Part shown: one piece after another, positions 1 through 64,000 of the stretch
Numbering within the stretch: the stretch's first letter is position 1
How the letters are laid out: every line of letters starts with the position of its first letter
Source: Candidatus Latescibacterota bacterium
GTDB lineage: Bacteria > Latescibacterota > UBA2968 > UBA8231
NCBI GenBank assembly: GCA_965215195.1
Contig: CBDCDC010000002.1
Span: 384,001 to 448,000 of the forward strand
Length of the DNA stretch: 64,000 bases
Direction of reading: 5' to 3'
Translations under genes and position numbers: made by a program
The notes under the pieces: model-generated
Databases searched by the model: none
What the model was told of the DNA's origin: nothing
Seen by the model: only the letters and a program-made list of their open reading frames with translations

Positions 1-603
1 TTCGCACAACGCTGGGATTTCTACCAGCCCGCCCTTTCTGAAGATGCGACGGCCCCCGCTTGGCAGCTACTATACGACGAGCAATCATCCCAGATCGTTC
101 TCGACGAAACCCATGAGGTCACGCTGATCCTGCGCTTGGGACATGCCGACACCGTGCGGATCAATGCGAAGCCCGGAACTACTCAGGCACAGGGAACTCA
201 GTATTTCTGGCTCAGCCGGGATTGCTACGACTTCTTTCCCCCTCTCACCATCCCGAATCGGCTCGGACACAAGAAAACGTACTCCTGCCGAATCGAGATG
301 GATTTCGTCGATCTTGGGCACAAAGAGGAAGTTCGAGTGACGTTTGAAGCCGAGAACAACCTCGACTTTCGTCTGGGCACCGGGCCGCTGCGCTATTCTG
401 GTCTGGTGCGAGTAGGGGATCTTGCCGCGATCTCCCGCGTAGGAGAAACCCGTTACGAGCTACGCCTCTATAGACAGGAGACCGCGGCTCATCAAGCCCT
501 TGCTCCTTACGCGATCAACTTCATAGGAAATCGAGGCAAGCAGTACGGATTCATATCCAATCAGGAGTTCCAGAGGACAATCAAGTCTTGCGGTGGTCGT
601 TGA
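1..603 (+). CDS. bfiIR: BfiI/BmrI-like type IIS restriction endonuclease, C-terminal DNA-binding part (5' end outside window)
   Basis: Frame 1 is open from base 1. Motifs GTQYFWLS..YDFFPPLTI.NR.G.K.TYS, RVTFEAENN.DFRLGTG.LRY and FIGNRGK.YG.ISN match my recollection of the R.BfiI C-terminal domain. Lower GC than the backbone. Confidence 0.8.
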   Translation, partial: FAQRWDFYQPALSEDATAPAWQLLYDEQSSQIVLDETHEVTLILRLGHADTVRINAKPGTTQAQGTQYFWLSRDCYDFFPPLTIPNRLGHKKTYSCRIEMDFVDLGHKEEVRVTFEAENNLDFRLGTGPLRYSGLVRVGDLAAISRVGETRYELRLYRQETAAHQALAPYAINFIGNRGKQYGFISNQEFQRTIKSCGGR

Positions 604-731
604 CTAAACTCATAACTGCATCCCTTTCGCTGCCTGAGAGCTATTTTTTAATGACCGCCCAACCTTCCGCGGGCGATTGACGCGGCGATTTTTATTTCCT
701 AGCTTTAACGCTTCTCCAAATTCACCTGTAC

Positions 732-1748
732 ATGCTCATGTCTTGGAATTTTGTCGTCAAAAGGGTCGCCCTTTTTCTGATCGTAGTGTGGGCCGCCGCG
801 AGCGTGAACTTCTTTGTGCCGCGGCTGGGTACGGGCCGCGATCCCATCCGCGAGAAGCTCGGCCAGCTAGCGGCCAGCGGGGGATTGCGCCAAGACGGCA
901 TTGAGGCCATGGTAAGGGCCTATCAGGCCAAGTTCGGCCTCGACAAGCCGCTCCACGTCCAATACTTCAACTTTCTCAGCGACACCTTTACGCTCGACTT
1001 GGGCTATTCGCTGGCCAACTATCCGGCCCGCGTCGGGCAGATCATCGGCAATGCCATTCCCTGGACCATTGGGCTGATGATCATTTCAGTGCTGCTCGGG
1101 TTTGCCTTGGGCACGCTCATGGGGGCGCTGTCGGCTTGGCCGACGGCACCGCGCCTTACGCGCAACCTAGCAGTGCCCATGATGACCCTGTCGGCGATTC
1201 CCCCCTATCTGCTGGGGCTGATCGTGCTCTACATATTGGGCCTCAAGCTGAACCTCTTTCCGCTTTCGGGTGGGTACTCGCCCGGCATGTTGGCGATCTT
1301 CAACCTCTCCTTTGCCCTCGACGTGTTGCACCACTCAATTCTGCCGGCGCTGGCCATTGTCTTGCAGCAGGTCGGCTTCTGGGCACTGGGGATGCGGGGG
1401 ATGATGGTCACGACCTCGGGCGAGGACTACATCACCCTCGCCGAGGCCAATGGCCTGCGCAACCGCACGATCTTCTTCCGCTTCGGCCTGCGCAATGCCC
1501 TGCTGCCGCAGCTAACGGCGCTGGGGCTGTCGCTGGCCAACGTGGTCGCCGGCCAAGTCATCGTCGAGGTGATCTTCGCCTATCCAGGGATCGGCACAGT
1601 GCTTTTTCAGGCCATCCAAGCCTCGGACTATACGGTCATCAACGGCGTGGTCCTGATTCTCATCCTATCCATCGGCTTGGTGACCCTGCTGATGGACTTC
1701 TTCTATCCGCTGCTCGACCCGCGGATTTCCCACAGCCGCCACCACTAG
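732..1748 (+). CDS. Peptide/nickel-type ABC transporter permease (OppB/DppB family)
   Basis: FGLDKPL..QYF..L....LDLGYSL N-terminal motif, EAA-like loop (DYITLAEANGL), LDPRI C-terminus. Confidence 0.92.
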   Translation: MLMSWNFVVKRVALFLIVVWAAASVNFFVPRLGTGRDPIREKLGQLAASGGLRQDGIEAMVRAYQAKFGLDKPLHVQYFNFLSDTFTLDLGYSLANYPARVGQIIGNAIPWTIGLMIISVLLGFALGTLMGALSAWPTAPRLTRNLAVPMMTLSAIPPYLLGLIVLYILGLKLNLFPLSGGYSPGMLAIFNLSFALDVLHHSILPALAIVLQQVGFWALGMRGMMVTTSGEDYITLAEANGLRNRTIFFRFGLRNALLPQLTALGLSLANVVAGQVIVEVIFAYPGIGTVLFQAIQASDYTVINGVVLILILSIGLVTLLMDFFYPLLDPRISHSRHH

Positions 1749-1750
1749 CC

Positions 1751-2608
1751 ATGCACCGCTTCGACCAAATTCTCTACTACTTGCGCGAAAGCCCGATGCT
1801 TGCGGCCGGCCTGTGCATGATCCTGTTGGTGGTGCTCTTCGGGGTCTTGGGGCCGCTCTTCGTCGATACCTCGCAGGCCCAGCCGCTGGCCACGCCGCCG
1901 CGGCAAGCGCCCTCGCTGGACCACCCCTTTGGCACTGACGACTCCGGCCGCGACCTCCTCGCGGTGATGGTGGTGGGGGTGCCGCTGACCATGCGGATTG
2001 GCCTGTTGGCCGGCACGGTGGGGTTGGGGCTGGGCATTTTCCTCGGCTTTACGAGCGGCTATATGGGCGGCAAAATAGACGCGGTCATCCGCGGGCTCGT
2101 GGATACGCTGCTGACCGTGCCCGGGCTCGTGGTGCTGGTCTCCATTGCCTCGACGATCCGCGAGGAAATCAGCGTCAACATCATGGCCTTGGTGGTGGCT
2201 TCGCTGGCGTGGATGTGGCCCACGCGCACGATTCGCTCGCAGGTCTTGACCATGCGCGAGCGGGCCTACGTGCAGATGGCCCAGCTCAACGGCATGAGCA
2301 ATGCCGAGATCATCTGGAAGGAACTTTTTCCCAATCTGCTGCCCTATCTCGCGGCCAATTTCACCAATGCTGTCAACTGGGCCATTCTCTCGTCGATCGG
2401 CTTGGAGGCCCTTGGCTTGGGGCCGCAGAACGATCCAACGGTCGGCATGACCATTTACTGGGCCATCACGTTCAGTGCGCTCATTCGCGGCATGTGGTGG
2501 TGGTGGGCCATTCCCATTCTCTTTATCGGCGTGATCTTCGTCGGCTTGTTGATGACGGCGGCCGGCTTAGACGAGCTGGCCAACCCCAAACAGCGCAAGG
2601 CCGTATGA
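1751..2608 (+). CDS. ABC transporter permease (OppC/DppC family)
   Basis: PSLDHPFGTDDSGRDL motif, EAA-like loop YVQMAQLNG; start taken at ATG 1751, just after the upstream stop. Confidence 0.92.
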   Translation: MHRFDQILYYLRESPMLAAGLCMILLVVLFGVLGPLFVDTSQAQPLATPPRQAPSLDHPFGTDDSGRDLLAVMVVGVPLTMRIGLLAGTVGLGLGIFLGFTSGYMGGKIDAVIRGLVDTLLTVPGLVVLVSIASTIREEISVNIMALVVASLAWMWPTRTIRSQVLTMRERAYVQMAQLNGMSNAEIIWKELFPNLLPYLAANFTNAVNWAILSSIGLEALGLGPQNDPTVGMTIYWAITFSALIRGMWWWWAIPILFIGVIFVGLLMTAAGLDELANPKQRKAV

Positions 2609-3612
2609 GCAGGGCCGACAAAGAGGTCCTGCTGGCCATTCGCGGCTTGGAGGTCCACTTCGAGACCCGGCGCGGCATTGCCCGCGCCGTCAACGAGGTT
2701 GATCTGACTCTGTACAAAGGCGAGCGTTTTGGCCTCGTCGGCGAATCCGGCAGCGGCAAGACCACGTTGATTTTGGCGCTGTTGCGGATGATCAAGACGC
2801 CGGGCCTCATCGCCGCTGGCAGCGCGACCTTAGACGACGGCACCGACTTGATCCAACTCAACCGCGAGCAGGTGCGGCAGGCCCGGCTCAAGCGGGTCGC
2901 GATGGTGCCGCAGGGCGCGATGAACTCGCTCAACCCGGTGATGCGGATCGGGGATCAACTGATGCTGACGATGCGCGAGCACGCAGTTGAGCAAGCCCCG
3001 CCGCCCAAGGCCGCGCAGGTGGAGCGCGCCATTGAGCTGTTGGCCAAGGTCGGGCTAAAGCCGGAAGTGGCCCGTCTCTACCCCCACGAATTGAGCGGCG
3101 GCATGAAGCAGCGGGCCTGCATTGCCCAGGCCATTTCGCTCAACCCGCAGCTTATCTTGGCCGACGAGCCGACCTCTGCCCTCGACGTGGTCGTGCAGCG
3201 GCAAATCATGCAGACCTTGCGCCAGCTACAGCACCAGCTCAATGCCACCGTGCTCTTGGTGGGCCACGACATGGGCCTGATGGCGCAGTTCGCCGAGCGC
3301 GTGGGCATCATGTACGGCGGCAAATTGGTCGAGGTGGGCCGGGTCGAGGAGATTTTTCACAACCCGCAACACCCCTATACCCAGCTCTTGATTGCCAGCA
3401 TTCCCTCGTTTGAGACCAAGGGCGAGTTCAAGGGCATTCCCGGGGTCGCGCTGTCGCTGCTGGACCCGCCATCGGGCTGCCTCTTCCACCCGCGCTGCCC
3501 CCAAGCCATGCCCCAGTGCAGCCAACGCGCACCCGTCCTGCAAACGGTCGCCCCGGACCACTTAGCGTCGTGTTTGTTGCACGAGGAGGACGCCGATGCC
3601 CCCGCTTCTTGA
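2605..3612 (+). CDS. ABC transporter ATP-binding subunit (OppD/DppD family)
   Basis: Walker A GESGSGKT, signature LSGGMKQR, ADEPTSALD, HPYT and GC.FHPRC tail; ATGA overlap at 2605-2608. Confidence 0.95.
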   Translation: MSRADKEVLLAIRGLEVHFETRRGIARAVNEVDLTLYKGERFGLVGESGSGKTTLILALLRMIKTPGLIAAGSATLDDGTDLIQLNREQVRQARLKRVAMVPQGAMNSLNPVMRIGDQLMLTMREHAVEQAPPPKAAQVERAIELLAKVGLKPEVARLYPHELSGGMKQRACIAQAISLNPQLILADEPTSALDVVVQRQIMQTLRQLQHQLNATVLLVGHDMGLMAQFAERVGIMYGGKLVEVGRVEEIFHNPQHPYTQLLIASIPSFETKGEFKGIPGVALSLLDPPSGCLFHPRCPQAMPQCSQRAPVLQTVAPDHLASCLLHEEDADAPAS

Positions 3613-4651
3613 GGCGCGCCATCTGCGCAAGGTTTTCCGCAGCGGCGGCCAGCGCTTCGGCCCCAGTACCGAGACTGTAGCTGTTGACGATTTTTCCCTG
3701 TCGATTGACGCTGACCGGCCCTCCTTTACCACGATTGCCGGCGAGTCCGGCAGCGGCAAGACCACAATCGCCCGCATGTTGCTCGGGGTGCTCGCCCCCA
3801 GCGCCGGCGAGGTGCTCTACCAAGGCCGCGATGTACACCACCTGCAAAAGGAGGAGCGGCGGCAATTTCGCAAGGACGTACAGGCTATTTTTCAAGACCC
3901 CTTTGAGGTGTACAATCCCTTCTACAAGATCGATCACATCCTGACGACGCCGGTGCGGAAGTTCGGGTTGGCCGCGTCCAAGGCCGATGCGTACGACAAG
4001 ATCCGCGAGGCCCTGCGCGCGGTTGGGCTGCGGCCCGAGGAAACGTTGGGTCGCTATCCGCACCAGCTTTCGGGCGGGCAGCGCCAGCGCATCACCATTG
4101 CGCGTGCGCTCTTGCTCAAGCCCAAGTTGATCATCGCCGACGAGCCAGTGTCCATGGTCGATGCCTCGCTACGCGCTACCATTCTCTCCACTCTGCACGC
4201 GCTGTATCGCAACTTTGGCATTTCCTTCATCTACATCACTCACGACCTGACGACCGCGTACCAAGTCAGCGAGAACATCGTCATCCTGTTCCACGGGGCC
4301 GTAGCCGAGGCTGGCCACACCGAGAAGGTGATCAAGGACCCGCAGCATCCCTATACGCGCGAGCTAATTCACTCAATTCCCGTGCCCGAGCCGGGGCGCG
4401 AGTGGATCGACGAAGCGGTGGAAGAAAAGGAAGTAGTTGATATAGAGGATATAGAGGCCGAAGAGATGGCTACTGGCTGCCGCTACGTGCTGCGCTGTCC
4501 TCAAGCCATGGCCCAGTGTGCGGCCGCGCCGCCGTTTTATCGACCAGAAGCCGAGCGGGCAGTGGCTTGTTTTCTGCACGCTGAGTCGCCGGTGTTGGAA
4601 AGCGGCGATCTAAACGAAGTGTTCTCGGCTGCGGCCGACGCGCAGAAATGA
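3596..4651 (+). CDS. ABC transporter ATP-binding subunit (OppF/DppF family)
   Basis: GESGSGKT, IFQDP, LSGGQRQR, ADEPVSMVD, HPYT motifs. Confidence 0.95.
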   Translation: MPPLLEARHLRKVFRSGGQRFGPSTETVAVDDFSLSIDADRPSFTTIAGESGSGKTTIARMLLGVLAPSAGEVLYQGRDVHHLQKEERRQFRKDVQAIFQDPFEVYNPFYKIDHILTTPVRKFGLAASKADAYDKIREALRAVGLRPEETLGRYPHQLSGGQRQRITIARALLLKPKLIIADEPVSMVDASLRATILSTLHALYRNFGISFIYITHDLTTAYQVSENIVILFHGAVAEAGHTEKVIKDPQHPYTRELIHSIPVPEPGREWIDEAVEEKEVVDIEDIEAEEMATGCRYVLRCPQAMAQCAAAPPFYRPEAERAVACFLHAESPVLESGDLNEVFSAAADAQK

Positions 4652-4668
4652 TTTTTCGGAGGAATGCT

Positions 4669-6399
4669 ATGCGGGGTCTGTTGTTGTGCTTGGTGGGGGT
4701 GCTGTTGGTCGGCTGTGGAGACCGGGGGCACGAGAACGTGCCGCGGAGCCGCACCTTGATCATGGACTGTTCCAGCTTGCAGGATTGTAGCGGGCAGATC
4801 AAGGATTACAACTCGTTTAACCCGTTTTTGCTGACCGGCGTTTCCAAGACGGGTTGGAACTTCCAGTACGAGCCGCTGTATTTCTACAACGCCTACAGCC
4901 CGCAAGCCGACAACATCATTCCTTGGATCGCCACCGGGCACGAGTACAACGAAGACTATACCGCGATCACCATCCACATCCGCGAGGGGGTCGAGTGGAG
5001 CGATGGGCAGCCGTGGACCGCGCACGACTTGGTCTTTACGATCAACATGCTCAAGGACCACGCGCCGCATCTGTCTTTTTCCACCGACATGCAGACGTGG
5101 GTACAGAGCGCGGTGGCCAGCGACGCCCACACGGCCCAAATCGCGCTGACCAAGCCCAATCCGCGCTTTGTCTTTAGCTACTTCACCAACAACTTCGACA
5201 ACGGCATTCCCATTGTACCCAAGCACATTTGGGAGGGCCAAGACCCGCAGACGTTCAACAACTTCGACCCGCAAAAAGGCTGGCCCGTGGCCAGCGGCCC
5301 GTACGAGATTTTCATTTCCGTGCCCGCGCAGCGGGTGTGGGATTTGCGCCCGGGCTGGTGGGCGCAGAAGACGGGCTTTCGCCAGCCCCCGGCCGTGGAG
5401 CGCATCATCTACCTGACGCACATGGAGGAGACCAAGCGGGTGCAGAACTTGATCTCCAATGCCATGGACACCTGCCTCGACATCCGGCCGCCGAACATGC
5501 AATCGATTCTCGACGCCAATCCCAACGTTTCTACGTGGACCGGGCGCGCACTGCCGCACGGGTATCTCGACTGGTGGCCGGTGTGCTTGGGGTTCAACAA
5601 CTTGGAGCCGCCGTTTGACGACCCGGCGATCCGCCGCGCCATCAACTACGCCATTGACCGCGACCAGTTGGTAGCCATTGGCTGGCAGGGGGCCGGGACC
5701 AAATCGCATCTGCCGCTGCCGGACTTTCCGCCCCTGCGCCAATACACCGACTCGATCCAAGACTTGGTGGAAAAGTACGAGGTCGGCGTCCACGCCCCGG
5801 CCAAGGCTGCGGCGATTATGGAGCGCAAGGGGTGGACTAAGGACGCCGAGGGCTTCTGGATCAAAGAGGGCGAGCGGCTCAAAATTGTCATCGACATTTT
5901 CGATATTTTTACGGACTTAGCGCCGGTCTTGGTGGCGCAGTTGGAGCGGGCGGGTTTTGACGCGGACTTCCGCATGACGCCCGATGCGTTTTCGCGGATG
6001 GCGCAGGGCACGGCGCGGGCCTTTTTGATGGGCAACGGCGCGAGCGTACGCGATCCGTACTTCACCTTGCGGCTCTATCACAGCCGCTTCGTCCGGCCCA
6101 CCGGTACGCACTCCGAGCGGTTTTGGCGCTGGTCGAACCCGGCGTTTGACGCCCTAGTCGATCGGATGGGGCAGACCGCGCCCGACGACCCGGCGCTAAA
6201 AATGCTCTTTCGCGAGGCCATGGAAATCTGGCTGGCCGAGCTGCCTTCCATTCCCATCGTGCAGTGGTATCACCGCATCCCGCACAACCAGACCTATTGG
6301 AAGAACTGGCCGTCGGCGCAAAATCCCTATATCAACAGTGCCTACTGGCACAACACGTGGCTGTTGGTGTTGCTCGGGCTGGAGCCGGTGGCGGGGTAA
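4669..6399 (+). CDS. ABC transporter substrate-binding lipoprotein (SBP family 5)
   Basis: GGAGG RBS before ATG 4669, lipobox LLVGC, IREGVEWSDG.P.TA.D..FT and PFDDPAIRRAINYAIDR motifs. Confidence 0.92.
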   Translation: MRGLLLCLVGVLLVGCGDRGHENVPRSRTLIMDCSSLQDCSGQIKDYNSFNPFLLTGVSKTGWNFQYEPLYFYNAYSPQADNIIPWIATGHEYNEDYTAITIHIREGVEWSDGQPWTAHDLVFTINMLKDHAPHLSFSTDMQTWVQSAVASDAHTAQIALTKPNPRFVFSYFTNNFDNGIPIVPKHIWEGQDPQTFNNFDPQKGWPVASGPYEIFISVPAQRVWDLRPGWWAQKTGFRQPPAVERIIYLTHMEETKRVQNLISNAMDTCLDIRPPNMQSILDANPNVSTWTGRALPHGYLDWWPVCLGFNNLEPPFDDPAIRRAINYAIDRDQLVAIGWQGAGTKSHLPLPDFPPLRQYTDSIQDLVEKYEVGVHAPAKAAAIMERKGWTKDAEGFWIKEGERLKIVIDIFDIFTDLAPVLVAQLERAGFDADFRMTPDAFSRMAQGTARAFLMGNGASVRDPYFTLRLYHSRFVRPTGTHSERFWRWSNPAFDALVDRMGQTAPDDPALKMLFREAMEIWLAELPSIPIVQWYHRIPHNQTYWKNWPSAQNPYINSAYWHNTWLLVLLGLEPVAG

Positions 6400-6404
6400 A
6401 CGCT

Positions 6405-6613
6405 ATAAAGGAGGTCAAGTTCGTTGGTTCCTCTCAACGACCTCCGCGCCTTTCCAAAAGCTCCACGCCAAGATATGGGTCGCCCAAGGGCTTGATCCGC
6501 ATGACTGGAGGCCCATGCGGAGTGTGGGCCGCGGTGTTCGCGAGATTCGTATTCTCGATGAGGGCAATAACTACCGCTGCATGTACGTGACGAACATTGG
6601 CGATGCCGTCTGA
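6405..6613 (+). pseudogene. Degraded RelE/HigB-type (Gp49/DUF891-like) toxin
   Basis: Three frames piece together (I)KEVKFVGSS / LNDLRAFPKAPRQDMGR / QGLDPHDWRPMRSVGRGVREIRILDEGNNYRCMYV. Start codon reads ATA and the C-terminus is missing. Confidence 0.75.
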
Positions 6614-6860
6614 CAGCCCCGCAGAAGCGGCTAACCTCAAGCTCCGTTCTCTGCTAATGGATGCTATAAAGTCGTACATTGACCAAGAGAAACTCACTCA
6701 GGAAGAGGCGGCCAAATGGCTTGGTGTGACGCGATCGCGTGTGAGTGAACTCGTCAATGGCCGAATCAGCAAATTCACCATTGACAAGCTAGTGGCCGCA
6801 CGAGTTGGGCTGACTACTCGGATTACTGTCAAGAGGGAAGAAGTCGTAGAGGTAGGATAA
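6603..6860 (+). CDS. XRE/HigA-type HTH antitoxin (N-terminus probably truncated)
   Basis: EAANLKLRS.LM..I, LTQEEAA.WLGVTRSRVSEL.NGRISKFTIDKL HTH; directly follows the toxin remnant. Confidence 0.8.
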   Translation: MPSDSPAEAANLKLRSLLMDAIKSYIDQEKLTQEEAAKWLGVTRSRVSELVNGRISKFTIDKLVAARVGLTTRITVKREEVVEVG

Positions 6861-6873
6861 AAGGAGAAGCACC

Positions 6874-7740
6874 ATGCGCTATCGGCGATTTGGGCGCACG
6901 GAATTGCAAGTGAGCGCGGTCAGCTTGGGTGGGGCTTACTTGGGGGGCAAGGATCCAGAGCGCGCCGAAGAAAACGCTCGGGCGATTGTGCAGTGCGCGT
7001 TGGATTTGGGCTGCAATTACATCGACACAGCACCGCTCTACGGGGTGAGCGAAGAACTGCTGGGCAAGGCGCTGGCAGGGGAGCGCCGCCCCTTTTACTT
7101 GGCGACCAAGGTGGGGTTTAGGCCGGAAGGATTTGACTACCGGCGCGATTCGGTCTTGCAGAGCTTGGAGCGCAGCTTGGCCTTGTTGGGCCTAACTAAG
7201 CTCGCGGTGGCGCAGATCCACGAGGTGAACATGGCGGGCTGGGAGCGGATCGTGGAAAAGGGCGGGACGTTGGAGGGCTTGCGCGCCGCGCAAAAACAGG
7301 GGTTGTGCGATTTTATCGGCGCGACGGGCCGGGCCATCCCCCTGTTGGCACAGCTAGCGGCGACTGGAGAATTTGATACGGTCCTGTGCTACCACGACTA
7401 CCATCCCTGTGTGCAGTTAGCCGCGGAGGCCGTCTTGCCGGCCGCCGCGCAAAGCGATATGGGCGTGGTGCTGGCGACGGTGTTAGCTGGGGGTATGTAC
7501 GTCGCTGGCAAGGGCCAGTGCGCGGCGGTGGAGCGTCGATTTGAGCGCGAGGAAGAGCGACAGCGGGCTTGGGCGACGATCGCCCGGCTGGCGCAGGAGG
7601 AATCCACCTTGCCGCAGAGCGCGTTCCGCTGGGTCTTGGCCGACGAGCGGGTCTCGACCGTGGCCAGCGGCGCGGCGAGCGTGGCCGAGCTAGCGGAAGT
7701 GGCGCAGGCTGGGGATATGGTGCCGCTGGAGCGTGAATAG
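6874..7740 (+). CDS. Aldo/keto reductase
   Basis: MRYRRFGRT.L.VS, IDTAPLYG.SE, ATKVG motifs; AGGAG RBS. Confidence 0.9.
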   Translation: MRYRRFGRTELQVSAVSLGGAYLGGKDPERAEENARAIVQCALDLGCNYIDTAPLYGVSEELLGKALAGERRPFYLATKVGFRPEGFDYRRDSVLQSLERSLALLGLTKLAVAQIHEVNMAGWERIVEKGGTLEGLRAAQKQGLCDFIGATGRAIPLLAQLAATGEFDTVLCYHDYHPCVQLAAEAVLPAAAQSDMGVVLATVLAGGMYVAGKGQCAAVERRFEREEERQRAWATIARLAQEESTLPQSAFRWVLADERVSTVASGAASVAELAEVAQAGDMVPLERE

Positions 7741-7753
7741 GCCGCGGTCGCGC

Positions 7754-8155
7754 TCAGAGCTTGATGACGGCGATGAGGACGCCGGTGATGGCCACCAACG
7801 TGCCCATCATCCACAGGAAATAGGTGTCCATGCGCTTGTGGACGGCGCGGATCTGCTCGCTCAATAAGCGATTGGTCTCGTCAATGCGCTTGTTGGTCTC
7901 TTTGAGACCGTCATTGAATAAGCGGTTGGTCTCGTCGATGCGCTTGTGGACGACTCCTATTTCGGTGTGTAGGGCTTGAATGTCGTGGGTGCGCAGGGCT
8001 TGAATGTCATTGTGTGATTGGATGCGCAGGGCTTGAATGTCGTTGTGTGATTGGATGCGCAGGGCTTAGATGTCGTCGTGCAGATAGCTAATGCTCCAAG
8101 GCATTTCTTCGGGGATGGGGATCGCACGGGTTTGCGGATCGGTGCTCTCGCTCAT
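7754..8155 (-). pseudogene. Coiled-coil, C-terminally membrane-anchored protein (CCDC90/DUF1640-like), nonsense-mutated paralog of 32555..33019
   Basis: Hand translation: MSESTDPQTRAIPIPEEMPWSISYLHDDI*ALRIQSHNDIQALR...KRIDETNR...YFLWMMGTLVAITGVLIAVIKL*. In-frame TAA at 8066-8068 where later repeat units have CAA; AGGAG RBS upstream. Confidence 0.85.
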
Positions 8156-8319
8156 GGCCGGGCTCCTAAGTTAGGCGAGGATGGGACAAATATAAACCGA
8201 GTGCTAAAAACCACATGTACATACTGCAATATCCATGCCAGCACCCATAGTCTGACAAAGCGGCTTGTGCTCGGCGCAAACTGTGTCCAACAATACCCAT
8301 CAGTGGATACCTCTCGACA

Positions 8320-9372
8320 TTAAATCCAGCCGTGCTGGCCGGTCACAGGCGCGCCAGAAATCTGGGTTTGCCAATGCGGGCCGCGGCCTATTTTGACCTC
8401 GCGCCGGGTGAGGGACGAGGCTTCGGCCGCGAAGAGGATTTCCATGATGTGTCGCCCGTATTGGCCGTGGGTCGGCGGCTCGATGTTGAGCGCGATGGCC
8501 TCGGCAAAGCTCTTCCACTCGTGGTACATCTCGGTCGGCGCGTCCGCAAACGGGACGTCTTCCCACGCATCGCCGCGGCCTATTTTGACGTACTTCTCGC
8601 CGTGCTGGCTGAAGCGCAGTGAGCCGTTGGCGCAAATCACTTGGCATTCAAAATTCGGCGCTCCGTCGGCGTACCCCACGGCCACGGCCGTGCCGGCGAG
8701 GCCGTTCTTGTAGCGAATAAAGGCCGTGGCCGAATCGTCGCCGGCTTGGTAGTGAGCGCGGGTGCCAATGGCGGCCGAGACCGACGCAGCTTGCGAAGCC
8801 ATCACCCACGTGAGCCGATCGACGACGTGGACCCCATTGGTCAACCACATGCCGCCGCCGTGAAAGCGGCTGCGGTACTGGGGCCGGCGGCCAGCGAAAT
8901 TCCAGTTTTTCGCCATGTAGCTGACAGCCGTAATCACCGGGCCGAGCTGGCCGGAGTCGAGAATTTCCTTGGCCTTGAGGCTGGTGCTGTAAAAGTGCTG
9001 CGACAGCCCGACCATCAGCTTGACCTTGTTTTCCGCGGCCGCGGCGACCATGGCGTCGCATTGCGCTAGGCTGATGGCCATGGGCTTTTCCACGAGTACG
9101 TGCTTGCCGGCGCGGCAGGCGTCGATGGTGAGCTGGTGGTGCAACTGGTGCCCGAGCACGATGGCGACTGCGTCGACGTCGGCATCCGCCAAGAGTTCGT
9201 GGTGCGTTGGATAGCCCTTGGGGATGTGGTACTGGTCCATGTACTCGCGCCGCTTCTCCTCGAATAGATCGGCGACTGCTACTACTTCTACTGGGTCGAG
9301 ATGGGCGATTGCATCGCAGTGGGAGCGGGCGATGCCGCCGAGGCCAATGATGCCTACTTTGAGCGCTGCCAT
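8320..9372 (-). CDS. Gfo/Idh/MocA family oxidoreductase
   Basis: KVGIIGLGGIA Rossmann motif, GKHVLVEKPMA, GGGMWLTNGVH. Confidence 0.92.
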   Translation of the reverse strand: MAALKVGIIGLGGIARSHCDAIAHLDPVEVVAVADLFEEKRREYMDQYHIPKGYPTHHELLADADVDAVAIVLGHQLHHQLTIDACRAGKHVLVEKPMAISLAQCDAMVAAAAENKVKLMVGLSQHFYSTSLKAKEILDSGQLGPVITAVSYMAKNWNFAGRRPQYRSRFHGGGMWLTNGVHVVDRLTWVMASQAASVSAAIGTRAHYQAGDDSATAFIRYKNGLAGTAVAVGYADGAPNFECQVICANGSLRFSQHGEKYVKIGRGDAWEDVPFADAPTEMYHEWKSFAEAIALNIEPPTHGQYGRHIMEILFAAEASSLTRREVKIGRGPHWQTQISGAPVTGQHGWI

Positions 9373-9602
9373 AGAGCGTCCTTTTGTGAATGAGGGTGCG
9401 CTAAGTATAGAATGCGGCTTGCGCAGCGACAAATGGCCGCGCATTTGCGCCGAGATACACAATGTCCTAAGATGCTCTAAGCAGCCGTCTTAACACCCCC
9501 GGCGACTATTGGTTAGTGGCCAATGGCCAGTGATTAGTGGTGTCCCGCACCACAGGGTCGAGGATGGGTTGCGACCTAACCACTATCTACTAACCACTTC
9601 TA

Positions 9603-11546
9603 ATGCCCGGTAATTTTACCTATCGCTCGTTCGCCGTGGGTGCGTTGCTCTCGCTGGCGATCAATGTGTTTTTCGCGTATGCGCGGCTGGCGATGGCCAC
9701 TGCGGGCATGTCCTCGGATTACATCACGGCCGGGGCGGTGTTCCTGTTCTTCCTGTTGGTAGCTTTTGTCAATCCCGCGCTCAAGCTGATGCGCCGTGCT
9801 TGGGGCTTTAACCGCTCCGAGCTGATCGTCATCTACGCGATGATGATCATTGGTTCGGCCATTCCCACGTGGGGCTTTACGGGCAATTTGATCGCCATGT
9901 TGCCCAATATCTACTACTATGCTACTCCCGAGAACAACTGGTCGGAACTGCTGCACCCTTATGTCCGCGAGTGGATGGTGCCGCAGGATCCAGACGCGAT
10001 CAAGTACTTCTTCGAGGGCCTGCCCAAGGGGCAGCCCATCCCCTGGGAACACTGGATCGTGCCGCTGGCGGCTTGGATCTCGTTCATTCTGTCGATCTAC
10101 CTGATGATGATCGCCATTGCGTCGATCGTCCGCCGCCAGTGGGTTGACTACGACCGCTTGACCTTTCCGCTGTTGCAGCTACCCATTGACCTGACCGAAG
10201 AAAGCAAGGGCGGCTCCATCGTCGGGCCGCTACTCAAAAGGCCGCTTTTGTGGATCGGGTTTGCGCTGCCCTTTGTGCTGCATAGCACCAACGCCTTAAA
10301 CCACTATTTCCCCTTTATCCCGGCCGTGCAGTTGCGCCACAGCATCTCCCTGTTTAACAATGCGCTGGGGCTGACGACCAATGTGAACTTCGCGGCACTG
10401 GGGTTGGCGTACTTTTTGAGCTTAGACGTGGGGCTGAGCATTTGGCTCTTCCACTTGCTGACCAAAGTGCAGATCACCACTGAGAACGTCCTCGGCTATT
10501 CCCTGCCCGGCCGCCGCGACCTGTTTATGGAAGGTTCGATGTCAGTGTCTTACGAGGGCATGGGGGCCATGCTGGTGCTGGTGCTCTACGGGCTGTGGAA
10601 CAGCCGCGGCTATCTGCGGCGGGTCTGGCGCAAGGCCCTGTACAACGAGGGGGGGTTGGACGATTCGCAGGAGATCCTCTCGTATCGGGCGGCACTCGTG
10701 GTCTTGGTCCTGGCCAGCGCGTATGCCACCGGCTGGCTGACCCTATCGGGTGTGCCGTGGTGGGTTTCGCTGTTTTTTCTCTTTATCGCCTTTTGCATCT
10801 TCTATGGGCTGACGCGGATCGTGGCCGAGGGCGGGTTGGGCTTTGCGCGGGCGCAGATGACGGCGCAGCCGTTTGTGATCGACGCGGTGGGCACGGAGGC
10901 GATTGGTCCGTCGGGGCTGGTGAGCTTGGGGATGACCTTTAGCTGGGCGGGCGATCTGCGCACCATGGTGATGGCCTCGGCCATCAACGGTCTCAAGTTG
11001 GCCGATATTGGCCAAGTGCGGGGACGGCCCCTGTTCTGGGCGCTGATGCTCTCAATAGGGGTCGGCTTGGCGGGGTCGATCTGGATGGTGGTGTGGATGG
11101 GCTACCAGTACGGGGGCATCAATTTGGACTGGTGGTTCTACAACCGCTTCGGCGAAATAATCCACGGCGACTCGGCCTACAAGATCGCCAACCCGAGGCA
11201 CCCCTTGGGCGACTTCGACGAGATTGGGCCGCGCTTCCTGTTCGCGGGGATCGGCGCGGGGATCATGGGGTTGTTGATGTACGCCCGGCACCACTTCCTC
11301 TGGTGGCCGGTGCATTACCTCGGCTTCCCCATCGGCGCGACCCTGACGATCATCTGGACGTGGTTTGGCATTTTCATCGGCTGGCTCTTAAAGGCGCTGG
11401 TGCTCAAATACGGCGGTGTGGTGCTCTACCGGCAGCTACGGCCGCTGTTTTTGGGGTTGATTTTGGGGCACATTTTTGTGTCGGGATTCTGGGTGTTCTT
11501 CGACTATATCACCGGGGAGACCGGCAATCGGATTCCCATTTACTGA
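9603..11546 (+). CDS. Polytopic membrane protein, DUF6785/DUF6784-type (putative transporter)
   Basis: Many TM helices; motifs YYYATPENNW, RRQW...RLTFPL, R.VAEGG, WWPVH.LGF, LKYGG..LYR..RP.FLGLILG. Confidence 0.75.
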   Translation: MPGNFTYRSFAVGALLSLAINVFFAYARLAMATAGMSSDYITAGAVFLFFLLVAFVNPALKLMRRAWGFNRSELIVIYAMMIIGSAIPTWGFTGNLIAMLPNIYYYATPENNWSELLHPYVREWMVPQDPDAIKYFFEGLPKGQPIPWEHWIVPLAAWISFILSIYLMMIAIASIVRRQWVDYDRLTFPLLQLPIDLTEESKGGSIVGPLLKRPLLWIGFALPFVLHSTNALNHYFPFIPAVQLRHSISLFNNALGLTTNVNFAALGLAYFLSLDVGLSIWLFHLLTKVQITTENVLGYSLPGRRDLFMEGSMSVSYEGMGAMLVLVLYGLWNSRGYLRRVWRKALYNEGGLDDSQEILSYRAALVVLVLASAYATGWLTLSGVPWWVSLFFLFIAFCIFYGLTRIVAEGGLGFARAQMTAQPFVIDAVGTEAIGPSGLVSLGMTFSWAGDLRTMVMASAINGLKLADIGQVRGRPLFWALMLSIGVGLAGSIWMVVWMGYQYGGINLDWWFYNRFGEIIHGDSAYKIANPRHPLGDFDEIGPRFLFAGIGAGIMGLLMYARHHFLWWPVHYLGFPIGATLTIIWTWFGIFIGWLLKALVLKYGGVVLYRQLRPLFLGLILGHIFVSGFWVFFDYITGETGNRIPIY

Positions 11547-11556
11547 GGGAGGCAGC

Positions 11557-12585
11557 ATGCGAGCAGGCGACAGAGAAAAAATTGGCCCGCACGGCTTGGA
11601 GGTGACGCGCTTGGGGCTGGGCGGCACGACCTTTGGCAATATGTATTCGGTGCTGAGCGAACAGGAGGGGCTGGACGTGCTAGACGCGGCTTTTGCGGCC
11701 GGGGTGCGCTACTTCGACACCGCGCCCCTGTATGGCTACGGCCTGAGCGAGACGCGCTTGGGACCGGGTCTGGCGCGTTACCACCGCGACGAGATTGTCC
11801 TTTCCTCCAAAGTGGGCTATACGCTGGTGGAGCGGCAGCCCGGCGACGCCTACGTCGATCTGTTCGTGGATGCGCCCGAGATGACCAGCTATTTCGACTT
11901 CTCGCGCGACGCAGTGCTGCGCTCGATTGAGGGGAGTTTGGAGCGGCTCAAAATGGATCGCCTCGACATGGTGCTGATCCACGACCCGGACGAGGCGAGA
12001 AGCATCGAACCCGATTGGACGCCGGGCGAGCCGGGGTACTTCGATCAAGTGATGGCCGAAACCTATCCCGCGCTCGACGAGCTGCGCCAGCAAAAGGTGA
12101 TCAAGGCCCTCGGCTTGGGTATGAACCAGTGGCAGATGCTGGCCGACTTCGCCCGCGCCGGCGACTTTGACGCCTTTTTGCTGGCCGGCCGCTATACGCT
12201 GCTGGAGCAGGAATCGCTGCGCGAGTTGTTGCCGCTGTGCCTAAAGAAAGGGGTGCGGATCGTCATTGGCGGGCCGTACAACTCGGGGATTTTGGCTAGC
12301 GGAGCGGTCGAAGGTGCGTATTACAACTACGCGCCGGCCGCGGAAGATGTGCTGGCAAAGGTGCGCCGCATTGAGGCGGTCTGCGCTCGGCACGAGGTGC
12401 CCTTGCCGGCCGCAGCCCTGCAATTCCCCTTTGGGCATCCGGCCGTGGCGACCGTCATTCCCGGGGCGCGGACCGTTGCGGAAGTCGCGGCCAATGTGGC
12501 CTGCCTGGAGTACGCGATCGCGGCCGACTGCTGGGCCGAGCTTAAACGGGAAGGGCTGATCGCGGCCGCGGCGCCGACGCCTTAG
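11557..12585 (+). CDS. Aldo/keto reductase (D-threo-aldose 1-dehydrogenase-like)
   Basis: FDTAPLYGYGLSE.RLG, SSKVG, FDFSRD, IHDPD, LLAGRYTLLEQ, GGPYNSGILA. Confidence 0.9.
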   Translation: MRAGDREKIGPHGLEVTRLGLGGTTFGNMYSVLSEQEGLDVLDAAFAAGVRYFDTAPLYGYGLSETRLGPGLARYHRDEIVLSSKVGYTLVERQPGDAYVDLFVDAPEMTSYFDFSRDAVLRSIEGSLERLKMDRLDMVLIHDPDEARSIEPDWTPGEPGYFDQVMAETYPALDELRQQKVIKALGLGMNQWQMLADFARAGDFDAFLLAGRYTLLEQESLRELLPLCLKKGVRIVIGGPYNSGILASGAVEGAYYNYAPAAEDVLAKVRRIEAVCARHEVPLPAAALQFPFGHPAVATVIPGARTVAEVAANVACLEYAIAADCWAELKREGLIAAAAPTP

Positions 12586-12629
12586 GCCCCCATGCGAACT
12601 ATCCCCATTCACACCAAGGAGTAATCGCG

Positions 12630-15134
12630 ATGTCCAATTGGCCGATGCTCAAGCACTACGATCGGGATCATCTCGCCAGCATGGCCATGCCCATTGGCGG
12701 CATTGGCACGGGCACAGTTTCACTGGGCGGACGCGGGGATTTGCGCGACTGGGAACTGATGAACCGCCCGGCCAAGGGATTTGTCCCGAGGCGCGGGGGA
12801 AGCCAAGGAGATGGGCCGTTTTTTGCCCTGTACGCCAAACCCGCTGGCGGCCCATCCGTCACCCGCGCGCTCGAAGGGCCGGTGGATGTATCCGCATACC
12901 AAGGTGCGCGCGGCAGTGTGGCGGTCAATCACGGGTTGCCGCGCTTTGCACAATGTGCGTTTGCAGCGGCCTATCCACTTGCACAGGTCCATCTGTCCGA
13001 TCCGTGCGTTCCGGTGGCGGTTTGTCTCGAAGCGTTTAACCCGCTCATTCCCGCCAACGCCGATGACAGCGGCATCCCCATGGCGGTGCTGCGCTATACG
13101 CTCACCAATCGGACCAACAAGCGCGTCGCGGCCTCGGTATGCGGCTCGCTGCCCAATTTCATTGGCAACGATGGCGTGGAAGAGTTGGCCCGGGCCAATC
13201 GCAATCGCTTTCGCAAAGCACCCCACTGTCAGGGCATTTTCATGGACAGCGAAGGGGTTGATCCCACCGCCATCAGTTATGGCACTATGGCCCTGACCAC
13301 CACGGCCAAAACGGGTATTACCTATCGCACGGCTTGGAAAAAAGCCGGGTGGGGCACGTCTCTGCTCGACTTTTGGGACGACTTTGCAGCCGATGGCCGG
13401 GTGGAAGAGCGCCCCGGCGAAGGGGCCGACATGCCGAGTACCTCGCTGGCGGTGCGCACCAACATTTTGCCCAAGGCGCACAAGACCATCACCTTCTTGC
13501 TTACGTGGCACTTTCCCAATCGGCACACGTGGTCGCCGGACGACGACCCCTACATTGGCAACTACTATGCGGCGCACTATGGCGATGCGTGGGATGTGGC
13601 CTGCAAAACCGCGCCGCGGCTCAAAAAGCTCGAACGACAGACCGTGCGCTTTGTCCAAGCCTTTGCGGCAAGCGACCTGCCCGCAGTAGTCAAGGAAGCC
13701 GCCCTTTTCAATCTCAGCACCCTGCGTACGCAAACGTGCTTCCGCACCCCCGATGGACGTTTGTTTGGCTGGGAGGGATACGACGATCACAGCGGCTGCT
13801 GCATGGGCTCCTGTACGCATGTGTGGAATTACGAACAAAGTACGGCGTTCCTCTTTGGCGATCTGGCCCGCACGATGCGCGATACCGAATTCAATCACGC
13901 CACCGACGACCAAGGCATGATGAACTTTCGCGTCCATTTGCCCCTCAGGCGCGCCCAAGAATTTGGCAAAGCCGCGGCCGACGGTCAGATGGGCTGTATT
14001 ATGAAAGCCTATCGCGACTGGCAGCTTTGCGGCGACGATGCCTTCCTACAATCAATTTGGCCAAAGGTCCAAAAGGCCCTTGAATTTTGCTGGATCGAAG
14101 GGGGGTGGGACGGCGATGGCGACGGTGTTATGGAGGGCTGTCAGCACAATACCATGGATGTCGAATACTACGGCCCTAATCCACAAATGGGGATATGGTA
14201 TCTGGGTGCTCTGCGCGCCGGCGAGGAAATGGCGGCCCATCTGGGCGAATCCGACTTTGCCCAAACCTGCCGTCGGCTCTACCAGAGTGGTCGCGCCTAC
14301 ATCGACGAGCAATTGTTCAATGGCGAATACTACGAGCATCGCATTGAGCCAGCCAAAAAAGTGGCCGCAGCGCTGCGGCTGGGTATGGGCGCGGCCGAAC
14401 TCTCCGATCCAGATTACCAACTCGGCAGGGGTTGTCTGGTAGATCAGCTCGTTGGCCAGCTTTGCGCCCACGTCTGCGGCTTGGGCTATCTGACCAAACG
14501 CGCCCACGTGCGCCAAACCCTCAAGAGCATCCGCAAGTACAACTACCGCAAGAAGCTGACCGATCACTTCAACTGCATGCGCTCTTATGCCTTGGGCGAT
14601 GAATCGGCCTTGCTCATGGCGAGCTATCCCCACGAGCGGCCCGACAACCCATTCCCTTATTTCACGGAAGTGATGACCGGGTTTGAATACACTGCGGCCA
14701 TTGGCATGCTCTACGAGGGGCAACTCAAAAGCGGTCTGCAAACCATACGCGACATTCGCAATCGCTACGATGGGGCCAAACGCAGTCCCTTTGACGAAGC
14801 CGAATGCGGCCATCACTACGCCCGCGCCATGGTTGCTTGGGCCGGGGTGCTCGCGCTGACGGGATTTAATTATTCGGGGGTTACAAAGTCCATCGCCTTT
14901 GCCGCAAAGCCCGGGACCTTTTTCTGGTCAAACGGTGCTGCTTGGGGCACGGTGTGCATTGCCCAACGCCCGGCGGGCTATGGCATTGCCTTGGATGTTT
15001 TGTATGGGCAGCTCCAAATTAAGCACTTTAAGCTGACCGGCGTGGGCGAGCACACCTTTGAGCGGCAGCTCGTGCTGCGCGAGAATAGCCAACGGACTTT
15101 TGTCGTGGGATCGGGCAAGAAGCATAAAACATGA
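12630..15134 (+). CDS. Glycoside hydrolase family 116 (non-lysosomal glucosylceramidase-like)
   Basis: MPIGGIGTGTV...GRGDLRDWE, GWEG....GCC.GSCTHVWNY, AADGQMG, QHNTMDVE, E.MTGFEY, EAECGHHYARAM. Confidence 0.9.
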   Translation: MSNWPMLKHYDRDHLASMAMPIGGIGTGTVSLGGRGDLRDWELMNRPAKGFVPRRGGSQGDGPFFALYAKPAGGPSVTRALEGPVDVSAYQGARGSVAVNHGLPRFAQCAFAAAYPLAQVHLSDPCVPVAVCLEAFNPLIPANADDSGIPMAVLRYTLTNRTNKRVAASVCGSLPNFIGNDGVEELARANRNRFRKAPHCQGIFMDSEGVDPTAISYGTMALTTTAKTGITYRTAWKKAGWGTSLLDFWDDFAADGRVEERPGEGADMPSTSLAVRTNILPKAHKTITFLLTWHFPNRHTWSPDDDPYIGNYYAAHYGDAWDVACKTAPRLKKLERQTVRFVQAFAASDLPAVVKEAALFNLSTLRTQTCFRTPDGRLFGWEGYDDHSGCCMGSCTHVWNYEQSTAFLFGDLARTMRDTEFNHATDDQGMMNFRVHLPLRRAQEFGKAAADGQMGCIMKAYRDWQLCGDDAFLQSIWPKVQKALEFCWIEGGWDGDGDGVMEGCQHNTMDVEYYGPNPQMGIWYLGALRAGEEMAAHLGESDFAQTCRRLYQSGRAYIDEQLFNGEYYEHRIEPAKKVAAALRLGMGAAELSDPDYQLGRGCLVDQLVGQLCAHVCGLGYLTKRAHVRQTLKSIRKYNYRKKLTDHFNCMRSYALGDESALLMASYPHERPDNPFPYFTEVMTGFEYTAAIGMLYEGQLKSGLQTIRDIRNRYDGAKRSPFDEAECGHHYARAMVAWAGVLALTGFNYSGVTKSIAFAAKPGTFFWSNGAAWGTVCIAQRPAGYGIALDVLYGQLQIKHFKLTGVGEHTFERQLVLRENSQRTFVVGSGKKHKT

Positions 15135-15281
15135 CGCGCTATACCCGCATCGGCCGCGTCCTGCTGGCTGGCTTGGGAGCTGAGTACGCGCGCCGCCCGT
15201 ATAGTCCGTGGAAGCTGTAATTCACTTGGCTGCCGATCCTAGCCCGAGCGTGCGGGAGCACGAGTGGAAGGGTAAGCCGCC

Positions 15282-15310
15282 TTGAGCAGATAGACTTTCA
15301 GGCGTAATTT
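15282..15310 (+). promoter_or_regulatory. Putative sigma70-type promoter for 15392..16372
   Basis: TTGAGC-N17-TAATTT; a GTCCTC...GAGGAC hairpin lies between it and the RBS. Confidence 0.35.
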
Positions 15311-15391
15311 TAGCAACACTCAGAGCGTATTTCATCTCAACCCAGTCCTCCGCGTTTTTCGAGCGCGAGGACTTAATCAGAAAGGATAGGA

Positions 15392-16372
15392 ATGATTCCT
15401 TCCCCCCGCACCGCAGGTTCGCGCTTGGCGTTTCTGCTCCAGAGCGCAACCCCCTTGCTCATCGCTGCTCTCACCGTGCTGCTGCCGCAGATGGCCGCGG
15501 CCGGGGCTTGGACGCTCGGAAAGGGCCAGGTATGGAGCAAAATTACCTACATGTCGTTATCGACCAACGAGCATTACGATAACGACGGAAATGTCGGTGA
15601 GATTCCCGCCCGCTATAAATCCCAGCAGGTCTATTTCGACGTTTACTACGGTTTGCATGACCGGATCGACATCGGCATAAAGATCCCGTATATCAGCAAT
15701 GAATTTGTCGATGTTAGTCCCGATCATCCTTTCTCTGGGTCACCAGATAAAAAGGACTCGGGCGTGGGCGATGTGCGCGGAGTGGCCAAAATTAACCTCG
15801 TGAACAGCGCAGATCTGGTGGGCACGCTAAAGTTGGAATTCAAAGCCCCTATGGGCGAATATCGGGAAGTGCCCGAGGCCCTTTCCATAACTGGTGGCCA
15901 ATGGGATTTTGACGTTGTGGCGCAACTGGGCCGCTCCTTTTGGCCCGTCCCGGTGTACGCCAATGTCGATCTGGGGTATCGCCTGCGCGGCGAATATACA
16001 GATTCCAACCCCGACGACGCTGGCGGAGTTGATCGCACGTACACCCCGGGCGCGGAGTTTGTTTTTAACGCCGAGGCTGGCTATAGCCCGATGGACAAAC
16101 TCCTCGTCGCCCTCAAGTACGAAAGCATCCTAGGCGCCGAGTACGACACCATAAACAACCCCCCAGCAGGCAGCACAGAAGAAACGCTCAACCAAAGCGT
16201 CTCCTACCTAGCGCCGACGGTCTTGGTTGGTCTCCATCCCAGCGTGAGTCTTGAAGCTCAGGCGCGCCTGACGATCAGCGGCAGCCGGTATTTCGCTGGT
16301 TCGACTTATGGGCTAGGGCTTTCTTTTACGGGCAGTCTGATCGATAAGGTGATTCATCAGGGGACGCCGTAG
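15392..16372 (+). CDS. Secreted, probable outer-membrane beta-barrel protein of unknown function
   Basis: Signal peptide ending AAAG-AWT, amphipathic beta-strand pattern, SGVGD..G motif, late YGLGLSF strand. Confidence 0.6.
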   Translation: MIPSPRTAGSRLAFLLQSATPLLIAALTVLLPQMAAAGAWTLGKGQVWSKITYMSLSTNEHYDNDGNVGEIPARYKSQQVYFDVYYGLHDRIDIGIKIPYISNEFVDVSPDHPFSGSPDKKDSGVGDVRGVAKINLVNSADLVGTLKLEFKAPMGEYREVPEALSITGGQWDFDVVAQLGRSFWPVPVYANVDLGYRLRGEYTDSNPDDAGGVDRTYTPGAEFVFNAEAGYSPMDKLLVALKYESILGAEYDTINNPPAGSTEETLNQSVSYLAPTVLVGLHPSVSLEAQARLTISGSRYFAGSTYGLGLSFTGSLIDKVIHQGTP

Positions 16373-16398
16373 TCTGCTTCTGCGGAGTAGAACGAGTA

Positions 16399-16437
16399 GG
16401 GGAAGGGCCTTTTGGCTTCTTCCCCGTTTTATTTTTT
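16399..16437 (+). terminator. Rho-independent terminator
   Basis: GGGGAAGGGCC-TTTT-GGCTTCTTCCCC stem followed by GTTTTATTTTTT. Confidence 0.7.
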
Positions 16438-16473
16438 GCGGTAGGGAGAGCTATCCATACGAGGAGAAACAAC

Positions 16474-17265
16474 ATGAACACGCCAAACATTACCTTGGCC
16501 TCGGGCCACGCCATCCCGCAATTGGGCTTGGGCACTTGGACGTTGCGCGGCCAGCAGTGCCAAGCCGTGGTCAAAGAGGCCCTTGAACTGGGCTATACGC
16601 ATTTGGATTCGGCTTGGATGTACCAGAATCAGGACGCTATGGGCCAAGTCCTCAAGGAGGTCGGGGCCGACCGCGACCGCCTTTTCATCACTTCCAAGAT
16701 CTGGCATTCGCACCTCGAGTACGAGGCGACCTTGGAGCAGATGGAGCAGATTCTGCGCGATCTACAGACCGCATACGTCGATCTCCTGCTCATCCACCAC
16801 CCCGGGCAGGGCGTGCCGGTGGAGCGCACCTTGGCCGCGTTTGAAAAAATCTGCGCGGCCGGTCAGGCCAAGAGCATTGGCATTAGCAATTTCAGCATTG
16901 AGCAAACCGAGCGGGCACGGGCCGCCACCGGCTTGCCTATTTGCACCAATCAGGTCGAATACCATCTGCGCCACAACCGCGAGAAGCTGCGGCGTCATTG
17001 CCACGCCCACAACGTGGTGCTGACCGCGCACCGCCCGCTGGCCCAAGGCGAGCTGGCCCGAGACGAGGTCCTAAAACAGGTGGCTGCCGAGCACGGCAAG
17101 ACCCAAGCGCAAGTGGCCTTGAAGTGGCTTTTGCAAAAGGATATGATCGTCATCCCCAAGGCCAGCTCAACGGCCCATTTGCGCGACAATCTAAATTTGT
17201 TCGACTGGCAGCTAGGGGACGAGGAGATGGGGCGTCTCAACCGGGTGGGTGCCGATCCCGAATGA
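16474..17265 (+). CDS. Aldo/keto reductase (2,5-diketo-gluconate reductase-like)
   Basis: IPQLGLGTW, GYTHLDSA..Y.N, FITSKIW, SIGISNF, NQVEYH, VIPKAS. Confidence 0.92.
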   Translation: MNTPNITLASGHAIPQLGLGTWTLRGQQCQAVVKEALELGYTHLDSAWMYQNQDAMGQVLKEVGADRDRLFITSKIWHSHLEYEATLEQMEQILRDLQTAYVDLLLIHHPGQGVPVERTLAAFEKICAAGQAKSIGISNFSIEQTERARAATGLPICTNQVEYHLRHNREKLRRHCHAHNVVLTAHRPLAQGELARDEVLKQVAAEHGKTQAQVALKWLLQKDMIVIPKASSTAHLRDNLNLFDWQLGDEEMGRLNRVGADPE

Positions 17266-17273
17266 TCCACGCC

Positions 17274-19196
17274 TCAATAGTAGTAGAACGCATAGACCAG
17301 CGCGGCCCCGCCCACGCCGACGCAGGTGCCCAAGATCAGACCAATGAAAAAGGGCAGCAGGGCGCGGTAGAGCCGGATGCCGCCGTAGCGCAGGGCTAGG
17401 AGCTTGACCAGCCAGGCCAAGAAAATCCCGAACCAGTCGATGGAGACGGTGTTGGTCAGGGCGATGCCCAGTCCCACCGGGTGCAAGGGCCAGCCGGCGA
17501 AGCGGTACTGGGCCAGCGAGAGCAGCCCGGCGAGGCCCGCGCCAATGGCGAGGAACACGGCCACCAGCGGCTCGGCGGGATTGGGGTTGTTGATCGAATT
17601 GGCGACCCAAGACCAATGGTATTGCGGGGACATGACGAAGTACCAGCGGTAGCCGTGGATCAGTCCGTGGCGATAGCCCAGCCATATATAGCAGACCATG
17701 GTGGTGATGAGGCCGACGAGCATGGCGGCGGACAAAAAGAACACCAGCTTGCGCCCGCTGATGTTGAGCCGGGCCGGCTCGCAGACCTTGAAGGCGTGGG
17801 CGAGAGTGCCCATCAGAAAGAGCTGCAAGTCGGCCGTCCAGACCATGCTCAGCCCCATCGCGCTCAGCCCTTGGGCGCCAAAAGGGGCCGTGCCCACGAG
17901 ATTGGTCAAGATCGGCGGCACCGAGACCGGGCCGCGCAGGCGGCCGATCCCGGTCTGGGCCAACAGGCGGGCAATGCCAAAGAAAATCACCAGCGCGACC
18001 AGCAAAAAGACGATGCTCCAGGCCAAACTCAGGCCGCTGGCCCAGAGGAAGCCGCTCATGTACGTCAGCCCGACGAGCCCGAGCAGGGCGGCGGTGCGCG
18101 GCGCGATCGGGCTGTTGCGGTCTGGACCACCGCTGCTGATCAGCCGCCACTGGCGCCGCAGGAAGTGGCGCGACATCCACAGCGAAATCCCGACGATGCA
18201 CGCCAGCGAGCCGATCTGCTGATGGGCCAGCAGTACGTTGGGTGGTGCGTGGGGCTGGGCCGGCAGCGACAGGGAAATGCCCAGCCAGTTGAGCAGGGCC
18301 CCTTCGGCGGCGATGAGTAGGTGAAAAAACCAGACGCTGAACAGCACGTTGAGGCCCACCAGATAGCTCAAGCCCACGACCAGCAGGTCGGTGTTAAGCC
18401 CGTAACTAAGCCCGAATTGACGGATCTCGATGCGGCCGCCGGGGATGCCAAAACCGTGGATGATCTCGATGTCTAATACTTGGTCGAGCATATTGACGGT
18501 CGGCAGCACCCAAGCGATGAGAAACCCCACCCACAACAGCTTGCTCTTGAGAATGGACGCGGTGGGGTTTTCTAGGCTTTCGAGGAGCATGTTGGGGACG
18601 GCGGCGAGGGGGTACACCAAGCGCTCTTGGCGCGACCACTGGTGGTGGACGAGGCTGATCAGGGCGATGCTGACCAAGAAGAAGGCCAGCATGAAGAGGC
18701 CCCACCACAGCAGCGGCCCAGCCCACAAGGCCCAAGGCACGGGCGCGGCGGCCCCGGCTCCTTCAAAGAGCTGGCGGATCGCTTCGAGGTCGCGGGGGAC
18801 GGCCCAGTGGGGGATGTGCGGCCAGAGCAGGTCGGACCAGTTGTTTTCTGCGGTGGCGTAGTAAAAGACGCCGGCGATTAAAGGGATGAAGTAGCCGCCA
18901 AAGCCCATGGAGGGCAGCACTACGGCCACCATGAGCGCGGCATAGACCAAGGCGAAATTGGCTGGCGAGAGGCGCAAGAGCGGGTGGAGCAGGCGCAGCG
19001 CAAGGGCGACGACCACCAGCCAGAAGATCAGGAAGATGACGCCGACGGTGTTGAAGTGATCGGTCAGCCCGGTGTAGCTGCCATAGAGAACGTAGGTCCG
19101 CACACTGGTAAAGGTCATGCAGACGGTAAAGACTAAGACGAGGCCGAAGGAGAAACAGGTGCCGAGGAAGGAGGTAGTTGTAGGGATGCGGGGCAT
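17274..19196 (-). CDS. Polytopic membrane protein, DUF6785/DUF6784-type; paralog of 9603..11546
   Basis: Same motifs: FYYATAENNW, HHQW..QERL.YPL, WPLHPVG, LRYGG..LYR...PFFIGLILG. Confidence 0.75.
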   Translation of the reverse strand: MPRIPTTTSFLGTCFSFGLVLVFTVCMTFTSVRTYVLYGSYTGLTDHFNTVGVIFLIFWLVVVALALRLLHPLLRLSPANFALVYAALMVAVVLPSMGFGGYFIPLIAGVFYYATAENNWSDLLWPHIPHWAVPRDLEAIRQLFEGAGAAAPVPWALWAGPLLWWGLFMLAFFLVSIALISLVHHQWSRQERLVYPLAAVPNMLLESLENPTASILKSKLLWVGFLIAWVLPTVNMLDQVLDIEIIHGFGIPGGRIEIRQFGLSYGLNTDLLVVGLSYLVGLNVLFSVWFFHLLIAAEGALLNWLGISLSLPAQPHAPPNVLLAHQQIGSLACIVGISLWMSRHFLRRQWRLISSGGPDRNSPIAPRTAALLGLVGLTYMSGFLWASGLSLAWSIVFLLVALVIFFGIARLLAQTGIGRLRGPVSVPPILTNLVGTAPFGAQGLSAMGLSMVWTADLQLFLMGTLAHAFKVCEPARLNISGRKLVFFLSAAMLVGLITTMVCYIWLGYRHGLIHGYRWYFVMSPQYHWSWVANSINNPNPAEPLVAVFLAIGAGLAGLLSLAQYRFAGWPLHPVGLGIALTNTVSIDWFGIFLAWLVKLLALRYGGIRLYRALLPFFIGLILGTCVGVGGAALVYAFYYY

Positions 19197-19441
19197 AGTG
19201 GGAATTGGGAATTGAGGGGTGAAGGGGTGAGTTGGGGGCTTTATAATAGAATAGATGGGGGGAGTGCAGGCAATGATGCGCGGCGGCAGCATCTCGTCTC
19301 ATGCTTGACAAACCCTAACGCGGGAAAAAAACGCTCGGCGCGGCGGAGAATCCTGTATGCAGTGGCAGCGGTAGGGGTTCTGCCGTTTGCGATTCCGGCA
19401 ACGAGAGGTAAAAGCTGTAAAAGGAAAATACTTTGCCAAGT

Positions 19442-20820
19442 ATGTTACCTAGACTAGTCGGGCGGCAACTAGAGGTATTATACCTCCCAGCCAATGGCCA
19501 TACAGTGGTGCTCGGCACCGCTGGGAGCGGCAAGACGACGCTCTCTATTTACCGCGCTCTCTACTTGTCCGAGCCGTCCACCGACCACTGCGGGCGTACG
19601 CTGCTGGTGACGTTCAATCGATGTCTGGTCACCTATATGAAGCATCTAGCTGAAACAATCCAGCAATCTGTGGATATACGAAATTACCATCGCTTCGCAC
19701 GGGATTATCTCGACCACAGAGGCAAGTTACCACCGAAAAGCATCTGTCGCCCCGAAGAACGGTTGCGCTTCATAAGGCTTGCAGTGAGCGAAGCGCGAGC
19801 CGATGGTGTACAGAGCCCGATGCTGCGACGTTCAGAGGAATTCCTCGATGAAGAGTTCCAATGGATTCAGCAGCATGGTATTGCGAGCGAGGAGGATTAT
19901 GTCGCGGCGGAACGCATAGGTCGGACGGCAACCCGAGTTGCAAGGGTTGAGCGTCCTGCACTATTTGATCTTTACAAGCGATACTTGAATCAGCGGCAGC
20001 AAGGCGGCAAGTCGTACGACTGGGATGACCTCGCCAGTGCCGTGCTCCGAGAGCTTCAGTTCGATCAGAGTAAACGCCTCTACCGCCACGTAATTATTGA
20101 CGAAGGCCAAGACTTTTCGCCCGAGATGCTGCGCTCGCTCGCAGCCGCTATCCCAGAAGACGGAAGTCTCACTTTCTTTGGCGATATTGCTCAGCAGATA
20201 TACGGGCACCGGATGTCTTGGAGAAGTGCTGGACTTACCGCGACGAAAATCTGGCCATTTAAGGAGAACTACCGCAACACCAAGCAGATTTCCCAACTCG
20301 CGCTCGCGCTTGCGGCCATGCCCAATTTCCCGGACGACCCAGACTTGATCGAGCCAACGGCCCCGGTTGCCGACGGGCCATCTCCGGCGCTTGTGCGGCT
20401 TGCAAGCGAGTCGGAAGAACGAGAATTTGCCGTTTCGCGGGCGACCTTACTGGCTCAGACGGGAACAGTTGCCATTTTGTTTAGGACGCGCGATCAAGAG
20501 AGAACTTTTCGACAGTATCTCCCAAGCGAGGCGACACGGCTCCATCGCGAACTAAAACAATGGCCAAGCGGGCTAGGGCTTTTCTATGGCACATATCACG
20601 CCGCCAAGGGACTGGAGTTTGATACGGTGTTCCTGCCATTCCTGTCGGATAAATGTTGGCCCCGTCCATCCGACGTTAAACTCTTGGGGAACAAGAAGCG
20701 GCGGTGCGAAACTCGCGCCTTCTTTACGTTGGGATCACGCGAGCCAGATCGACGCTCGTACTGACATACTCGGGGTGCGTGACGTCGCTCTTACCGGAAA
20801 TAGAAGGGCTGTATCAATGA
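19442..20820 (+). CDS. UvrD/Rep-like SF1 DNA helicase with a single frameshift near the 3' end
   Basis: GTAGSGKTT, IIDEGQD, FGDIAQQIY, ENYRNT, TYHAAKGLEFD in frame. Motif VI (RLLYVGITRAR) is in a shifted frame after the G4 run at 20686-20689 and ends at TGA 20818-20820. Confidence 0.85.
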
Positions 20821-21530
20821 TGACTGAGACGATAGCTTCGATACAGGCCAGCGCGATGCGCCGCGGAATCACACGCCTTTGCCATTTCGCGCCCTCTCGC
20901 AATCTGGGGCACATCGCAGAAGATCGCGCAGGGATTCTCGCCTCGAAGTATCTTGAGGAGGACGAGAAAGCTGTCTTCAATCCGACGGATTCAGAGCGCA
21001 TGGATGGTTATCCAAACTATGTGTGCTGCTCGATTCAGTACCCGAACGCTTGGTACTTCAGAAAAGCTCGGGGTCGGGAACCGCTATTTCGAGATTGGGT
21101 CATACTTCTGATCAAGCCTGACTACCTATGGTATGCTGGCGCGAAGTTCTGTCCCCGCAATGCGGCGGCCGAGCACGGGACGCTCGTCGATGAAGGTGCA
21201 GAGGCATTCGAGGCGTTATTTGCCGACACCGTCGAAGGCACTCACACGTACAGGCGTGATCACCGTCATCCTGATTTCCTGCCCACTGACGAACAAGCCG
21301 AGGTGTTGATTCCGGATCACATCCGACGGGGAGATGTGATCGGCATCGCTGTTTACGACGACGAACAGGCCAAACGGGAAGTGGCTCGGCTGAAGCTGCT
21401 TGGCCGGAGTTTCTCGCCGATCGCGATTGTTCCCGAATTTTTCGACCCGAATAAACTCAGTCAATTGCTACGCTCTGGTCGGGTTCCGGTCGAGCGCGAG
21501 CATCAACAAGGAGACCCTCATGCCCGATAA
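20817..21530 (+). CDS. darT: DarT-family DNA ADP-ribosyltransferase (DUF4433), DarT1-like
   Basis: LCHF...NL..I, D.ER.DG, CCSIQYPN, DWVIL.I.P..LW, FCP.NAA, GAEAFEALF and PTDEQAEVL with the putative catalytic Glu; ATGA overlap with the corrected helicase stop. Confidence 0.85.
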   Translation: MMTETIASIQASAMRRGITRLCHFAPSRNLGHIAEDRAGILASKYLEEDEKAVFNPTDSERMDGYPNYVCCSIQYPNAWYFRKARGREPLFRDWVILLIKPDYLWYAGAKFCPRNAAAEHGTLVDEGAEAFEALFADTVEGTHTYRRDHRHPDFLPTDEQAEVLIPDHIRRGDVIGIAVYDDEQAKREVARLKLLGRSFSPIAIVPEFFDPNKLSQLLRSGRVPVEREHQQGDPHAR

Positions 21531-23175
21531 CAGCGAGAGCCAAGCGCACGAACCGATCTTGCCGTTGCAGGCCAAAGCCGAGGGTGCCTTTCTTGCGCTC
21601 GCGGCTGGCGACGCGCTGGGCTGGCCCCAAGAAATAGCTCGAAACGTCCAAGGCAGCCCTGAGAGCAAGGGGGCACATGTGGAGTTCAAGGGGTGGACGC
21701 GGCGCAGTGGTGGACGATTCCAACCCTATGAGGAAAACATCTACGCCGGAGACTATAGCGACGATACGCAACTTACCCTCGCGGTTGCACGGAGCAGAAC
21801 AAATCACGGCTCTAAATGGTGGAAAGCGTTTACGAAGGTGGAACTTCCGCTCTGGACGCTGTACGAACGGGGTGGGGGTGGGGCTACGAAGCGCGCGGCC
21901 AAAGCATGGGTCGAAGGTACACCTCCGTGGAAGTCAGATAAGAAAGATGGCGTTCGCCGATACTTTGAGGCTGGCGGCAACGGGGTCGCCATGCGCGTCC
22001 TACCCCATGCCTTGTTTCTCGCTGGGCAGGAAGATCCCGCCGACCTTATGTACGATGTCATTCTCGATGGATCGGCTACCCATGGCCATCCGCGCGCATT
22101 CGTCGGGGCGACGGTGTACGCCTATGCCGCGTGGATGCTGGCGCGTAGAAGTGACACGCTCCGGTTTGGTGAATTGCTGGACGTATTGATCGATGAATCG
22201 CCCAAATGGAGCAAGTTTCCCGAGTCGAATCGAAATGACCGAACGTGGTTCTCATTCGCTAAAGGCGCGATAGGCGGATACGAGTTGAAATGGGATCAAA
22301 CGATTAAGGAAATGCGAGAGCTACTCGCGAACGCGCGAAAAGGGGTCCAAGCTGGTGCGCTCGCGGACGACCATGTGGTCTTGAAAGAGCTTGGATGTCT
22401 CGGTCATGCCAAGGGAGCGGGAACCGTTAGTGCGGCTGCCGCCGCGTACCTTGTCGCACGTCATGCAGCACAGCCGGTGCAAGGGATACTCAGAGCCGCC
22501 TTTGAGCAGGGCGCGGACACGGACACCCTCGCGGCCATGACCGGAGGGCTGATGGGATGCTTGGCGGGTGTCGAATGGCTACCGGCATCGTGGCTAGAAG
22601 TCCAAGATGCCGAATACCTCCGAAACATCGCCAGCCAAATTGCCTTGGGGCCGGACCGTGCGTCCCAGAATCCTGTAGAACCTCCTGCGAACCCTCAAGC
22701 CATCTTCTCTGATCTTGCTTGGAACGGAGACCGCGAAGTGGTCTTTGGCGGCTTAAAACGAGTTCGGGCAACGCCTCTGCCGGTTCCTAAGCCAATTGCC
22801 CGATCAATCGCGGTCCAAGCGTGGAAGCTCAAAACTTCCGAGGGCCAGACCATGTATGTCACCAAGGTGAACCATTTGCGGGACAGCAAGGCGAGCCATA
22901 CACCGGAGCCGACCAAGCCAGCCGGCGCGAACGAGGCGGTGGAATCCGCTCGGGTCTCGAAGGGGGTGCTCTACGCTGAGTTTTGCCGACAATTGCAAGG
23001 TCATCTAGAATCTGGGGCCATGAAACGCAAAGAAATAGAGAGTGCTTTGGACCTCGTTCCGGGCCAAGTCAAAAAATGGCTAAGCCAAGCCGAACAGGAT
23101 GGGTGGATTCGGCGGATATCCATCAAGCCCGCAAAATTCGCGTTGTGCGGCCAGAAGTCCCTACGTAAAGAGTAA
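21520..23175 (+). CDS. ADP-ribosylglycohydrolase (DraG/ARH family) with C-terminal extension ending in a winged-helix-like domain
   Basis: A.GDALGWP.E, YSDDTQLT, GNGVAMR, THGHP, GADTDTLAAMTG; AAGGAG RBS; overlaps the darT stop. Confidence 0.88.
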   Translation: MPDNSESQAHEPILPLQAKAEGAFLALAAGDALGWPQEIARNVQGSPESKGAHVEFKGWTRRSGGRFQPYEENIYAGDYSDDTQLTLAVARSRTNHGSKWWKAFTKVELPLWTLYERGGGGATKRAAKAWVEGTPPWKSDKKDGVRRYFEAGGNGVAMRVLPHALFLAGQEDPADLMYDVILDGSATHGHPRAFVGATVYAYAAWMLARRSDTLRFGELLDVLIDESPKWSKFPESNRNDRTWFSFAKGAIGGYELKWDQTIKEMRELLANARKGVQAGALADDHVVLKELGCLGHAKGAGTVSAAAAAYLVARHAAQPVQGILRAAFEQGADTDTLAAMTGGLMGCLAGVEWLPASWLEVQDAEYLRNIASQIALGPDRASQNPVEPPANPQAIFSDLAWNGDREVVFGGLKRVRATPLPVPKPIARSIAVQAWKLKTSEGQTMYVTKVNHLRDSKASHTPEPTKPAGANEAVESARVSKGVLYAEFCRQLQGHLESGAMKRKEIESALDLVPGQVKKWLSQAEQDGWIRRISIKPAKFALCGQKSLRKE

Positions 23176-23220
23176 AGATGCCCTTCCGAGTAGTAGCCAA
23201 CCGTCGGTTGGGGCAGTAAT

Positions 23221-25035
23221 ATGCCCCTCCGAGTAGCTAACCTTCACACTCCATACATCGGCTGGCTCGTCTTCGCCCTCGCCCTCGCGCTGCGGGTCGC
23301 CTACATCTTCGAGCTGGATGCGAGTCCGCTCTTTGCACATCCAGCGGTCGATGCCAAGACGTACACCCATCACGCCCAGCGCTTGGCCGCGGGCAACTGG
23401 TTGGGCGTTGGCGAGGGGCCGTTTTGGCAGCCGCCGCTCTACCCGTACTTCCTCGGGGCGGTGAAGCTCCTTTTTTCGGAGTCATTTTTTTACGCTGTGC
23501 GCTTTGTGCAGGCCCTGCTGGGGGCGCTGGTCTGCGCGATGAGCTGGTGGATTGGGCGCACTTTGTTCAATCCGGCGGTGGGGTTGCTGGCCGGGGTTGG
23601 CGCAGCAGTGTGCGGGCCGCTGATCTTTTTTGACGGCGAGCTGTTGCCGGCCTCGCTAGCCGCCTTTGTCGATCTGCTGGCCTTGGTGGTGCTTTTGCGC
23701 GTCTGGCGTCGCCCGAGCCGTTGGGGCTTTTTGGGTGCCGGCGCGGGCTTTGGCGTTGGTGGGTTGGCCGTGCCGACGGTGCTGACCTTTGCGGTCGCCG
23801 TGCCCATCGTCCTCTTGTGGCGCACTCCCCGTCGGCAGGGCTTGAGTTGGGCCGGTGCGTTCTCGCTGGGGGTGCTCTTGGCCATCGCGCCAGTGGCTTG
23901 GCGCAACTGGGCCATTGGCGGCGACGGGGTGGGGATTTCCTACAACGCGGGGATCAACCTGTACATTGGCAACAATCCCGACTATGCACAGACTACGGCC
24001 ATCCGCCCGGGGTGGGAATGGGACGAGTTGGTCACCCAACCGGCGCGGGCGGGGATTGCGCGGCCCTCGGCTAAGTCGGCGTACTTTGCCGAGCGAGCTT
24101 GGGACTACATCGCAGGCGATCCGACCGCGTGGCTGGGGTTGATGGGGCGCAAGCTAGGGGCGTTTTGGCACGGCGACGAGCAGGGGCGCAACCAGCCGAT
24201 CTACTTCTGGCGCACCTATTCAAAGGTGCTGTCGGCGACCCTGTGGAAAGCGGGCATTGCCTTCCCCTTTGGCCTAGTGGCCCCCTTGGCGCTGTGGGGG
24301 ATGCTCTTGAGTCTGCGGCGGATCGGCCCGACGTGGTCGCTGCTGTACGCGCTGAGCTATTGCTTGGGGGTGGTCGCATTTTTTGTGGCGGCGCGCTACC
24401 GGGTGCCGGTGCTGCCAGTGCTCGTAGTCTTTGCCGCCTACGGGCTGTGGGCGCTGTGGGAGTGGGGACGGGCGGGCCGTTGGCGCAGCTTGGGGCTGGG
24501 GTTGGCCGTCTGCTCGGCCTTTGCGTTGGCGGCCAACAGCCGTATAGCGCCCATGGACATGGAGGGGGATGCGGCCATCCACTACAATCTGGGCAATGCG
24601 TATGCCGAGGCCGGCGACCAAGAGCGGGCACTGGCGGCGTTTGAGCGGGCAGTGGCTGAGGATCCGCACTACTGGCAGGCGTGGTTAAATCTGGGTGGGG
24701 TCAAGGGGGCGCGGGGGGATTTGCAGGGCGCGGGGGAAATTTTCGCACGTCTGACCCGCGAGATCCCCGGGCAAGTCGAGCCGTGGCTCAACCTAGCCCA
24801 CGTGCGGATCGTGCAGCGCGACCTAGAGGGGGCCTTTAGCTGCTACGAGTCCGCGCTCGCGGCTAATCCCAAATTCCTACCAGCCTACGTGGAAATGATC
24901 CACCTCTACGGGCAGATGGGCGATCTGGCCCGGGCGGCGCACGTCCTCCAACGAGCGGTCGATCATTTGCCCGCCCAGCGCGAGCGGTTGGATCGGCTGT
25001 ACGGTCGGCTGCTCAACGCGGCTGCACGGCCCTGA
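23221..25035 (+). CDS. GT-C (family 39/ArnT-PMT-like) membrane glycosyltransferase with C-terminal TPRs
   Basis: DA..Y...AQ, PFWQPPLYPYFL, GINLYIGNNP, ARYRVP; TPR repeats (HYNLGNAY, AWLNLG). Confidence 0.8.
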   Translation: MPLRVANLHTPYIGWLVFALALALRVAYIFELDASPLFAHPAVDAKTYTHHAQRLAAGNWLGVGEGPFWQPPLYPYFLGAVKLLFSESFFYAVRFVQALLGALVCAMSWWIGRTLFNPAVGLLAGVGAAVCGPLIFFDGELLPASLAAFVDLLALVVLLRVWRRPSRWGFLGAGAGFGVGGLAVPTVLTFAVAVPIVLLWRTPRRQGLSWAGAFSLGVLLAIAPVAWRNWAIGGDGVGISYNAGINLYIGNNPDYAQTTAIRPGWEWDELVTQPARAGIARPSAKSAYFAERAWDYIAGDPTAWLGLMGRKLGAFWHGDEQGRNQPIYFWRTYSKVLSATLWKAGIAFPFGLVAPLALWGMLLSLRRIGPTWSLLYALSYCLGVVAFFVAARYRVPVLPVLVVFAAYGLWALWEWGRAGRWRSLGLGLAVCSAFALAANSRIAPMDMEGDAAIHYNLGNAYAEAGDQERALAAFERAVAEDPHYWQAWLNLGGVKGARGDLQGAGEIFARLTREIPGQVEPWLNLAHVRIVQRDLEGAFSCYESALAANPKFLPAYVEMIHLYGQMGDLARAAHVLQRAVDHLPAQRERLDRLYGRLLNAAARP

Positions 25036-25056
25036 GCAGGTCGCCAAACCAGAGCT

Positions 25057-25305
25057 TCAATAGGGTCGGGTCGTTGCTGCCCCAGAGGTTGCGCGGTCTT
25101 GGTTCTCAATCTCAAGGCAAAGCTCAATAACGACTTCCAACTGCCGACGAACTTCCGCTGGCGTATCTCCGTGACAACAGTTCCCTCCGGCAATTTGAGC
25201 ATGGCCGATGAAGCACTCGTCTTCGTCTGACCAGTAAATAGTATAGGGACATTTTCTCAATTTGCCCTCTTCAATGGTCACTGGAGGATTGAGAATTTCG
25301 TTCAT
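25057..25305 (-). CDS. hicB: HicB-like antitoxin
   Basis: YTIYWSDEDECFIG, CCHGDTPAEV...L motif; coupled to the upstream hicA remnant by ATGA. Confidence 0.75.
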   Translation of the reverse strand: MNEILNPPVTIEEGKLRKCPYTIYWSDEDECFIGHAQIAGGNCCHGDTPAEVRRQLEVVIELCLEIENQDRATSGAATTRPY

Positions 25306-25472
25306 CGTTTGACCTTTCTGAGACTTAATCTGACGTCTCTTTCTTGATAACCCCTCGTTTACCAGAAATCGTCACTACAATTCCTTCTGAGTGTTTATAG
25401 ACTTTTGCTTCTTTGGAGGACAAAACCGGCTCGCTCTAGGTCGGAGAGGAGTTCGCGAATTTTTCTTGGCAT
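25302..25472 (-). pseudogene. hicA: HicA toxin pseudogene
   Basis: Pieces MPRKIRELLSDLERAGFVLQRSK / VYKHSEGIVVTISGKRG / YQERDVRLSLRKVKR* separated by frameshifts; the GSH motif is absent. Confidence 0.75.
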
Positions 25473-25527
25473 TGAGTTTGATCGCGCCTATCTGGGTATT
25501 CTATCGCAGCATCCCTAAAAGTCAACC

Positions 25528-27153
25528 TCAACGCGGCTGCACGACCTTGAGCACTTGGTTGGCGGCGATCTTCTTTAAGATCTGATGCGTCCCGTCCGGC
25601 CAGTGGATTTCTACTTGGACGCTCGGGGCCGCGCCCAGCCCAAAGTGCAGGCGCGGGTCGTGGCTGGCCAGATAGCTGCCGCCCGATTGGCGCTCCTGCA
25701 CTTGGCGCACCCCGTCGGCTATAACCTCCACCCGCGTGCCGAGGGCGTCGGGGTGGCTCTTTCCCACCAGTAGAATTTGCAAATAGTGGCGGGCATTGCC
25801 GCCGTCGTTGCGCAACAGCCGCGGCCGGGCCGCTACCGTGGTCACTAGGAGGTCGAGGTCGCCGTCGTCGTCGTAGTCGGCCACAGCCACAGCGCGGCCG
25901 GCATTGGCCCGTTGGAAGTCCGCTCCCAACGCGGCCGAGATGTCGGCAAAGCGGCGGCCAGCGTCGTTGCGGAACATCTGGTTGGGTTGCCGATAGGTCT
26001 GGCTCGAATCCACTTCTGCAATGCGGTCGATGACGTGGCCGTTGGCGGCGAAGAGGTCGAGGTCGCCGTCGTTGTCGTAGTCGAAGAACTTGGTGCCAAA
26101 GCCGAGGGGCCGGTACGAGGGATCGGCCAGCCCGAGGCGCTGGGTGGCGACGGCGAATTGGCCTTGGCCGTCGTTGCGGTAGAGGGCGTTGGTCTCAAAG
26201 GCAAAGTTGGTGACGAAGAGGTCGGCGTCGCCATCGCGGTCGTAGTCGCCAAAATCGACGCCCATGCCGGCGTCGGCGTGCCCGTGCTCGTTGTAGCGGG
26301 TGCCGGCAATCAAGCCCACCTCGGCGAAGGTGCTGTGCTGGTTGGCGTAGAGGAAGTTCATGGTGCCGTCGTTGGCCACGTAGATGTCGGTGTCGCCGTC
26401 GCGGTCGTAGTCGGCCAGCGCCACGCCCAGCCCCTTGCCCTTGAGCGCGATGCCGGTCTCTTCGGTGACGTCGGCGAAGGTGTCGCCGTCGTTGCGGTAG
26501 AGGAGGTCGCCGGTGGGATCGTACGCGCTAGGCTCGCAGTACGCGCGCACTTGGCCCTGCTGGCAGACGGCATCGTCGTCGAGTCTGTAGCGCACGTAGT
26601 TGGCGACGAAGAGGTCGAGATCGCCGTCGCGGTCGTAGTCGAGGAAGCCGGCACTGGTGCCCCAGCGCGGGTCCGCTAGGCCGGCCGGCGTTTTGGCAAA
26701 GGTGCCGCTGTCGTTGCGGTAGAGGGCGTTGGGGCCGTAGTTGGCGACGAAAAGGTCGGCATCGCCGTCGGCATCGTAGTCGGCGACCGCCACGCCAAAG
26801 CCGTAGCCGGGGTCGGCACTGCCGCTGTGGGCGGTGACGTCGGCGAAGGTCCCCGCGCCGGCGTTGCGGTAGAGTCGGTTCACCGGCGGTGGGTCCGGGG
26901 GAGGTCCGGTTAGGTAGGTGCCGTTGGCGAGATAGAGATCGAGGCGACCGTCGCCATCGTAGTCGAGGAAGGCAGCCCCGGCACCAAAGGTTTCGACGTA
27001 GTAGTATTGGCCGGAAAAGCCGTTGTAGTGGACAAAGTCGATACCAGCGGCGGCCCCGGCGTCGGCGAAATGCACCAGTGGGGCCGGGGGGTCTTGGGGG
27101 GCGCAGGCCCAGAGGGTGCTGGCGAGGGCGAGACCCCAGAGCTTGTCGTTCAC
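25528..27153 (-). CDS. CRTAC1-family FG-GAP/VCBS repeat lipoprotein with ASPIC/UnbV domain
   Basis: Repeated DYD.DGD.DLFV.N motifs; C-terminal SGGSYLASHDPRLHFGLG..WPDG; lipobox LWAC after GTG 27153. Confidence 0.9.
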   Translation of the reverse strand: MNDKLWGLALASTLWACAPQDPPAPLVHFADAGAAAGIDFVHYNGFSGQYYYVETFGAGAAFLDYDGDGRLDLYLANGTYLTGPPPDPPPVNRLYRNAGAGTFADVTAHSGSADPGYGFGVAVADYDADGDADLFVANYGPNALYRNDSGTFAKTPAGLADPRWGTSAGFLDYDRDGDLDLFVANYVRYRLDDDAVCQQGQVRAYCEPSAYDPTGDLLYRNDGDTFADVTEETGIALKGKGLGVALADYDRDGDTDIYVANDGTMNFLYANQHSTFAEVGLIAGTRYNEHGHADAGMGVDFGDYDRDGDADLFVTNFAFETNALYRNDGQGQFAVATQRLGLADPSYRPLGFGTKFFDYDNDGDLDLFAANGHVIDRIAEVDSSQTYRQPNQMFRNDAGRRFADISAALGADFQRANAGRAVAVADYDDDGDLDLLVTTVAARPRLLRNDGGNARHYLQILLVGKSHPDALGTRVEVIADGVRQVQERQSGGSYLASHDPRLHFGLGAAPSVQVEIHWPDGTHQILKKIAANQVLKVVQPR

Positions 27154-27410
27154 CCAGCCTTTAGAGGCCCTCTGATTCTCTAACACTATTTGTATTCGCC
27201 CGACGTTCAACAATGGTGTTCGCCATCCCTGTATCTGTCGGGAACAATGTACTCAGTGGCGCGAATTTTGTCGCCCAGCAGGTGGAGCACGATACCAGCC
27301 CCTGCGGCGCACCGAGCCGGACGAGTTCCTCGGCCATCCTCCCTCTTGCGCGATGGGGTCGCGGCGCATTTAATGGTGGCATTACCAACCACTAAACAGG
27401 AGAATGGACG

Positions 27411-27602
27411 ATGCCATTTATCAACGTGAAGATGCTCGCGGGGCGTTCCGCCGAGCAGAAGCGAGCCTTAGTCGAAGCGCTGACCCAAGCTATGGTGGAT
27501 ACCTGCGATGCGCCCCGCGAGGGGACGACGGTAGTGCTCGAAGAATGCGAGCGCGAGCACTGGGCCGTTGGCGGGGTGCTGGTGGCAGACCGCCCGCAAT
27601 AA
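27411..27602 (+). CDS. 4-oxalocrotonate tautomerase family protein
   Basis: N-terminal Pro, GRS.EQKR.L, HWAVGG; AGGAG RBS. Confidence 0.9.
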   Translation: MPFINVKMLAGRSAEQKRALVEALTQAMVDTCDAPREGTTVVLEECEREHWAVGGVLVADRPQ

Positions 27603-27681
27603 GGGGGTCAAACGATCGCTCCCGCCAAGAGGACGCCGCGGCCGTAGAATCACGGCCCGGCGATCCTCCCCGTCCGTCAGA

Positions 27682-28182
27682 TCAGACTAACTGCTCAATG
27701 GCGATTTCTACGATTGTCTGTGTCACAAACAAGCTGCTTACCTCATAAAGTGCTATAAGGATCTTCTCGGCCTCGGAATAGGTCAGAACCCCTTCCTTAT
27801 ATCCTCTGACGGCTATGCCCAATGAGCCCACAGGCCGTACGCACAACCGCCTAGCTGCCTCCCTAACGGCCAGATCATCGGTCAATAGCAGGGGAATATC
27901 CAGTTGGTTGCAGAGGCAGAGGCTTTCCCGCTCGCCTACATGCAAATTGCTCAGTGAATATGTTTGGACAAAACGATCGACGTCGTCAGCAGCAAGGGTA
28001 TGGCGTCGTACGTTATTGAGGTCCAGTGAGGGAGTATTGATTTTATCGACGCTCTCTGCCCACACAGCACTGGGTATGCAGAGTATTTTGAATAAATTCA
28101 GTAGATTGGTTTGTCCCACCTCGTGCAGGTGAATGAGAGGACCCGCATCAGCGACGGCATTTTCTACCCGCCCATGGCCCAC
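27682..28182 (-). CDS. PIN-domain protein (DUF3368-like), putative toxin
   Basis: VADAGPLIHL, IP.AVW.E, LH.GE.E, LLTDD..R..A, GSLGI. Confidence 0.8.
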   Translation of the reverse strand: MGHGRVENAVADAGPLIHLHEVGQTNLLNLFKILCIPSAVWAESVDKINTPSLDLNNVRRHTLAADDVDRFVQTYSLSNLHVGERESLCLCNQLDIPLLLTDDLAVREAARRLCVRPVGSLGIAVRGYKEGVLTYSEAEKILIALYEVSSLFVTQTIVEIAIEQLV

Positions 28183-28412
28183 TCAAGATCCTCCATCATG
28201 GCTTGGTGCTGGTGCTCGGCTAGTTCCACCCAATCCACGCCCGCCCCTTCTATCGCTTCGTCGCGGGTGATTTCTCGTCGCAGGTAGCGTCCTAGGATGC
28301 GTTCCCGCCACATCTGCTGGACGCCTTTCTGAAACGCCAGTGTCATTACCTCGGACTCGGATTTTTCGGTCTCCTGCGACAGAGTCGCCAAATAAGAGAA
28401 AGTTTTGTCCAT
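28164..28412 (-). CDS. Putative antitoxin partner of the PIN protein
   Basis: Small acidic protein overlapping the PIN gene start; L.RYL..EITR.EA motif. Confidence 0.65.
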   Translation of the reverse strand: MDKTFSYLATLSQETEKSESEVMTLAFQKGVQQMWRERILGRYLRREITRDEAIEGAGVDWVELAEHQHQAMMEDLEWAMGG

Positions 28413-28531
28413 TTAGTGCCTGCTTCGATTTACTTCGTTTAATAGTGGATAGTGTGCTAGAATATACTCCGTTCGCACTTGGCGGCACAAAGGCGATCGC
28501 TAATAATGGGCCGTTGGCCGGGTGCTGGTGA

Positions 28532-30073
28532 TCACGACAGGTGAGCCAAAGCTACGGCGATGAGCAGGCCGAAGGAAACCCAGCCCAGCAGGGCCTCGAC
28601 GACAGCGAGGAGTTTGAGCTTGCCCGTCGCGTCCCAAGCTCGGTGGTTGACGTGGATGAAGGTATAGATGCTGAAGACGATGCAGTCGGCGAGGGTGGGC
28701 CGACCTTCTCCGCTGGCCGGGCGCATGGCGTTAGAAGCTGTGCGGTACGCCAAGCCGAAGAGGAGCATAACGACGAGCATGGAGGCGATCACTCGCTGGG
28801 GGGCTGTGCCGTACTCCGCGCTCAAGCGCCACAGTTCCAGTCCCCAGCGCGCTGGCTCGCAATAGGTGCGCGATAGGCGCTGGTATTCCATGTGCTCGGC
28901 GCGGCAGGCCGCGGCGTCGCTGTCCAAGCCTTGGGCTAGGAATTGGTGGTACAGGGCGGCGTAGGTTGGGTTGAGGGCGGCCGCGTGGGTTGAGTCGGCC
29001 GCGGCGAGATGGCCTGCTAGCTGGGACCAGCGCACTTGGAGGCGACCGAAGCGCGGCTGGTGCAAGTAGAGGCGGCCCCCAGCCGCGAAGGTCGAATCCG
29101 CCCCGGTTGGTCGCAGGTCGATCAGGGCGAAGGCGGCGCGGCTCAGGTTGAGGGAATGGTTGAAGAAAGCGCCGAGGCGGATGACGCGGCCCTCGCTCTC
29201 GCTGAAGTCGGCTTCGCGGCGGAAGTACGCTCCATCAAAGCGGGCCTTGCCAAAGGTCGCACTGCGAAAGCGCGCCGCCCGAGCGAAGGTGAAGTCGGCA
29301 AAGGACGCCCGGCCGCTGAAACGCGCTCGCTCGAAGGCGACCTCCCCGTCGGCCCGCCCGCTGGCGAAGGACACTTCCTCGGCGAAGCGCGCATCCCAAA
29401 ACAGTGCTCGCTCGGCGAAGCGGACCCCAGCAAAGGATAGGGGCTGTGCCCAAGCGGTTTCCTTGAAGGAGGCAACCCCGGCGAAGGCGGCGTCGGTGAA
29501 GGTGGCTGGCGCGGCAAAGGCCGCCTGCTCGAAATAAGCGGCCTTGTCGAATTGGGTCTGGGCGAAAAGGATGCGCTGACCGGCAAAGCGCGCTCCGACG
29601 AAAGAGGCGACCCCGGCAAAGCGGCTTGCTCCTAGGTCGGCATCGCCGCGGAAGCGGGTCTTTTGGAAGGTCGCGTGCTTGGCTATATGGCTAGCGTGCA
29701 GGGCGAAGGCGGCGGTAAAGTGCGCGGCGGCAAAGGACAGGCCAGCGGCGAAGTGGGTGCGGGCAAAGCGCACCGGGGCGAGGAACGCGACTTGGCCGAA
29801 GGATACCTCGTCGAGAAAGTACACGGCCTCGAAGTTGAGGGGGACACGCACGGTGTCGATCCCCGCAGTGGGCGCAAACAGGCGTCCGCGAAAGGCGACT
29901 TGCCGGTGTGCGACGGGCGGGCCGTTGGCCGGGCCTTGTAGCTGGGCGATTAGCGTCTCAATGGGGAGCAGGGGAAGGGATTGGCCGGCGATGGTGGTAT
30001 CGGCTGCGGGCGTCTGGGCGCGCAAGGAGGTGCTCGAGAAGAGCAAGGCAGAAAATAAGAGCTTTGGCAGCAT
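28532..30073 (-). CDS. Pentapeptide-repeat protein with C-terminal two-TM ion-channel-like domain
   Basis: Signal-like N-terminus from ATG 30073; many A.F..A.F repeats; YG..P.R, TM, FS..TF, VEALLGW...L C-terminus. Confidence 0.75.
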   Translation of the reverse strand: MLPKLLFSALLFSSTSLRAQTPAADTTIAGQSLPLLPIETLIAQLQGPANGPPVAHRQVAFRGRLFAPTAGIDTVRVPLNFEAVYFLDEVSFGQVAFLAPVRFARTHFAAGLSFAAAHFTAAFALHASHIAKHATFQKTRFRGDADLGASRFAGVASFVGARFAGQRILFAQTQFDKAAYFEQAAFAAPATFTDAAFAGVASFKETAWAQPLSFAGVRFAERALFWDARFAEEVSFASGRADGEVAFERARFSGRASFADFTFARAARFRSATFGKARFDGAYFRREADFSESEGRVIRLGAFFNHSLNLSRAAFALIDLRPTGADSTFAAGGRLYLHQPRFGRLQVRWSQLAGHLAAADSTHAAALNPTYAALYHQFLAQGLDSDAAACRAEHMEYQRLSRTYCEPARWGLELWRLSAEYGTAPQRVIASMLVVMLLFGLAYRTASNAMRPASGEGRPTLADCIVFSIYTFIHVNHRAWDATGKLKLLAVVEALLGWVSFGLLIAVALAHLS

Positions 30074-30242
30074 ACGGCGGTTGCGTTTCAAAAGTGCAGC
30101 GTGGCGACGGCGGACCGGCTTCCTCTGTGATGCTAATATAATGATCGTCAATATAGAATCCGAAAAGAGGCCATAAGAGCACCGCCCCAACTTGTTGGGC
30201 GATTCGCTCGCTGGTCTCCCTTGCGGCCGGTGCGGTGAATTC

Positions 30243-30271
30243 TTGACAAGCCCTGCGGAAAAGCGTAACAA
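30243..30271 (+). promoter_or_regulatory. Possible sigma70 promoter giving a leaderless transcript of 30278..32542
   Basis: TTGACA-N17-TAACAA ending 6 nt before the ATG; no SD sequence; weak -10. Confidence 0.3.
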
Positions 30272-30277
30272 ACAGGC

Positions 30278-32542
30278 ATGAAATACCCCCCTGTTTGCGC
30301 CTTCCTCATCGCCGTCTTGAGCGGCCTGCCAGCCGCTGCCGACACCATCGTCGTCGGCGCGAGCGGCCTCGGCTGGCGCAGTGGTGGCGGCGAGATCCAA
30401 GCCAAGGTCATCCGCGGTGCCCAAAGCGTTGAGAACACCAACGCGCCCGGCGGCGTTATCGACTTTGCACCCGCCAATTTTGCGGACTGGATTTTTCCCC
30501 AGCGCGCCGATACCACGCTAAACATCGCCCTCGGGGCCAACAGCGAGTCGCGTGGCGGTTCCATCACGTCGCCCAACAACCTCAACGTGCGCGGCGAACT
30601 GGCCAAGCTCATCGACGACGATGGCCAAAGCGGACTCGATCTGCGCTTGAGCGCCGGGGCCAATAGCGCCCAGGTTTTGGGGCTGATCATCGACTTGGAC
30701 TTGGGCGCACGTTTTGGCGTCAATCGCTTCCGCTTTTTTCCGCGCAACGCCGCGCCCGAATTCCCCGCGCCCAACTTCCCCTTCCAAAACGATTTCATGC
30801 GCAGCTTTGAGATTTTCATCAACGACGGCACGCCAGACACCCAGCGCGAGGGGGTGCCCATCCGCACGAGCGTGGCCTTGGAAGGGCAGAACGAAGAGGC
30901 GGTCGTGGATATCCGCATCCCGCCGCAATACGTGCGCTTCGTGCGGCTCAAATCCCTGACGGCGCTGGGCTTTGACATCGCCGAGTTCCAAGTCTTCGGC
31001 ACGGGCTTTGTGCCCGAGGCCGTCTATATCTCCAACATCTTCGACTTTGGCGATCTGGCGCTGTTGGGCCATGTGCGCTGGGTGCAAGAGCAGGTCGGCG
31101 ACGCCCAGCTTTCGCAGATCGCAGTGCGCACGCGCACCGGCATTGATCCCGAACCGGTGGAATTCAACAAGATGCGGCCCGGCGAGCAGATCTTCCGCGT
31201 CGGCGGGGGCAACGTCGGGCTACAGTCGGATGGGGCTGGGGTCAGCAGCGGCACCGGGATCAGCAGTGGCCTGCGCACCAGCGAGGTGGGGGTGCCGTGG
31301 AAATTTGCCAAAGACGTGGAAGACGAGGCCCTGCAAGCACTCGTCGCAGAAGTCCTCGACAACGAGGAAGTGGATTTGCGCGACGCTGTGCAGGCGTTTA
31401 ATGCGCTGTCGCCGGAGGAACGCGAGCAGGTGGTTTTGCGCGAGGCCGACTACGAGAAACTCCCCCGAAGGGACCGGGCCACGATTCGCAACGACGTGAG
31501 CAATTGGAGTGCGTGGTCGCCGCCCTATCCCCCCAGCAGCATTGTCGGCCCGGCGGCTTTGGGCAGCGAAGGCGCGGGTGGGCCAATCGTCTCGCCAAGC
31601 CCAAGGCGCTACTTCCAATTTATGATCGAGTTCGCCAGCGACGACTTTGAGGCGGCCACCGGCGTGGGGGGCCTTTCCTTTGACGTGTTGCCATCGCCCT
31701 TTGCCGAGGAGCTAATCGCCGAGATCGGCCCTCGCAGCGCGGCCGTGGGCGAGAACACGGACTTTACTTACGCGGTGCGGAGCAAGTTCCGCCCCGGCCA
31801 AGACCGGGGTTTCAATCGCCTGCGGATCGCGACCCCGCTCCGGGTGGAACGGGTAGGTGCGGTGCAGATACGGCCGCCTGCGGGCGACGTGCTAAAAGCC
31901 GATTTTAGCGGCGCAGTACTCGACGAGTTGCCGGTGGTGCGCGGCGACTTTGCAGTCGTAGAGGTGGCCGACGACGCCTTTGCCATTGAGTTCCCGACCG
32001 TGGGCGAGGACGACGCTGAATTGCGGGTGAGTTTTGCAAACGCAGTCCTGCGCTTCGGCACCACGTTTAGCGGTCGAGTTTTTAACACCGCATCTGAGGG
32101 CGAGTTGGGGCAGAGCGTGGTGGCCGGCAATGCGGCCGATCTGGGTGCGGACGACCCCGACACCCAAGCGCTGGGTACGCCTTTTGAGGGCAATCTGTCG
32201 GTGAAAGTGCCCATCTCGGGCGAACTGCTGATCAACGTGTGCGCCCAGCCGCAGGTCTTCACGCCCAACGGGGACGGCGTCAACGACCGGGCCGAGCTGC
32301 AATACGACTTGACCAATGTGGGCCGTCCCACACCGCTGGGAGTTGCAATTTTCGATTTGGCCGGCCGGCCGGTGCGGCACCTGTACGACGCGCTGGACCA
32401 AAGTGGGCGCTTTGTCCGGCCTTGGGACGGACGCGACGACGCGGGCCGGCTGGTGCCGCCGGGCAGCTACGTGTTTAGCGTTGCGCTGGACGCCAAGACC
32501 GGCCAAACGAGAGCGGTCGCTGCGGTTGGGGTGGTGTATTGA
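30278..32542 (+). CDS. Secreted protein with discoidin-like region and C-terminal FlgD/CHU_C-type Ig domain (paralog 1)
   Basis: Signal peptide; IAEFQVFG.GF, WSAWSPPY, SP.PRRYFQ; tail FTPNGDGVND...IFDLAGR.VR...WDGRD..G..VPPG.Y. Confidence 0.75.
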   Translation: MKYPPVCAFLIAVLSGLPAAADTIVVGASGLGWRSGGGEIQAKVIRGAQSVENTNAPGGVIDFAPANFADWIFPQRADTTLNIALGANSESRGGSITSPNNLNVRGELAKLIDDDGQSGLDLRLSAGANSAQVLGLIIDLDLGARFGVNRFRFFPRNAAPEFPAPNFPFQNDFMRSFEIFINDGTPDTQREGVPIRTSVALEGQNEEAVVDIRIPPQYVRFVRLKSLTALGFDIAEFQVFGTGFVPEAVYISNIFDFGDLALLGHVRWVQEQVGDAQLSQIAVRTRTGIDPEPVEFNKMRPGEQIFRVGGGNVGLQSDGAGVSSGTGISSGLRTSEVGVPWKFAKDVEDEALQALVAEVLDNEEVDLRDAVQAFNALSPEEREQVVLREADYEKLPRRDRATIRNDVSNWSAWSPPYPPSSIVGPAALGSEGAGGPIVSPSPRRYFQFMIEFASDDFEAATGVGGLSFDVLPSPFAEELIAEIGPRSAAVGENTDFTYAVRSKFRPGQDRGFNRLRIATPLRVERVGAVQIRPPAGDVLKADFSGAVLDELPVVRGDFAVVEVADDAFAIEFPTVGEDDAELRVSFANAVLRFGTTFSGRVFNTASEGELGQSVVAGNAADLGADDPDTQALGTPFEGNLSVKVPISGELLINVCAQPQVFTPNGDGVNDRAELQYDLTNVGRPTPLGVAIFDLAGRPVRHLYDALDQSGRFVRPWDGRDDAGRLVPPGSYVFSVALDAKTGQTRAVAAVGVVY

Positions 32543-32554
32543 GTGGGGGTGGGT

Positions 32555-33019
32555 TCAGAGCTTGATGACGGCGATGAGGATGCCGGTGATGGCGACCAAG
32601 GTGGTCATGAGCCACATAAAATGGGCGTTCATGCGCTTATGGGTTTCGTCGATGCGGTGCTGCACCGCTTGGATTTGTTCTCCTAATGATCGGTTGGTCT
32701 CGTCGACGCGCTTATTGGTTTCGTCGATGCACTTATTGGTCTCGTCGACGCGCTTATTGGTTTCGTCGATGCGCTTATTGGTTTCGTCGATGTGGTGCTG
32801 CACCGCTTGGATTTGTTCTCCTAATGATCGGTTGGTCTCGTCGATGCACTTATCGGTCTCGTCGATGCGGTGCTGCACAACCCCTATCTGGTTGCGCAGG
32901 TCTTGGGAATCTTCGCGCATCTGGTTGCGCAGGTCTTGGATGTCTTCGCGCAGATAGCTGATGCCCCAGTGCAGGTCGTCGGGAGCGGGGCGAGATGGAG
33001 AGGTGGGATTTTCGGTCAT
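32555..33019 (-). CDS. Coiled-coil C-tail-anchored protein (CCDC90/DUF1640-like) with tandem heptad repeats
   Basis: 21-bp tandem units encoding (I/V)DETNK(R/C); single C-terminal TM helix; AGGAG RBS. Confidence 0.8.
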   Translation of the reverse strand: MTENPTSPSRPAPDDLHWGISYLREDIQDLRNQMREDSQDLRNQIGVVQHRIDETDKCIDETNRSLGEQIQAVQHHIDETNKRIDETNKRVDETNKCIDETNKRVDETNRSLGEQIQAVQHRIDETHKRMNAHFMWLMTTLVAITGILIAVIKL

Positions 33020-33337
33020 GGCAGGCTCCTTAGGAGGCTGTGGGTAATATGGGGGCTCACGGGGTAAGAAGCAGCCTACATGCCAAGGCCGATTCTTGAG
33101 TAGGCGCGGCCGTGTGTTGGCTCAAGGTGTGTGCGCGAGCACCCGCGGATGGATGCTTTGCGCTACAGTGAGGGGAACGATGGAGAACGCGGCCGTGCGG
33201 GTGGGCTTGCGGCTTCACTTGACCAAAATTAGCTGCCTAACGGCGGTGTTCTGGCACCCACGCCGCTGGCGTCGTTGCGTCCATCGTGCGGGCAGCAAGG
33301 GCACTGCCCCTACGAGTGTGGATGGGAAATATCCGTT

Positions 33338-36115
33338 ATGAAAACATATATCGTCGCCTTGGGGCTGGTGCTGATGGTGAGCCTCCCGGCTTGGGGCCAG
33401 ACCTATGTGCAGCGCGGCGGGGTCGTCAGCTTTGAGCCGACCGGCCCGGGTGTGCTGTTCGGGGCACTGGACCCGACCGTCAAAAAGTGGTACGTGCCGC
33501 AGGAGCTGTACGCCGACTATGGCTGGCGTCAGTGGGAGTACTCCAACTACGCCCGCACTCCGTATGAGCGCTACGTCAACACCACCCGCGAAGGCGACTA
33601 CTTCTACGATGTGTACGGCAACTTTACCACGCGCGGTTGGCTGATCTACGACTGGCGTCAGTTCCAGCCGCAGCCCTTGGGCAGTGGCATCTTCCAGAGT
33701 ACGCGCTTCAACCGCTGGTTCAACGCGGTGACCATCAGCGGCGATTCGCAGGGGCAGTACCACTACGCGATCACGGTCGGCGACCGGATCCGCACGACCC
33801 TGACGCCGATGACCTTTTCCAAGCCGGATTTCAATGGGGTGCAGGTGGATTTTGCCTCAGACAAGTACCAGGCGACGATCCTCGCCTCGCGCATCAGCGA
33901 GCCGATTCGCGGCTCCACCCAGCTTTCGGGCGGGATTACCGAGCCGGTGACCCAGACCAACATCACCTCGTTGTTCGGCGGGCGCGCCACCTTTCAGATA
34001 GGTGATTTCGTCGAGATTGGTGCCCAAGTGATGGACGCTAGCAACGGCAATACCCTGCTCGACATGTTCAACGGCGACCTAATCGCCGGCAGTCTCACGG
34101 CTGGGCAGAGCACGGCACCGCTGACGGCTATTGCGGTGATCCTGAGCGACGATTCGCCCGCAGACAACGAAGGGGGCGCAGCCCTGTTTAGCCACGACGT
34201 GCGGATTACCAGCCGCGACTTCGACACCGGCAAGGAGACGGTTTCTACCTTGCAGGAGGTCGTCCGCCCCGGTGCGCAGTGGCCGGTCCTCTTCGGGGGG
34301 TTTCGGCGGCCGGGCTTTCTGGCCGCGGACGGTCCAGAGCGGATCATCGTCAACTACGACTTCAACGACCCGGCCTACGTTGGCCCGGATCCGACGACCA
34401 TTGTCGCGGTGGACTTCAACTACGTGCTGGCCAACGACTTCAAGGTCGAGATGTGGTCCGACCGCCAGACGGGCTTGCGCGGGGTGCCGCCGCCGCCGTT
34501 GACGGCCGAGGTGATTGACGCGGCGCAGCCAGCGCTGATTGCGTTGCGCCGGGCCGCGGGCAATGTCGCGGACATCACCAACTTGCAGCGGGTTGAGTTT
34601 TCCTACGGCCTGCCAACGGCCAACTTGGTTGGTGGCTTCACCATGGAGGGCACCGGAGTCTTCGGCTTTGACTTGTACGGCGAGTGGGATCGCAACAAGC
34701 GCTATTTCCAGTTTCCCAATGCCGCGCTGTTCAACGAGGGCGAAGCGCATGCGATCTCCTCGGAAGGGTCCGACGCTTGGCACGTCACGGTCTCGCGCAA
34801 TGTGTTCCCCTACTTCCTCTACGGCGAGGCCTACGCCATAGACGAAGCCTATTCGACGACCGCCTTCTTGGTCAGCGCCACGGGCGATGTGCAATACGAC
34901 AATACCCAGCGGCACTTGTACGAGTTCGTGGATGACAACGACGACCAAGACCGCTTTCCCGACTGGATTCGCTTTGGGTCAACCAATGACCGGGCGATCT
35001 TTCCCGGCTGGGACCAAAACAACGACTTCATCTCGGACTTCAACCAAAACGACAACGCCACCGCGGCCAATATCGTCCCGGATTACGACGAGCCGTTTCT
35101 GCGCTACAACGTCGATCGGCCGGAATTTCTCTTTGGCATTGATTTGAACAACAACAACTGGATCGACCGCTTTGAGGACGACGATCTGCCCGATTACCCG
35201 TACAAGCCGGACCGGCGGGGGTACAACGTTTTCGGCGGCATCCACCTCGCGCCGGATATGCGGCTAACCGTTGGCCGCACGGACGAGAAATCGCAAGCGA
35301 CCGATGCCTTCAACGAGACCAATTACGCGCTGTTCACGCTGGATCGGGACTACGCGGGCTTGGGGCGCTTGCGGGTCTTTGACATGCTCAAGCAGGCCAA
35401 GGACACCATCCCCGACGCCCGGCGCGAGCCAACGCCCTTTGTGGGCGCGCCGATCCAGCCGGTGGTGCGCGACATCTTGGCGGCGCAGGACACTTGGGTC
35501 AACACCGCGTACGCGCAATTCGACTATCAGGGCATTGAGGGGCTGAACGTGGTCAACAAATTCAAGTGGGAGCGCTTCCAGCAAAACGCCGCGGACCCGC
35601 GCGACAGCATTGGCCGCCGGCTAAAAAAGACCGCGAGTTTCCTAGGGCTTATCAACAAGATCGACTATATCTACGGGCTTGGCCGCTTTGACTTGCAGCC
35701 GCGCTGCAAGAGCGAGTTTTTGCGGCAGACCCCGTTTGCCGCCGATGAGGAGCGGCGCGAGGAATGGGCGTTGACCGTGCAGTTGATCGCCCGCTTGCCG
35801 GTCATGCGGCGCACGGTTATAGAATCCGGCGTGGAGCAATTGTGGTTCAGCGACCGAGTGCAGGACGAGGACGCGCTGCGGGCGGCCGGGCTTTTGCAGG
35901 AGACCGGAGACTGGCGCTCGACCCATATCGCGCTGCAACTCTCTACTACTTCCGACTACCAAGGATACCGGCTGACCACGCAAGCGGGCTTGCGCTTCGG
36001 CCGCACGCTGAGCGAGCGAGTGATTGAAGACAGCGACCGGCCGGGCGTTTTCACAACCGACGACAAGGGCAAGAATGAGACTACGACTTTTATCACAGTA
36101 TTTGCCGGCTTGTAG
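33338..36115 (+). CDS. Large secreted protein, probable outer-membrane/surface component (paralog A)
   Basis: Signal peptide after ATG 33338; RGWLIYDWRQ, DDNDDQDR.PD, DQNNDFISDFNQN, GIDLNNN acidic motifs; beta-strand-rich C-terminus. Confidence 0.65.
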   Translation: MKTYIVALGLVLMVSLPAWGQTYVQRGGVVSFEPTGPGVLFGALDPTVKKWYVPQELYADYGWRQWEYSNYARTPYERYVNTTREGDYFYDVYGNFTTRGWLIYDWRQFQPQPLGSGIFQSTRFNRWFNAVTISGDSQGQYHYAITVGDRIRTTLTPMTFSKPDFNGVQVDFASDKYQATILASRISEPIRGSTQLSGGITEPVTQTNITSLFGGRATFQIGDFVEIGAQVMDASNGNTLLDMFNGDLIAGSLTAGQSTAPLTAIAVILSDDSPADNEGGAALFSHDVRITSRDFDTGKETVSTLQEVVRPGAQWPVLFGGFRRPGFLAADGPERIIVNYDFNDPAYVGPDPTTIVAVDFNYVLANDFKVEMWSDRQTGLRGVPPPPLTAEVIDAAQPALIALRRAAGNVADITNLQRVEFSYGLPTANLVGGFTMEGTGVFGFDLYGEWDRNKRYFQFPNAALFNEGEAHAISSEGSDAWHVTVSRNVFPYFLYGEAYAIDEAYSTTAFLVSATGDVQYDNTQRHLYEFVDDNDDQDRFPDWIRFGSTNDRAIFPGWDQNNDFISDFNQNDNATAANIVPDYDEPFLRYNVDRPEFLFGIDLNNNNWIDRFEDDDLPDYPYKPDRRGYNVFGGIHLAPDMRLTVGRTDEKSQATDAFNETNYALFTLDRDYAGLGRLRVFDMLKQAKDTIPDARREPTPFVGAPIQPVVRDILAAQDTWVNTAYAQFDYQGIEGLNVVNKFKWERFQQNAADPRDSIGRRLKKTASFLGLINKIDYIYGLGRFDLQPRCKSEFLRQTPFAADEERREEWALTVQLIARLPVMRRTVIESGVEQLWFSDRVQDEDALRAAGLLQETGDWRSTHIALQLSTTSDYQGYRLTTQAGLRFGRTLSERVIEDSDRPGVFTTDDKGKNETTTFITVFAGL

Positions 36116-37721
36116 GGGGCCGCGATCGTGGCCTCCTTTGCTCGTCGGCTGGCTTTTGGGGGCTGGTTGCGCCCAAGAGCCTGAGGAACTCGTGCTGGCC
36201 CGAGTGGATGGCGAGCCGATTACCGCGTCCGAGTTCGGGGATTTTGACGGGCGGATTCCCGCTGGGATGAAGCAGGGGGGCCGGCGCGAAGTGCTCGAAA
36301 GCCTGATCGACAAAAAGCTGCTTTTGCGCGAAGCGGCCGCCACTCATATAGCTGAAGATGCTTGGTTCAAAGGCGAGCTGGCCCGCTTCAAACGCGCTCG
36401 GCTGCTGGCCCTGTACATGGAGCGCGAGGTCGTCGCCAAGATCGAAATTACCCCCGAGGAAATAGAGCATCACTACCGAGAGAGCGGCCGGCACCGCGCC
36501 CTGCGCTTGGGCGGCATCATGGTCGAGACCTTGGCGGAAGCGCACGCACTCGGCGACCAGCTCGCCGCAGGGGCCGATTTCCACGAACTGGCCAGCGCGC
36601 ACTCGGTTCACGAAAAGACGGCCGCGCGGGGCGGCGACACTGGCATATACCAGACGCGGGACCAGATGTCGGCGGCGACGGTCGAGCAGGTGCTCGATCT
36701 GGCGATAGGGGGCGTTTCCGCGCCGGTGCGCGAAGTTTTCGGCCACGAGGACTTTTACGTGATCTACACCGTCCTCGACGAGATTCCAGCGCCCCGGAGC
36801 GCGTCCGAGCGGATCATCGTCGAGGAGCTGACCGTGCAAAAGCGCACGGAGCGGTTGCAGGTGCTGCGCGATTCGCTCGTGCAAGCGTACGCGCCCATGC
36901 CGCGCCCGGCCGCGCTTCAACGGCTCGTCGAGAACGGGGTCATGGCGGACCAAGCCGAAATTCTCTGCGCCTATCGGGGCGGCGCACTCACCGTCAGCGG
37001 TTTTTTGGCGGCGCACGAGCGTCTCGCCGGCAGGAGTTTACCGGCGGCCGACAGCGCGCACGTGGCCGCGTTTCTGCACGGCCGGGTCCTGCCCGACCTG
37101 TTCGTGAGCACCGAGATCGAGGCGGCCGGCTTGGCAGAGGATGCGCGTTTCAAAGAGACCGTGGCGTTTAAGCGCGAGGAGTTGCTGCTCAGCGCCTTGC
37201 GCCGGCGGGAGGTCGATCAGTACGTGCGCGTCAGCGAAGAAGAAGTGCGCGCCTTTTACGACGCGCATCCCGAAAAATTCGCTCGGCCCGAAAACGCGAC
37301 CATCGTCGAGATTTTGGTGGCGTCGGATTCGCTGGCCCAGCGCTTGGCAGACGAGTTGCGCGCCGGGGGCGATGCCGCAGCGTTGGCTAAGCTCCACAGT
37401 CGGCGCGAGGGCAGCTTGCACCACGGCGGCCAGATCCAGATCAATGCCTATACTCAAGGGCTGTTTCCCGTGTTGTCTGCGGCCGTGCGGGAGGTCGCTG
37501 TCGGCGAGGTGGGCGGGCCGTTGAAGACCGAGCGCGGCTATTCGGTCTTCAAGGTGCTGGAGCGCACGCGCGAGCCGATTCCGTACAACGCCGAATCCCA
37601 GCGCCGCGCCCGGGCCTACGTGCGGATCGACAAGTCGAAGCGGGATTACGTGCGCTTCGTGCGCAATTTGCGGAATAAGTATCCGGTGGAAATTGTCGCG
37701 GGCAGTTTGGAAAAGCTGTGA
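36075..37721 (+). CDS. Parvulin-type peptidyl-prolyl isomerase lipoprotein (PrsA/SurA-like, two PPIase domains)
   Basis: Lipobox LGAGC, VLARVDGEPIT, GADF.ELA..HS....A.RGGD.G, second domain with VG.VGGPL.T..GYSVFKV; start uncertain. Confidence 0.85.
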   Translation: MRLRLLSQYLPACRGPRSWPPLLVGWLLGAGCAQEPEELVLARVDGEPITASEFGDFDGRIPAGMKQGGRREVLESLIDKKLLLREAAATHIAEDAWFKGELARFKRARLLALYMEREVVAKIEITPEEIEHHYRESGRHRALRLGGIMVETLAEAHALGDQLAAGADFHELASAHSVHEKTAARGGDTGIYQTRDQMSAATVEQVLDLAIGGVSAPVREVFGHEDFYVIYTVLDEIPAPRSASERIIVEELTVQKRTERLQVLRDSLVQAYAPMPRPAALQRLVENGVMADQAEILCAYRGGALTVSGFLAAHERLAGRSLPAADSAHVAAFLHGRVLPDLFVSTEIEAAGLAEDARFKETVAFKREELLLSALRRREVDQYVRVSEEEVRAFYDAHPEKFARPENATIVEILVASDSLAQRLADELRAGGDAAALAKLHSRREGSLHHGGQIQINAYTQGLFPVLSAAVREVAVGEVGGPLKTERGYSVFKVLERTREPIPYNAESQRRARAYVRIDKSKRDYVRFVRNLRNKYPVEIVAGSLEKL

Positions 37722-37751
37722 GAGTTTCACGCTAGCAGAAAGGAGATTGCG

Positions 37752-39236
37752 ATGAGATTGCTAATGCTCTTGCTGGTTGTTCTGGCTGGCTATACAGTCG
37801 CTGGGGATGCTCAGGAAACCGATGGTGCCGCCATAGAACTCAACCCACTCGATTTCGTCCCTTTGGAAGTGGGTAATCGCTGGGTATACAGACATAGCTA
37901 TAACAATGGGATGTATTACGCATGGGACGATTTTTGGAGGCGCCATGGGCTGCCGTCTGACGAGGAAGAGGAAATAGCATATTGGGAAGCCTATTTCAAG
38001 CAATTTGAGATTCCCGGGTATCCATTTGGGGAGTCGAGTCCACCTAGGTCCTCAACTGACACTTACCCGGACGATCCTACTTTGGTTGTTGAGGTCACGC
38101 ATACGGAGTGGATCGACGGCTTTGAGTATTTTGTCTTTAGTGAGGCTCCGTATGACTGGCCACCACTGCCGGCGTTTTTTTGGGCTGGCCAGAAGGTGCG
38201 CTTGTCCGAGGACGGTATGCTGCTTTTTCATCGGAATGGCACCGATATTCCCTTGTATGATTTCAGTCCACAGTATGAGGATATAGAGATACCTGCGGAA
38301 TGGTATAGTACTTCAACTGAATATGTCCCAGTCAGGGCTGGTCGGTGGATGAGCGATCGGCTTTTCTATCCGGATCACACGGACGTAATTATAAATCCAG
38401 CGTATCGGGATCAAACTTTGGAGGTCGGTTTTCACTTTAGCAACCCAATGGAATATCTTACTGGTTGGAGCGTTAGATTTGTGAAAGGATATGGGATAGG
38501 ACTTGTTCGGAGGGAAGTATTTGGTACTGGTACTTCCTTGCTCTTTTGGAATAGTCTTAGTCCTATTTCTGCAATTCTTTCTGGGAAAGAAGTGTCCTAT
38601 GAAGAAGCGACAGGTAAATTTGTAGGGGAACCCGATTTCTCGTCGATATTGGGACAACTCGGTAAGATATCCATAAACAACGGCGGCTTCACGGTATCGG
38701 GATTTGACTTCAGCGAAGGAACCAAGTCTGAATACTTTTTTGGCGAAAAGAAGGAGGGCGACCTAGAGGCGTATCAATCTACTTGGGATGGTTTTGCCAG
38801 TACGTCACCTTATTTAATCTCATACATAGGAATGGCCGATCTCGGGCGAGTGGATTTTGGCCGTCTGGTCTCCGAAGGACCCGCCGACTTGCGGCCAGAT
38901 CCTCCATCTTGCTCGTGGCGCACCGCTCCTCCCTTTTGCCCCGAAGGACCCGCCGACTTGCGGCCAGATCCTTCTACGTCCGACGACCTCAGGTGGAGGA
39001 AGGTGCCCCAAGAAGGAGATACCTATGCGATTTGGACCCAAGAGGGGGGCATTGCGCTGATGCATATCCTTGATGTCAAACACACGTGGAGGCGCACAGT
39101 CTTGTATATATTGTTTGACTATGTGTACTATCCCGCTTCCGACAGGTCCCCTGAGAAGACCTCTGTCCAGCCTACATCGTGGGGCCAGTTGAAGCAACTT
39201 TTCCTTCAAGATTCACCTATCAAAACAGAAGAGTAA
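37752..39236 (+). CDS. Lower-GC secreted hypothetical protein with C-terminal TSVQPTSWGQLK motif
   Basis: AGGAG RBS, signal peptide, PLEVGNRWVY, GFDFS.G and near-terminal SWGQLK; visibly AT-richer than its neighbours. Confidence 0.75.
   Translation: MRLLMLLLVVLAGYTVAGDAQETDGAAIELNPLDFVPLEVGNRWVYRHSYNNGMYYAWDDFWRRHGLPSDEEEEIAYWEAYFKQFEIPGYPFGESSPPRSSTDTYPDDPTLVVEVTHTEWIDGFEYFVFSEAPYDWPPLPAFFWAGQKVRLSEDGMLLFHRNGTDIPLYDFSPQYEDIEIPAEWYSTSTEYVPVRAGRWMSDRLFYPDHTDVIINPAYRDQTLEVGFHFSNPMEYLTGWSVRFVKGYGIGLVRREVFGTGTSLLFWNSLSPISAILSGKEVSYEEATGKFVGEPDFSSILGQLGKISINNGGFTVSGFDFSEGTKSEYFFGEKKEGDLEAYQSTWDGFASTSPYLISYIGMADLGRVDFGRLVSEGPADLRPDPPSCSWRTAPPFCPEGPADLRPDPSTSDDLRWRKVPQEGDTYAIWTQEGGIALMHILDVKHTWRRTVLYILFDYVYYPASDRSPEKTSVQPTSWGQLKQLFLQDSPIKTEE
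38872..38972 (+). repeat. Perfect 32-bp intragenic direct repeat, period 69 bp
   Basis: ccgaaggacccgccgacttgcggccagatcct at 38872-38903 and 38941-38972 (EGPADLRPDP twice). Confidence 0.9.
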
Positions 39237-39272
39237 GGCGAATTCGAGTTCAATCTGGAAAAGCTGTGAATC

Positions 39273-42116
39273 GTGCGTTGGACAGCGAACATAGCGTTGG
39301 CCTTGGCACTCGTCGTGCCGGCTGGAGCGCAGACCGATTACGGCTACCGCTTGGGGCGGCAGGAAAGGGGCGAAGTCCGCTTCACGGCCCAAGGGCCAAG
39401 CGTGCTGATGGGGGCTTTAGATCCAACGGTTATGCGCTGGTACATGCCGCAGGAGTTGTTCGACGAGTACGGCCGCCGGCAGTGGCGCTACACCAACTAC
39501 GCCACCGAGCCGTATTGGCGCTACATCGACCGCAACCAAGAGGGTTCGCATTTCTACGACACCTACGGCAAGCTGATCTCGCGCGGCTGGCTGGTGTACG
39601 ACTGGCGACAGACCCAAGCGCGCACGGTCGCAAGCAGCGAATTGACCAAAGAGCGGCGCTACGCCACGTGGTTCAACCGGCTGATCATCTCCTCGGATGC
39701 GAGCGGCGACTACAACTATTCGCTGATGATCGGCGACGAGATTTTCGCCACCCTGACGCCGATGACCTTCCGCAAGGTCGGTTTCAATGGGGTCGTGACG
39801 AGCTTTGCCGCACGGCAGGTGCGCTTTACTGGCTTGTTTTCGCGCCCGAGCCTGCCCATCGTGGAGATCGACCCGGATATTCCGACGGCCTCGCAGGACA
39901 ACTTCACCAGTTTGATGGCCGGGCGTTTAGAGGCCGATGTGGGGGCCAACGCAACCTTGGGCCTGACGTTGGTCAATGCCCACAACCAGGCCGGCAACCG
40001 CGAGAGCTTCGCGGGCAATCCCCTCAAAGGCGTGCTGACGACCGGGCAGCTAGGCCGGCGGCTCAACAAGCTGATCGTGCGCCTGTCCGACGATTCGCCG
40101 GCCGATGGCAAAGGCGGGCCGGTGTTGTTCGGCACAGAGGTGGAGATCACCACGGCGCTGAGGCGCGAGGTGCCGGTCGCTGGCGGTGTGCGGCTGGTCT
40201 CTAAGGACACCACGTTCACGGGCAGCAGCATTGGCTTTGCGCCGGTGATCGCCGGCGGGGAGGAGCGCGGCGGGTTCTTGCGGGCCGATGGGACGGAGAG
40301 CATTGTGCTGCACTACGCGTTGGCTGCCGAAGAGGGCGAAAGCGAAGAGGGCACCTTGCGCTTGGCCTTGCAGCGCCGGTTGGAGTTGGGGCTGGACGAG
40401 GCCGACGACGCCATCACCCGCGTCAAAAACGTGCGCTTCCGCTTTGTGCTGGCCAACGACTACCGAGTCGAAGTGGCCTCTGACCGGCAGAACAGCCGCA
40501 TCGGCATCCCGCAGTTTTTGGTGGTGGCGCGGGCGGCTGGCAATGTCAAAAATCAGCTCAATCCGCGCGAAGTAGTTTTTGACTACGGCCTGCCGACCGC
40601 TGCGCAGATCGCCGGTATTACTGCCGAGGTGCGCGACTGGCAGGGCTTCGACTTGTACGGGGAATTCAACGTCAGTACCCAGTACCGCCAATTCCCCTCG
40701 ACGACGCGCAAATCGCACCGCTCGTTTTCCGGCATCCAAGGCGACGAGCACGCTGTCGGCTGGCTGTTCAATCTCGTGCGGTACGCAGAGCCTTGGCGCT
40801 TCTCCCTCGAAGGCTTTGGCATGGACGACACCTACGCCACCCGTTTCAAGCCGGTGGACGGTCGCGGCTTGGTCGACTACTCGCCCGAAGCCACCGCTAG
40901 GCTCTACGACTTTGTCGAGGACAACGACGATCAGGACCGCCACCCGGACCAGAAGCGGTTTTTCCAGGGCGGGTTGGTGCCGCCGCAGTCAACCGCGCTG
41001 GGCGGCTTTCAGGTGCGCTCGGACGGCGTACCCGATCCGGCCGTCTTTCCCGGGTACGACGAAAACGGCGACTTCATCTCGGACTTCAATCAGAATAGGA
41101 ATTTTTTCCCGGACTACGAAGAGCCTTTCCTGCGCTATCACTCGGACCGACCGGAGTTCCTTTTTGGCATTGACTTGAACAACAACGGCCTCGCCGAGCG
41201 CTTTGAAAACGACGACTTGCCCGACTATCCCTACAAGAAGGACCACTGGGGCTACAATGCCTACGCCAGCGTGGAGGTCAATCCGGAAATCCGCCTCTCG
41301 GCCGGCTACCTGCGCCAAGACATGCGCCAAGCCGACCGCAAAAACCACACGGCCTACGGTCTCGTTACCTTTGAACGGGATTGGCCCGGGCGCGGCCGAG
41401 TGCGGGTTTTCGACATGCTGAAGAAGGCCAAAGACACCATCCCCGACCCGCTGTCGCAGTGGATCGTACCGACGCTCGAATTCGGGGCTGCTGGGCAGAC
41501 GAGCGGGCAGCACATTGCCGTGCCCGATTTGCTGGCGGCCGAGGACACTTGGATCAATGCGTTCTACGCCGAGTGGCACTACGCCAGTCCACGGCGCTGG
41601 ACGACTAAGCACCGCTTCAAATGGGACTGGTGGCACCAGCGCGACGCCCCGGGCCGCAATGGCCGCGAGACTTCCGGTTTTGTGGGATTGATCGACAAAA
41701 TCGACGGCGTCTTTGCGTGGGGTGCGGTGGCGGTTTTGCCCCGCTGCAAAAGCGAGTTTCTCAGCCAAGCTCCCTTTTCCTTGGCCGAGCGTGGCCGCCG
41801 TTCTTGGGATGGGATCGGGTCGCTGTTGCTCCGCTTCCCGGTGATGCGGGATTCAGAGCTTGAACTGGGGTTTGAGCAGCGGCTGTTCTTTGAGTTGTTG
41901 CTGGACGAAAAGGCCCTAGCGGAAAACGCGCTGACCGGCGATTTTCGCGGCACGGTGTGGGCGGCGCAATTGAGCAATCAGCGGGAGTACTTAGGCTACG
42001 AATTGACGACCCAGCTCGGGTTGCGCTTTGATAGGCGTTCGTTGGAAGTGATCGGGCGGGTGCGCGAGACGCGGGCGGCGGGACTGGCGTTTTTGTCGAT
42101 ATTGGCGAGTCTGTGA
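39273..42116 (+). CDS. Large secreted protein, probable outer-membrane/surface component (paralog B of 33338..36115)
   Basis: Collinear shared motifs GALDPTV..WY.PQEL, RGWLVYDWRQ, TLTPMTF.K, LSDDSPAD, YGLPTA, DRPEFLFGIDLNNN, RVFDMLK.AKDTIPD, PRCKSEFL. Confidence 0.7.
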   Translation: MRWTANIALALALVVPAGAQTDYGYRLGRQERGEVRFTAQGPSVLMGALDPTVMRWYMPQELFDEYGRRQWRYTNYATEPYWRYIDRNQEGSHFYDTYGKLISRGWLVYDWRQTQARTVASSELTKERRYATWFNRLIISSDASGDYNYSLMIGDEIFATLTPMTFRKVGFNGVVTSFAARQVRFTGLFSRPSLPIVEIDPDIPTASQDNFTSLMAGRLEADVGANATLGLTLVNAHNQAGNRESFAGNPLKGVLTTGQLGRRLNKLIVRLSDDSPADGKGGPVLFGTEVEITTALRREVPVAGGVRLVSKDTTFTGSSIGFAPVIAGGEERGGFLRADGTESIVLHYALAAEEGESEEGTLRLALQRRLELGLDEADDAITRVKNVRFRFVLANDYRVEVASDRQNSRIGIPQFLVVARAAGNVKNQLNPREVVFDYGLPTAAQIAGITAEVRDWQGFDLYGEFNVSTQYRQFPSTTRKSHRSFSGIQGDEHAVGWLFNLVRYAEPWRFSLEGFGMDDTYATRFKPVDGRGLVDYSPEATARLYDFVEDNDDQDRHPDQKRFFQGGLVPPQSTALGGFQVRSDGVPDPAVFPGYDENGDFISDFNQNRNFFPDYEEPFLRYHSDRPEFLFGIDLNNNGLAERFENDDLPDYPYKKDHWGYNAYASVEVNPEIRLSAGYLRQDMRQADRKNHTAYGLVTFERDWPGRGRVRVFDMLKKAKDTIPDPLSQWIVPTLEFGAAGQTSGQHIAVPDLLAAEDTWINAFYAEWHYASPRRWTTKHRFKWDWWHQRDAPGRNGRETSGFVGLIDKIDGVFAWGAVAVLPRCKSEFLSQAPFSLAERGRRSWDGIGSLLLRFPVMRDSELELGFEQRLFFELLLDEKALAENALTGDFRGTVWAAQLSNQREYLGYELTTQLGLRFDRRSLEVIGRVRETRAAGLAFLSILASL

Positions 42117-42380
42117 GGGAGACCTACCCCTAGCTTCCCCTTGCCGGAAGGCTTTGATTTGAAAATCAAAGGATAAAGACCTGTACCCTACTTGTGCTGG
42201 CACTCGCTTGGCTGACTAGCGGGGCGGACGCGCTGACGATTTATCGGATCGGCGGTTCTTCGCTGCCGCGGCCAGAGTTGGCCGCGGGCGTGGAATTTGT
42301 GCAGCTCGATTGGGCGGAGGTGGAAGCCGCCCAGCACGGCCGCGTCGAATCGCTGAAGATCGATGCGAATGGCCCACAGC

Positions 42381-42696
42381 TCATCTCATTGTATAAGCCC
42401 GAGTGTGTGGTCCAATAGCTAAGAAAACAACGGTTTGATCTTCTCTATCCGCACAGAAACAATACTGACATTCCTCGATATGCCGACATTCTTCACAGAT
42501 AACGAAAATCATCCGAAAATTTCTTCCTACTCGTGCACTGCGACAACCCCGCAAATCTAATCCGTGCGGAACTCGCCCAAGGCGTTCTGTGCGGTCGTAA
42601 GGCTCTTCGAGAATCTGCTCAACTTTTTGCTGGACTCGAGTAGCGAGTAAGGCTGCGAACGAATCGCTCTTCGTAAAATGCTCGATATTCATCCAT
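42381..42696 (-). pseudogene. RelE/ParE-superfamily toxin with Cys-rich insert, probably frameshifted near the N-terminus
   Basis: Main frame has LRGCRSARVG.NFR.IF, CEEC....C..C.C and GPH..AY. A plausible N-terminus MDEYRAFYEERFVRSLTRYSS (ATG 42696) is in another frame and joins near 42634-42640. Confidence 0.65.
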
Positions 42697-42913
42697 GCCA
42701 AATTTCTTCGTGAGTACGGAATTTCAACTGACTGGATTTTTTTCGTTCAAGAATGTCCTCCATATCCTTATAAAGAGTCGATTCCTTATCGAGGTAAAAA
42801 AATCCCTGTTCTTGTGTAGCAAACGCCATGAGTTCTTCGCGGACGACCTTGCGAATGATTTCTTCTAGCTGCTGGACATTCAGGGCTTGTGTTGCTGTTG
42901 TATCGTTGCTCAT
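42689..42913 (-). CDS. Putative antitoxin
   Basis: GGAGG RBS, LEEIIRKVVREEL, THEEIW C-terminus overlapping the toxin start. Confidence 0.7.
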   Translation of the reverse strand: MSNDTTATQALNVQQLEEIIRKVVREELMAFATQEQGFFYLDKESTLYKDMEDILERKKSSQLKFRTHEEIWHG

Positions 42914-43009
42914 TTTCGTATCCTCCTGCAAAAATGGCACACTGTCGCGAATCTAGGTACTAATAAGCATCCTTGTCAACGACTGGGAATTCGACAGGAG
43001 TAGAAGGTT

Positions 43010-44917
43010 ATGCTAACGATCTGTATCCTCGCGCTCGCTTGGCTGACTAGCGGGGCAGATGCGCTGACGATTTATCGGATCGGCGGTTCTTCGCTGCCGC
43101 GGCCGGAGCTGGCCGAGGGCGTGGAATTTGTGCAGCTCGATTGGGCGGAGGTGGAAGCCGCCCAGCACGGCCACGTCGAATCCCTGCAGATCGACGCGGA
43201 CTTCATCGAGCCGGAGCAACTGGACCCGTCGATAAACCTGACGCCGCGCCTCAAGGAGCGCGGTGGCCGGGTGCAGACGCTGGTCTGGCGGGGCTGGGAG
43301 CAAAGCGGCGACACCGAGGCCGTGCTGTGGGACGAAGACGTAGAGACCGTCTTCTTGGGCGACGGGCATTGGACCACCTCGGGCATTGGCGTGCGCAACA
43401 AGAGCCTGATCTTTGAATTCGGGGGCAACTTCACGGTCGAGCGCGTCAAGTTCTATCCGCGCACGCGCTTTGAGGAAGAGCGCTTCCTACAGCGCTTTAT
43501 CATTGGCATTAGCGACGGCAATCCGCTCAAGGAGGGTACGCGCGAGTACGCTGCGGGTACGCGCGGCTCCTTCTTCGACTTCGACATCGCGCATCAGGCC
43601 ACTGAGAATACGACCTCAGTGGTCGAACTGGAGCTGCCGCCGGTGCCGATCCGCCGCATGCTCTTTGAAGCACCCGAAAACACCCAAGGCATCTGGGAAA
43701 TCGCCGAGTTCGAGATTTACGGCAAGGGCTTCACGCCCGCGGCGCGCTACGTGTCCAATGTCCTCGATTTGGGCGGGCGGGCGGCGCTGGGCGAACTAAG
43801 CTGGGGTGCCCAAGTCGATCCGGGCGCACAAGTTGAGCTAAGTATGCGCGCCGGCGACGACAGCGATCCCAATACCTATTGGCGCAGCACGTTCCGCGGC
43901 GATGAGCGCACCCGGCTGGATACTCGGGGTCGGCCTTTGACGCTGCGGTCGTACAATCGGCTGGAGAGGGCCCAGCAGGCCGGAATCACGCCCGACACTG
44001 AAAATTGGGAGGGCTGGAGTGCGGCCTACGACTTGGCGCTGGGCAGCGCACCTATGCAGGGGACGCAACCTCGGCAGTTCGTGCAGCTTAGGGCCAACTT
44101 CCATTCTACAGTAGAAGCGGGTGGGCGGCTGAACTTCGTGCAATTCGCCGCGTCTAGGCCGCCGATGGCCGCCTTGGTTTTGGCCGAGATTGCGCCCGTC
44201 TTGGCGACCACGGGCGCGGCGACCGAGTTCACGTACATGCTGCTGCCGCGACTAGAAGCCGGGGACTTGGGTTTCGATACCATCGAGATCGACACGCCGA
44301 CTCAGGTGGAGGGCATTGACGCGGTGCGCTACAGCGGCGAAGAGGTCGCCTTTGAGGTGCGGCGGCTCGACGGGCGCGGCTTTGAGGTCGGCGTCCCGCG
44401 CGTGGACCAAGGGCGCGATGGCGAGCTGATTGAGGTGGTCTTTCGCTGCGAGGTTTTCAAGTTCGGCACCCTGTTTTCGGGCCGCGTACACGACAGTACT
44501 CGGCCGCAGGAGGTGCGCCAAGTGGTGACGCCGGGCGAAGTGGTTGAGCGGGTTGAGGGCAATACCCTGAGCGTGGGGCTGACCAACATCGCCGGGCAGG
44601 TGGTCGGTGCGCTTAGGCTCGTGCCAGCCGCGTTCACGCCCAACGGGGACCAGATCAACGACGCGGTGCGAGTCGAGTACGACCTGTTGAACGTGATCGG
44701 GAATGCCGAAGTCGCGGTGGTGCTCTACGATTTGCAAGGGGTGCGGCTCGGGGAGGTTTTCCGCGGACCGGCGCAGAGCGGACAGTTTTCCACGGCGTGG
44801 GATGGCCGGGACGCGACGGGTGCCTTACTCAAGCCCGGGCTATACGTCCTGCGCCTCGAAGTAGAGACCGACGGCGGCACCAAGGTCCGCTCGCGCATTG
44901 TCTCGCTGTCGTATTGA
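43010..44917 (+). CDS. Secreted protein with C-terminal FlgD/CHU_C-type Ig domain (paralog 2)
   Basis: IAEFEIYG.GF, WEGWSAAY, PRQFVQ; tail FTPNGDQIND...YDLQG...WDGRD..G...PGLY. Confidence 0.75.
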   Translation: MLTICILALAWLTSGADALTIYRIGGSSLPRPELAEGVEFVQLDWAEVEAAQHGHVESLQIDADFIEPEQLDPSINLTPRLKERGGRVQTLVWRGWEQSGDTEAVLWDEDVETVFLGDGHWTTSGIGVRNKSLIFEFGGNFTVERVKFYPRTRFEEERFLQRFIIGISDGNPLKEGTREYAAGTRGSFFDFDIAHQATENTTSVVELELPPVPIRRMLFEAPENTQGIWEIAEFEIYGKGFTPAARYVSNVLDLGGRAALGELSWGAQVDPGAQVELSMRAGDDSDPNTYWRSTFRGDERTRLDTRGRPLTLRSYNRLERAQQAGITPDTENWEGWSAAYDLALGSAPMQGTQPRQFVQLRANFHSTVEAGGRLNFVQFAASRPPMAALVLAEIAPVLATTGAATEFTYMLLPRLEAGDLGFDTIEIDTPTQVEGIDAVRYSGEEVAFEVRRLDGRGFEVGVPRVDQGRDGELIEVVFRCEVFKFGTLFSGRVHDSTRPQEVRQVVTPGEVVERVEGNTLSVGLTNIAGQVVGALRLVPAAFTPNGDQINDAVRVEYDLLNVIGNAEVAVVLYDLQGVRLGEVFRGPAQSGQFSTAWDGRDATGALLKPGLYVLRLEVETDGGTKVRSRIVSLSY

Positions 44918-44930
44918 GAGGAGAAGGCTC

Positions 44931-47570
44931 ATGCGCTACTTCGCCGTCGTTTTGCTGTGGGCAGCCGCGCTCCATGCCCAAGGGGGCGGCTACCGGCTCA
45001 CTGCCGACCAGCTCGTCATCGACCGCGCCGCGCACTGGCGCGCTTGGGAGTTTCCGGTGGGCACTCTGACGATCGACGCAAGCGGTGTGGTGCGGCCGTT
45101 TGCCCTGCGCCGCAACACCGACGCGACCAAGGACATCGTCCACTTCTTGCGCCTGCATCCGCCCGAAGACCTCGCACGAGAAAAGGCGGCCGAGGAAATC
45201 GCGCTCGCGGATGCCATAGAAGCGGGTTCCAATGCGCCGGATGTGCTTCATGTGCTCGACGGGGACTTGACCACGTACTGGGAGCCTGATCCGGTCGCAG
45301 ATGCTGCCGAATTGGGTTCGCAGTGGTGGTTTGCGCTAGATCTGGGCCGGCTGGTCATTGCCAAGCGCATTGTGCTCAAGTTCGTCGAGGAAGGTCTAGG
45401 CGACCCCTTCCTGCAGTACGACGTGCTGATCTCCGACGGCGAGGTGCCGGAGAAGTTCATTTCTTCGGAGGAGCCGGAGTTCGATGTGGTGTGGCGCACC
45501 TTGAAGCCGAACAAGACCGAGCGGCTGCTCGAAATTGCTCTCGGCGAGCGCGCAGAGGCCGAGGCGCAGGAACTGGCGGACCAGCCGCTCAACGCCCCCC
45601 CGACTTCGGCTGTCTCCGTTCCGCAGCAAGAATTCGCTGGCACCGGAGTGCGCCTAGTGCAGGTGGTGGTGCGCGGGTCGGACTTTGAGCGCGGATTTGA
45701 GGTCAGCGAGGAGGAGTACGAGGCCTTGCCGGCCGCCGAGCGGGGCGCGGTCGTCTATCGCAAGTTGCAGCGCGACGGACGCCTAACCGAGGTCAATGCG
45801 GCGGACTACGCGCAGCTACCGGCCGCCGAGCAGGGCGGGGTCTTGTACTATCGCTGGGAGCGGCCCCGGCTGGCCGAACTCGAAGTCTGGCACGAGGGCG
45901 ACGACGCGATGATTGCGGCCTTGGCTCGGGGCGGCCACGTGTTTGCCTCGCAGGGGCTGCCGGTGGGGCGGACCATCGACGGCAACGTGCAGACCTACGT
46001 GGATCTGATCTTCTCCTTCGACCGCCAAACCATTCCCGGCCCCGAAGGCCATCTGAGCTTTGACTTGGGTTCGGCGTACTGGATCGACACCTTCCGCATT
46101 GCCTACGGCGGTCAAGCGGTGCGCGACCGCTTCAGCTTTCCCTCCTACCGCCTCGACGCCTCCGACGGTGCGCTCAATGCCGATGGCAGCCTCAAGTGGA
46201 CGACCGTGGCCAGCCGCCAGCAGTCGAGTACGCGCAAGGAGTATGAGGGCCACGACTTTGCCCTGAGCAAGACGCGCTTTTTCCGCCTAGTGTGGGAGCA
46301 AATCATCGTGCCGGTCGGCGGGCACCGGGGATTCCCCGCTTCGGTGCAGCTCTACGGCCGGGGATTCCAGCCGGAGGTCTGGCTCGAGTCGGGTTTGGTG
46401 CGGCTGGGCGGGCAGCGGAATCTGCTGTCGATAGAGTGGGACGCCGATGCGCCGCCGGGTACCAGTGTGCTGGTGCAGACGCGCACGGGCAATGAGTTGA
46501 GCGAGGTGCTGCACTATTTCAAAAAGGACGGCAGCGAGATTTCCGAGAAGGAATACAACAATCCAACGCTGTTGGACATCTTCAAGGGCCCGATCGTGGC
46601 CGAGGAGGTGGAAGGGGACGACTGGAGCGGCTGGAGCCAAGCCTACGAGAATCCAACGGGCAGTGCGATTACCTCGCCTAGCCCGCGCGAGTTCCTCAAG
46701 GTGCGGGCGACCCTGCTTTCTGAGGACCCGAATATCAGCGCTGCCCTGCGCTCGATCCGCCTCAATTTTACCAGCCCGGTGGCCGAGGGGCTGACGGGCG
46801 AGATCGCGCCGTTCAGGGTGGATTCACTCGGCGTGGAGCGCCCCTTTTCCCTGTACGTGCGGCCGCAATTCAACCGCCGCGACCCGGGCTTCGACCAGTT
46901 GCTGCTGGTGGCGCCGGCCGATATGGCGCTCGGTTTTGCGGGGCTGTACGCGGGCCAAGCCGGGGACGAGCGCGCGGTGGCGGGCGTTGAGGTCATCCCC
47001 ACGGGCGCGGACAGCTTGCGCCTATCTTTTGCCGAGATCCGGCCCAATGCGGACATCGAGGTCGTGCGCCTCGACTTCCGCACCGCGCTCTTTGGCATGG
47101 GCGCGGTGCTGCGTGCGTCATTGCAGCACAGCGCCAAGGGCGAGGGCACTTGGCAGCGGGTGGATCCGGGCAATGCGCTCGACGCGGTGGCCGGCAATAC
47201 GACGACGCTGGTGGGCGACCCGACGCGCGGGGAACTGCTGCTCGACGTAGAAGTGCGCCCGCCGGCCTTTACGCCCAATGGCGATGGGGTCAACGACCAC
47301 GCGGTCTTCGCCTTCAAGGTCGTGCGTTTGGACGACGATGGCCCGCTAAAAGTCGCCATCTACGATCTGAGCGGCCGGCTGATGCGCCAGCTCGCCGAGC
47401 AGCGACCGACGAGCACCGGCCAGTACGAGATCGCTTGGGATGGGACCGACGAGCAGGGGGTGCGCGTCCCGCCGGGCGTCTATTGCGCTTTGCTGCGGGT
47501 GGCTGTTGACGCCGGGGGATTGAGCGCGGAACGGACCAAGGTGTTGCGCACGGTGGCGGTGGCCTATTGA
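44931..47570 (+). CDS. Secreted protein with discoidin-like repeats and C-terminal FlgD/CHU_C-type Ig domain (paralog 3)
   Basis: Signal peptide from ATG 44931; DGDLTTYW..DLG, QLYGRGF, WSGWSQAY, SPSPREFL; tail FTPNGDGVND...IYDLSGR...WDGTD..G.RVPPGVY. Confidence 0.75.
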   Translation: MRYFAVVLLWAAALHAQGGGYRLTADQLVIDRAAHWRAWEFPVGTLTIDASGVVRPFALRRNTDATKDIVHFLRLHPPEDLAREKAAEEIALADAIEAGSNAPDVLHVLDGDLTTYWEPDPVADAAELGSQWWFALDLGRLVIAKRIVLKFVEEGLGDPFLQYDVLISDGEVPEKFISSEEPEFDVVWRTLKPNKTERLLEIALGERAEAEAQELADQPLNAPPTSAVSVPQQEFAGTGVRLVQVVVRGSDFERGFEVSEEEYEALPAAERGAVVYRKLQRDGRLTEVNAADYAQLPAAEQGGVLYYRWERPRLAELEVWHEGDDAMIAALARGGHVFASQGLPVGRTIDGNVQTYVDLIFSFDRQTIPGPEGHLSFDLGSAYWIDTFRIAYGGQAVRDRFSFPSYRLDASDGALNADGSLKWTTVASRQQSSTRKEYEGHDFALSKTRFFRLVWEQIIVPVGGHRGFPASVQLYGRGFQPEVWLESGLVRLGGQRNLLSIEWDADAPPGTSVLVQTRTGNELSEVLHYFKKDGSEISEKEYNNPTLLDIFKGPIVAEEVEGDDWSGWSQAYENPTGSAITSPSPREFLKVRATLLSEDPNISAALRSIRLNFTSPVAEGLTGEIAPFRVDSLGVERPFSLYVRPQFNRRDPGFDQLLLVAPADMALGFAGLYAGQAGDERAVAGVEVIPTGADSLRLSFAEIRPNADIEVVRLDFRTALFGMGAVLRASLQHSAKGEGTWQRVDPGNALDAVAGNTTTLVGDPTRGELLLDVEVRPPAFTPNGDGVNDHAVFAFKVVRLDDDGPLKVAIYDLSGRLMRQLAEQRPTSTGQYEIAWDGTDEQGVRVPPGVYCALLRVAVDAGGLSAERTKVLRTVAVAY

Positions 47571-47598
47571 AGTGGCCACTGTACATGGCCGGGAGCAA

Positions 47599-47874
47599 AT
47601 GGCAATGAGCAGACCCAACATGCTCTTTTTGATGGCCGACCAGATGCAGGCCCGCGTGCTCGAACCGGATCACGTCTGTCAAACTCCGCCCTTGGATCGG
47701 CTGCGTTTTACGCGCGCCTATACGCCCAATAACATTTGCTCGCCGACCCGGGCGGGGCTGTTGCGCGAACCGGCCCATGTCGCCGACGAATGGACCCGAG
47801 GGTATGCCGGACGCAGCGGCTGGTGTGGGACGGGGCGTGGAAGCTGGCCGCGGATCAAAACGAAATCTCCTTAG
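47599..47874 (+). pseudogene. Sulfatase N-terminal remnant
   Basis: RPNMLFLMADQ, TP.LDRL, formylglycine motif CSPTRAGLL; similarity then collapses and the stop lies in the MITE terminal repeat. Confidence 0.8.
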
Positions 47875-48001
47875 TACACGACCCCTAAAGTAGGCGACCC
47901 TTACTTTGAGTACGCATTTTCTGCTGTTTCCGATATGTCCGGGATCGCGGGCAAGATGCCCGCGATCCTTGGCCGGCTGAGGGCTGGTGTCGTGTACTAA
48001 G
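47870..48001. mobile_element. MITE copy 1 (132 bp)
   Basis: Perfect 13-bp TIRs cttagtacacgac / gtcgtgtactaag; 9-bp target duplication cgaaatctc at 47861-47869 and 48002-48010; internal palindrome ggatcgcgggca-aga-tgcccgcgatcc. Confidence 0.88.
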
Positions 48002-48031
48002 CGAAATCTCACAAAAATAGAGGAGCTAACG

Positions 48032-49192
48032 ATGGCACGAGATATCGAGATCACCTGTATCACTACGACGCATTTCGACTACGAGATCGCCGATCTGGAG
48101 TTGGAGGAGCAATTGGGCTTTGACACGGTTTATAGAAAAGGAGGCCGCCTGTCGCAGAGTGGCGGCTTCCTGACCATCGAGACCAGCGCCGGGGTCAGCG
48201 GCATTGCGCCCGGCGGCATCGACGGCCGCACGGCGCAGTACTTGCTCGGCCGCAACCCACTGGACCGCGAGATCATCTGGCACGATCTCAAGCGCTCGCG
48301 GCGCGGCCAAGACGGCACGCCACCGGGAGCGGCAGACACCGCGCTGTGGGATTTCGCCGGCAAACTCTACGACGCGCCGATTTACGAGCTTTTGGGCGGG
48401 GGATGGCGCAAGAAGTTGCCGGCCTACGCTTCGACCTACCACGGCGACGAAAACGGCGGTTTGACGACGCCGGACGACTTCGCGCAATTCGCGCTGCGCT
48501 GCAAGGAGCAATACGGCTACCCGGCCTTTAAGATCCACGGCTGGGTCAACGGGCCGATCGACCGCGAGGTAGCGGCGGTGTTAGCCATTCGCGCAGCCGT
48601 GGGCGACGATATGGACCTGTTGCTCGATCCGGCCGGGTGTTTTCCCACGTTCGAGGACGTGCTCAAGGTGGGTCGTGCCTGCGACGAGGCGCACTATATG
48701 TGGTATGAAGACCCGTTCAGGGGCGGCGGGTTTTCGCGCTTTGCCCATGCCAAGCTGCGCGAGCTGATCAAGACGCCGATGCTGATGGGCGAACATGTGC
48801 GCGGGCTGGAGGCCAAGGCCGACACGATTACCGCCGGTGCCACCGACTTCGTGCGCGCCAATAGCAGTGCCGATGGCGGCATTACCGGGGTGATGAAGAT
48901 CGCCGCTATGGCCGAGTCGCACGGGCTGGACGTGGAGTTGCACGGCGGCAGTCTGGCGCACCGCCACATCATGGCGACCTTGCGCAATGCCAACTATTAC
49001 GAGTTGGGCTTAGTGCATCCTTTGGTCAACGATACCAAGCCGGCGGTTTACAGCGAGAGGCGCTGGCTCGACGAGTTGGATTCGGTGGATGAGAATGGCT
49101 GCGTGGAAGTACCGGAGGGGCCGGGGCTGGGCGTGGAGTTGGACTGGGACTGGATCGCGGATCACAAGACCGGGGAAACGGTTTACGAGTAG
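48032..49192 (+). CDS. Mandelate racemase/muconate lactonizing enzyme family enolase
   Basis: DTALWD.AGK....P.Y.LLGG, AFKIH, LLLDP, WYEDP, GEH, GGITG.MK, P.GPGLGVE; GAGGAG RBS. Confidence 0.92.
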   Translation: MARDIEITCITTTHFDYEIADLELEEQLGFDTVYRKGGRLSQSGGFLTIETSAGVSGIAPGGIDGRTAQYLLGRNPLDREIIWHDLKRSRRGQDGTPPGAADTALWDFAGKLYDAPIYELLGGGWRKKLPAYASTYHGDENGGLTTPDDFAQFALRCKEQYGYPAFKIHGWVNGPIDREVAAVLAIRAAVGDDMDLLLDPAGCFPTFEDVLKVGRACDEAHYMWYEDPFRGGGFSRFAHAKLRELIKTPMLMGEHVRGLEAKADTITAGATDFVRANSSADGGITGVMKIAAMAESHGLDVELHGGSLAHRHIMATLRNANYYELGLVHPLVNDTKPAVYSERRWLDELDSVDENGCVEVPEGPGLGVELDWDWIADHKTGETVYE

Positions 49193-49216
49193 CGCACGGT
49201 GGCGGTGGCCTATTGA

Positions 49217-49384
49217 TAGCACCGCTTCTTCAGGCTCTAAGCGAACAGGGATTACGATTTGCCGTTCAAAAACAGGTTCCTCCACTTCCTCGAGTTCGTT
49301 CTCGAAATCCGTTAAGTCATGAGTGTCCCAGAAGTGAGCAAGCTCTTGAATCGAATCGGTTTGTGGAATGTTTGTACGCTTCAT
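49217..49384 (-). pseudogene. CopG/BrnA-like antitoxin truncated at the 25-bp repeat
   Basis: IPQTDSIQELAHFWDTHDLTDFE.ELEEV.EPVF motif; the expected RHH C-terminus is replaced by read-through into the repeat. Confidence 0.7.
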
Positions 49385-49476
49385 GGGTTCCTCCTTTGTC
49401 TATATCTTCGTCTTTCCCTATCGGTCATTGCTCTAGCTGTGACGGGGTAGCCTCTGCCATCGGGAAATTGGACGAG
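49381..49476 (-). pseudogene. C-terminal remnant of a BrnT-like toxin
   Basis: Hand translation LVQFPDGRGYPVTARAMTDRERRRYRQRRNP*, ATGA-coupled to the antitoxin; no start codon for the N-terminal part. Confidence 0.65.
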
Positions 49477-50145
49477 CTAGACCCCCCTCCGCTGCTGGCT
49501 TTCCACTTGCACCAGCCGCGCTTCTTCGAGCACATAACCGCTGAGCTGGCCGCCGTAGATGCAGCCCGAGTCGAGGCCGAGGAGATAGGGGCGGCGGCCG
49601 CGCTTTTTGACCACCAAGCCGCCGGGCGCGTCGTGGCCAAAGACGAGCAGGGGATGCGTCGGTTCGTAAAAGTCGTGCCAGCGCGGGCTGGCCAGATCGT
49701 CGGTGGGCGGCCAAGTGCGGATCGTCAGGAATTGGTTGCGGCGGGTGCCTTGTAAGCCCTTTTCCGGGTGGATGCCGGCGTGGACTAGGAGGAAGGCGTC
49801 TTCCGCGATGTAGAGCGGGCACTGCCGGAGCCAAGCGAGTATTTCTTCGTGGACGGGCTGAAGCTGGGCGAGGGTGTAGTCTTGGTCGGGGAACCTCACT
49901 TCGGGCTTGCGGCCCACCTCTAAGGCGGTTAGCTGCTTCAAGAGGCCGGCGTCGTGGTTGCCCAAGACCATGGCGGCCCCGGTTCCCCGGATCAACTGCC
50001 ACACTGCCAGCGGGTCCGGGCCGCGAGAAAAGGCATCGCCGGTCAGCAACAGGCGATCTTTGGCTCGGTCGCAATTTATCTTGGCAAGGAGGGCTGCAAA
50101 CTCGGCGGCGCAGCCGTGGACATCGCCGACGAAAATGGTGCGCAT
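49477..50145 (-). CDS. Calcineurin-like metallophosphoesterase (ApaH/PrpE-like)
   Basis: GDVHGC, GD..SRGP, GNHD, VHAG, FGH, LDSGC.YGG.L. Confidence 0.9.
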   Translation of the reverse strand: MRTIFVGDVHGCAAEFAALLAKINCDRAKDRLLLTGDAFSRGPDPLAVWQLIRGTGAAMVLGNHDAGLLKQLTALEVGRKPEVRFPDQDYTLAQLQPVHEEILAWLRQCPLYIAEDAFLLVHAGIHPEKGLQGTRRNQFLTIRTWPPTDDLASPRWHDFYEPTHPLLVFGHDAPGGLVVKKRGRRPYLLGLDSGCIYGGQLSGYVLEEARLVQVESQQRRGV

Positions 50146-50286
50146 TAGATTTTCCTATATAGCAAGTCGAGCCGTGGATCGTCTGGCGTCCATCTGCGGA
50201 GCTTCTTGTGTAATGATGTAGGATTGCTGTATTTGCGTTGCCGCAGAGCAAACCCTATCATACTCACCACTTCAAGATAGCCTCTG

Positions 50287-51627
50287 ATGGAAACTGCGAC
50301 CACACTCAGCCCTGCTCCAGCGTCCTGCCACGTGATGGCCAAGCCTTCGGGCTCGGTCTGCAACATTGACTGCAAGTACTGCTTCTATCTGGAAAAGGAG
50401 AAGCTCTACCCAGACGCGCACAAAAATTGGCGCATGTCCGATGAGACGCTCGCACGCTACGTCAAGCAGTACATTGAGGCCCAAGACGTGCCGCAGGTGG
50501 ACTTTGCTTGGCAGGGCGGCGAGCCGACCCTGATGGGCGTGGACTTCTTCCGCCGCGCAGTCCAGCTACAGCAGCAATACGCCGACGGCAAGCTGGTCAC
50601 CAACGCCTTCCAGACCAACGGCATCCTCCTCAACGACGAGTGGGGCGAGTTCCTCGCCGAAAACAAATTCCTAGTCGGGCTGTCGATTGACGGGCCGCGC
50701 CAATACCACGACCGCTACCGAGTTGACAAGGGCCAGAAGCCGACCTACGACCGCGTGTACGCCGGCCTGCAGATGCTCAAGAAACACGCGGTTGAATTCA
50801 ATACCCTGACCGTGCTGCAAAACCACAATGCCGCTCATCCCCTCGAGATCTACCGCTTCCTGCGCGAAGAGGGCTCGGGGTTTATGCAGTTTATTCCCAT
50901 CGTCGAGCGCATCGCGCACGAGCCGGACGAGGACGGGCTGGCCTTGGTCGATCCCGAATACGAGGGACGAGCGCCGGTTTCCAAGTGGTCGGTGGGGCCG
51001 GGGCAGTACGGCAAGTTCCTCTGCGCGATCTTCGACGAATGGGTGCGCAACGACGTCGGCCAAGTCTTCGTGCAGCTCTTTGACGTGACCCTCGGCTCGT
51101 GGCTGGGCCAGGATGCGAGCCTGTGCATCTTCGCCGAGACCTGCGGCAAGGCCCTGATCATTGAGCACAATGGCGACCTCTATTCCTGCGATCACTTCGT
51201 CTATTCAGACTATCGCTTGGGCAACGTCCACGACGAGAGCATCCGCGACATGGTAGCCAGCCCGCAACAGACCAAGTTCGGGCAGGACAAAAAGGACGCA
51301 CTGCCCCAGTACTGCATTGAATGCGAGTACCGCTTTGCCTGCAACGGCGGCTGCCCCAAGCACCGCTTTACCAAAACCCCGCGCGGCGAGGACGGCCTCA
51401 ACTACCTGTGCAAAGGGTACAAGATGTACTTCGAGCACGTCGATCCCTACATGCGCTTTATGGCCAATGAGTTGCGGCAAGGCCGACCGGCCACCGGTGC
51501 GATGGAATGGTGTAGAAAAAGGGACGCGGTCAAGGCGGCCCTGCACCAAAAGGCCCCCGGCCGCAACGACCCGTGCCCCTGCGGCAGCGGCAAGAAGTAC
51601 AAGCGCTGCTGTGGCCGGGCCGCATAA
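50287..51627 (+). CDS. Anaerobic sulfatase maturase (radical SAM/SPASM) with C-terminal SEC-C motif
   Basis: CNIDCKYCFY, WQGGEPTL, YSCDHFVY, C..C.....CNGGCPK, PGRNDPCPCGSGKKYKRCC. Confidence 0.95.
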   Translation: METATTLSPAPASCHVMAKPSGSVCNIDCKYCFYLEKEKLYPDAHKNWRMSDETLARYVKQYIEAQDVPQVDFAWQGGEPTLMGVDFFRRAVQLQQQYADGKLVTNAFQTNGILLNDEWGEFLAENKFLVGLSIDGPRQYHDRYRVDKGQKPTYDRVYAGLQMLKKHAVEFNTLTVLQNHNAAHPLEIYRFLREEGSGFMQFIPIVERIAHEPDEDGLALVDPEYEGRAPVSKWSVGPGQYGKFLCAIFDEWVRNDVGQVFVQLFDVTLGSWLGQDASLCIFAETCGKALIIEHNGDLYSCDHFVYSDYRLGNVHDESIRDMVASPQQTKFGQDKKDALPQYCIECEYRFACNGGCPKHRFTKTPRGEDGLNYLCKGYKMYFEHVDPYMRFMANELRQGRPATGAMEWCRKRDAVKAALHQKAPGRNDPCPCGSGKKYKRCCGRAA

Positions 51628-51640
51628 CAGAAAGGAAACA

Positions 51641-52543
51641 ATGGTCGATATCGAGCTAATTCCCGCAGACTGCAAGGCCGTCGTCGCCATTGACGGCCAG
51701 CTTTTTACCGAGTACCGCTACGGCCACTACGTGTGCCGCCCGTACTTCTATCCAGTGCTGACGCCCAGCGGTGCCGGCCTCACCCGCGCCTACCCGCTGG
51801 AAGATGTCGCTGGCGAGACGCAGGACCACTACCACCATCGCGGCATGTACACGGCCCACGGCCTCGTCAACGGCCACAACCTGTGGGACGAGGGCACCGG
51901 CCACGGAGCCATGCTGCAACGAGGCGAGCCAGTAGTAGGCACAGTCGACGGTGCAGCCCAGATCGATGGGATCGTCGATTGGTTCGGGCCGGAGGGCGAG
52001 AAGCTGTTAGAGGAGCGGCGCACCATCGCCATCCGCGCCGAAGGTGCGCTGCGGATCGTGGACCAGCGCAGCGAGTTGCGCGCCCGCTACGGCGACGCGA
52101 CCTTCGGCGACACCAAAGAAGGCGGGCTGTTTGCGATCCGGGTGCCGACCTCTATGGATGCCAAGGACGCAGGACGAATTGAAAACTCGGCCGGCCAAGT
52201 CTTTGAAAACGGCCAAGGCGAGGAGGTTACTTGGGGTCAGCAGGCGGCTTGGGTGGATTATTCCGGGCCGATAGCCGCTGGCGAGGAGTGGGGGCACACG
52301 GTCGTCGATCACCGCGACAACCCCCGCCACCCGACCTACTGGCACGTGCGCGGCTACGGGCTGTTTACCGCCAACCCCTTTGGAGTCCACGATTTCAAGG
52401 GCGACGCAAGCCTAGACGCGAGCCTGACCATCTCCGGCGGCGACAAGGCCGTCTTCTGCTACCGGCTGATCATCCACCCCGGCCGCGGCGTTGACGGGCA
52501 CCCAGACGTGCGCCGGCTCATCGAACAGTTCCAAGCGGGATAG
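51641..52543 (+). CDS. DUF6807 ('PmoA-like') beta-sandwich protein
   Basis: RPYFYPV.TP.G..LTR.YP, DH.HHRG, FGDTKEGG, WHVR.YGLF.ANPFG. Confidence 0.75.
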   Translation: MVDIELIPADCKAVVAIDGQLFTEYRYGHYVCRPYFYPVLTPSGAGLTRAYPLEDVAGETQDHYHHRGMYTAHGLVNGHNLWDEGTGHGAMLQRGEPVVGTVDGAAQIDGIVDWFGPEGEKLLEERRTIAIRAEGALRIVDQRSELRARYGDATFGDTKEGGLFAIRVPTSMDAKDAGRIENSAGQVFENGQGEEVTWGQQAAWVDYSGPIAAGEEWGHTVVDHRDNPRHPTYWHVRGYGLFTANPFGVHDFKGDASLDASLTISGGDKAVFCYRLIIHPGRGVDGHPDVRRLIEQFQAG

Positions 52544-52561
52544 AATGGTATCTATGGGAGG

Positions 52562-52589
52562 AAAAACCGGTCTGCGGGCCGGTTTTTTT
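52562..52589 (+). terminator. Rho-independent terminator (possibly bidirectional)
   Basis: AAAAACCGGTC-TGCG-GGCCGGTTTTTTT. Confidence 0.75.
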
Positions 52590-52623
52590 GTGCCTCGCCA
52601 CCATCTCAAACAGACGGAGAGCA

Positions 52624-53688
52624 ATGACTAAGAGTACGCAAGACAAGCTGCGCGTCGCCCTAATCGGTGCCGGAGGGATTGCTGGGTTGCACCTGCGCCA
52701 TTACCAAAACATGGACGACGTGGAGATAGTGGCCGTGGCAGACGTGGACTTAGAAAGAGCGCTAAAATACTGCGAGGAATGCGAAATCCCCGCAGCCTAC
52801 GCCGACTACGAGCAGATGCTCCGGCAGGTCGAACCCGACGCGGTGAGCGTCTGCACGCCCAATAACCTGCACGCGGCCTGCTCCATCGCCGCGCTCAATG
52901 CGGGTACCCACGTCCTCGTGGAGAAGCCTTTAGCCATGAACGCGCGCGAGGGGCAAAAGATGCTCGACGCCGCCGAGAAAAACGGCAAAAAGCTGGTCAT
53001 CGGCTTCCAGAACCGCTATGAGCCGAAGACGCAGTTTATCAAGAGGGCCATTGACAACGGCGAATTGGGCGCGGTCCTGTACGCCCGGGTGCAAGCTCTG
53101 CGCCGGCGGGGAATTCCCAACTGGGGCGTTTTTGGCCGCAAGGACCTACAAGGCGGCGGCCCCCTGATCGACATTGGCGTCCACATGCTGGAGACCACGC
53201 ACTATGCGATGGGCGCACCCAAACCAGTGGCAGCGAGTGGCTCCACCTATACCTACCTCGGCGACAAGCCGTCAAACGTGGCCTCGCACTGGCCCAACTG
53301 GGATTACGAGACCTATACGGTAGAGGACTTAGCGGTGGGCCATATCCGCTTTGCCAATGGCGCGATGCTCAGTATTGAGACCAGCTTTGCCGCCCATATC
53401 GAGAAGAACGAGTGGAACTTCACGCTGATGGGCGAAAAAGGCGGTGCCAACTGGGAGCCGGCGGGGTTTTTCCACGACGCCAACGATTACATGGTCAACA
53501 CCCGGCCCGACTGGATGCCCAGCGGCCCGGCGGCCGACGCCTTCGGCCAGAAGATGCGCAACTTCGTCGATTGCGTACTCTACGGCGCGGAAACCCTGTC
53601 GCCGGCAGAGCACGGGCTGATGGTGCAGAAGATGATCGACGGGCTGTACGAATCGGCCGCGCAGGGGCGAGAAGTGCGGATCGAATAG
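52624..53688 (+). CDS. Gfo/Idh/MocA family oxidoreductase
   Basis: LIGAGGIA, VCTPNNLH, HVLVEKPLA, RRRGIPNWG, GGGPLIDIGVH. Confidence 0.93.
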   Translation: MTKSTQDKLRVALIGAGGIAGLHLRHYQNMDDVEIVAVADVDLERALKYCEECEIPAAYADYEQMLRQVEPDAVSVCTPNNLHAACSIAALNAGTHVLVEKPLAMNAREGQKMLDAAEKNGKKLVIGFQNRYEPKTQFIKRAIDNGELGAVLYARVQALRRRGIPNWGVFGRKDLQGGGPLIDIGVHMLETTHYAMGAPKPVAASGSTYTYLGDKPSNVASHWPNWDYETYTVEDLAVGHIRFANGAMLSIETSFAAHIEKNEWNFTLMGEKGGANWEPAGFFHDANDYMVNTRPDWMPSGPAADAFGQKMRNFVDCVLYGAETLSPAEHGLMVQKMIDGLYESAAQGREVRIE

Positions 53689-53727
53689 GCGTTGGTTTTT
53701 TTCTAAAGTGGCGTACATTTTGCACTG

Positions 53728-54987
53728 ATGCTAAAAATTATACGCCCAATCCAACAAGACATACAGGACGTTCACCAGCGCGAACGCGGACGCCTCCTCG
53801 TGCTTACGGGTGCCCGCCAAGTGGGGAAATCCACCCTTGCCAGCATGGCGTTCCCCGACTATCCGGCGATTAATCTAGATTCGCCTGTAGAACGAGCGGC
53901 CTACGAACAGCTAGCGCCGGAGGAATGGCTTGCCCGCTACCCCCGCGCCATCGTTGATGAGGCGCAGAAGCTGCCAGCGGTCATCGAGACCTTAAAAGCG
54001 TGTTACGACCGCGATGCGCGGGTGCGTTATATCCTGCTGGGGTCAAGCCAAATTCTGCTGCTCGAAAAAGTGCGCGAATCACTGGCTGGGCGCGCTGCGC
54101 TCCGAGCGCTTTTTCCGTTTACCCTGCCGGAATTGCTGGCCTCGACCGGGGCAAGCCGCTTGGTCGAGGTACTCGCTGCCGACGATCCGGTCCGCGCCCT
54201 CGACCAGCTATGTCCGGCGACCTACCGCATTACCCCAGCCTACGCGCTGGCCAAAACGCGCTGGGAGTATTTCCTCCACTGGGGCGGTATGCCGCGGCTT
54301 AGGGAGTGGGACGACGAGGACCGCTTCGCGTGGTTGCAGGACTACCAAGCGATGTATCTCCAGCGCGACTTGGGCGATCTGGCGCAGTTGCGGCGGCTGG
54401 AGCCTTTTGTTCGCGCTCAGCAAGCGGCGGCCCTGCGTTCGGGGAAAGTGATCAATTTTTCGGATCTGGCGCGGCTGAGCGATGTGTCTCCGGCGACAGC
54501 GCGGCAGTTTATGCGCTATTTGGAACTGAGCTACCAGATTATTCTGCTGCCGGCTTGGTATCGCAACGCAGAAAAACGCCTGAGCAAGCAAAGCAAGCTG
54601 CACTTTGTCGATCCGGGGATCCGGCGGAGCATTTTGCGGAAGCGCGGGGAAATTGACGGCGCGGAACTAGAAAGTGCGGTGGTGGCTGAAATCTACAAGC
54701 AGTGCCGCAACGCCCAACTACCGGTTGATCTATACCATCTGCGCACGGCGGATCGGCGCGAGGTGGACTTGTTGATTGAGCGCGAGGATGGGTTTATCGC
54801 AGTGGAAGTCAAACAGACCGCGAGGGTCAGCGTCGCCGATTTTCGCCACCTGCGCGGTTTAGAGGACTTGCTGGACAAGCCGTTGCTGTTGGGCTTAGTC
54901 GTTTCAAACGATGCGTTGAGCATTCCCAGCGCGGACGGGCGGCTGCGCCACGTGGCCATTCCGCATTTGCTGTCGGGAGGGGGATAG
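53728..54987 (+). CDS. AAA+ ATPase (AAA_14 + DUF4143 nuclease-like C-terminus)
   Basis: GARQVGKST, VDEAQK.P, LGSS, ESLAGR, GGMP, K.HF.D.G, EVDL..E...VEVK. Confidence 0.88.
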   Translation: MLKIIRPIQQDIQDVHQRERGRLLVLTGARQVGKSTLASMAFPDYPAINLDSPVERAAYEQLAPEEWLARYPRAIVDEAQKLPAVIETLKACYDRDARVRYILLGSSQILLLEKVRESLAGRAALRALFPFTLPELLASTGASRLVEVLAADDPVRALDQLCPATYRITPAYALAKTRWEYFLHWGGMPRLREWDDEDRFAWLQDYQAMYLQRDLGDLAQLRRLEPFVRAQQAAALRSGKVINFSDLARLSDVSPATARQFMRYLELSYQIILLPAWYRNAEKRLSKQSKLHFVDPGIRRSILRKRGEIDGAELESAVVAEIYKQCRNAQLPVDLYHLRTADRREVDLLIEREDGFIAVEVKQTARVSVADFRHLRGLEDLLDKPLLLGLVVSNDALSIPSADGRLRHVAIPHLLSGGG

Positions 54988-55029
54988 GTTGCCAATGGGC
55001 CCTATCCGCGTTGATTGAAGTTCCCTAGA

Positions 55030-58000
55030 CTAGCTTCCTCTTAAAAAAAGAAAAACCCTTGATGGAGTGTCGCCGCCAAACAGTTTCTTATTGCGGAGAT
55101 TCTCCCATTTTTTGAATCGCTCCCGCAACCTACTTCTGATACTGGGCCAAAACAACCTCATCGGTTCATTGCGGTCTTCGTATTCTGATCGCCAAAACTC
55201 ATACCTTCCGTCAACAATCTTTGCGAACAAAATGGAAAAGCGCCAGAATTCATCGGCCTCATTCGCATCGCACATCTGAGCGAACCAATATCTCGCCCAA
55301 GTATTCCGGTCATAGGCATAACGTGCAGCTTTGTGTGCATCCCCAATGAAACCGTCGGCGTCCTGATAGCGGTCAAGCACATCGTCATTGAATTCACTGT
55401 TATCTGAAAAACCAGCGACCATGATCGCACGAGCTATTTCAGCGGGTTCTTTTCTCTCTAGTTTGGCATCGATATACTGGCGTAGCAGGTTTTGTTTGTC
55501 CTTCAGATGCGCGACAAGAATCTCTTTCGAGAGTTCGTAGTCGTTCGCCGCCCTGTCCAAGCGTTCAAAACGCAAATCATTTAGAATCTCTGTGTCCGAG
55601 CCGCCCCAGACCGCCATAGCATCCAGAGATACAGCCGCACGGCCAAAAGTAAGGCGAATCAAGGGATGACCATCTTGGACTATGCGGAATAGTTTGGCCG
55701 CCTTTTCTGGGCATCGCTTGCCCAACGCATGGGCGAGAAGAAGAACAAGATTGTGAACTACAGGTAACCGGCCCTTGTCCAAGCCGATAAACATATCGTA
55801 CCACTGATTGGCTAAGTCCTCGTTGGACTCGACAATTGAACAGAAATTACCAAGCCCATCACGCCCAAGGTGGTCAAGAATGATGTGAGCCTTTTGGGCA
55901 GTCAGCCTATCTCTAAATGCTCGGTAGGTCTCTTGGTTGCGATTCTGTCTCTCTATAAATTCCTCATTGCTTTCCGCAAATCGGTCCCATTGATCAGCTA
56001 GATCGGTCGGCCTATCTGAGATGCTGAGAAGCGAACCGGATCTTTCCTCGTAGCCGATACGCATCTCAATATCGGGTGCGGTGATACCCACTTCCAGATT
56101 GGTGACACAACAAATCGAGGCATGTACGTGCAGGGCAGCACCACGCACAGCGTCACGCCTGCCCCGCTGGCTCCATGCGGCTGCCGCTCGGCCATAGAAA
56201 TCGGGAGACATACGGTCAAGCGCGTCGCTATATTCGATGATGCCATACGCGGCTGCCTGAACCAATATAGCAGAACCATAGAAAACCTCATAATCTTTGC
56301 TCTCCGAAACCTGCAAGTCGCCACAGGACACTTCGGCAAGAAGGGTTTCGTCGTCAAGCTGGGCAATGATGCCCAAAGCCTGAACACGAACCCGTTCAGA
56401 CTGAGCTTTTGAAAGGTAAGCGATATGCTTACGAGAGTTGATAGAAATAGGTGTTAATGTCTCTTTCGCAAATCCCAGAAGTACGAACTGTGTATGTTCG
56501 TCCCCATTCTGGCAAGCCGATTTCAAAAGATTGTCGAATACCCTTTCCTCCAAAGGTTTTGCGATATCCATAAGGACTGCGAGTATACTACACTCAGGGG
56601 AGACGGATAACAGGGCGTCTATCTGCTCTCGGCCGCTCAGAAATGGGAAGGCGAGGAGAAGGCTATATTGGGAGATACTCCATCGGCCCTGCTCAGGAAG
56701 ATCATTTTCGTTCGTTTCTTCGCTTTCCTGCGACCCTAAAAGTTCAAGTCCGTTCTCTTTTGTCAGCAGCGCATTGTGGTCAAGAAGTTCGAATAATCCT
56801 AAGTACAGTAGCTGACCCTGCCGGCGTACAACATCTTGAGCAAATTCCCTGTGCTTGGCTATAGCCACTCGGGCTTCAAAACGAGCCATCCCCGGCCGGG
56901 CCATAGCAAAAAAATGATCTTCGGAGGTAGTGCTCCTGCTTAATCGAAGCTTCTTAACGTCAATGTCTCTATAGTTTTGTGCCGTTTGCTTCACGTTATC
57001 GGGCTTTTCCGATGTAGGATCGCAAGGGTCGGTTGAGCAATAATTCTCCACGCGTCGCCAACTAGGAAAATAGGTGTGATCCTCGGTCAGCTTCTCTACT
57101 AGTATCCTTGCCTGCTTGGCGTCTTCGGTGTTGCCTGTTGACTGTAAGATATTGACAAGTGTCCACTTACCCGTATCCGAAATTTCTTCTTGCCTCAATA
57201 CATCGACTTCTTTCAACAGTGCGACACGAGCATCGGACCAGTCGACACGGTTGAACTGAACAAGGTGCCTGAATTCTCGATCTGGAGGCATAAGTTCGGT
57301 ATTGAGCGCATTGGCAAAGCTCCATTGTACGAGGGCTTGTGCAGCCGGCGCAATCGGTTTGCCGGCGAGCAGGATGAATGCGAAATGCGAGAGCGAATTC
57401 AGCGCACCATCTGCTTCCGTTAGTTCAGAGAGAATTTTCCTTTCGGCTTTCGATAATACCTCCAGTCTCTCACGAATTTCCCTCTTTTTCTTTTTGTACT
57501 TCTTTTTCTTCTCATTGGACGAGAAAAAAAAGGAAGCCGGGAACAAACCACGCTCTGGAGCCAGTGAGTAACAGGAGAGCCAAGTCTGAATCTCTTTGAA
57601 TATTATTTTCCAAGCATTTTCATCCTCACGAGCAAGTATCAGTGCTTTTTGAACCCAGTCGAAATTGCTCTGATGGCCACCGGATAGGCAGAGACGGTGT
57701 GCAGCTTCAGTAAACAGGGCGGGGCAGATTCTCGCCAGACTAGCAAACGAGGCGAATTCGTCTTCATCCGGGTTCTGTAGATCCGCAAACACCCGGATGA
57801 GGGGGGTAGCAATTTTAGGGTCGCCGCTGTAAAGGCAGGTCACGGTAAGTGCCGCGAGGACGGCATTTGCTGTCTTGTCTAGTGCCGAGATAGGTTCAAT
57901 GATTTCTTCCACCGCTTCATCAAGATCGCGATCAGTACGTGAGGCACTGTAGAGACGATCAATTACGGCGAAACCGAGGGCCAATATCAGGCCGTCTTCA

Positions 58001-59610
58001 TCCAGCTTATAACGACTTGGATATCCCTCAACGGTACGGTAGAAACGTCCCTCTGCAACTGCCTGTAGATCGTAGTCGAAGACAGTTAGATCATCCCCAT
58101 GAGAACTACGAACTCGTGAAATGACCTTATCGGCATGCCTCCGAAGCTCCGCTACGAATTCCTCAAATGGCTGCGGAACAGGTGCATTCTGCTCGCTCAA
58201 TCGTATGTGTTCAAAGAGAAGGAGATTGACGCTGAGCTCTTCCAGTCCAGCGATATCGGCACCTGCCAGAAGTTCGAGTGCGATTCCCAAAAGACGTGGA
58301 TTGCGAAGGGAAGCAGCGACCTTCGGCTGAAGGTTTGTAGCTATGATCCCTCGGTCCGCGAGAACCTCGTCGCGTTCCTGTTCGGTCCATTTTGGAACTT
58401 CCACCTCTTTATCAGCGTGGGAAAGGCGCGGCCGAACTCGGTCTTGGTAGTATTGTGTCCGCACAGTCATGATCAGTTGGCCGCCTATCGGGTCCAACTC
58501 CGCGCTAAATTTTTCGGCAATTCGTGCCCAGTCCTTTTCCGGGCGCTGGTTCACGCCATCAATGAGGACTGCGAGACGAAGCCGTTCCGCCGGATGCTTC
58601 CGCCATCGTCTGAGTATTCTGTCCCATTTGTTCTTTATGACGCCGCTTGCGTAATCCCCAGCCTGTTCGATCAATGCCGAAATCAGCAATTCCTGCACGT
58701 CATTTTGTTCCGCCGTGTCAGCAAATGCATTCGGGTTCAGGACGACCATCAGTGGTTTCTCTTCGACAGAGAGCCACCCTTGGGCGACAAACCACGATTT
58801 GCCGCTTCCTTCGTCTCCAATGACATAGAGAACTTCTCGGCTCGGTTCGCCAGTCAGGAATGGGTGAATCGAGTCGAGAAGGTTATCGCGGGGGAGTACC
58901 GCCCCATTTGCCGCGTCCGAAGGTGCCAGCGGTTGGCCAAACCGCTCTTGCGCCAACTGTCTGCTAGAAAAGGCATCGGTTAGCCATTTGGCATTGGTCT
59001 GCCGCGCTGTAGCCATTCCGAGTGTCGGCTCGCGCAGGATCGCACGTATTCTCTCAGCGTGACCATTGAAGGATGGGTCGTTCTCCACATCCGAGAGTGC
59101 ATCTTCCATCTTTGTGAGCGGTTCCGGTGCTTCGATGTGATTGCGGAGAAAATCTTGGACTTTTGCAGATGCCATCGCTAGTGCGACAGCTAGAGGCGGC
59201 AAAGCGCTTTCGGACCAGTCAAGAATTAGGGTGGATATTGCCGAACCCTTGCCAAAATTAGACACTGCGTCAGCACTTTGACTAGGAATCTGCGATGTCG
59301 CACATAGTACCCAAAGGTCGGTATTGCTGCCTCCAATCAAGAGTTCACCGATTTTTGACATGATTTCCACCCTAGGCACTGGACCTTTGTAACGTTTACA
59401 CTCGAAACATATGCCGTCGTCTGCATAGGTAGATTTACCGTCAATTCCGAATTGTAAACTGCTGCCGGCTAGTCTAAACGGGACGCCGGCGATTTCGCTG
59501 AGCACGATCCTAATCAGACCCTCAAATCCATCATCACCTGTGGCACGAAGGTCGGTCAGGATTTTCTTTAGATCGTCGATGCAGGCCGAAATGTCTGTTC
59601 TCGTTTCCAT
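55030..59610 (-). CDS. Avs-like protein: N-terminal PD-(D/E)xK nuclease + STAND-type NTPase + long helical C-terminal region
   Basis: GFEGLI, QFGIDG, FECKRY; Walker A GDEGSGKS; Walker B VLIDGVNQ; LRNPRLL; lower GC than backbone. Confidence 0.75.
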   Translation of the reverse strand: METRTDISACIDDLKKILTDLRATGDDGFEGLIRIVLSEIAGVPFRLAGSSLQFGIDGKSTYADDGICFECKRYKGPVPRVEIMSKIGELLIGGSNTDLWVLCATSQIPSQSADAVSNFGKGSAISTLILDWSESALPPLAVALAMASAKVQDFLRNHIEAPEPLTKMEDALSDVENDPSFNGHAERIRAILREPTLGMATARQTNAKWLTDAFSSRQLAQERFGQPLAPSDAANGAVLPRDNLLDSIHPFLTGEPSREVLYVIGDEGSGKSWFVAQGWLSVEEKPLMVVLNPNAFADTAEQNDVQELLISALIEQAGDYASGVIKNKWDRILRRWRKHPAERLRLAVLIDGVNQRPEKDWARIAEKFSAELDPIGGQLIMTVRTQYYQDRVRPRLSHADKEVEVPKWTEQERDEVLADRGIIATNLQPKVAASLRNPRLLGIALELLAGADIAGLEELSVNLLLFEHIRLSEQNAPVPQPFEEFVAELRRHADKVISRVRSSHGDDLTVFDYDLQAVAEGRFYRTVEGYPSRYKLDEDGLILALGFAVIDRLYSASRTDRDLDEAVEEIIEPISALDKTANAVLAALTVTCLYSGDPKIATPLIRVFADLQNPDEDEFASFASLARICPALFTEAAHRLCLSGGHQSNFDWVQKALILAREDENAWKIIFKEIQTWLSCYSLAPERGLFPASFFFSSNEKKKKYKKKKREIRERLEVLSKAERKILSELTEADGALNSLSHFAFILLAGKPIAPAAQALVQWSFANALNTELMPPDREFRHLVQFNRVDWSDARVALLKEVDVLRQEEISDTGKWTLVNILQSTGNTEDAKQARILVEKLTEDHTYFPSWRRVENYCSTDPCDPTSEKPDNVKQTAQNYRDIDVKKLRLSRSTTSEDHFFAMARPGMARFEARVAIAKHREFAQDVVRRQGQLLYLGLFELLDHNALLTKENGLELLGSQESEETNENDLPEQGRWSISQYSLLLAFPFLSGREQIDALLSVSPECSILAVLMDIAKPLEERVFDNLLKSACQNGDEHTQFVLLGFAKETLTPISINSRKHIAYLSKAQSERVRVQALGIIAQLDDETLLAEVSCGDLQVSESKDYEVFYGSAILVQAAAYGIIEYSDALDRMSPDFYGRAAAAWSQRGRRDAVRGAALHVHASICCVTNLEVGITAPDIEMRIGYEERSGSLLSISDRPTDLADQWDRFAESNEEFIERQNRNQETYRAFRDRLTAQKAHIILDHLGRDGLGNFCSIVESNEDLANQWYDMFIGLDKGRLPVVHNLVLLLAHALGKRCPEKAAKLFRIVQDGHPLIRLTFGRAAVSLDAMAVWGGSDTEILNDLRFERLDRAANDYELSKEILVAHLKDKQNLLRQYIDAKLERKEPAEIARAIMVAGFSDNSEFNDDVLDRYQDADGFIGDAHKAARYAYDRNTWARYWFAQMCDANEADEFWRFSILFAKIVDGRYEFWRSEYEDRNEPMRLFWPSIRSRLRERFKKWENLRNKKLFGGDTPSRVFLFLRGS

Positions 59611-59633
59611 CTCTGGCGTCGCTCAGCGCGGAT

Positions 59634-60641
59634 TTAATCCCACCCCGTCTCAACCCCCAACTCGCGCCCACACGCCGCCAGCCTTTCCAAGTCGTCCAAG
59701 GCCATCGGCACCCCTTCGCGGGCGTATTCCTCGCTCTTGCGGTGCTCAACGGTGCCCGGCAGGGTTGCCTCGTCATAGCCGCGCACAGGTTCCATGGTCT
59801 CGCGGACGCCGCGCACGAGATTGTCAACGCCAGCGCGGAAGGCGTCGGGCGGGGCGAACGCGCCGATGTCCATGACGATGATCAGGCCGCCATTGCCCGC
59901 GCGGGGCCATCGCTGGGCAACGGCCCGGGCGCGGTCGCTGTTTTGGCCGACGAAGGCGCCGCCCAGCGTCAAGGCCGAGCCGGTGTAGCCCATTGACTTG
60001 AAGAACGCGGGCGGAATCAATTCCTGTAAGGCGTCGTATTCCGGGCCGCGGTGGTAGTCGGCGAGGATGCAGGTGGCTGCGTCGAGGACCAGCGGCGGCT
60101 CTTCTGCTGACGGGAAGCCAAAGCAGAGCGGCGGGTTGCCCCAGTAGGCGGACTGCTGGCCGCGGTTGCCGCCGCCCTCGCCGAAGTAATTGGGATGGTG
60201 CCCCTGAACCGAAAAGGCGCAGCATCCTTCCTGCATGGCGCGGCGCACGTAGTGCCCGGCCGAGCCGTAGTGCCCGAGGTGACAGGCCGCGCCGAGGGCA
60301 ACCTTGTATTGCTTGGCCTTCTCCACGGCCTTTTCAGTGGCCAGCATCATCGGCGCGTAGCCCAAGCCACCGTCGCCGTCAATGAGGACCGTGGTCTCGG
60401 TATCTTGGAGTACGCGCAGGTCTGGGTTGGGGTTGACGGTGCCGTCGCGCAGGTTGCCGCAATAGCCAACCATGGCGCGGGTGCCGTGCGAGCGCACGCC
60501 GCGCAGGTCGGAGTTGGACAACAGCTCGGCTAGCTGATCGGCGTGGTCGGCGCGCAGCCCGGCGGCCTTGAGGCAGTCGGCGGTAAAGGAGCGCAGCGCG
60601 GCAACGGGTACGCGCTTGAATTCTGCGGGGGGGCGGTTCAT
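59634..60641 (-). CDS. Ldh_2 family (malate/L-lactate/ureidoglycolate-type) dehydrogenase
   Basis: DLRGVRSHG, DGDGGLG, H.GHYG.AGHY, GNPPL, LD.AT, LPG..E. Confidence 0.88.
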   Translation of the reverse strand: MNRPPAEFKRVPVAALRSFTADCLKAAGLRADHADQLAELLSNSDLRGVRSHGTRAMVGYCGNLRDGTVNPNPDLRVLQDTETTVLIDGDGGLGYAPMMLATEKAVEKAKQYKVALGAACHLGHYGSAGHYVRRAMQEGCCAFSVQGHHPNYFGEGGGNRGQQSAYWGNPPLCFGFPSAEEPPLVLDAATCILADYHRGPEYDALQELIPPAFFKSMGYTGSALTLGGAFVGQNSDRARAVAQRWPRAGNGGLIIVMDIGAFAPPDAFRAGVDNLVRGVRETMEPVRGYDEATLPGTVEHRKSEEYAREGVPMALDDLERLAACGRELGVETGWD

Positions 60642-60695
60642 GGGGGTTCCTTGGGGTTAGGGTGCGTCCAGAAAGGCGTATAGTAACCACGTCCC

Positions 60696-61766
60696 TCAGG
60701 CGAGGGCCTCGCGGAGAAAGTCGTAGGCGCGGGCACCGCTGATCTGGTGCCGGCCCGAAAAAATGTCGGCTTCCACTTGGTGGCGGGCTGAGAAAAACTC
60801 GTACACTTGGTGCGCTTTGGTCAGGCTGGAGCGCACGGCGGCAAGGGGGAAGATGGGGTCGTGGGTGCCGGCTTCCACCAGCAATGGGCGCGGGGCGATG
60901 AGGCCGACTAGATCGTACATTTCGCCGAATTCGGCCAAGCCCGGCACGTAGTTGCACGGGCAGTGCGACATGGCGAGAATGCTGTGCTGGAAGGTCGAGT
61001 AGTACCCGCTGACCACGCAGGCGCGGATGCGCTCGTCAATGCAGGTGGAGAAGAACGTGTGCATGCCGCCGCCCGAAATGCCCATGGCACCGAGGCGATT
61101 GGTGTCGAACTCGGGGCGGGTTTCCAAGTAGTCAACCAAGCGCAGGCCGTCGCGCACGCGGATGCCGACCACCGAGGTGCCTAAGTGGAAGGCGAGCATG
61201 GCTGTATGAGTACAGGTCGAAGGCGCTCCCTGGCCGCGTTCCAGATAGGAGAAATCGGTCTGGCGCTCGCCAAAGCCCGAAATTTCTGGGGCGGCCACGG
61301 CAAAGCCAGCGCGGCACAGGGCCACGCCGAAGTCCTTGTGGTACCCGTCGGGTTCGTCGCGCTCGCCGCCGTCTTCCCACAAACCGACGATGTCCTTGAC
61401 GCCGTAGCCGTGACCGTGGAAAGCCACGACCGTGGGCAGGGGGCCGTTGGGGCCTTTGGGCAGCAGGATGTACACCGGCATCTGTGCGTGCGGGCCGGTG
61501 CGCAGGATTATTTTTTGCCGCGTGTAATCGCCTTTGTCGATTTCTTCTACTTTGCGCGGTGCCAAGTCCGTCGCGTCGCCTGCGGCTAGGCCCAGATGCT
61601 GGGCGAGGGCGCGTCGCGTCGTCGTTTGCCAGCGTCGCGCTTGGGCCGGACTTTCGGCCTTAAAGGCGCGGGGCGCGGCGGCCGGGTCGTACTGTTTCCA
61701 CAGCGCGGTCGCCGGTTGCAGTGGTTTTAAGGTGCGATTGTCGAGTATTTTGGAAGTCATGCTCAC
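60696..61766 (-). CDS. Alpha/beta hydrolase (dienelactone hydrolase-like)
   Basis: HGHG.G, GFGER, nucleophile GISGGG, HC.CNYVPG, LIAPRPL...G..D.IFP. Confidence 0.85.
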   Translation of the reverse strand: MSMTSKILDNRTLKPLQPATALWKQYDPAAAPRAFKAESPAQARRWQTTTRRALAQHLGLAAGDATDLAPRKVEEIDKGDYTRQKIILRTGPHAQMPVYILLPKGPNGPLPTVVAFHGHGYGVKDIVGLWEDGGERDEPDGYHKDFGVALCRAGFAVAAPEISGFGERQTDFSYLERGQGAPSTCTHTAMLAFHLGTSVVGIRVRDGLRLVDYLETRPEFDTNRLGAMGISGGGMHTFFSTCIDERIRACVVSGYYSTFQHSILAMSHCPCNYVPGLAEFGEMYDLVGLIAPRPLLVEAGTHDPIFPLAAVRSSLTKAHQVYEFFSARHQVEADIFSGRHQISGARAYDFLREALA

Positions 61767-62992
61767 TCACCACTCATCGCTAGTTCCCCAACGACCTGTA
61801 CCATCACTTGGTCGCCGGCCTCGACGCGCTGGTGGGGTTCGAGGACGACGAAGCTGTTGGCGTTGAGCATGGAGCTGATTATGTGCGAGCCTTGGCTGCG
61901 GGCCGGGCGCACCCAAAGCTGGCCATCTTGGTAGCGCAAGGTGGCGCGCATGTACTGGCGGCGGTCGCCGTCGTTGTCGCAGGGGCTTTCCACTCGGGCG
62001 TCCGCCTCGGGCAAAAACCACGCCGCTGGCGGATAGCCTGCGGCCTTGCGGATGGCTGGGCGCACGAACTGGAGAAAGGACATCATGCTCGATACTGGGT
62101 TGCCGGGCAGGCCGAAGTACGGTACGCCGCCGACCGTGCAAAAAACCAGCGGCTTGCCCGGTTTCATGGCTACGCGCCAGAAGATCGTCTCGGCCCCCAA
62201 GTCGTCGAGGACCTTTTTGACGAAGTCGTATTCGCCGACCGAGACGCCGCCCGAGGAGACGGCGAAATCAGCGCGGAGCGCGGCCTCAATGGTGGCGCGG
62301 ATTGCGGCTTCGTCGTCCGCTACTGTGGGCAGCATTGCGGGTTCGGCCCCGTGGGCGCGGCAGAAGGCGGCGAGGGCGCACGTATTGCTGTTGACAATCT
62401 GGCCTTCTGCGGGCGTCTCCTCGATCTCGACCAGCTCGTCGCCGGTGGAGAGGATGGCCACGCGCGGCCGGCGATACACCGAGACGAAGCTCTGCTGCAC
62501 GGCCGCGAGCACGGCCAACTCGCCGGGACCGCACTCGGTGCCAGCCTTGATGATCGGTGCGCCGCAGCGCATGTCCTCGCCGCGTCGGCGAATGTGTGCG
62601 CCGCGCTCTTCAACGGCGAGGATTTCGACCCCCTGCCCGGCCGGGCGGGTGTCCTCTACCGGGGCAATGGTGTCGGCTCCGGCCGGCACGGCCGCGCCCG
62701 TCATAATGCGGCTGGCTTGACCGGGACCGACCGCTTTTTGCGGCACCTTGCCGGCCGGTATGTCTTCAATGACCTCCAAGGCTACGGCCGCGCCGTCCCT
62801 CGCGGCCGCTACGTCCGCATGGCGCAGGGCATAGCCGTCCATGGCCGAGTTGTCGCAGGGCGGATTATCGCGGCGCACCAACACATCTTGGGCGAGCACG
62901 CGGCCGGCCGCGTCGAGCAGGGAGACGCGCTCGGGGCCGAGGACTTTCACGTGCTCGAGGACGATGTCACGCGCTTCTTCCGGGGTGAGCAT
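61763..62992 (-). CDS. moeA: Molybdopterin molybdotransferase MoeA
   Basis: SAMDGYA, RIMTGA.VP.GAD, LSTGDEL, SGGVSVG.YD, MKPGKP, GLPGNPVS. Confidence 0.96.
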   Translation of the reverse strand: MLTPEEARDIVLEHVKVLGPERVSLLDAAGRVLAQDVLVRRDNPPCDNSAMDGYALRHADVAAARDGAAVALEVIEDIPAGKVPQKAVGPGQASRIMTGAAVPAGADTIAPVEDTRPAGQGVEILAVEERGAHIRRRGEDMRCGAPIIKAGTECGPGELAVLAAVQQSFVSVYRRPRVAILSTGDELVEIEETPAEGQIVNSNTCALAAFCRAHGAEPAMLPTVADDEAAIRATIEAALRADFAVSSGGVSVGEYDFVKKVLDDLGAETIFWRVAMKPGKPLVFCTVGGVPYFGLPGNPVSSMMSFLQFVRPAIRKAAGYPPAAWFLPEADARVESPCDNDGDRRQYMRATLRYQDGQLWVRPARSQGSHIISSMLNANSFVVLEPHQRVEAGDQVMVQVVGELAMSGE

Positions 62993-63026
62993 CTGGTATC
63001 TATGGCTCCTTATTTATGTAGGCGAC

Positions 63027-63121
63027 CTTAGTACACAACGCTAAGGTTTCCGCCGGGTGCGCGGACAGCTTGCCCGCCAACAGGGGCTATGGTTTATCAA
63101 TTTATCAAGTCGGGTACTTAG
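63027..63121. mobile_element. MITE copy 2 (95 bp) in the moeA leader
   Basis: TIRs cttagtacacaac / gtcgggtacttag (12/13 and 11/13 to copy 1); 9-bp target duplication gtaggcgac at 63018-63026 and 63122-63130. Confidence 0.82.
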
Positions 63122-63258
63122 GTAGGCGACAGAAGATACGGCAAGACGACGGCTATACAAATCCCGCGGCTGGGCGGCAGCGAGCACCGTTAGAAAGGCC
63201 GCGTCGGGCGGGGTCATTCTACGTGCATTTGCGAACCGCCCCTGCGGACGAGGTGCGA

Positions 63259-64000
63259 TTAACGGGAACCTGTTGAAAGCAGCGATTTGATCCGTCCCCA
63301 CGACTGGGCTTCGACGCTCGTAGCAGCAGCGGAAGGGGCGACAGGTTGCCAAGCGGGAGAATATCCGCCCAAGCCGTTGGTCAATTCGACCAAGTTGCCC
63401 CCGTCTATATCAACGGCCCAAATGAGATCGGTGACAGAAGCGAAGGCGATTCTCATGCTGTTGGGTGCCCAAGTAGCGGAGCTTATCCAGGTGTCGTCGG
63501 ACACGCACACACCATCTTGGTCAGACCAAACGGTAGCAAACGGGGGTGTGGACTCGCGTACGCACAGATCACTCTGGTCTAGGTCCGGTAGAGGGATAAC
63601 CTTGATTCCACTGAGACGGCGGAGAAAAACCGCGGGATCGGCTCCACCGATAGGCCAACGAAAAACCGAGGACTCATCTTCCCTAGCATCGCTGATGTAG
63701 AGGCGGGCGCGATTCTCTTCGTCCCCTTTTTCCCGTAGCACGACGACTGCTTCTTTGGTCCCATCTGGAGAACGGTAGGGGTAGTAGGACACCTCTCTCC
63801 AGTCCACGGGCGAAGAGTCACTGCCGTCCAACGCCATAACAAACCTATCAGGGCCGTCCCTCAGATCGTCTGCCGTCAGCTCCTCAATAGCCCTATAAGC
63901 CCTAGAATAATAAATGCCACGCCCGTCTTCAGACCACAAAACGGATATTTTATCGACTGAATCGTCTGTTAGCTGCTGTGGATTGCCACCGTCGGCATCC
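63259..64000 (-). CDS. TolB/PD40-like beta-propeller protein with C-terminal TSVEAQSWGRIK motif (5' end outside window)
   Basis: Frame open to the window edge (DADGGNPQQLT); WSEDG, SPDG, WAPNS.RIAF, SPAWQP repeats. Confidence 0.8.
   Translation of the reverse strand, partial: DADGGNPQQLTDDSVDKISVLWSEDGRGIYYSRAYRAIEELTADDLRDGPDRFVMALDGSDSSPVDWREVSYYPYRSPDGTKEAVVVLREKGDEENRARLYISDAREDESSVFRWPIGGADPAVFLRRLSGIKVIPLPDLDQSDLCVRESTPPFATVWSDQDGVCVSDDTWISSATWAPNSMRIAFASVTDLIWAVDIDGGNLVELTNGLGGYSPAWQPVAPSAAATSVEAQSWGRIKSLLSTGSR

Follow-up and report, generated by a model that had tools for sequence, protein, structure and literature searches.

At positions 19442–23175 of the window, by which we mean the whole 64,000-nucleotide stretch of Latescibacterota DNA that was analysed, three co-oriented and overlapping genes encode a UvrD-like SF1 helicase, a DarT toxin and an ADP-ribosylglycohydrolase (ARH). 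The GC content of the trio (0.54–0.585) lies below that of the flanks (0.61–0.665), and open reading frames, GC values and Pfam families all agree with the first-pass annotation, which had described three overlapping, co-oriented, lower-GC genes. The UvrD, DarT (TDEQAEVL) and ARH (GDALG, SDDT, DTDT) motifs that it had picked out are present in the translations, and the profile searches that it proposed returned UvrD-helicase, DarT PF14487 and ADP_ribosyl_GH. The trio lies in an inserted cassette (19173–23259, no strand assigned), made up of a leader, the three genes and a short tail, which related genomes lack at the corresponding site; the leader (19173–19441, + strand) is non-coding and lies inside the insert. 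Similarity to four genomes of the same genus, all of which lack the trio (G131, G135, G137 and G140), ends at 19172 and restarts at 23260, and in these genomes the cassette flanks are about 93 bp apart. The site is empty in four of the five same-genus genomes examined; in G129 a different insert, of 740 bp, is found there, with similarity to the window kept up to 19276. The 4.1-kb unit 19173–23259 is gained or lost whole. DNA of loci from other phyla aligns to the window only over about 19445–23151, at 70–74% identity. A promoter and terminator scan of 19100–23400 gave nothing above shuffled expectation, and the leader has no match to a consensus promoter. No other defence genes were found in the neighbourhood when 22 long open reading frames (1136–44914) were searched with PADLOC, which returned only generic ATPase matches, at 2209–4648.

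The toxin gene darT (20817–21530, + strand; Pfam DarT PF14487, 2.5e-18) is apparently intact and encodes a DarT1-like ADP-ribosyltransferase of 237 aa, the ATG of which overlaps the stop codon of the shifted darH frame (ATGA). The TDEQAEVL motif occupies residues 157–164, and 997 homologues of the protein were found at E ≤ 1e-3. Its resemblance to DarT1, noted at the outset, was borne out by comparison of the DarT family profile with the PDB, where the only match at E ≤ 1 was DarT1 of E. coli C7 (8BAQ; 6.9e-30). Residues reported as essential in DarT1 include R52, M71, N104 and E152, with N104 coordinating guanine (Schuller et al., 2023, PMC11543638). In the alignment to 8BAQ, R52, N104 and E152 correspond to R61, N115 and E162 of the window toxin and M71 corresponds to Y80; all four window residues (R61, Y80, N115 and E162) are invariant in the DarT alignment (A1), and the counterparts of DarT1 H17, F18, R52, D54, F72, N104 and E152 are kept. 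These correspondences support a toxin of DarT1-like type with the base-contacting asparagine of DarT1.

The presumed antitoxin gene, darG3 (21520–23175, + strand), overlaps darT by 11 nt and encodes an ARH-fold hydrolase of 551 aa (ADP_ribosyl_GH PF03747, 1.8e-40) with two extra C-terminal domains. The protein was modelled by AlphaFold with a pLDDT of 88.5 and a pTM of 0.80, and Foldseek searches with this model returned MJ1187, ARH3, DraG and Tri1. The ARH catalytic domain (residues 16–375; 21565–22644, + strand), which Pfam matches over residues 22–356 and which has a mostly helical core in the model, holds the GDALG (residues 30–34), SDDT (80–83) and DTDT (333–336) motifs; D31, D81, D82, T83, D333, T334, D335 and T336 are invariant among the 62 sequences of alignment A3. 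A small domain specific to the DarG3 family follows (residues 392–457; 22693–22890, + strand), delimited by alignment A3 and modelled with a pLDDT of 84–94; by the predicted secondary structure of the full-length model it is of the alpha/beta class, and W435, G442 and Q443 are nearly invariant. A profile of this domain gave 178 matches at E ≤ 1e-3 among 1.84 billion representatives, the domain lying at about 385–470 in long proteins, and 15 of the 19 matches that were scanned carry an ARH or an ARH tail, with no Macro and no NADAR domain among them. Beyond a linker that is disordered in the model (459–480) lies a C-terminal winged-helix-like module (residues 481–545; 22960–23154, + strand), predicted as H-H-H-E-E with a pLDDT of 86–96, for which Pfam gives sub-threshold matches only (MarR 0.015, TrmB 0.065) and PADLOC a weak match to PsyrA (4.6e-5). 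In other clades a Glyoxalase/VOC or a DprA/SLOG-like domain takes the place of the winged helix, and the C-terminal module of DarG3 is exchangeable.

The first gene, darH (19442–20820, + strand), encodes a UvrD-like SF1 helicase and is a pseudogene in this copy, split by a frameshift. It starts with an ATG at 19442 and meets a stop in frame 0 at 20762–20764; three-frame translation places motif VI (LLYVGITRAR) in another frame, which runs to a TGA at 20818–20820. Pfam matches are to UvrD-helicase (7.9e-17), UvrD_C (1.3e-10) and AAA_19, PADLOC matches are to its NERD+UvrD and GajB models, and Walker A and motif II are still there, motif VI being put out of frame by a 1-nt deletion. Related helicases are read in a single frame of 454–477 aa. 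When the helicase family profile is compared with the PDB, positions 6–365 correspond to UvrD 10–371 and positions 373–449 to UvrD 562–630; because UvrD 372–561 is left unmatched, the family is a helicase without a 2B domain. The site of the frameshift is a G4 run (20686–20689, + strand), which in the DNA alignment is G5 in all five closest relatives (L006–L010), and it is because one G of this run has been lost that the darH product lacks motif VI.

A single-G difference in a homopolymer that is G5 in every one of these relatives could also be an assembly or base-calling error, in which case the cassette would be fully functional. We consider this improbable. Contigs that carry G5 do occur in two sequencing runs (X21 and X22), and the four runs consulted (X19–X22) were all produced by a single study, which may include the window's own source, with no library type on record. 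However, the contigs of X19 and X20, built independently, are identical to the window over 20160–20736 and thus have G4, at word depths of 353 (X19) and 203 (X20), and neither run lists a G5 contig. In X21 and X22 a G4 contig is accompanied by a minor contig with one extra G (9.3 of 30.8 and 10.1 of 24.5, respectively), and because the latter bears five linked substitutions in a stretch of about 70 bp it belongs to another lineage and not to the same strain. Moreover, of the 68 related loci in which the helicase gene could be assessed, 9 have it interrupted or truncated. The reading retained is that darH is broken by a one-base deletion in this copy only, not in the clade, with a small residual probability left to systematic homopolymer error.

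The conserved UvrD–DarT–ARH order that the first-pass annotation had proposed to look for in other genomes was recovered in a synteny survey of 69 related loci from many phyla, gathered with the DarT profile. An ARH gene lies downstream of DarT in all 69, and a helicase lies upstream (N-terminal part in 68 of the 69, C-terminal part in 66). As the order is repeated in so many loci and phyla, the arrangement is not a matter of chance, and this strict synteny, together with the empty site in the same-genus genomes, identifies the trio as a conserved unit that moves horizontally. Its closest relatives are in Latescibacterota MAGs, and intact trios are found in Latescibacterota, Acidobacteriota, Cyanobacteriota, Proteobacteria, Actinomycetota, Planctomycetota and others. 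In a tree of 72 DarT rows, a branch supported at 98/97 has all 64 of the DarTs linked to a helicase and an ARH on the same side. The E. coli/Salmonella-type DarT lies within this group on a very long branch, a placement that the tree tool flagged as unsure. The expected affinity to DarT1 among the reference toxins holds in so far as DarT1 is the nearer, but the window-type toxins form a clade of their own.

The absence of NADAR and macrodomain genes near the trio, noted at the outset, extends well beyond the neighbourhood. A search of the whole 6.13-Mb assembly (95.2% complete) found no match to NADAR PF08719 and none to NADAR PF22397, a profile that also found none in control genomes; a distant NADAR, raised earlier as a possible real antitoxin, is therefore not present in the assembly. 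There are two Macro matches, each more than 980 kb from the trio, one of which adjoins a second, canonical DarT, and the ARH of darG3 is the only PF03747 match of the genome.

This layout matches a system that has already been named, and for this reason the claim of a new defence system fails. DarHTG of E. coli (Liu et al., Nucleic Acids Res 2026, PMC13069673) consists of DarH, a UvrD-like helicase that lacks 2B, together with DarT and the ARH-like antitoxin DarG3, and is treated there as DarTG-like in annotation and discussion. [quoted passage not shown] The proposal that the ARH is the cognate antitoxin and the helicase a third component is upheld, the strict linkage, the lack of NADAR and these E. 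coli experiments being in agreement. In the text of PMC13069673 that was read we found nothing on a DarT1 likeness of the toxin or its base-contacting asparagine, no mention of a frameshifted helicase and no discussion of the modularity of the antitoxin, that is, the small domain and the exchangeable C-terminal module. In other papers the name ‘DarG3’ occurred as superscript artefacts or unrelated matches.

Comparison of the window trio with E. coli genomes by blastn gave no match; it was a tblastn match on a plasmid that led to the E. coli trio. The Salmonella plasmid trio has the same gene order and products of like size (helicase 465 aa, DUF4433 221 aa and ARH 561 aa, against about 459, 237 and 551 aa in the window), and its DNA is present in 21 of 5426 E. 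coli genomes (0.39%), always at 99% identity or more, and at 99.9–100% in the 15 of the 21 that are listed. Its identification as the experimentally tested Liu-DS3 relies on agreement in composition, gene order, host and prevalence, not on an accession. In BLASTP comparisons with the E. coli/Salmonella proteins, DarT is 28% identical (E 3e-15), the ARH 29% over 486 columns (E 3e-34) and the helicase 24% over 421 columns (E 8e-25); the ARH alignment reaches window residue 481 and so takes in the family-specific small domain, and a C-terminal module of the E. coli ARH is not detectable by Pfam. In its three components and their order DarHTG agrees with the window trio, and the two share a helicase without a 2B domain and an ARH-fold antitoxin that is neither a macrodomain nor a NADAR protein. 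All three proteins are homologous to those of the window, although at only 24–29% identity and in a different phylum. The window cassette differs in the winged helix at the C-terminus of its antitoxin and in its frameshifted helicase, which means that this copy lacks a functional one; phage defence was reported for the E. coli system. As a whole, we are confident, if not certain, that 19442–23175 is a DarHTG-type anti-phage toxin–antitoxin cassette within a 4.1-kb unit, with its helicase broken.

Other known systems resemble the cassette in part. The toxin nearest to that of the window belongs to DarTG1 (DarT1 with NADAR; E. coli C7; Schuller et al., Mol Cell 2023, PMC11543638), and NADAR-linked DarT1s match the window clade profile at 1e-20 to 1e-27. 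However, the window antitoxin is of the ARH fold and not a NADAR, the helicase is an obligatory third gene, and the window-type toxins are a separate clade in which Tyr takes the place of DarT1 M71. DarTG2 (DarT2 with the macrodomain protein DarG; Thermus, Mycobacterium, E. coli) is of the same superfamily (Pfam DarT) and relies, as the window pair would, on reversible ADP-ribosylation of DNA, and one such DarT/Macro pair lies elsewhere in the window's genome. In contrast, the window clade profile matches none of four macro-linked DarT2 sequences at E ≤ 10, and the cassette has no macrodomain; hhalign of the antitoxin C-terminal part with DarG2 detected no likeness (probability 0.2%, with a thin profile of three sequences). 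In Tre1–Tri1 and DraT–DraG an ADP-ribosyltransferase is paired with an ARH-fold hydrolase that erases its mark or gives immunity to it, as is presumed for the window pair, but these transferases are not of the DarT family, modify protein arginine and have no helicase partner. By sequence, the nearest characterised relatives of DarG3 are DraG (5.6e-13), ARH1 and Tri1, and its NCBIfam scores lie far below the equivalog cut-offs both for dinitro_DRAG (63.9 bits, cut-off 337) and for Tri1 (23 bits, cut-off 490).

These relatives act on protein arginine, and we found no ARH-family DNA-base hydrolase described in the text that was read. Both points favour a pair that acts on protein or RNA instead of DNA, in the manner of DraT/DraG or Tre1/Tri1. 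Such a pair is very unlikely here: the toxin is of the DarT family and keeps the NAD+ and base-contacting residues of DarT1, N115 included, it has a DNA helicase as fixed partner, and the published E. coli system is treated as DarTG-like (PMC13069673). Convergent, independent assembly of the three domain types outside the DarHTG lineage can be set aside almost entirely, for although the low identity to the E. coli trio, the missing Pfam-detectable module of its ARH and the long branch of its DarT could be taken that way, all three proteins align near full length, small domain included, gene order and sizes are alike, and the helicase/ARH-linked DarTs group together with the strong support given above.

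As a DarHTG-type cassette, the locus would work as follows. DarT would use NAD+ to modify bases of single-stranded DNA with ADP-ribose, probably at guanine N2, as for DarT1, and in uninfected cells DarG3 would strip off this mark and so keep the toxin harmless. Strict linkage, intact metal-binding motifs and the published failure to mutate DarG3 argue for this role as an eraser. During infection the ATP-driven helicase would be required for defence, as was shown for the E. coli system, and it may either sense phage DNA or make single-stranded DNA available to DarT. DraG and ARH1 cut ADP-ribosyl-arginine, and the N-glycosidic bond to the guanidine-like group at guanine N2 is similar to the one that they cleave. 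It is conceivable that DarG3 is the first ARH-fold enzyme to remove ADP-ribose from a DNA base (guanine N2), and that its exchangeable C-terminal module and small domain hold the toxin or sense infection, with the type of module setting the trigger for DarT release; this we propose tentatively, with slightly more doubt than belief. In this strain, loss of the G leaves a helicase without motif VI and removes the coupled stop and start with darT. Judged from the genes as they stand, the defence arm is probably dead here, and the toxin–antitoxin pair reads as intact.

For this window, the outcome is that an exciting-looking candidate is one already explained. For the family, the published E. coli DarHTG becomes one tip of a large and well-conserved group, for which the conserved asparagine provides a prediction of base specificity, namely guanine, and natural helicase-null alleles found beside intact ones could be used to part the toxin–antitoxin function from the defence function.

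The three genes of the cassette lie where the first-pass annotation had placed them (window 19442-23175), as open reading frames and Pfam searches confirm. For the UvrD-like helicase gene (darH), a three-frame reading gives an ATG at 19442 and a frame-0 stop at 20762-20764, with helicase motif VI (LLYVGITRAR) read in another frame that runs on to a TGA at 20818-20820 and overlaps the ATG of darT (20817-21530, encoding 237 aa). The ADP-ribosylglycohydrolase (ARH) gene, darG3, encodes 551 aa at 21520-23175, its first 11 nt lying within darT. The helicase gene matches UvrD-helicase (7.9e-17) and UvrD_C (1.3e-10), the toxin gene DarT (2.5e-18) and the ARH gene ADP_ribosyl_GH (1.8e-40), and the motifs TDEQAEVL, GDALG, SDDT and DTDT quoted previously are all present in the translations. 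The lower GC content ascribed to the trio was likewise found (0.54-0.585, vs 0.61-0.665 alongside). PADLOC gave component-level matches only, namely NERD+UvrD and GajB models for the helicase, DarT (1.9e-5), and a weak match to PsyrA at the ARH C-terminus.

The proposal that this is a candidate new defence system was not borne out, since the layout has already been named. Liu et al. (Nucleic Acids Res, 2026; PMC13069673) describe Liu-DS3 as "DarHTG", in which a toxin related to known DarTs is paired with an ADP-ribosylglycohydrolase-like antitoxin, "DarG3", unlike the two known DarG types; in the account of Schuller et al. (2023; PMC11543638), the macrodomain and NADAR are the only DarT partners known. 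DarHTG defends E. coli against T4, T5, T7 and SSL_2009a, and protection is lost in DarT active-site mutants and in helicase ATP-binding mutants, so that both DarT catalysis and ATP binding by the helicase are needed in that system; no DarG3 mutant constructs could be obtained (PMC13069673). The system is reported to be commonest in Thermodesulfobacteriota and Bacteroidota (PMC13069673). A literature search for DarHTG or DarG3 returned no other relevant paper.

When plasmids were searched with the window DarT (tblastn), a match was found on a Salmonella plasmid, between genes for a helicase of 465 aa and an ADP-ribosylglycohydrolase of 561 aa. Of 5426 complete E. coli genomes, 21 contain this 3.76-kb stretch with at least 99% identity, always on the chromosome, and the 15 listed of these 21 copies are 99.9-100% identical to the plasmid stretch. 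The E. coli genes are annotated as 3'-5' exonuclease, DarT and ADP-ribosylglycohydrolase, and their frequency (0.39%) is in line with the <0.5% of E. coli genomes reported for DarHTG (PMC13069673). The E. coli/Salmonella trio is very likely the system tested by Liu et al. Its proteins are only distantly similar to those of the window, with 28% identity for DarT (E 3e-15) and 24% over 421 columns for the helicase (E 8e-25) by BLASTP, and 29% over 486 columns for the ARH (E 3e-34), where the alignment extends beyond the catalytic domain. The window cassette can be placed in DarHTG as a previously undescribed, divergent member that has partly decayed.

The likeness of the toxin to DarT1, noted in the first-pass annotation, is upheld by the clade profile, whose sole match among solved structures at E<=1 is E. 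coli C7 DarT1 (8BAQ; 6.9e-30). Four plasmid toxins that were inspected precede PF22397 NADAR genes and are therefore DarT1s. The profile scores these four between 1e-20 and 1e-27, with 5e-18 for the E. coli/Salmonella DarHTG toxin; of four macrodomain-linked DarT2s it recovers none at E<=10. In a 72-row toxin tree, from which 8 of 69 loci were excluded because crude gene calls gave lengths outside 225-250 aa, 64 helicase/ARH-linked toxins fall on one side of a branch (98/97), separate from DarT1 and DarT2; the exact place of the E. coli-type toxin is unsure because of its very long branch. Residues were mapped by alignment to 8BAQ (chain index = residue number + 1), with roles taken from PMC11543638. 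H17/F18, R52, D54, F72, N104 and E152 of DarT1 correspond to H23/F24, R61, D63, F81, N115 and E162 of the window toxin, all invariant in the toxin alignment, whereas M71 is replaced by an invariant Tyr (Y80). N104 of DarT1 coordinates the base, and its counterpart in the thymine-specific DarT2 is H119 (PMC11543638). Because these DarT1 residues other than M71 are kept, including N115 as the counterpart of N104, it is reasonable to infer that the window toxin would be specific for guanine.

It had also been noted that no NADAR or macrodomain gene lies nearby, and a genome-wide search bears this out. The assembly (6.13 Mb in two contigs, 95.2% complete, with the window at G000:C2:384001-448000) contains no match to NADAR PF08719, and none to the DarT1-associated NADAR family PF22397, for which the control gave no match either; neither of the two Macro matches lies within 980 kb of the cassette. 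The ARH of the trio is the sole PF03747 match genome-wide. Beyond the limits of the window, the genome encodes a further DarT of canonical type at C2:1387348-1387974 (220 aa; Pfam E 3.5e-60), with the motif KQAEFLV. One of the two Macro matches is the stand-alone 177-aa macrodomain protein encoded directly after it (both genes at G000:C2:1387348-1388390; locus L004 770-1953), and the genome therefore has a DarTG2-like pair besides the DarHTG cassette.

The association of DarT with an ARH is conserved. Toxin homologues number 997 at E<=1e-3, the best 120 each having at least 62% identity, and a survey using a 23-sequence toxin profile and one genome per species gave 69 loci. By tblastn, the ARH catalytic part lies directly downstream of the toxin in all 69 and the helicase upstream of it in nearly all (N-part 68/69, C-part 66/69), counts that are valid for this clade only because the loci were found via its toxin; an ARH C-terminus of the window type is present in 35/69. 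Related loci usually encode a helicase of 454-477 aa, a toxin of 228-246 aa and an ARH of 551-621 aa, with 4-nt stop/start overlaps. All three genes pass in 48 of the 69 loci in a crude table, in which toxin 'stops' near residue 230 are mostly natural gene ends read through by tblastn. On a contig labelled Nitrosopumilaceae archaeon (L040), the trio proteins are 72-74% identical to those of the window and DarT is truncated; the contig may have been misbinned, or the trio may have reached an archaeon by transfer. On a Streptomyces sp. linear plasmid (L076; NZ_CP108532.1, 2661-6471), the trio adjoins an integrase and a Ku/PHP pair, and its helicase bears the NCBI annotation '3'-5' exonuclease', like that of E. 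coli.

That the cassette is mobile is seen in its distribution. Latescibacterota MAGs hold the five closest loci, with toxin identities of 82-92% and flanking genes in common with the window, and loci from other phyla match over 19445-23151 only, at 70-74% DNA identity. Within the phylum the toxin was found in 6 of 168 genomes, including that of the window. All six belong to a single genus, in which it occurs in 5 of the 30 species besides that of the window; it was found in none of 137 genomes elsewhere in the phylum. Five complete genomes of the same genus lack the toxin; in four the flanks are ~93 bp apart, and in G129, the fifth, the site is occupied by another insert, of 740 bp, which encodes a retropepsin-like ORF (DTGS motif) besides an ORF of 93 aa. 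These empty sites delimit the unit of gain or loss as window 19173-23259, and the site looks like a hotspot that exchanges small cassettes. In G129 (insert at L084 4260-5060) the likeness to the window reaches ~100 bp further into the leader. An imperfect direct repeat, found by eye, is formed by 23178-23202 and 23221-23242, such that the opening ~22 bases of the glycosyltransferase gene that lies downstream (23221-25035; PMT_2 + TPR) recur just past the ARH stop codon; it may be an insertion scar. In the empty-site genomes the glycosyltransferase gene opens with other codons. No further defence genes were detected among 22 long ORFs at window 1136-44914. Two adjacent ATPase ORFs (2209-4648) match PADLOC mad3 (1e-26 to 1e-28) and mad8, seemingly as ABC-type ATPases in general rather than as a defence system.

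The helicase family profile aligns to UvrD residues 10-371 and then 562-630 with no space left for the UvrD residues in between, and the helicase therefore lacks a 2B domain, like DarH as described (PMC13069673). In the window its gene is broken by a frameshift, with GGGG at 20686-20689 where GGGGG stands in each of the five closest relatives. Walker A and motif II remain in the frame-0 product, motif VI is lost from it, and the ATGA coupling of the helicase gene to darT is also lost. The G4 form also appears in separately assembled contigs of four public runs (X19-X22), all from one study that is possibly the source of the assembly. Contigs from X19 and X20 are identical to the window over 20160-20736 (word depth 353 and 203). 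In X21 and X22, a minor contig with one more G and five linked substitutions accompanies the G4 form (9.3/30.8; 10.1/24.5), and comes from a related lineage that co-occurs and whose helicase gene is intact. Among 68 judgeable loci the helicase is interrupted, truncated or missing in nine (L021, L029, L030, L036, L041, L042, L046, L065, L066), some of which may be errors because many related loci are MAGs; at L049 it is cut by the contig end.

The AlphaFold model of the ARH, built from a 62-sequence alignment (pLDDT 88.5, pTM 0.80), has a core at residues 16-375 for which Foldseek returns MJ1187 (7e-9, TMt 0.75), many ARH3 structures, DraG and Tri1; DraG is nearest by sequence (5.6e-13). Residues D31, D81, D82, T83, D333, T334, D335 and T336, which would correspond to metal-coordinating positions in ARH3 and DraG, are invariant in this alignment. 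Residues 392-457 are modelled as a small alpha/beta domain (pLDDT 84-94) with W435, G442 and Q443 almost invariant. A profile of this domain found 178 proteins at E<=1e-3 among 1.84 billion representatives, with the domain at ~385-470 in long ones. Nineteen of these, picked for odd lengths, were scanned: 15 contain an ARH or its tail, 12 a Glyoxalase/VOC C-terminus and three (889-914 aa) a DprA/SLOG-like C-terminus, two have no family match, and none contains Macro or NADAR. In the window ARH, a disordered linker (459-480) leads to a C-terminal H-H-H-E-E winged helix (model pLDDT 86-96), for which Pfam matches stay sub-threshold (MarR, 0.015). When eight other family members were scanned, five had a VOC domain at the winged-helix position (1e-8 to 2e-4), the Streptomyces member had a sub-threshold VOC match only, and Pfam matched nothing at the C-terminus of the E. 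coli-type antitoxin or that of L012. The C-terminal modules of DarG3-type proteins differ by clade (L028, L052, L061, L070, L072; P0188, P0194, P0206), with Glyoxalase/VOC in many clades, DprA/SLOG-like in some ~900-aa proteins and the winged helix in that of the window. No discussion of extra DarG3 domains was found in the consulted text of PMC13069673, whose supplementary figures may show them.

Collectively, a picture can be proposed in which DarT would modify guanine in single-stranded DNA and the ARH would remove the adduct. The window strain would probably have lost defence while retaining the toxin-antitoxin pair.
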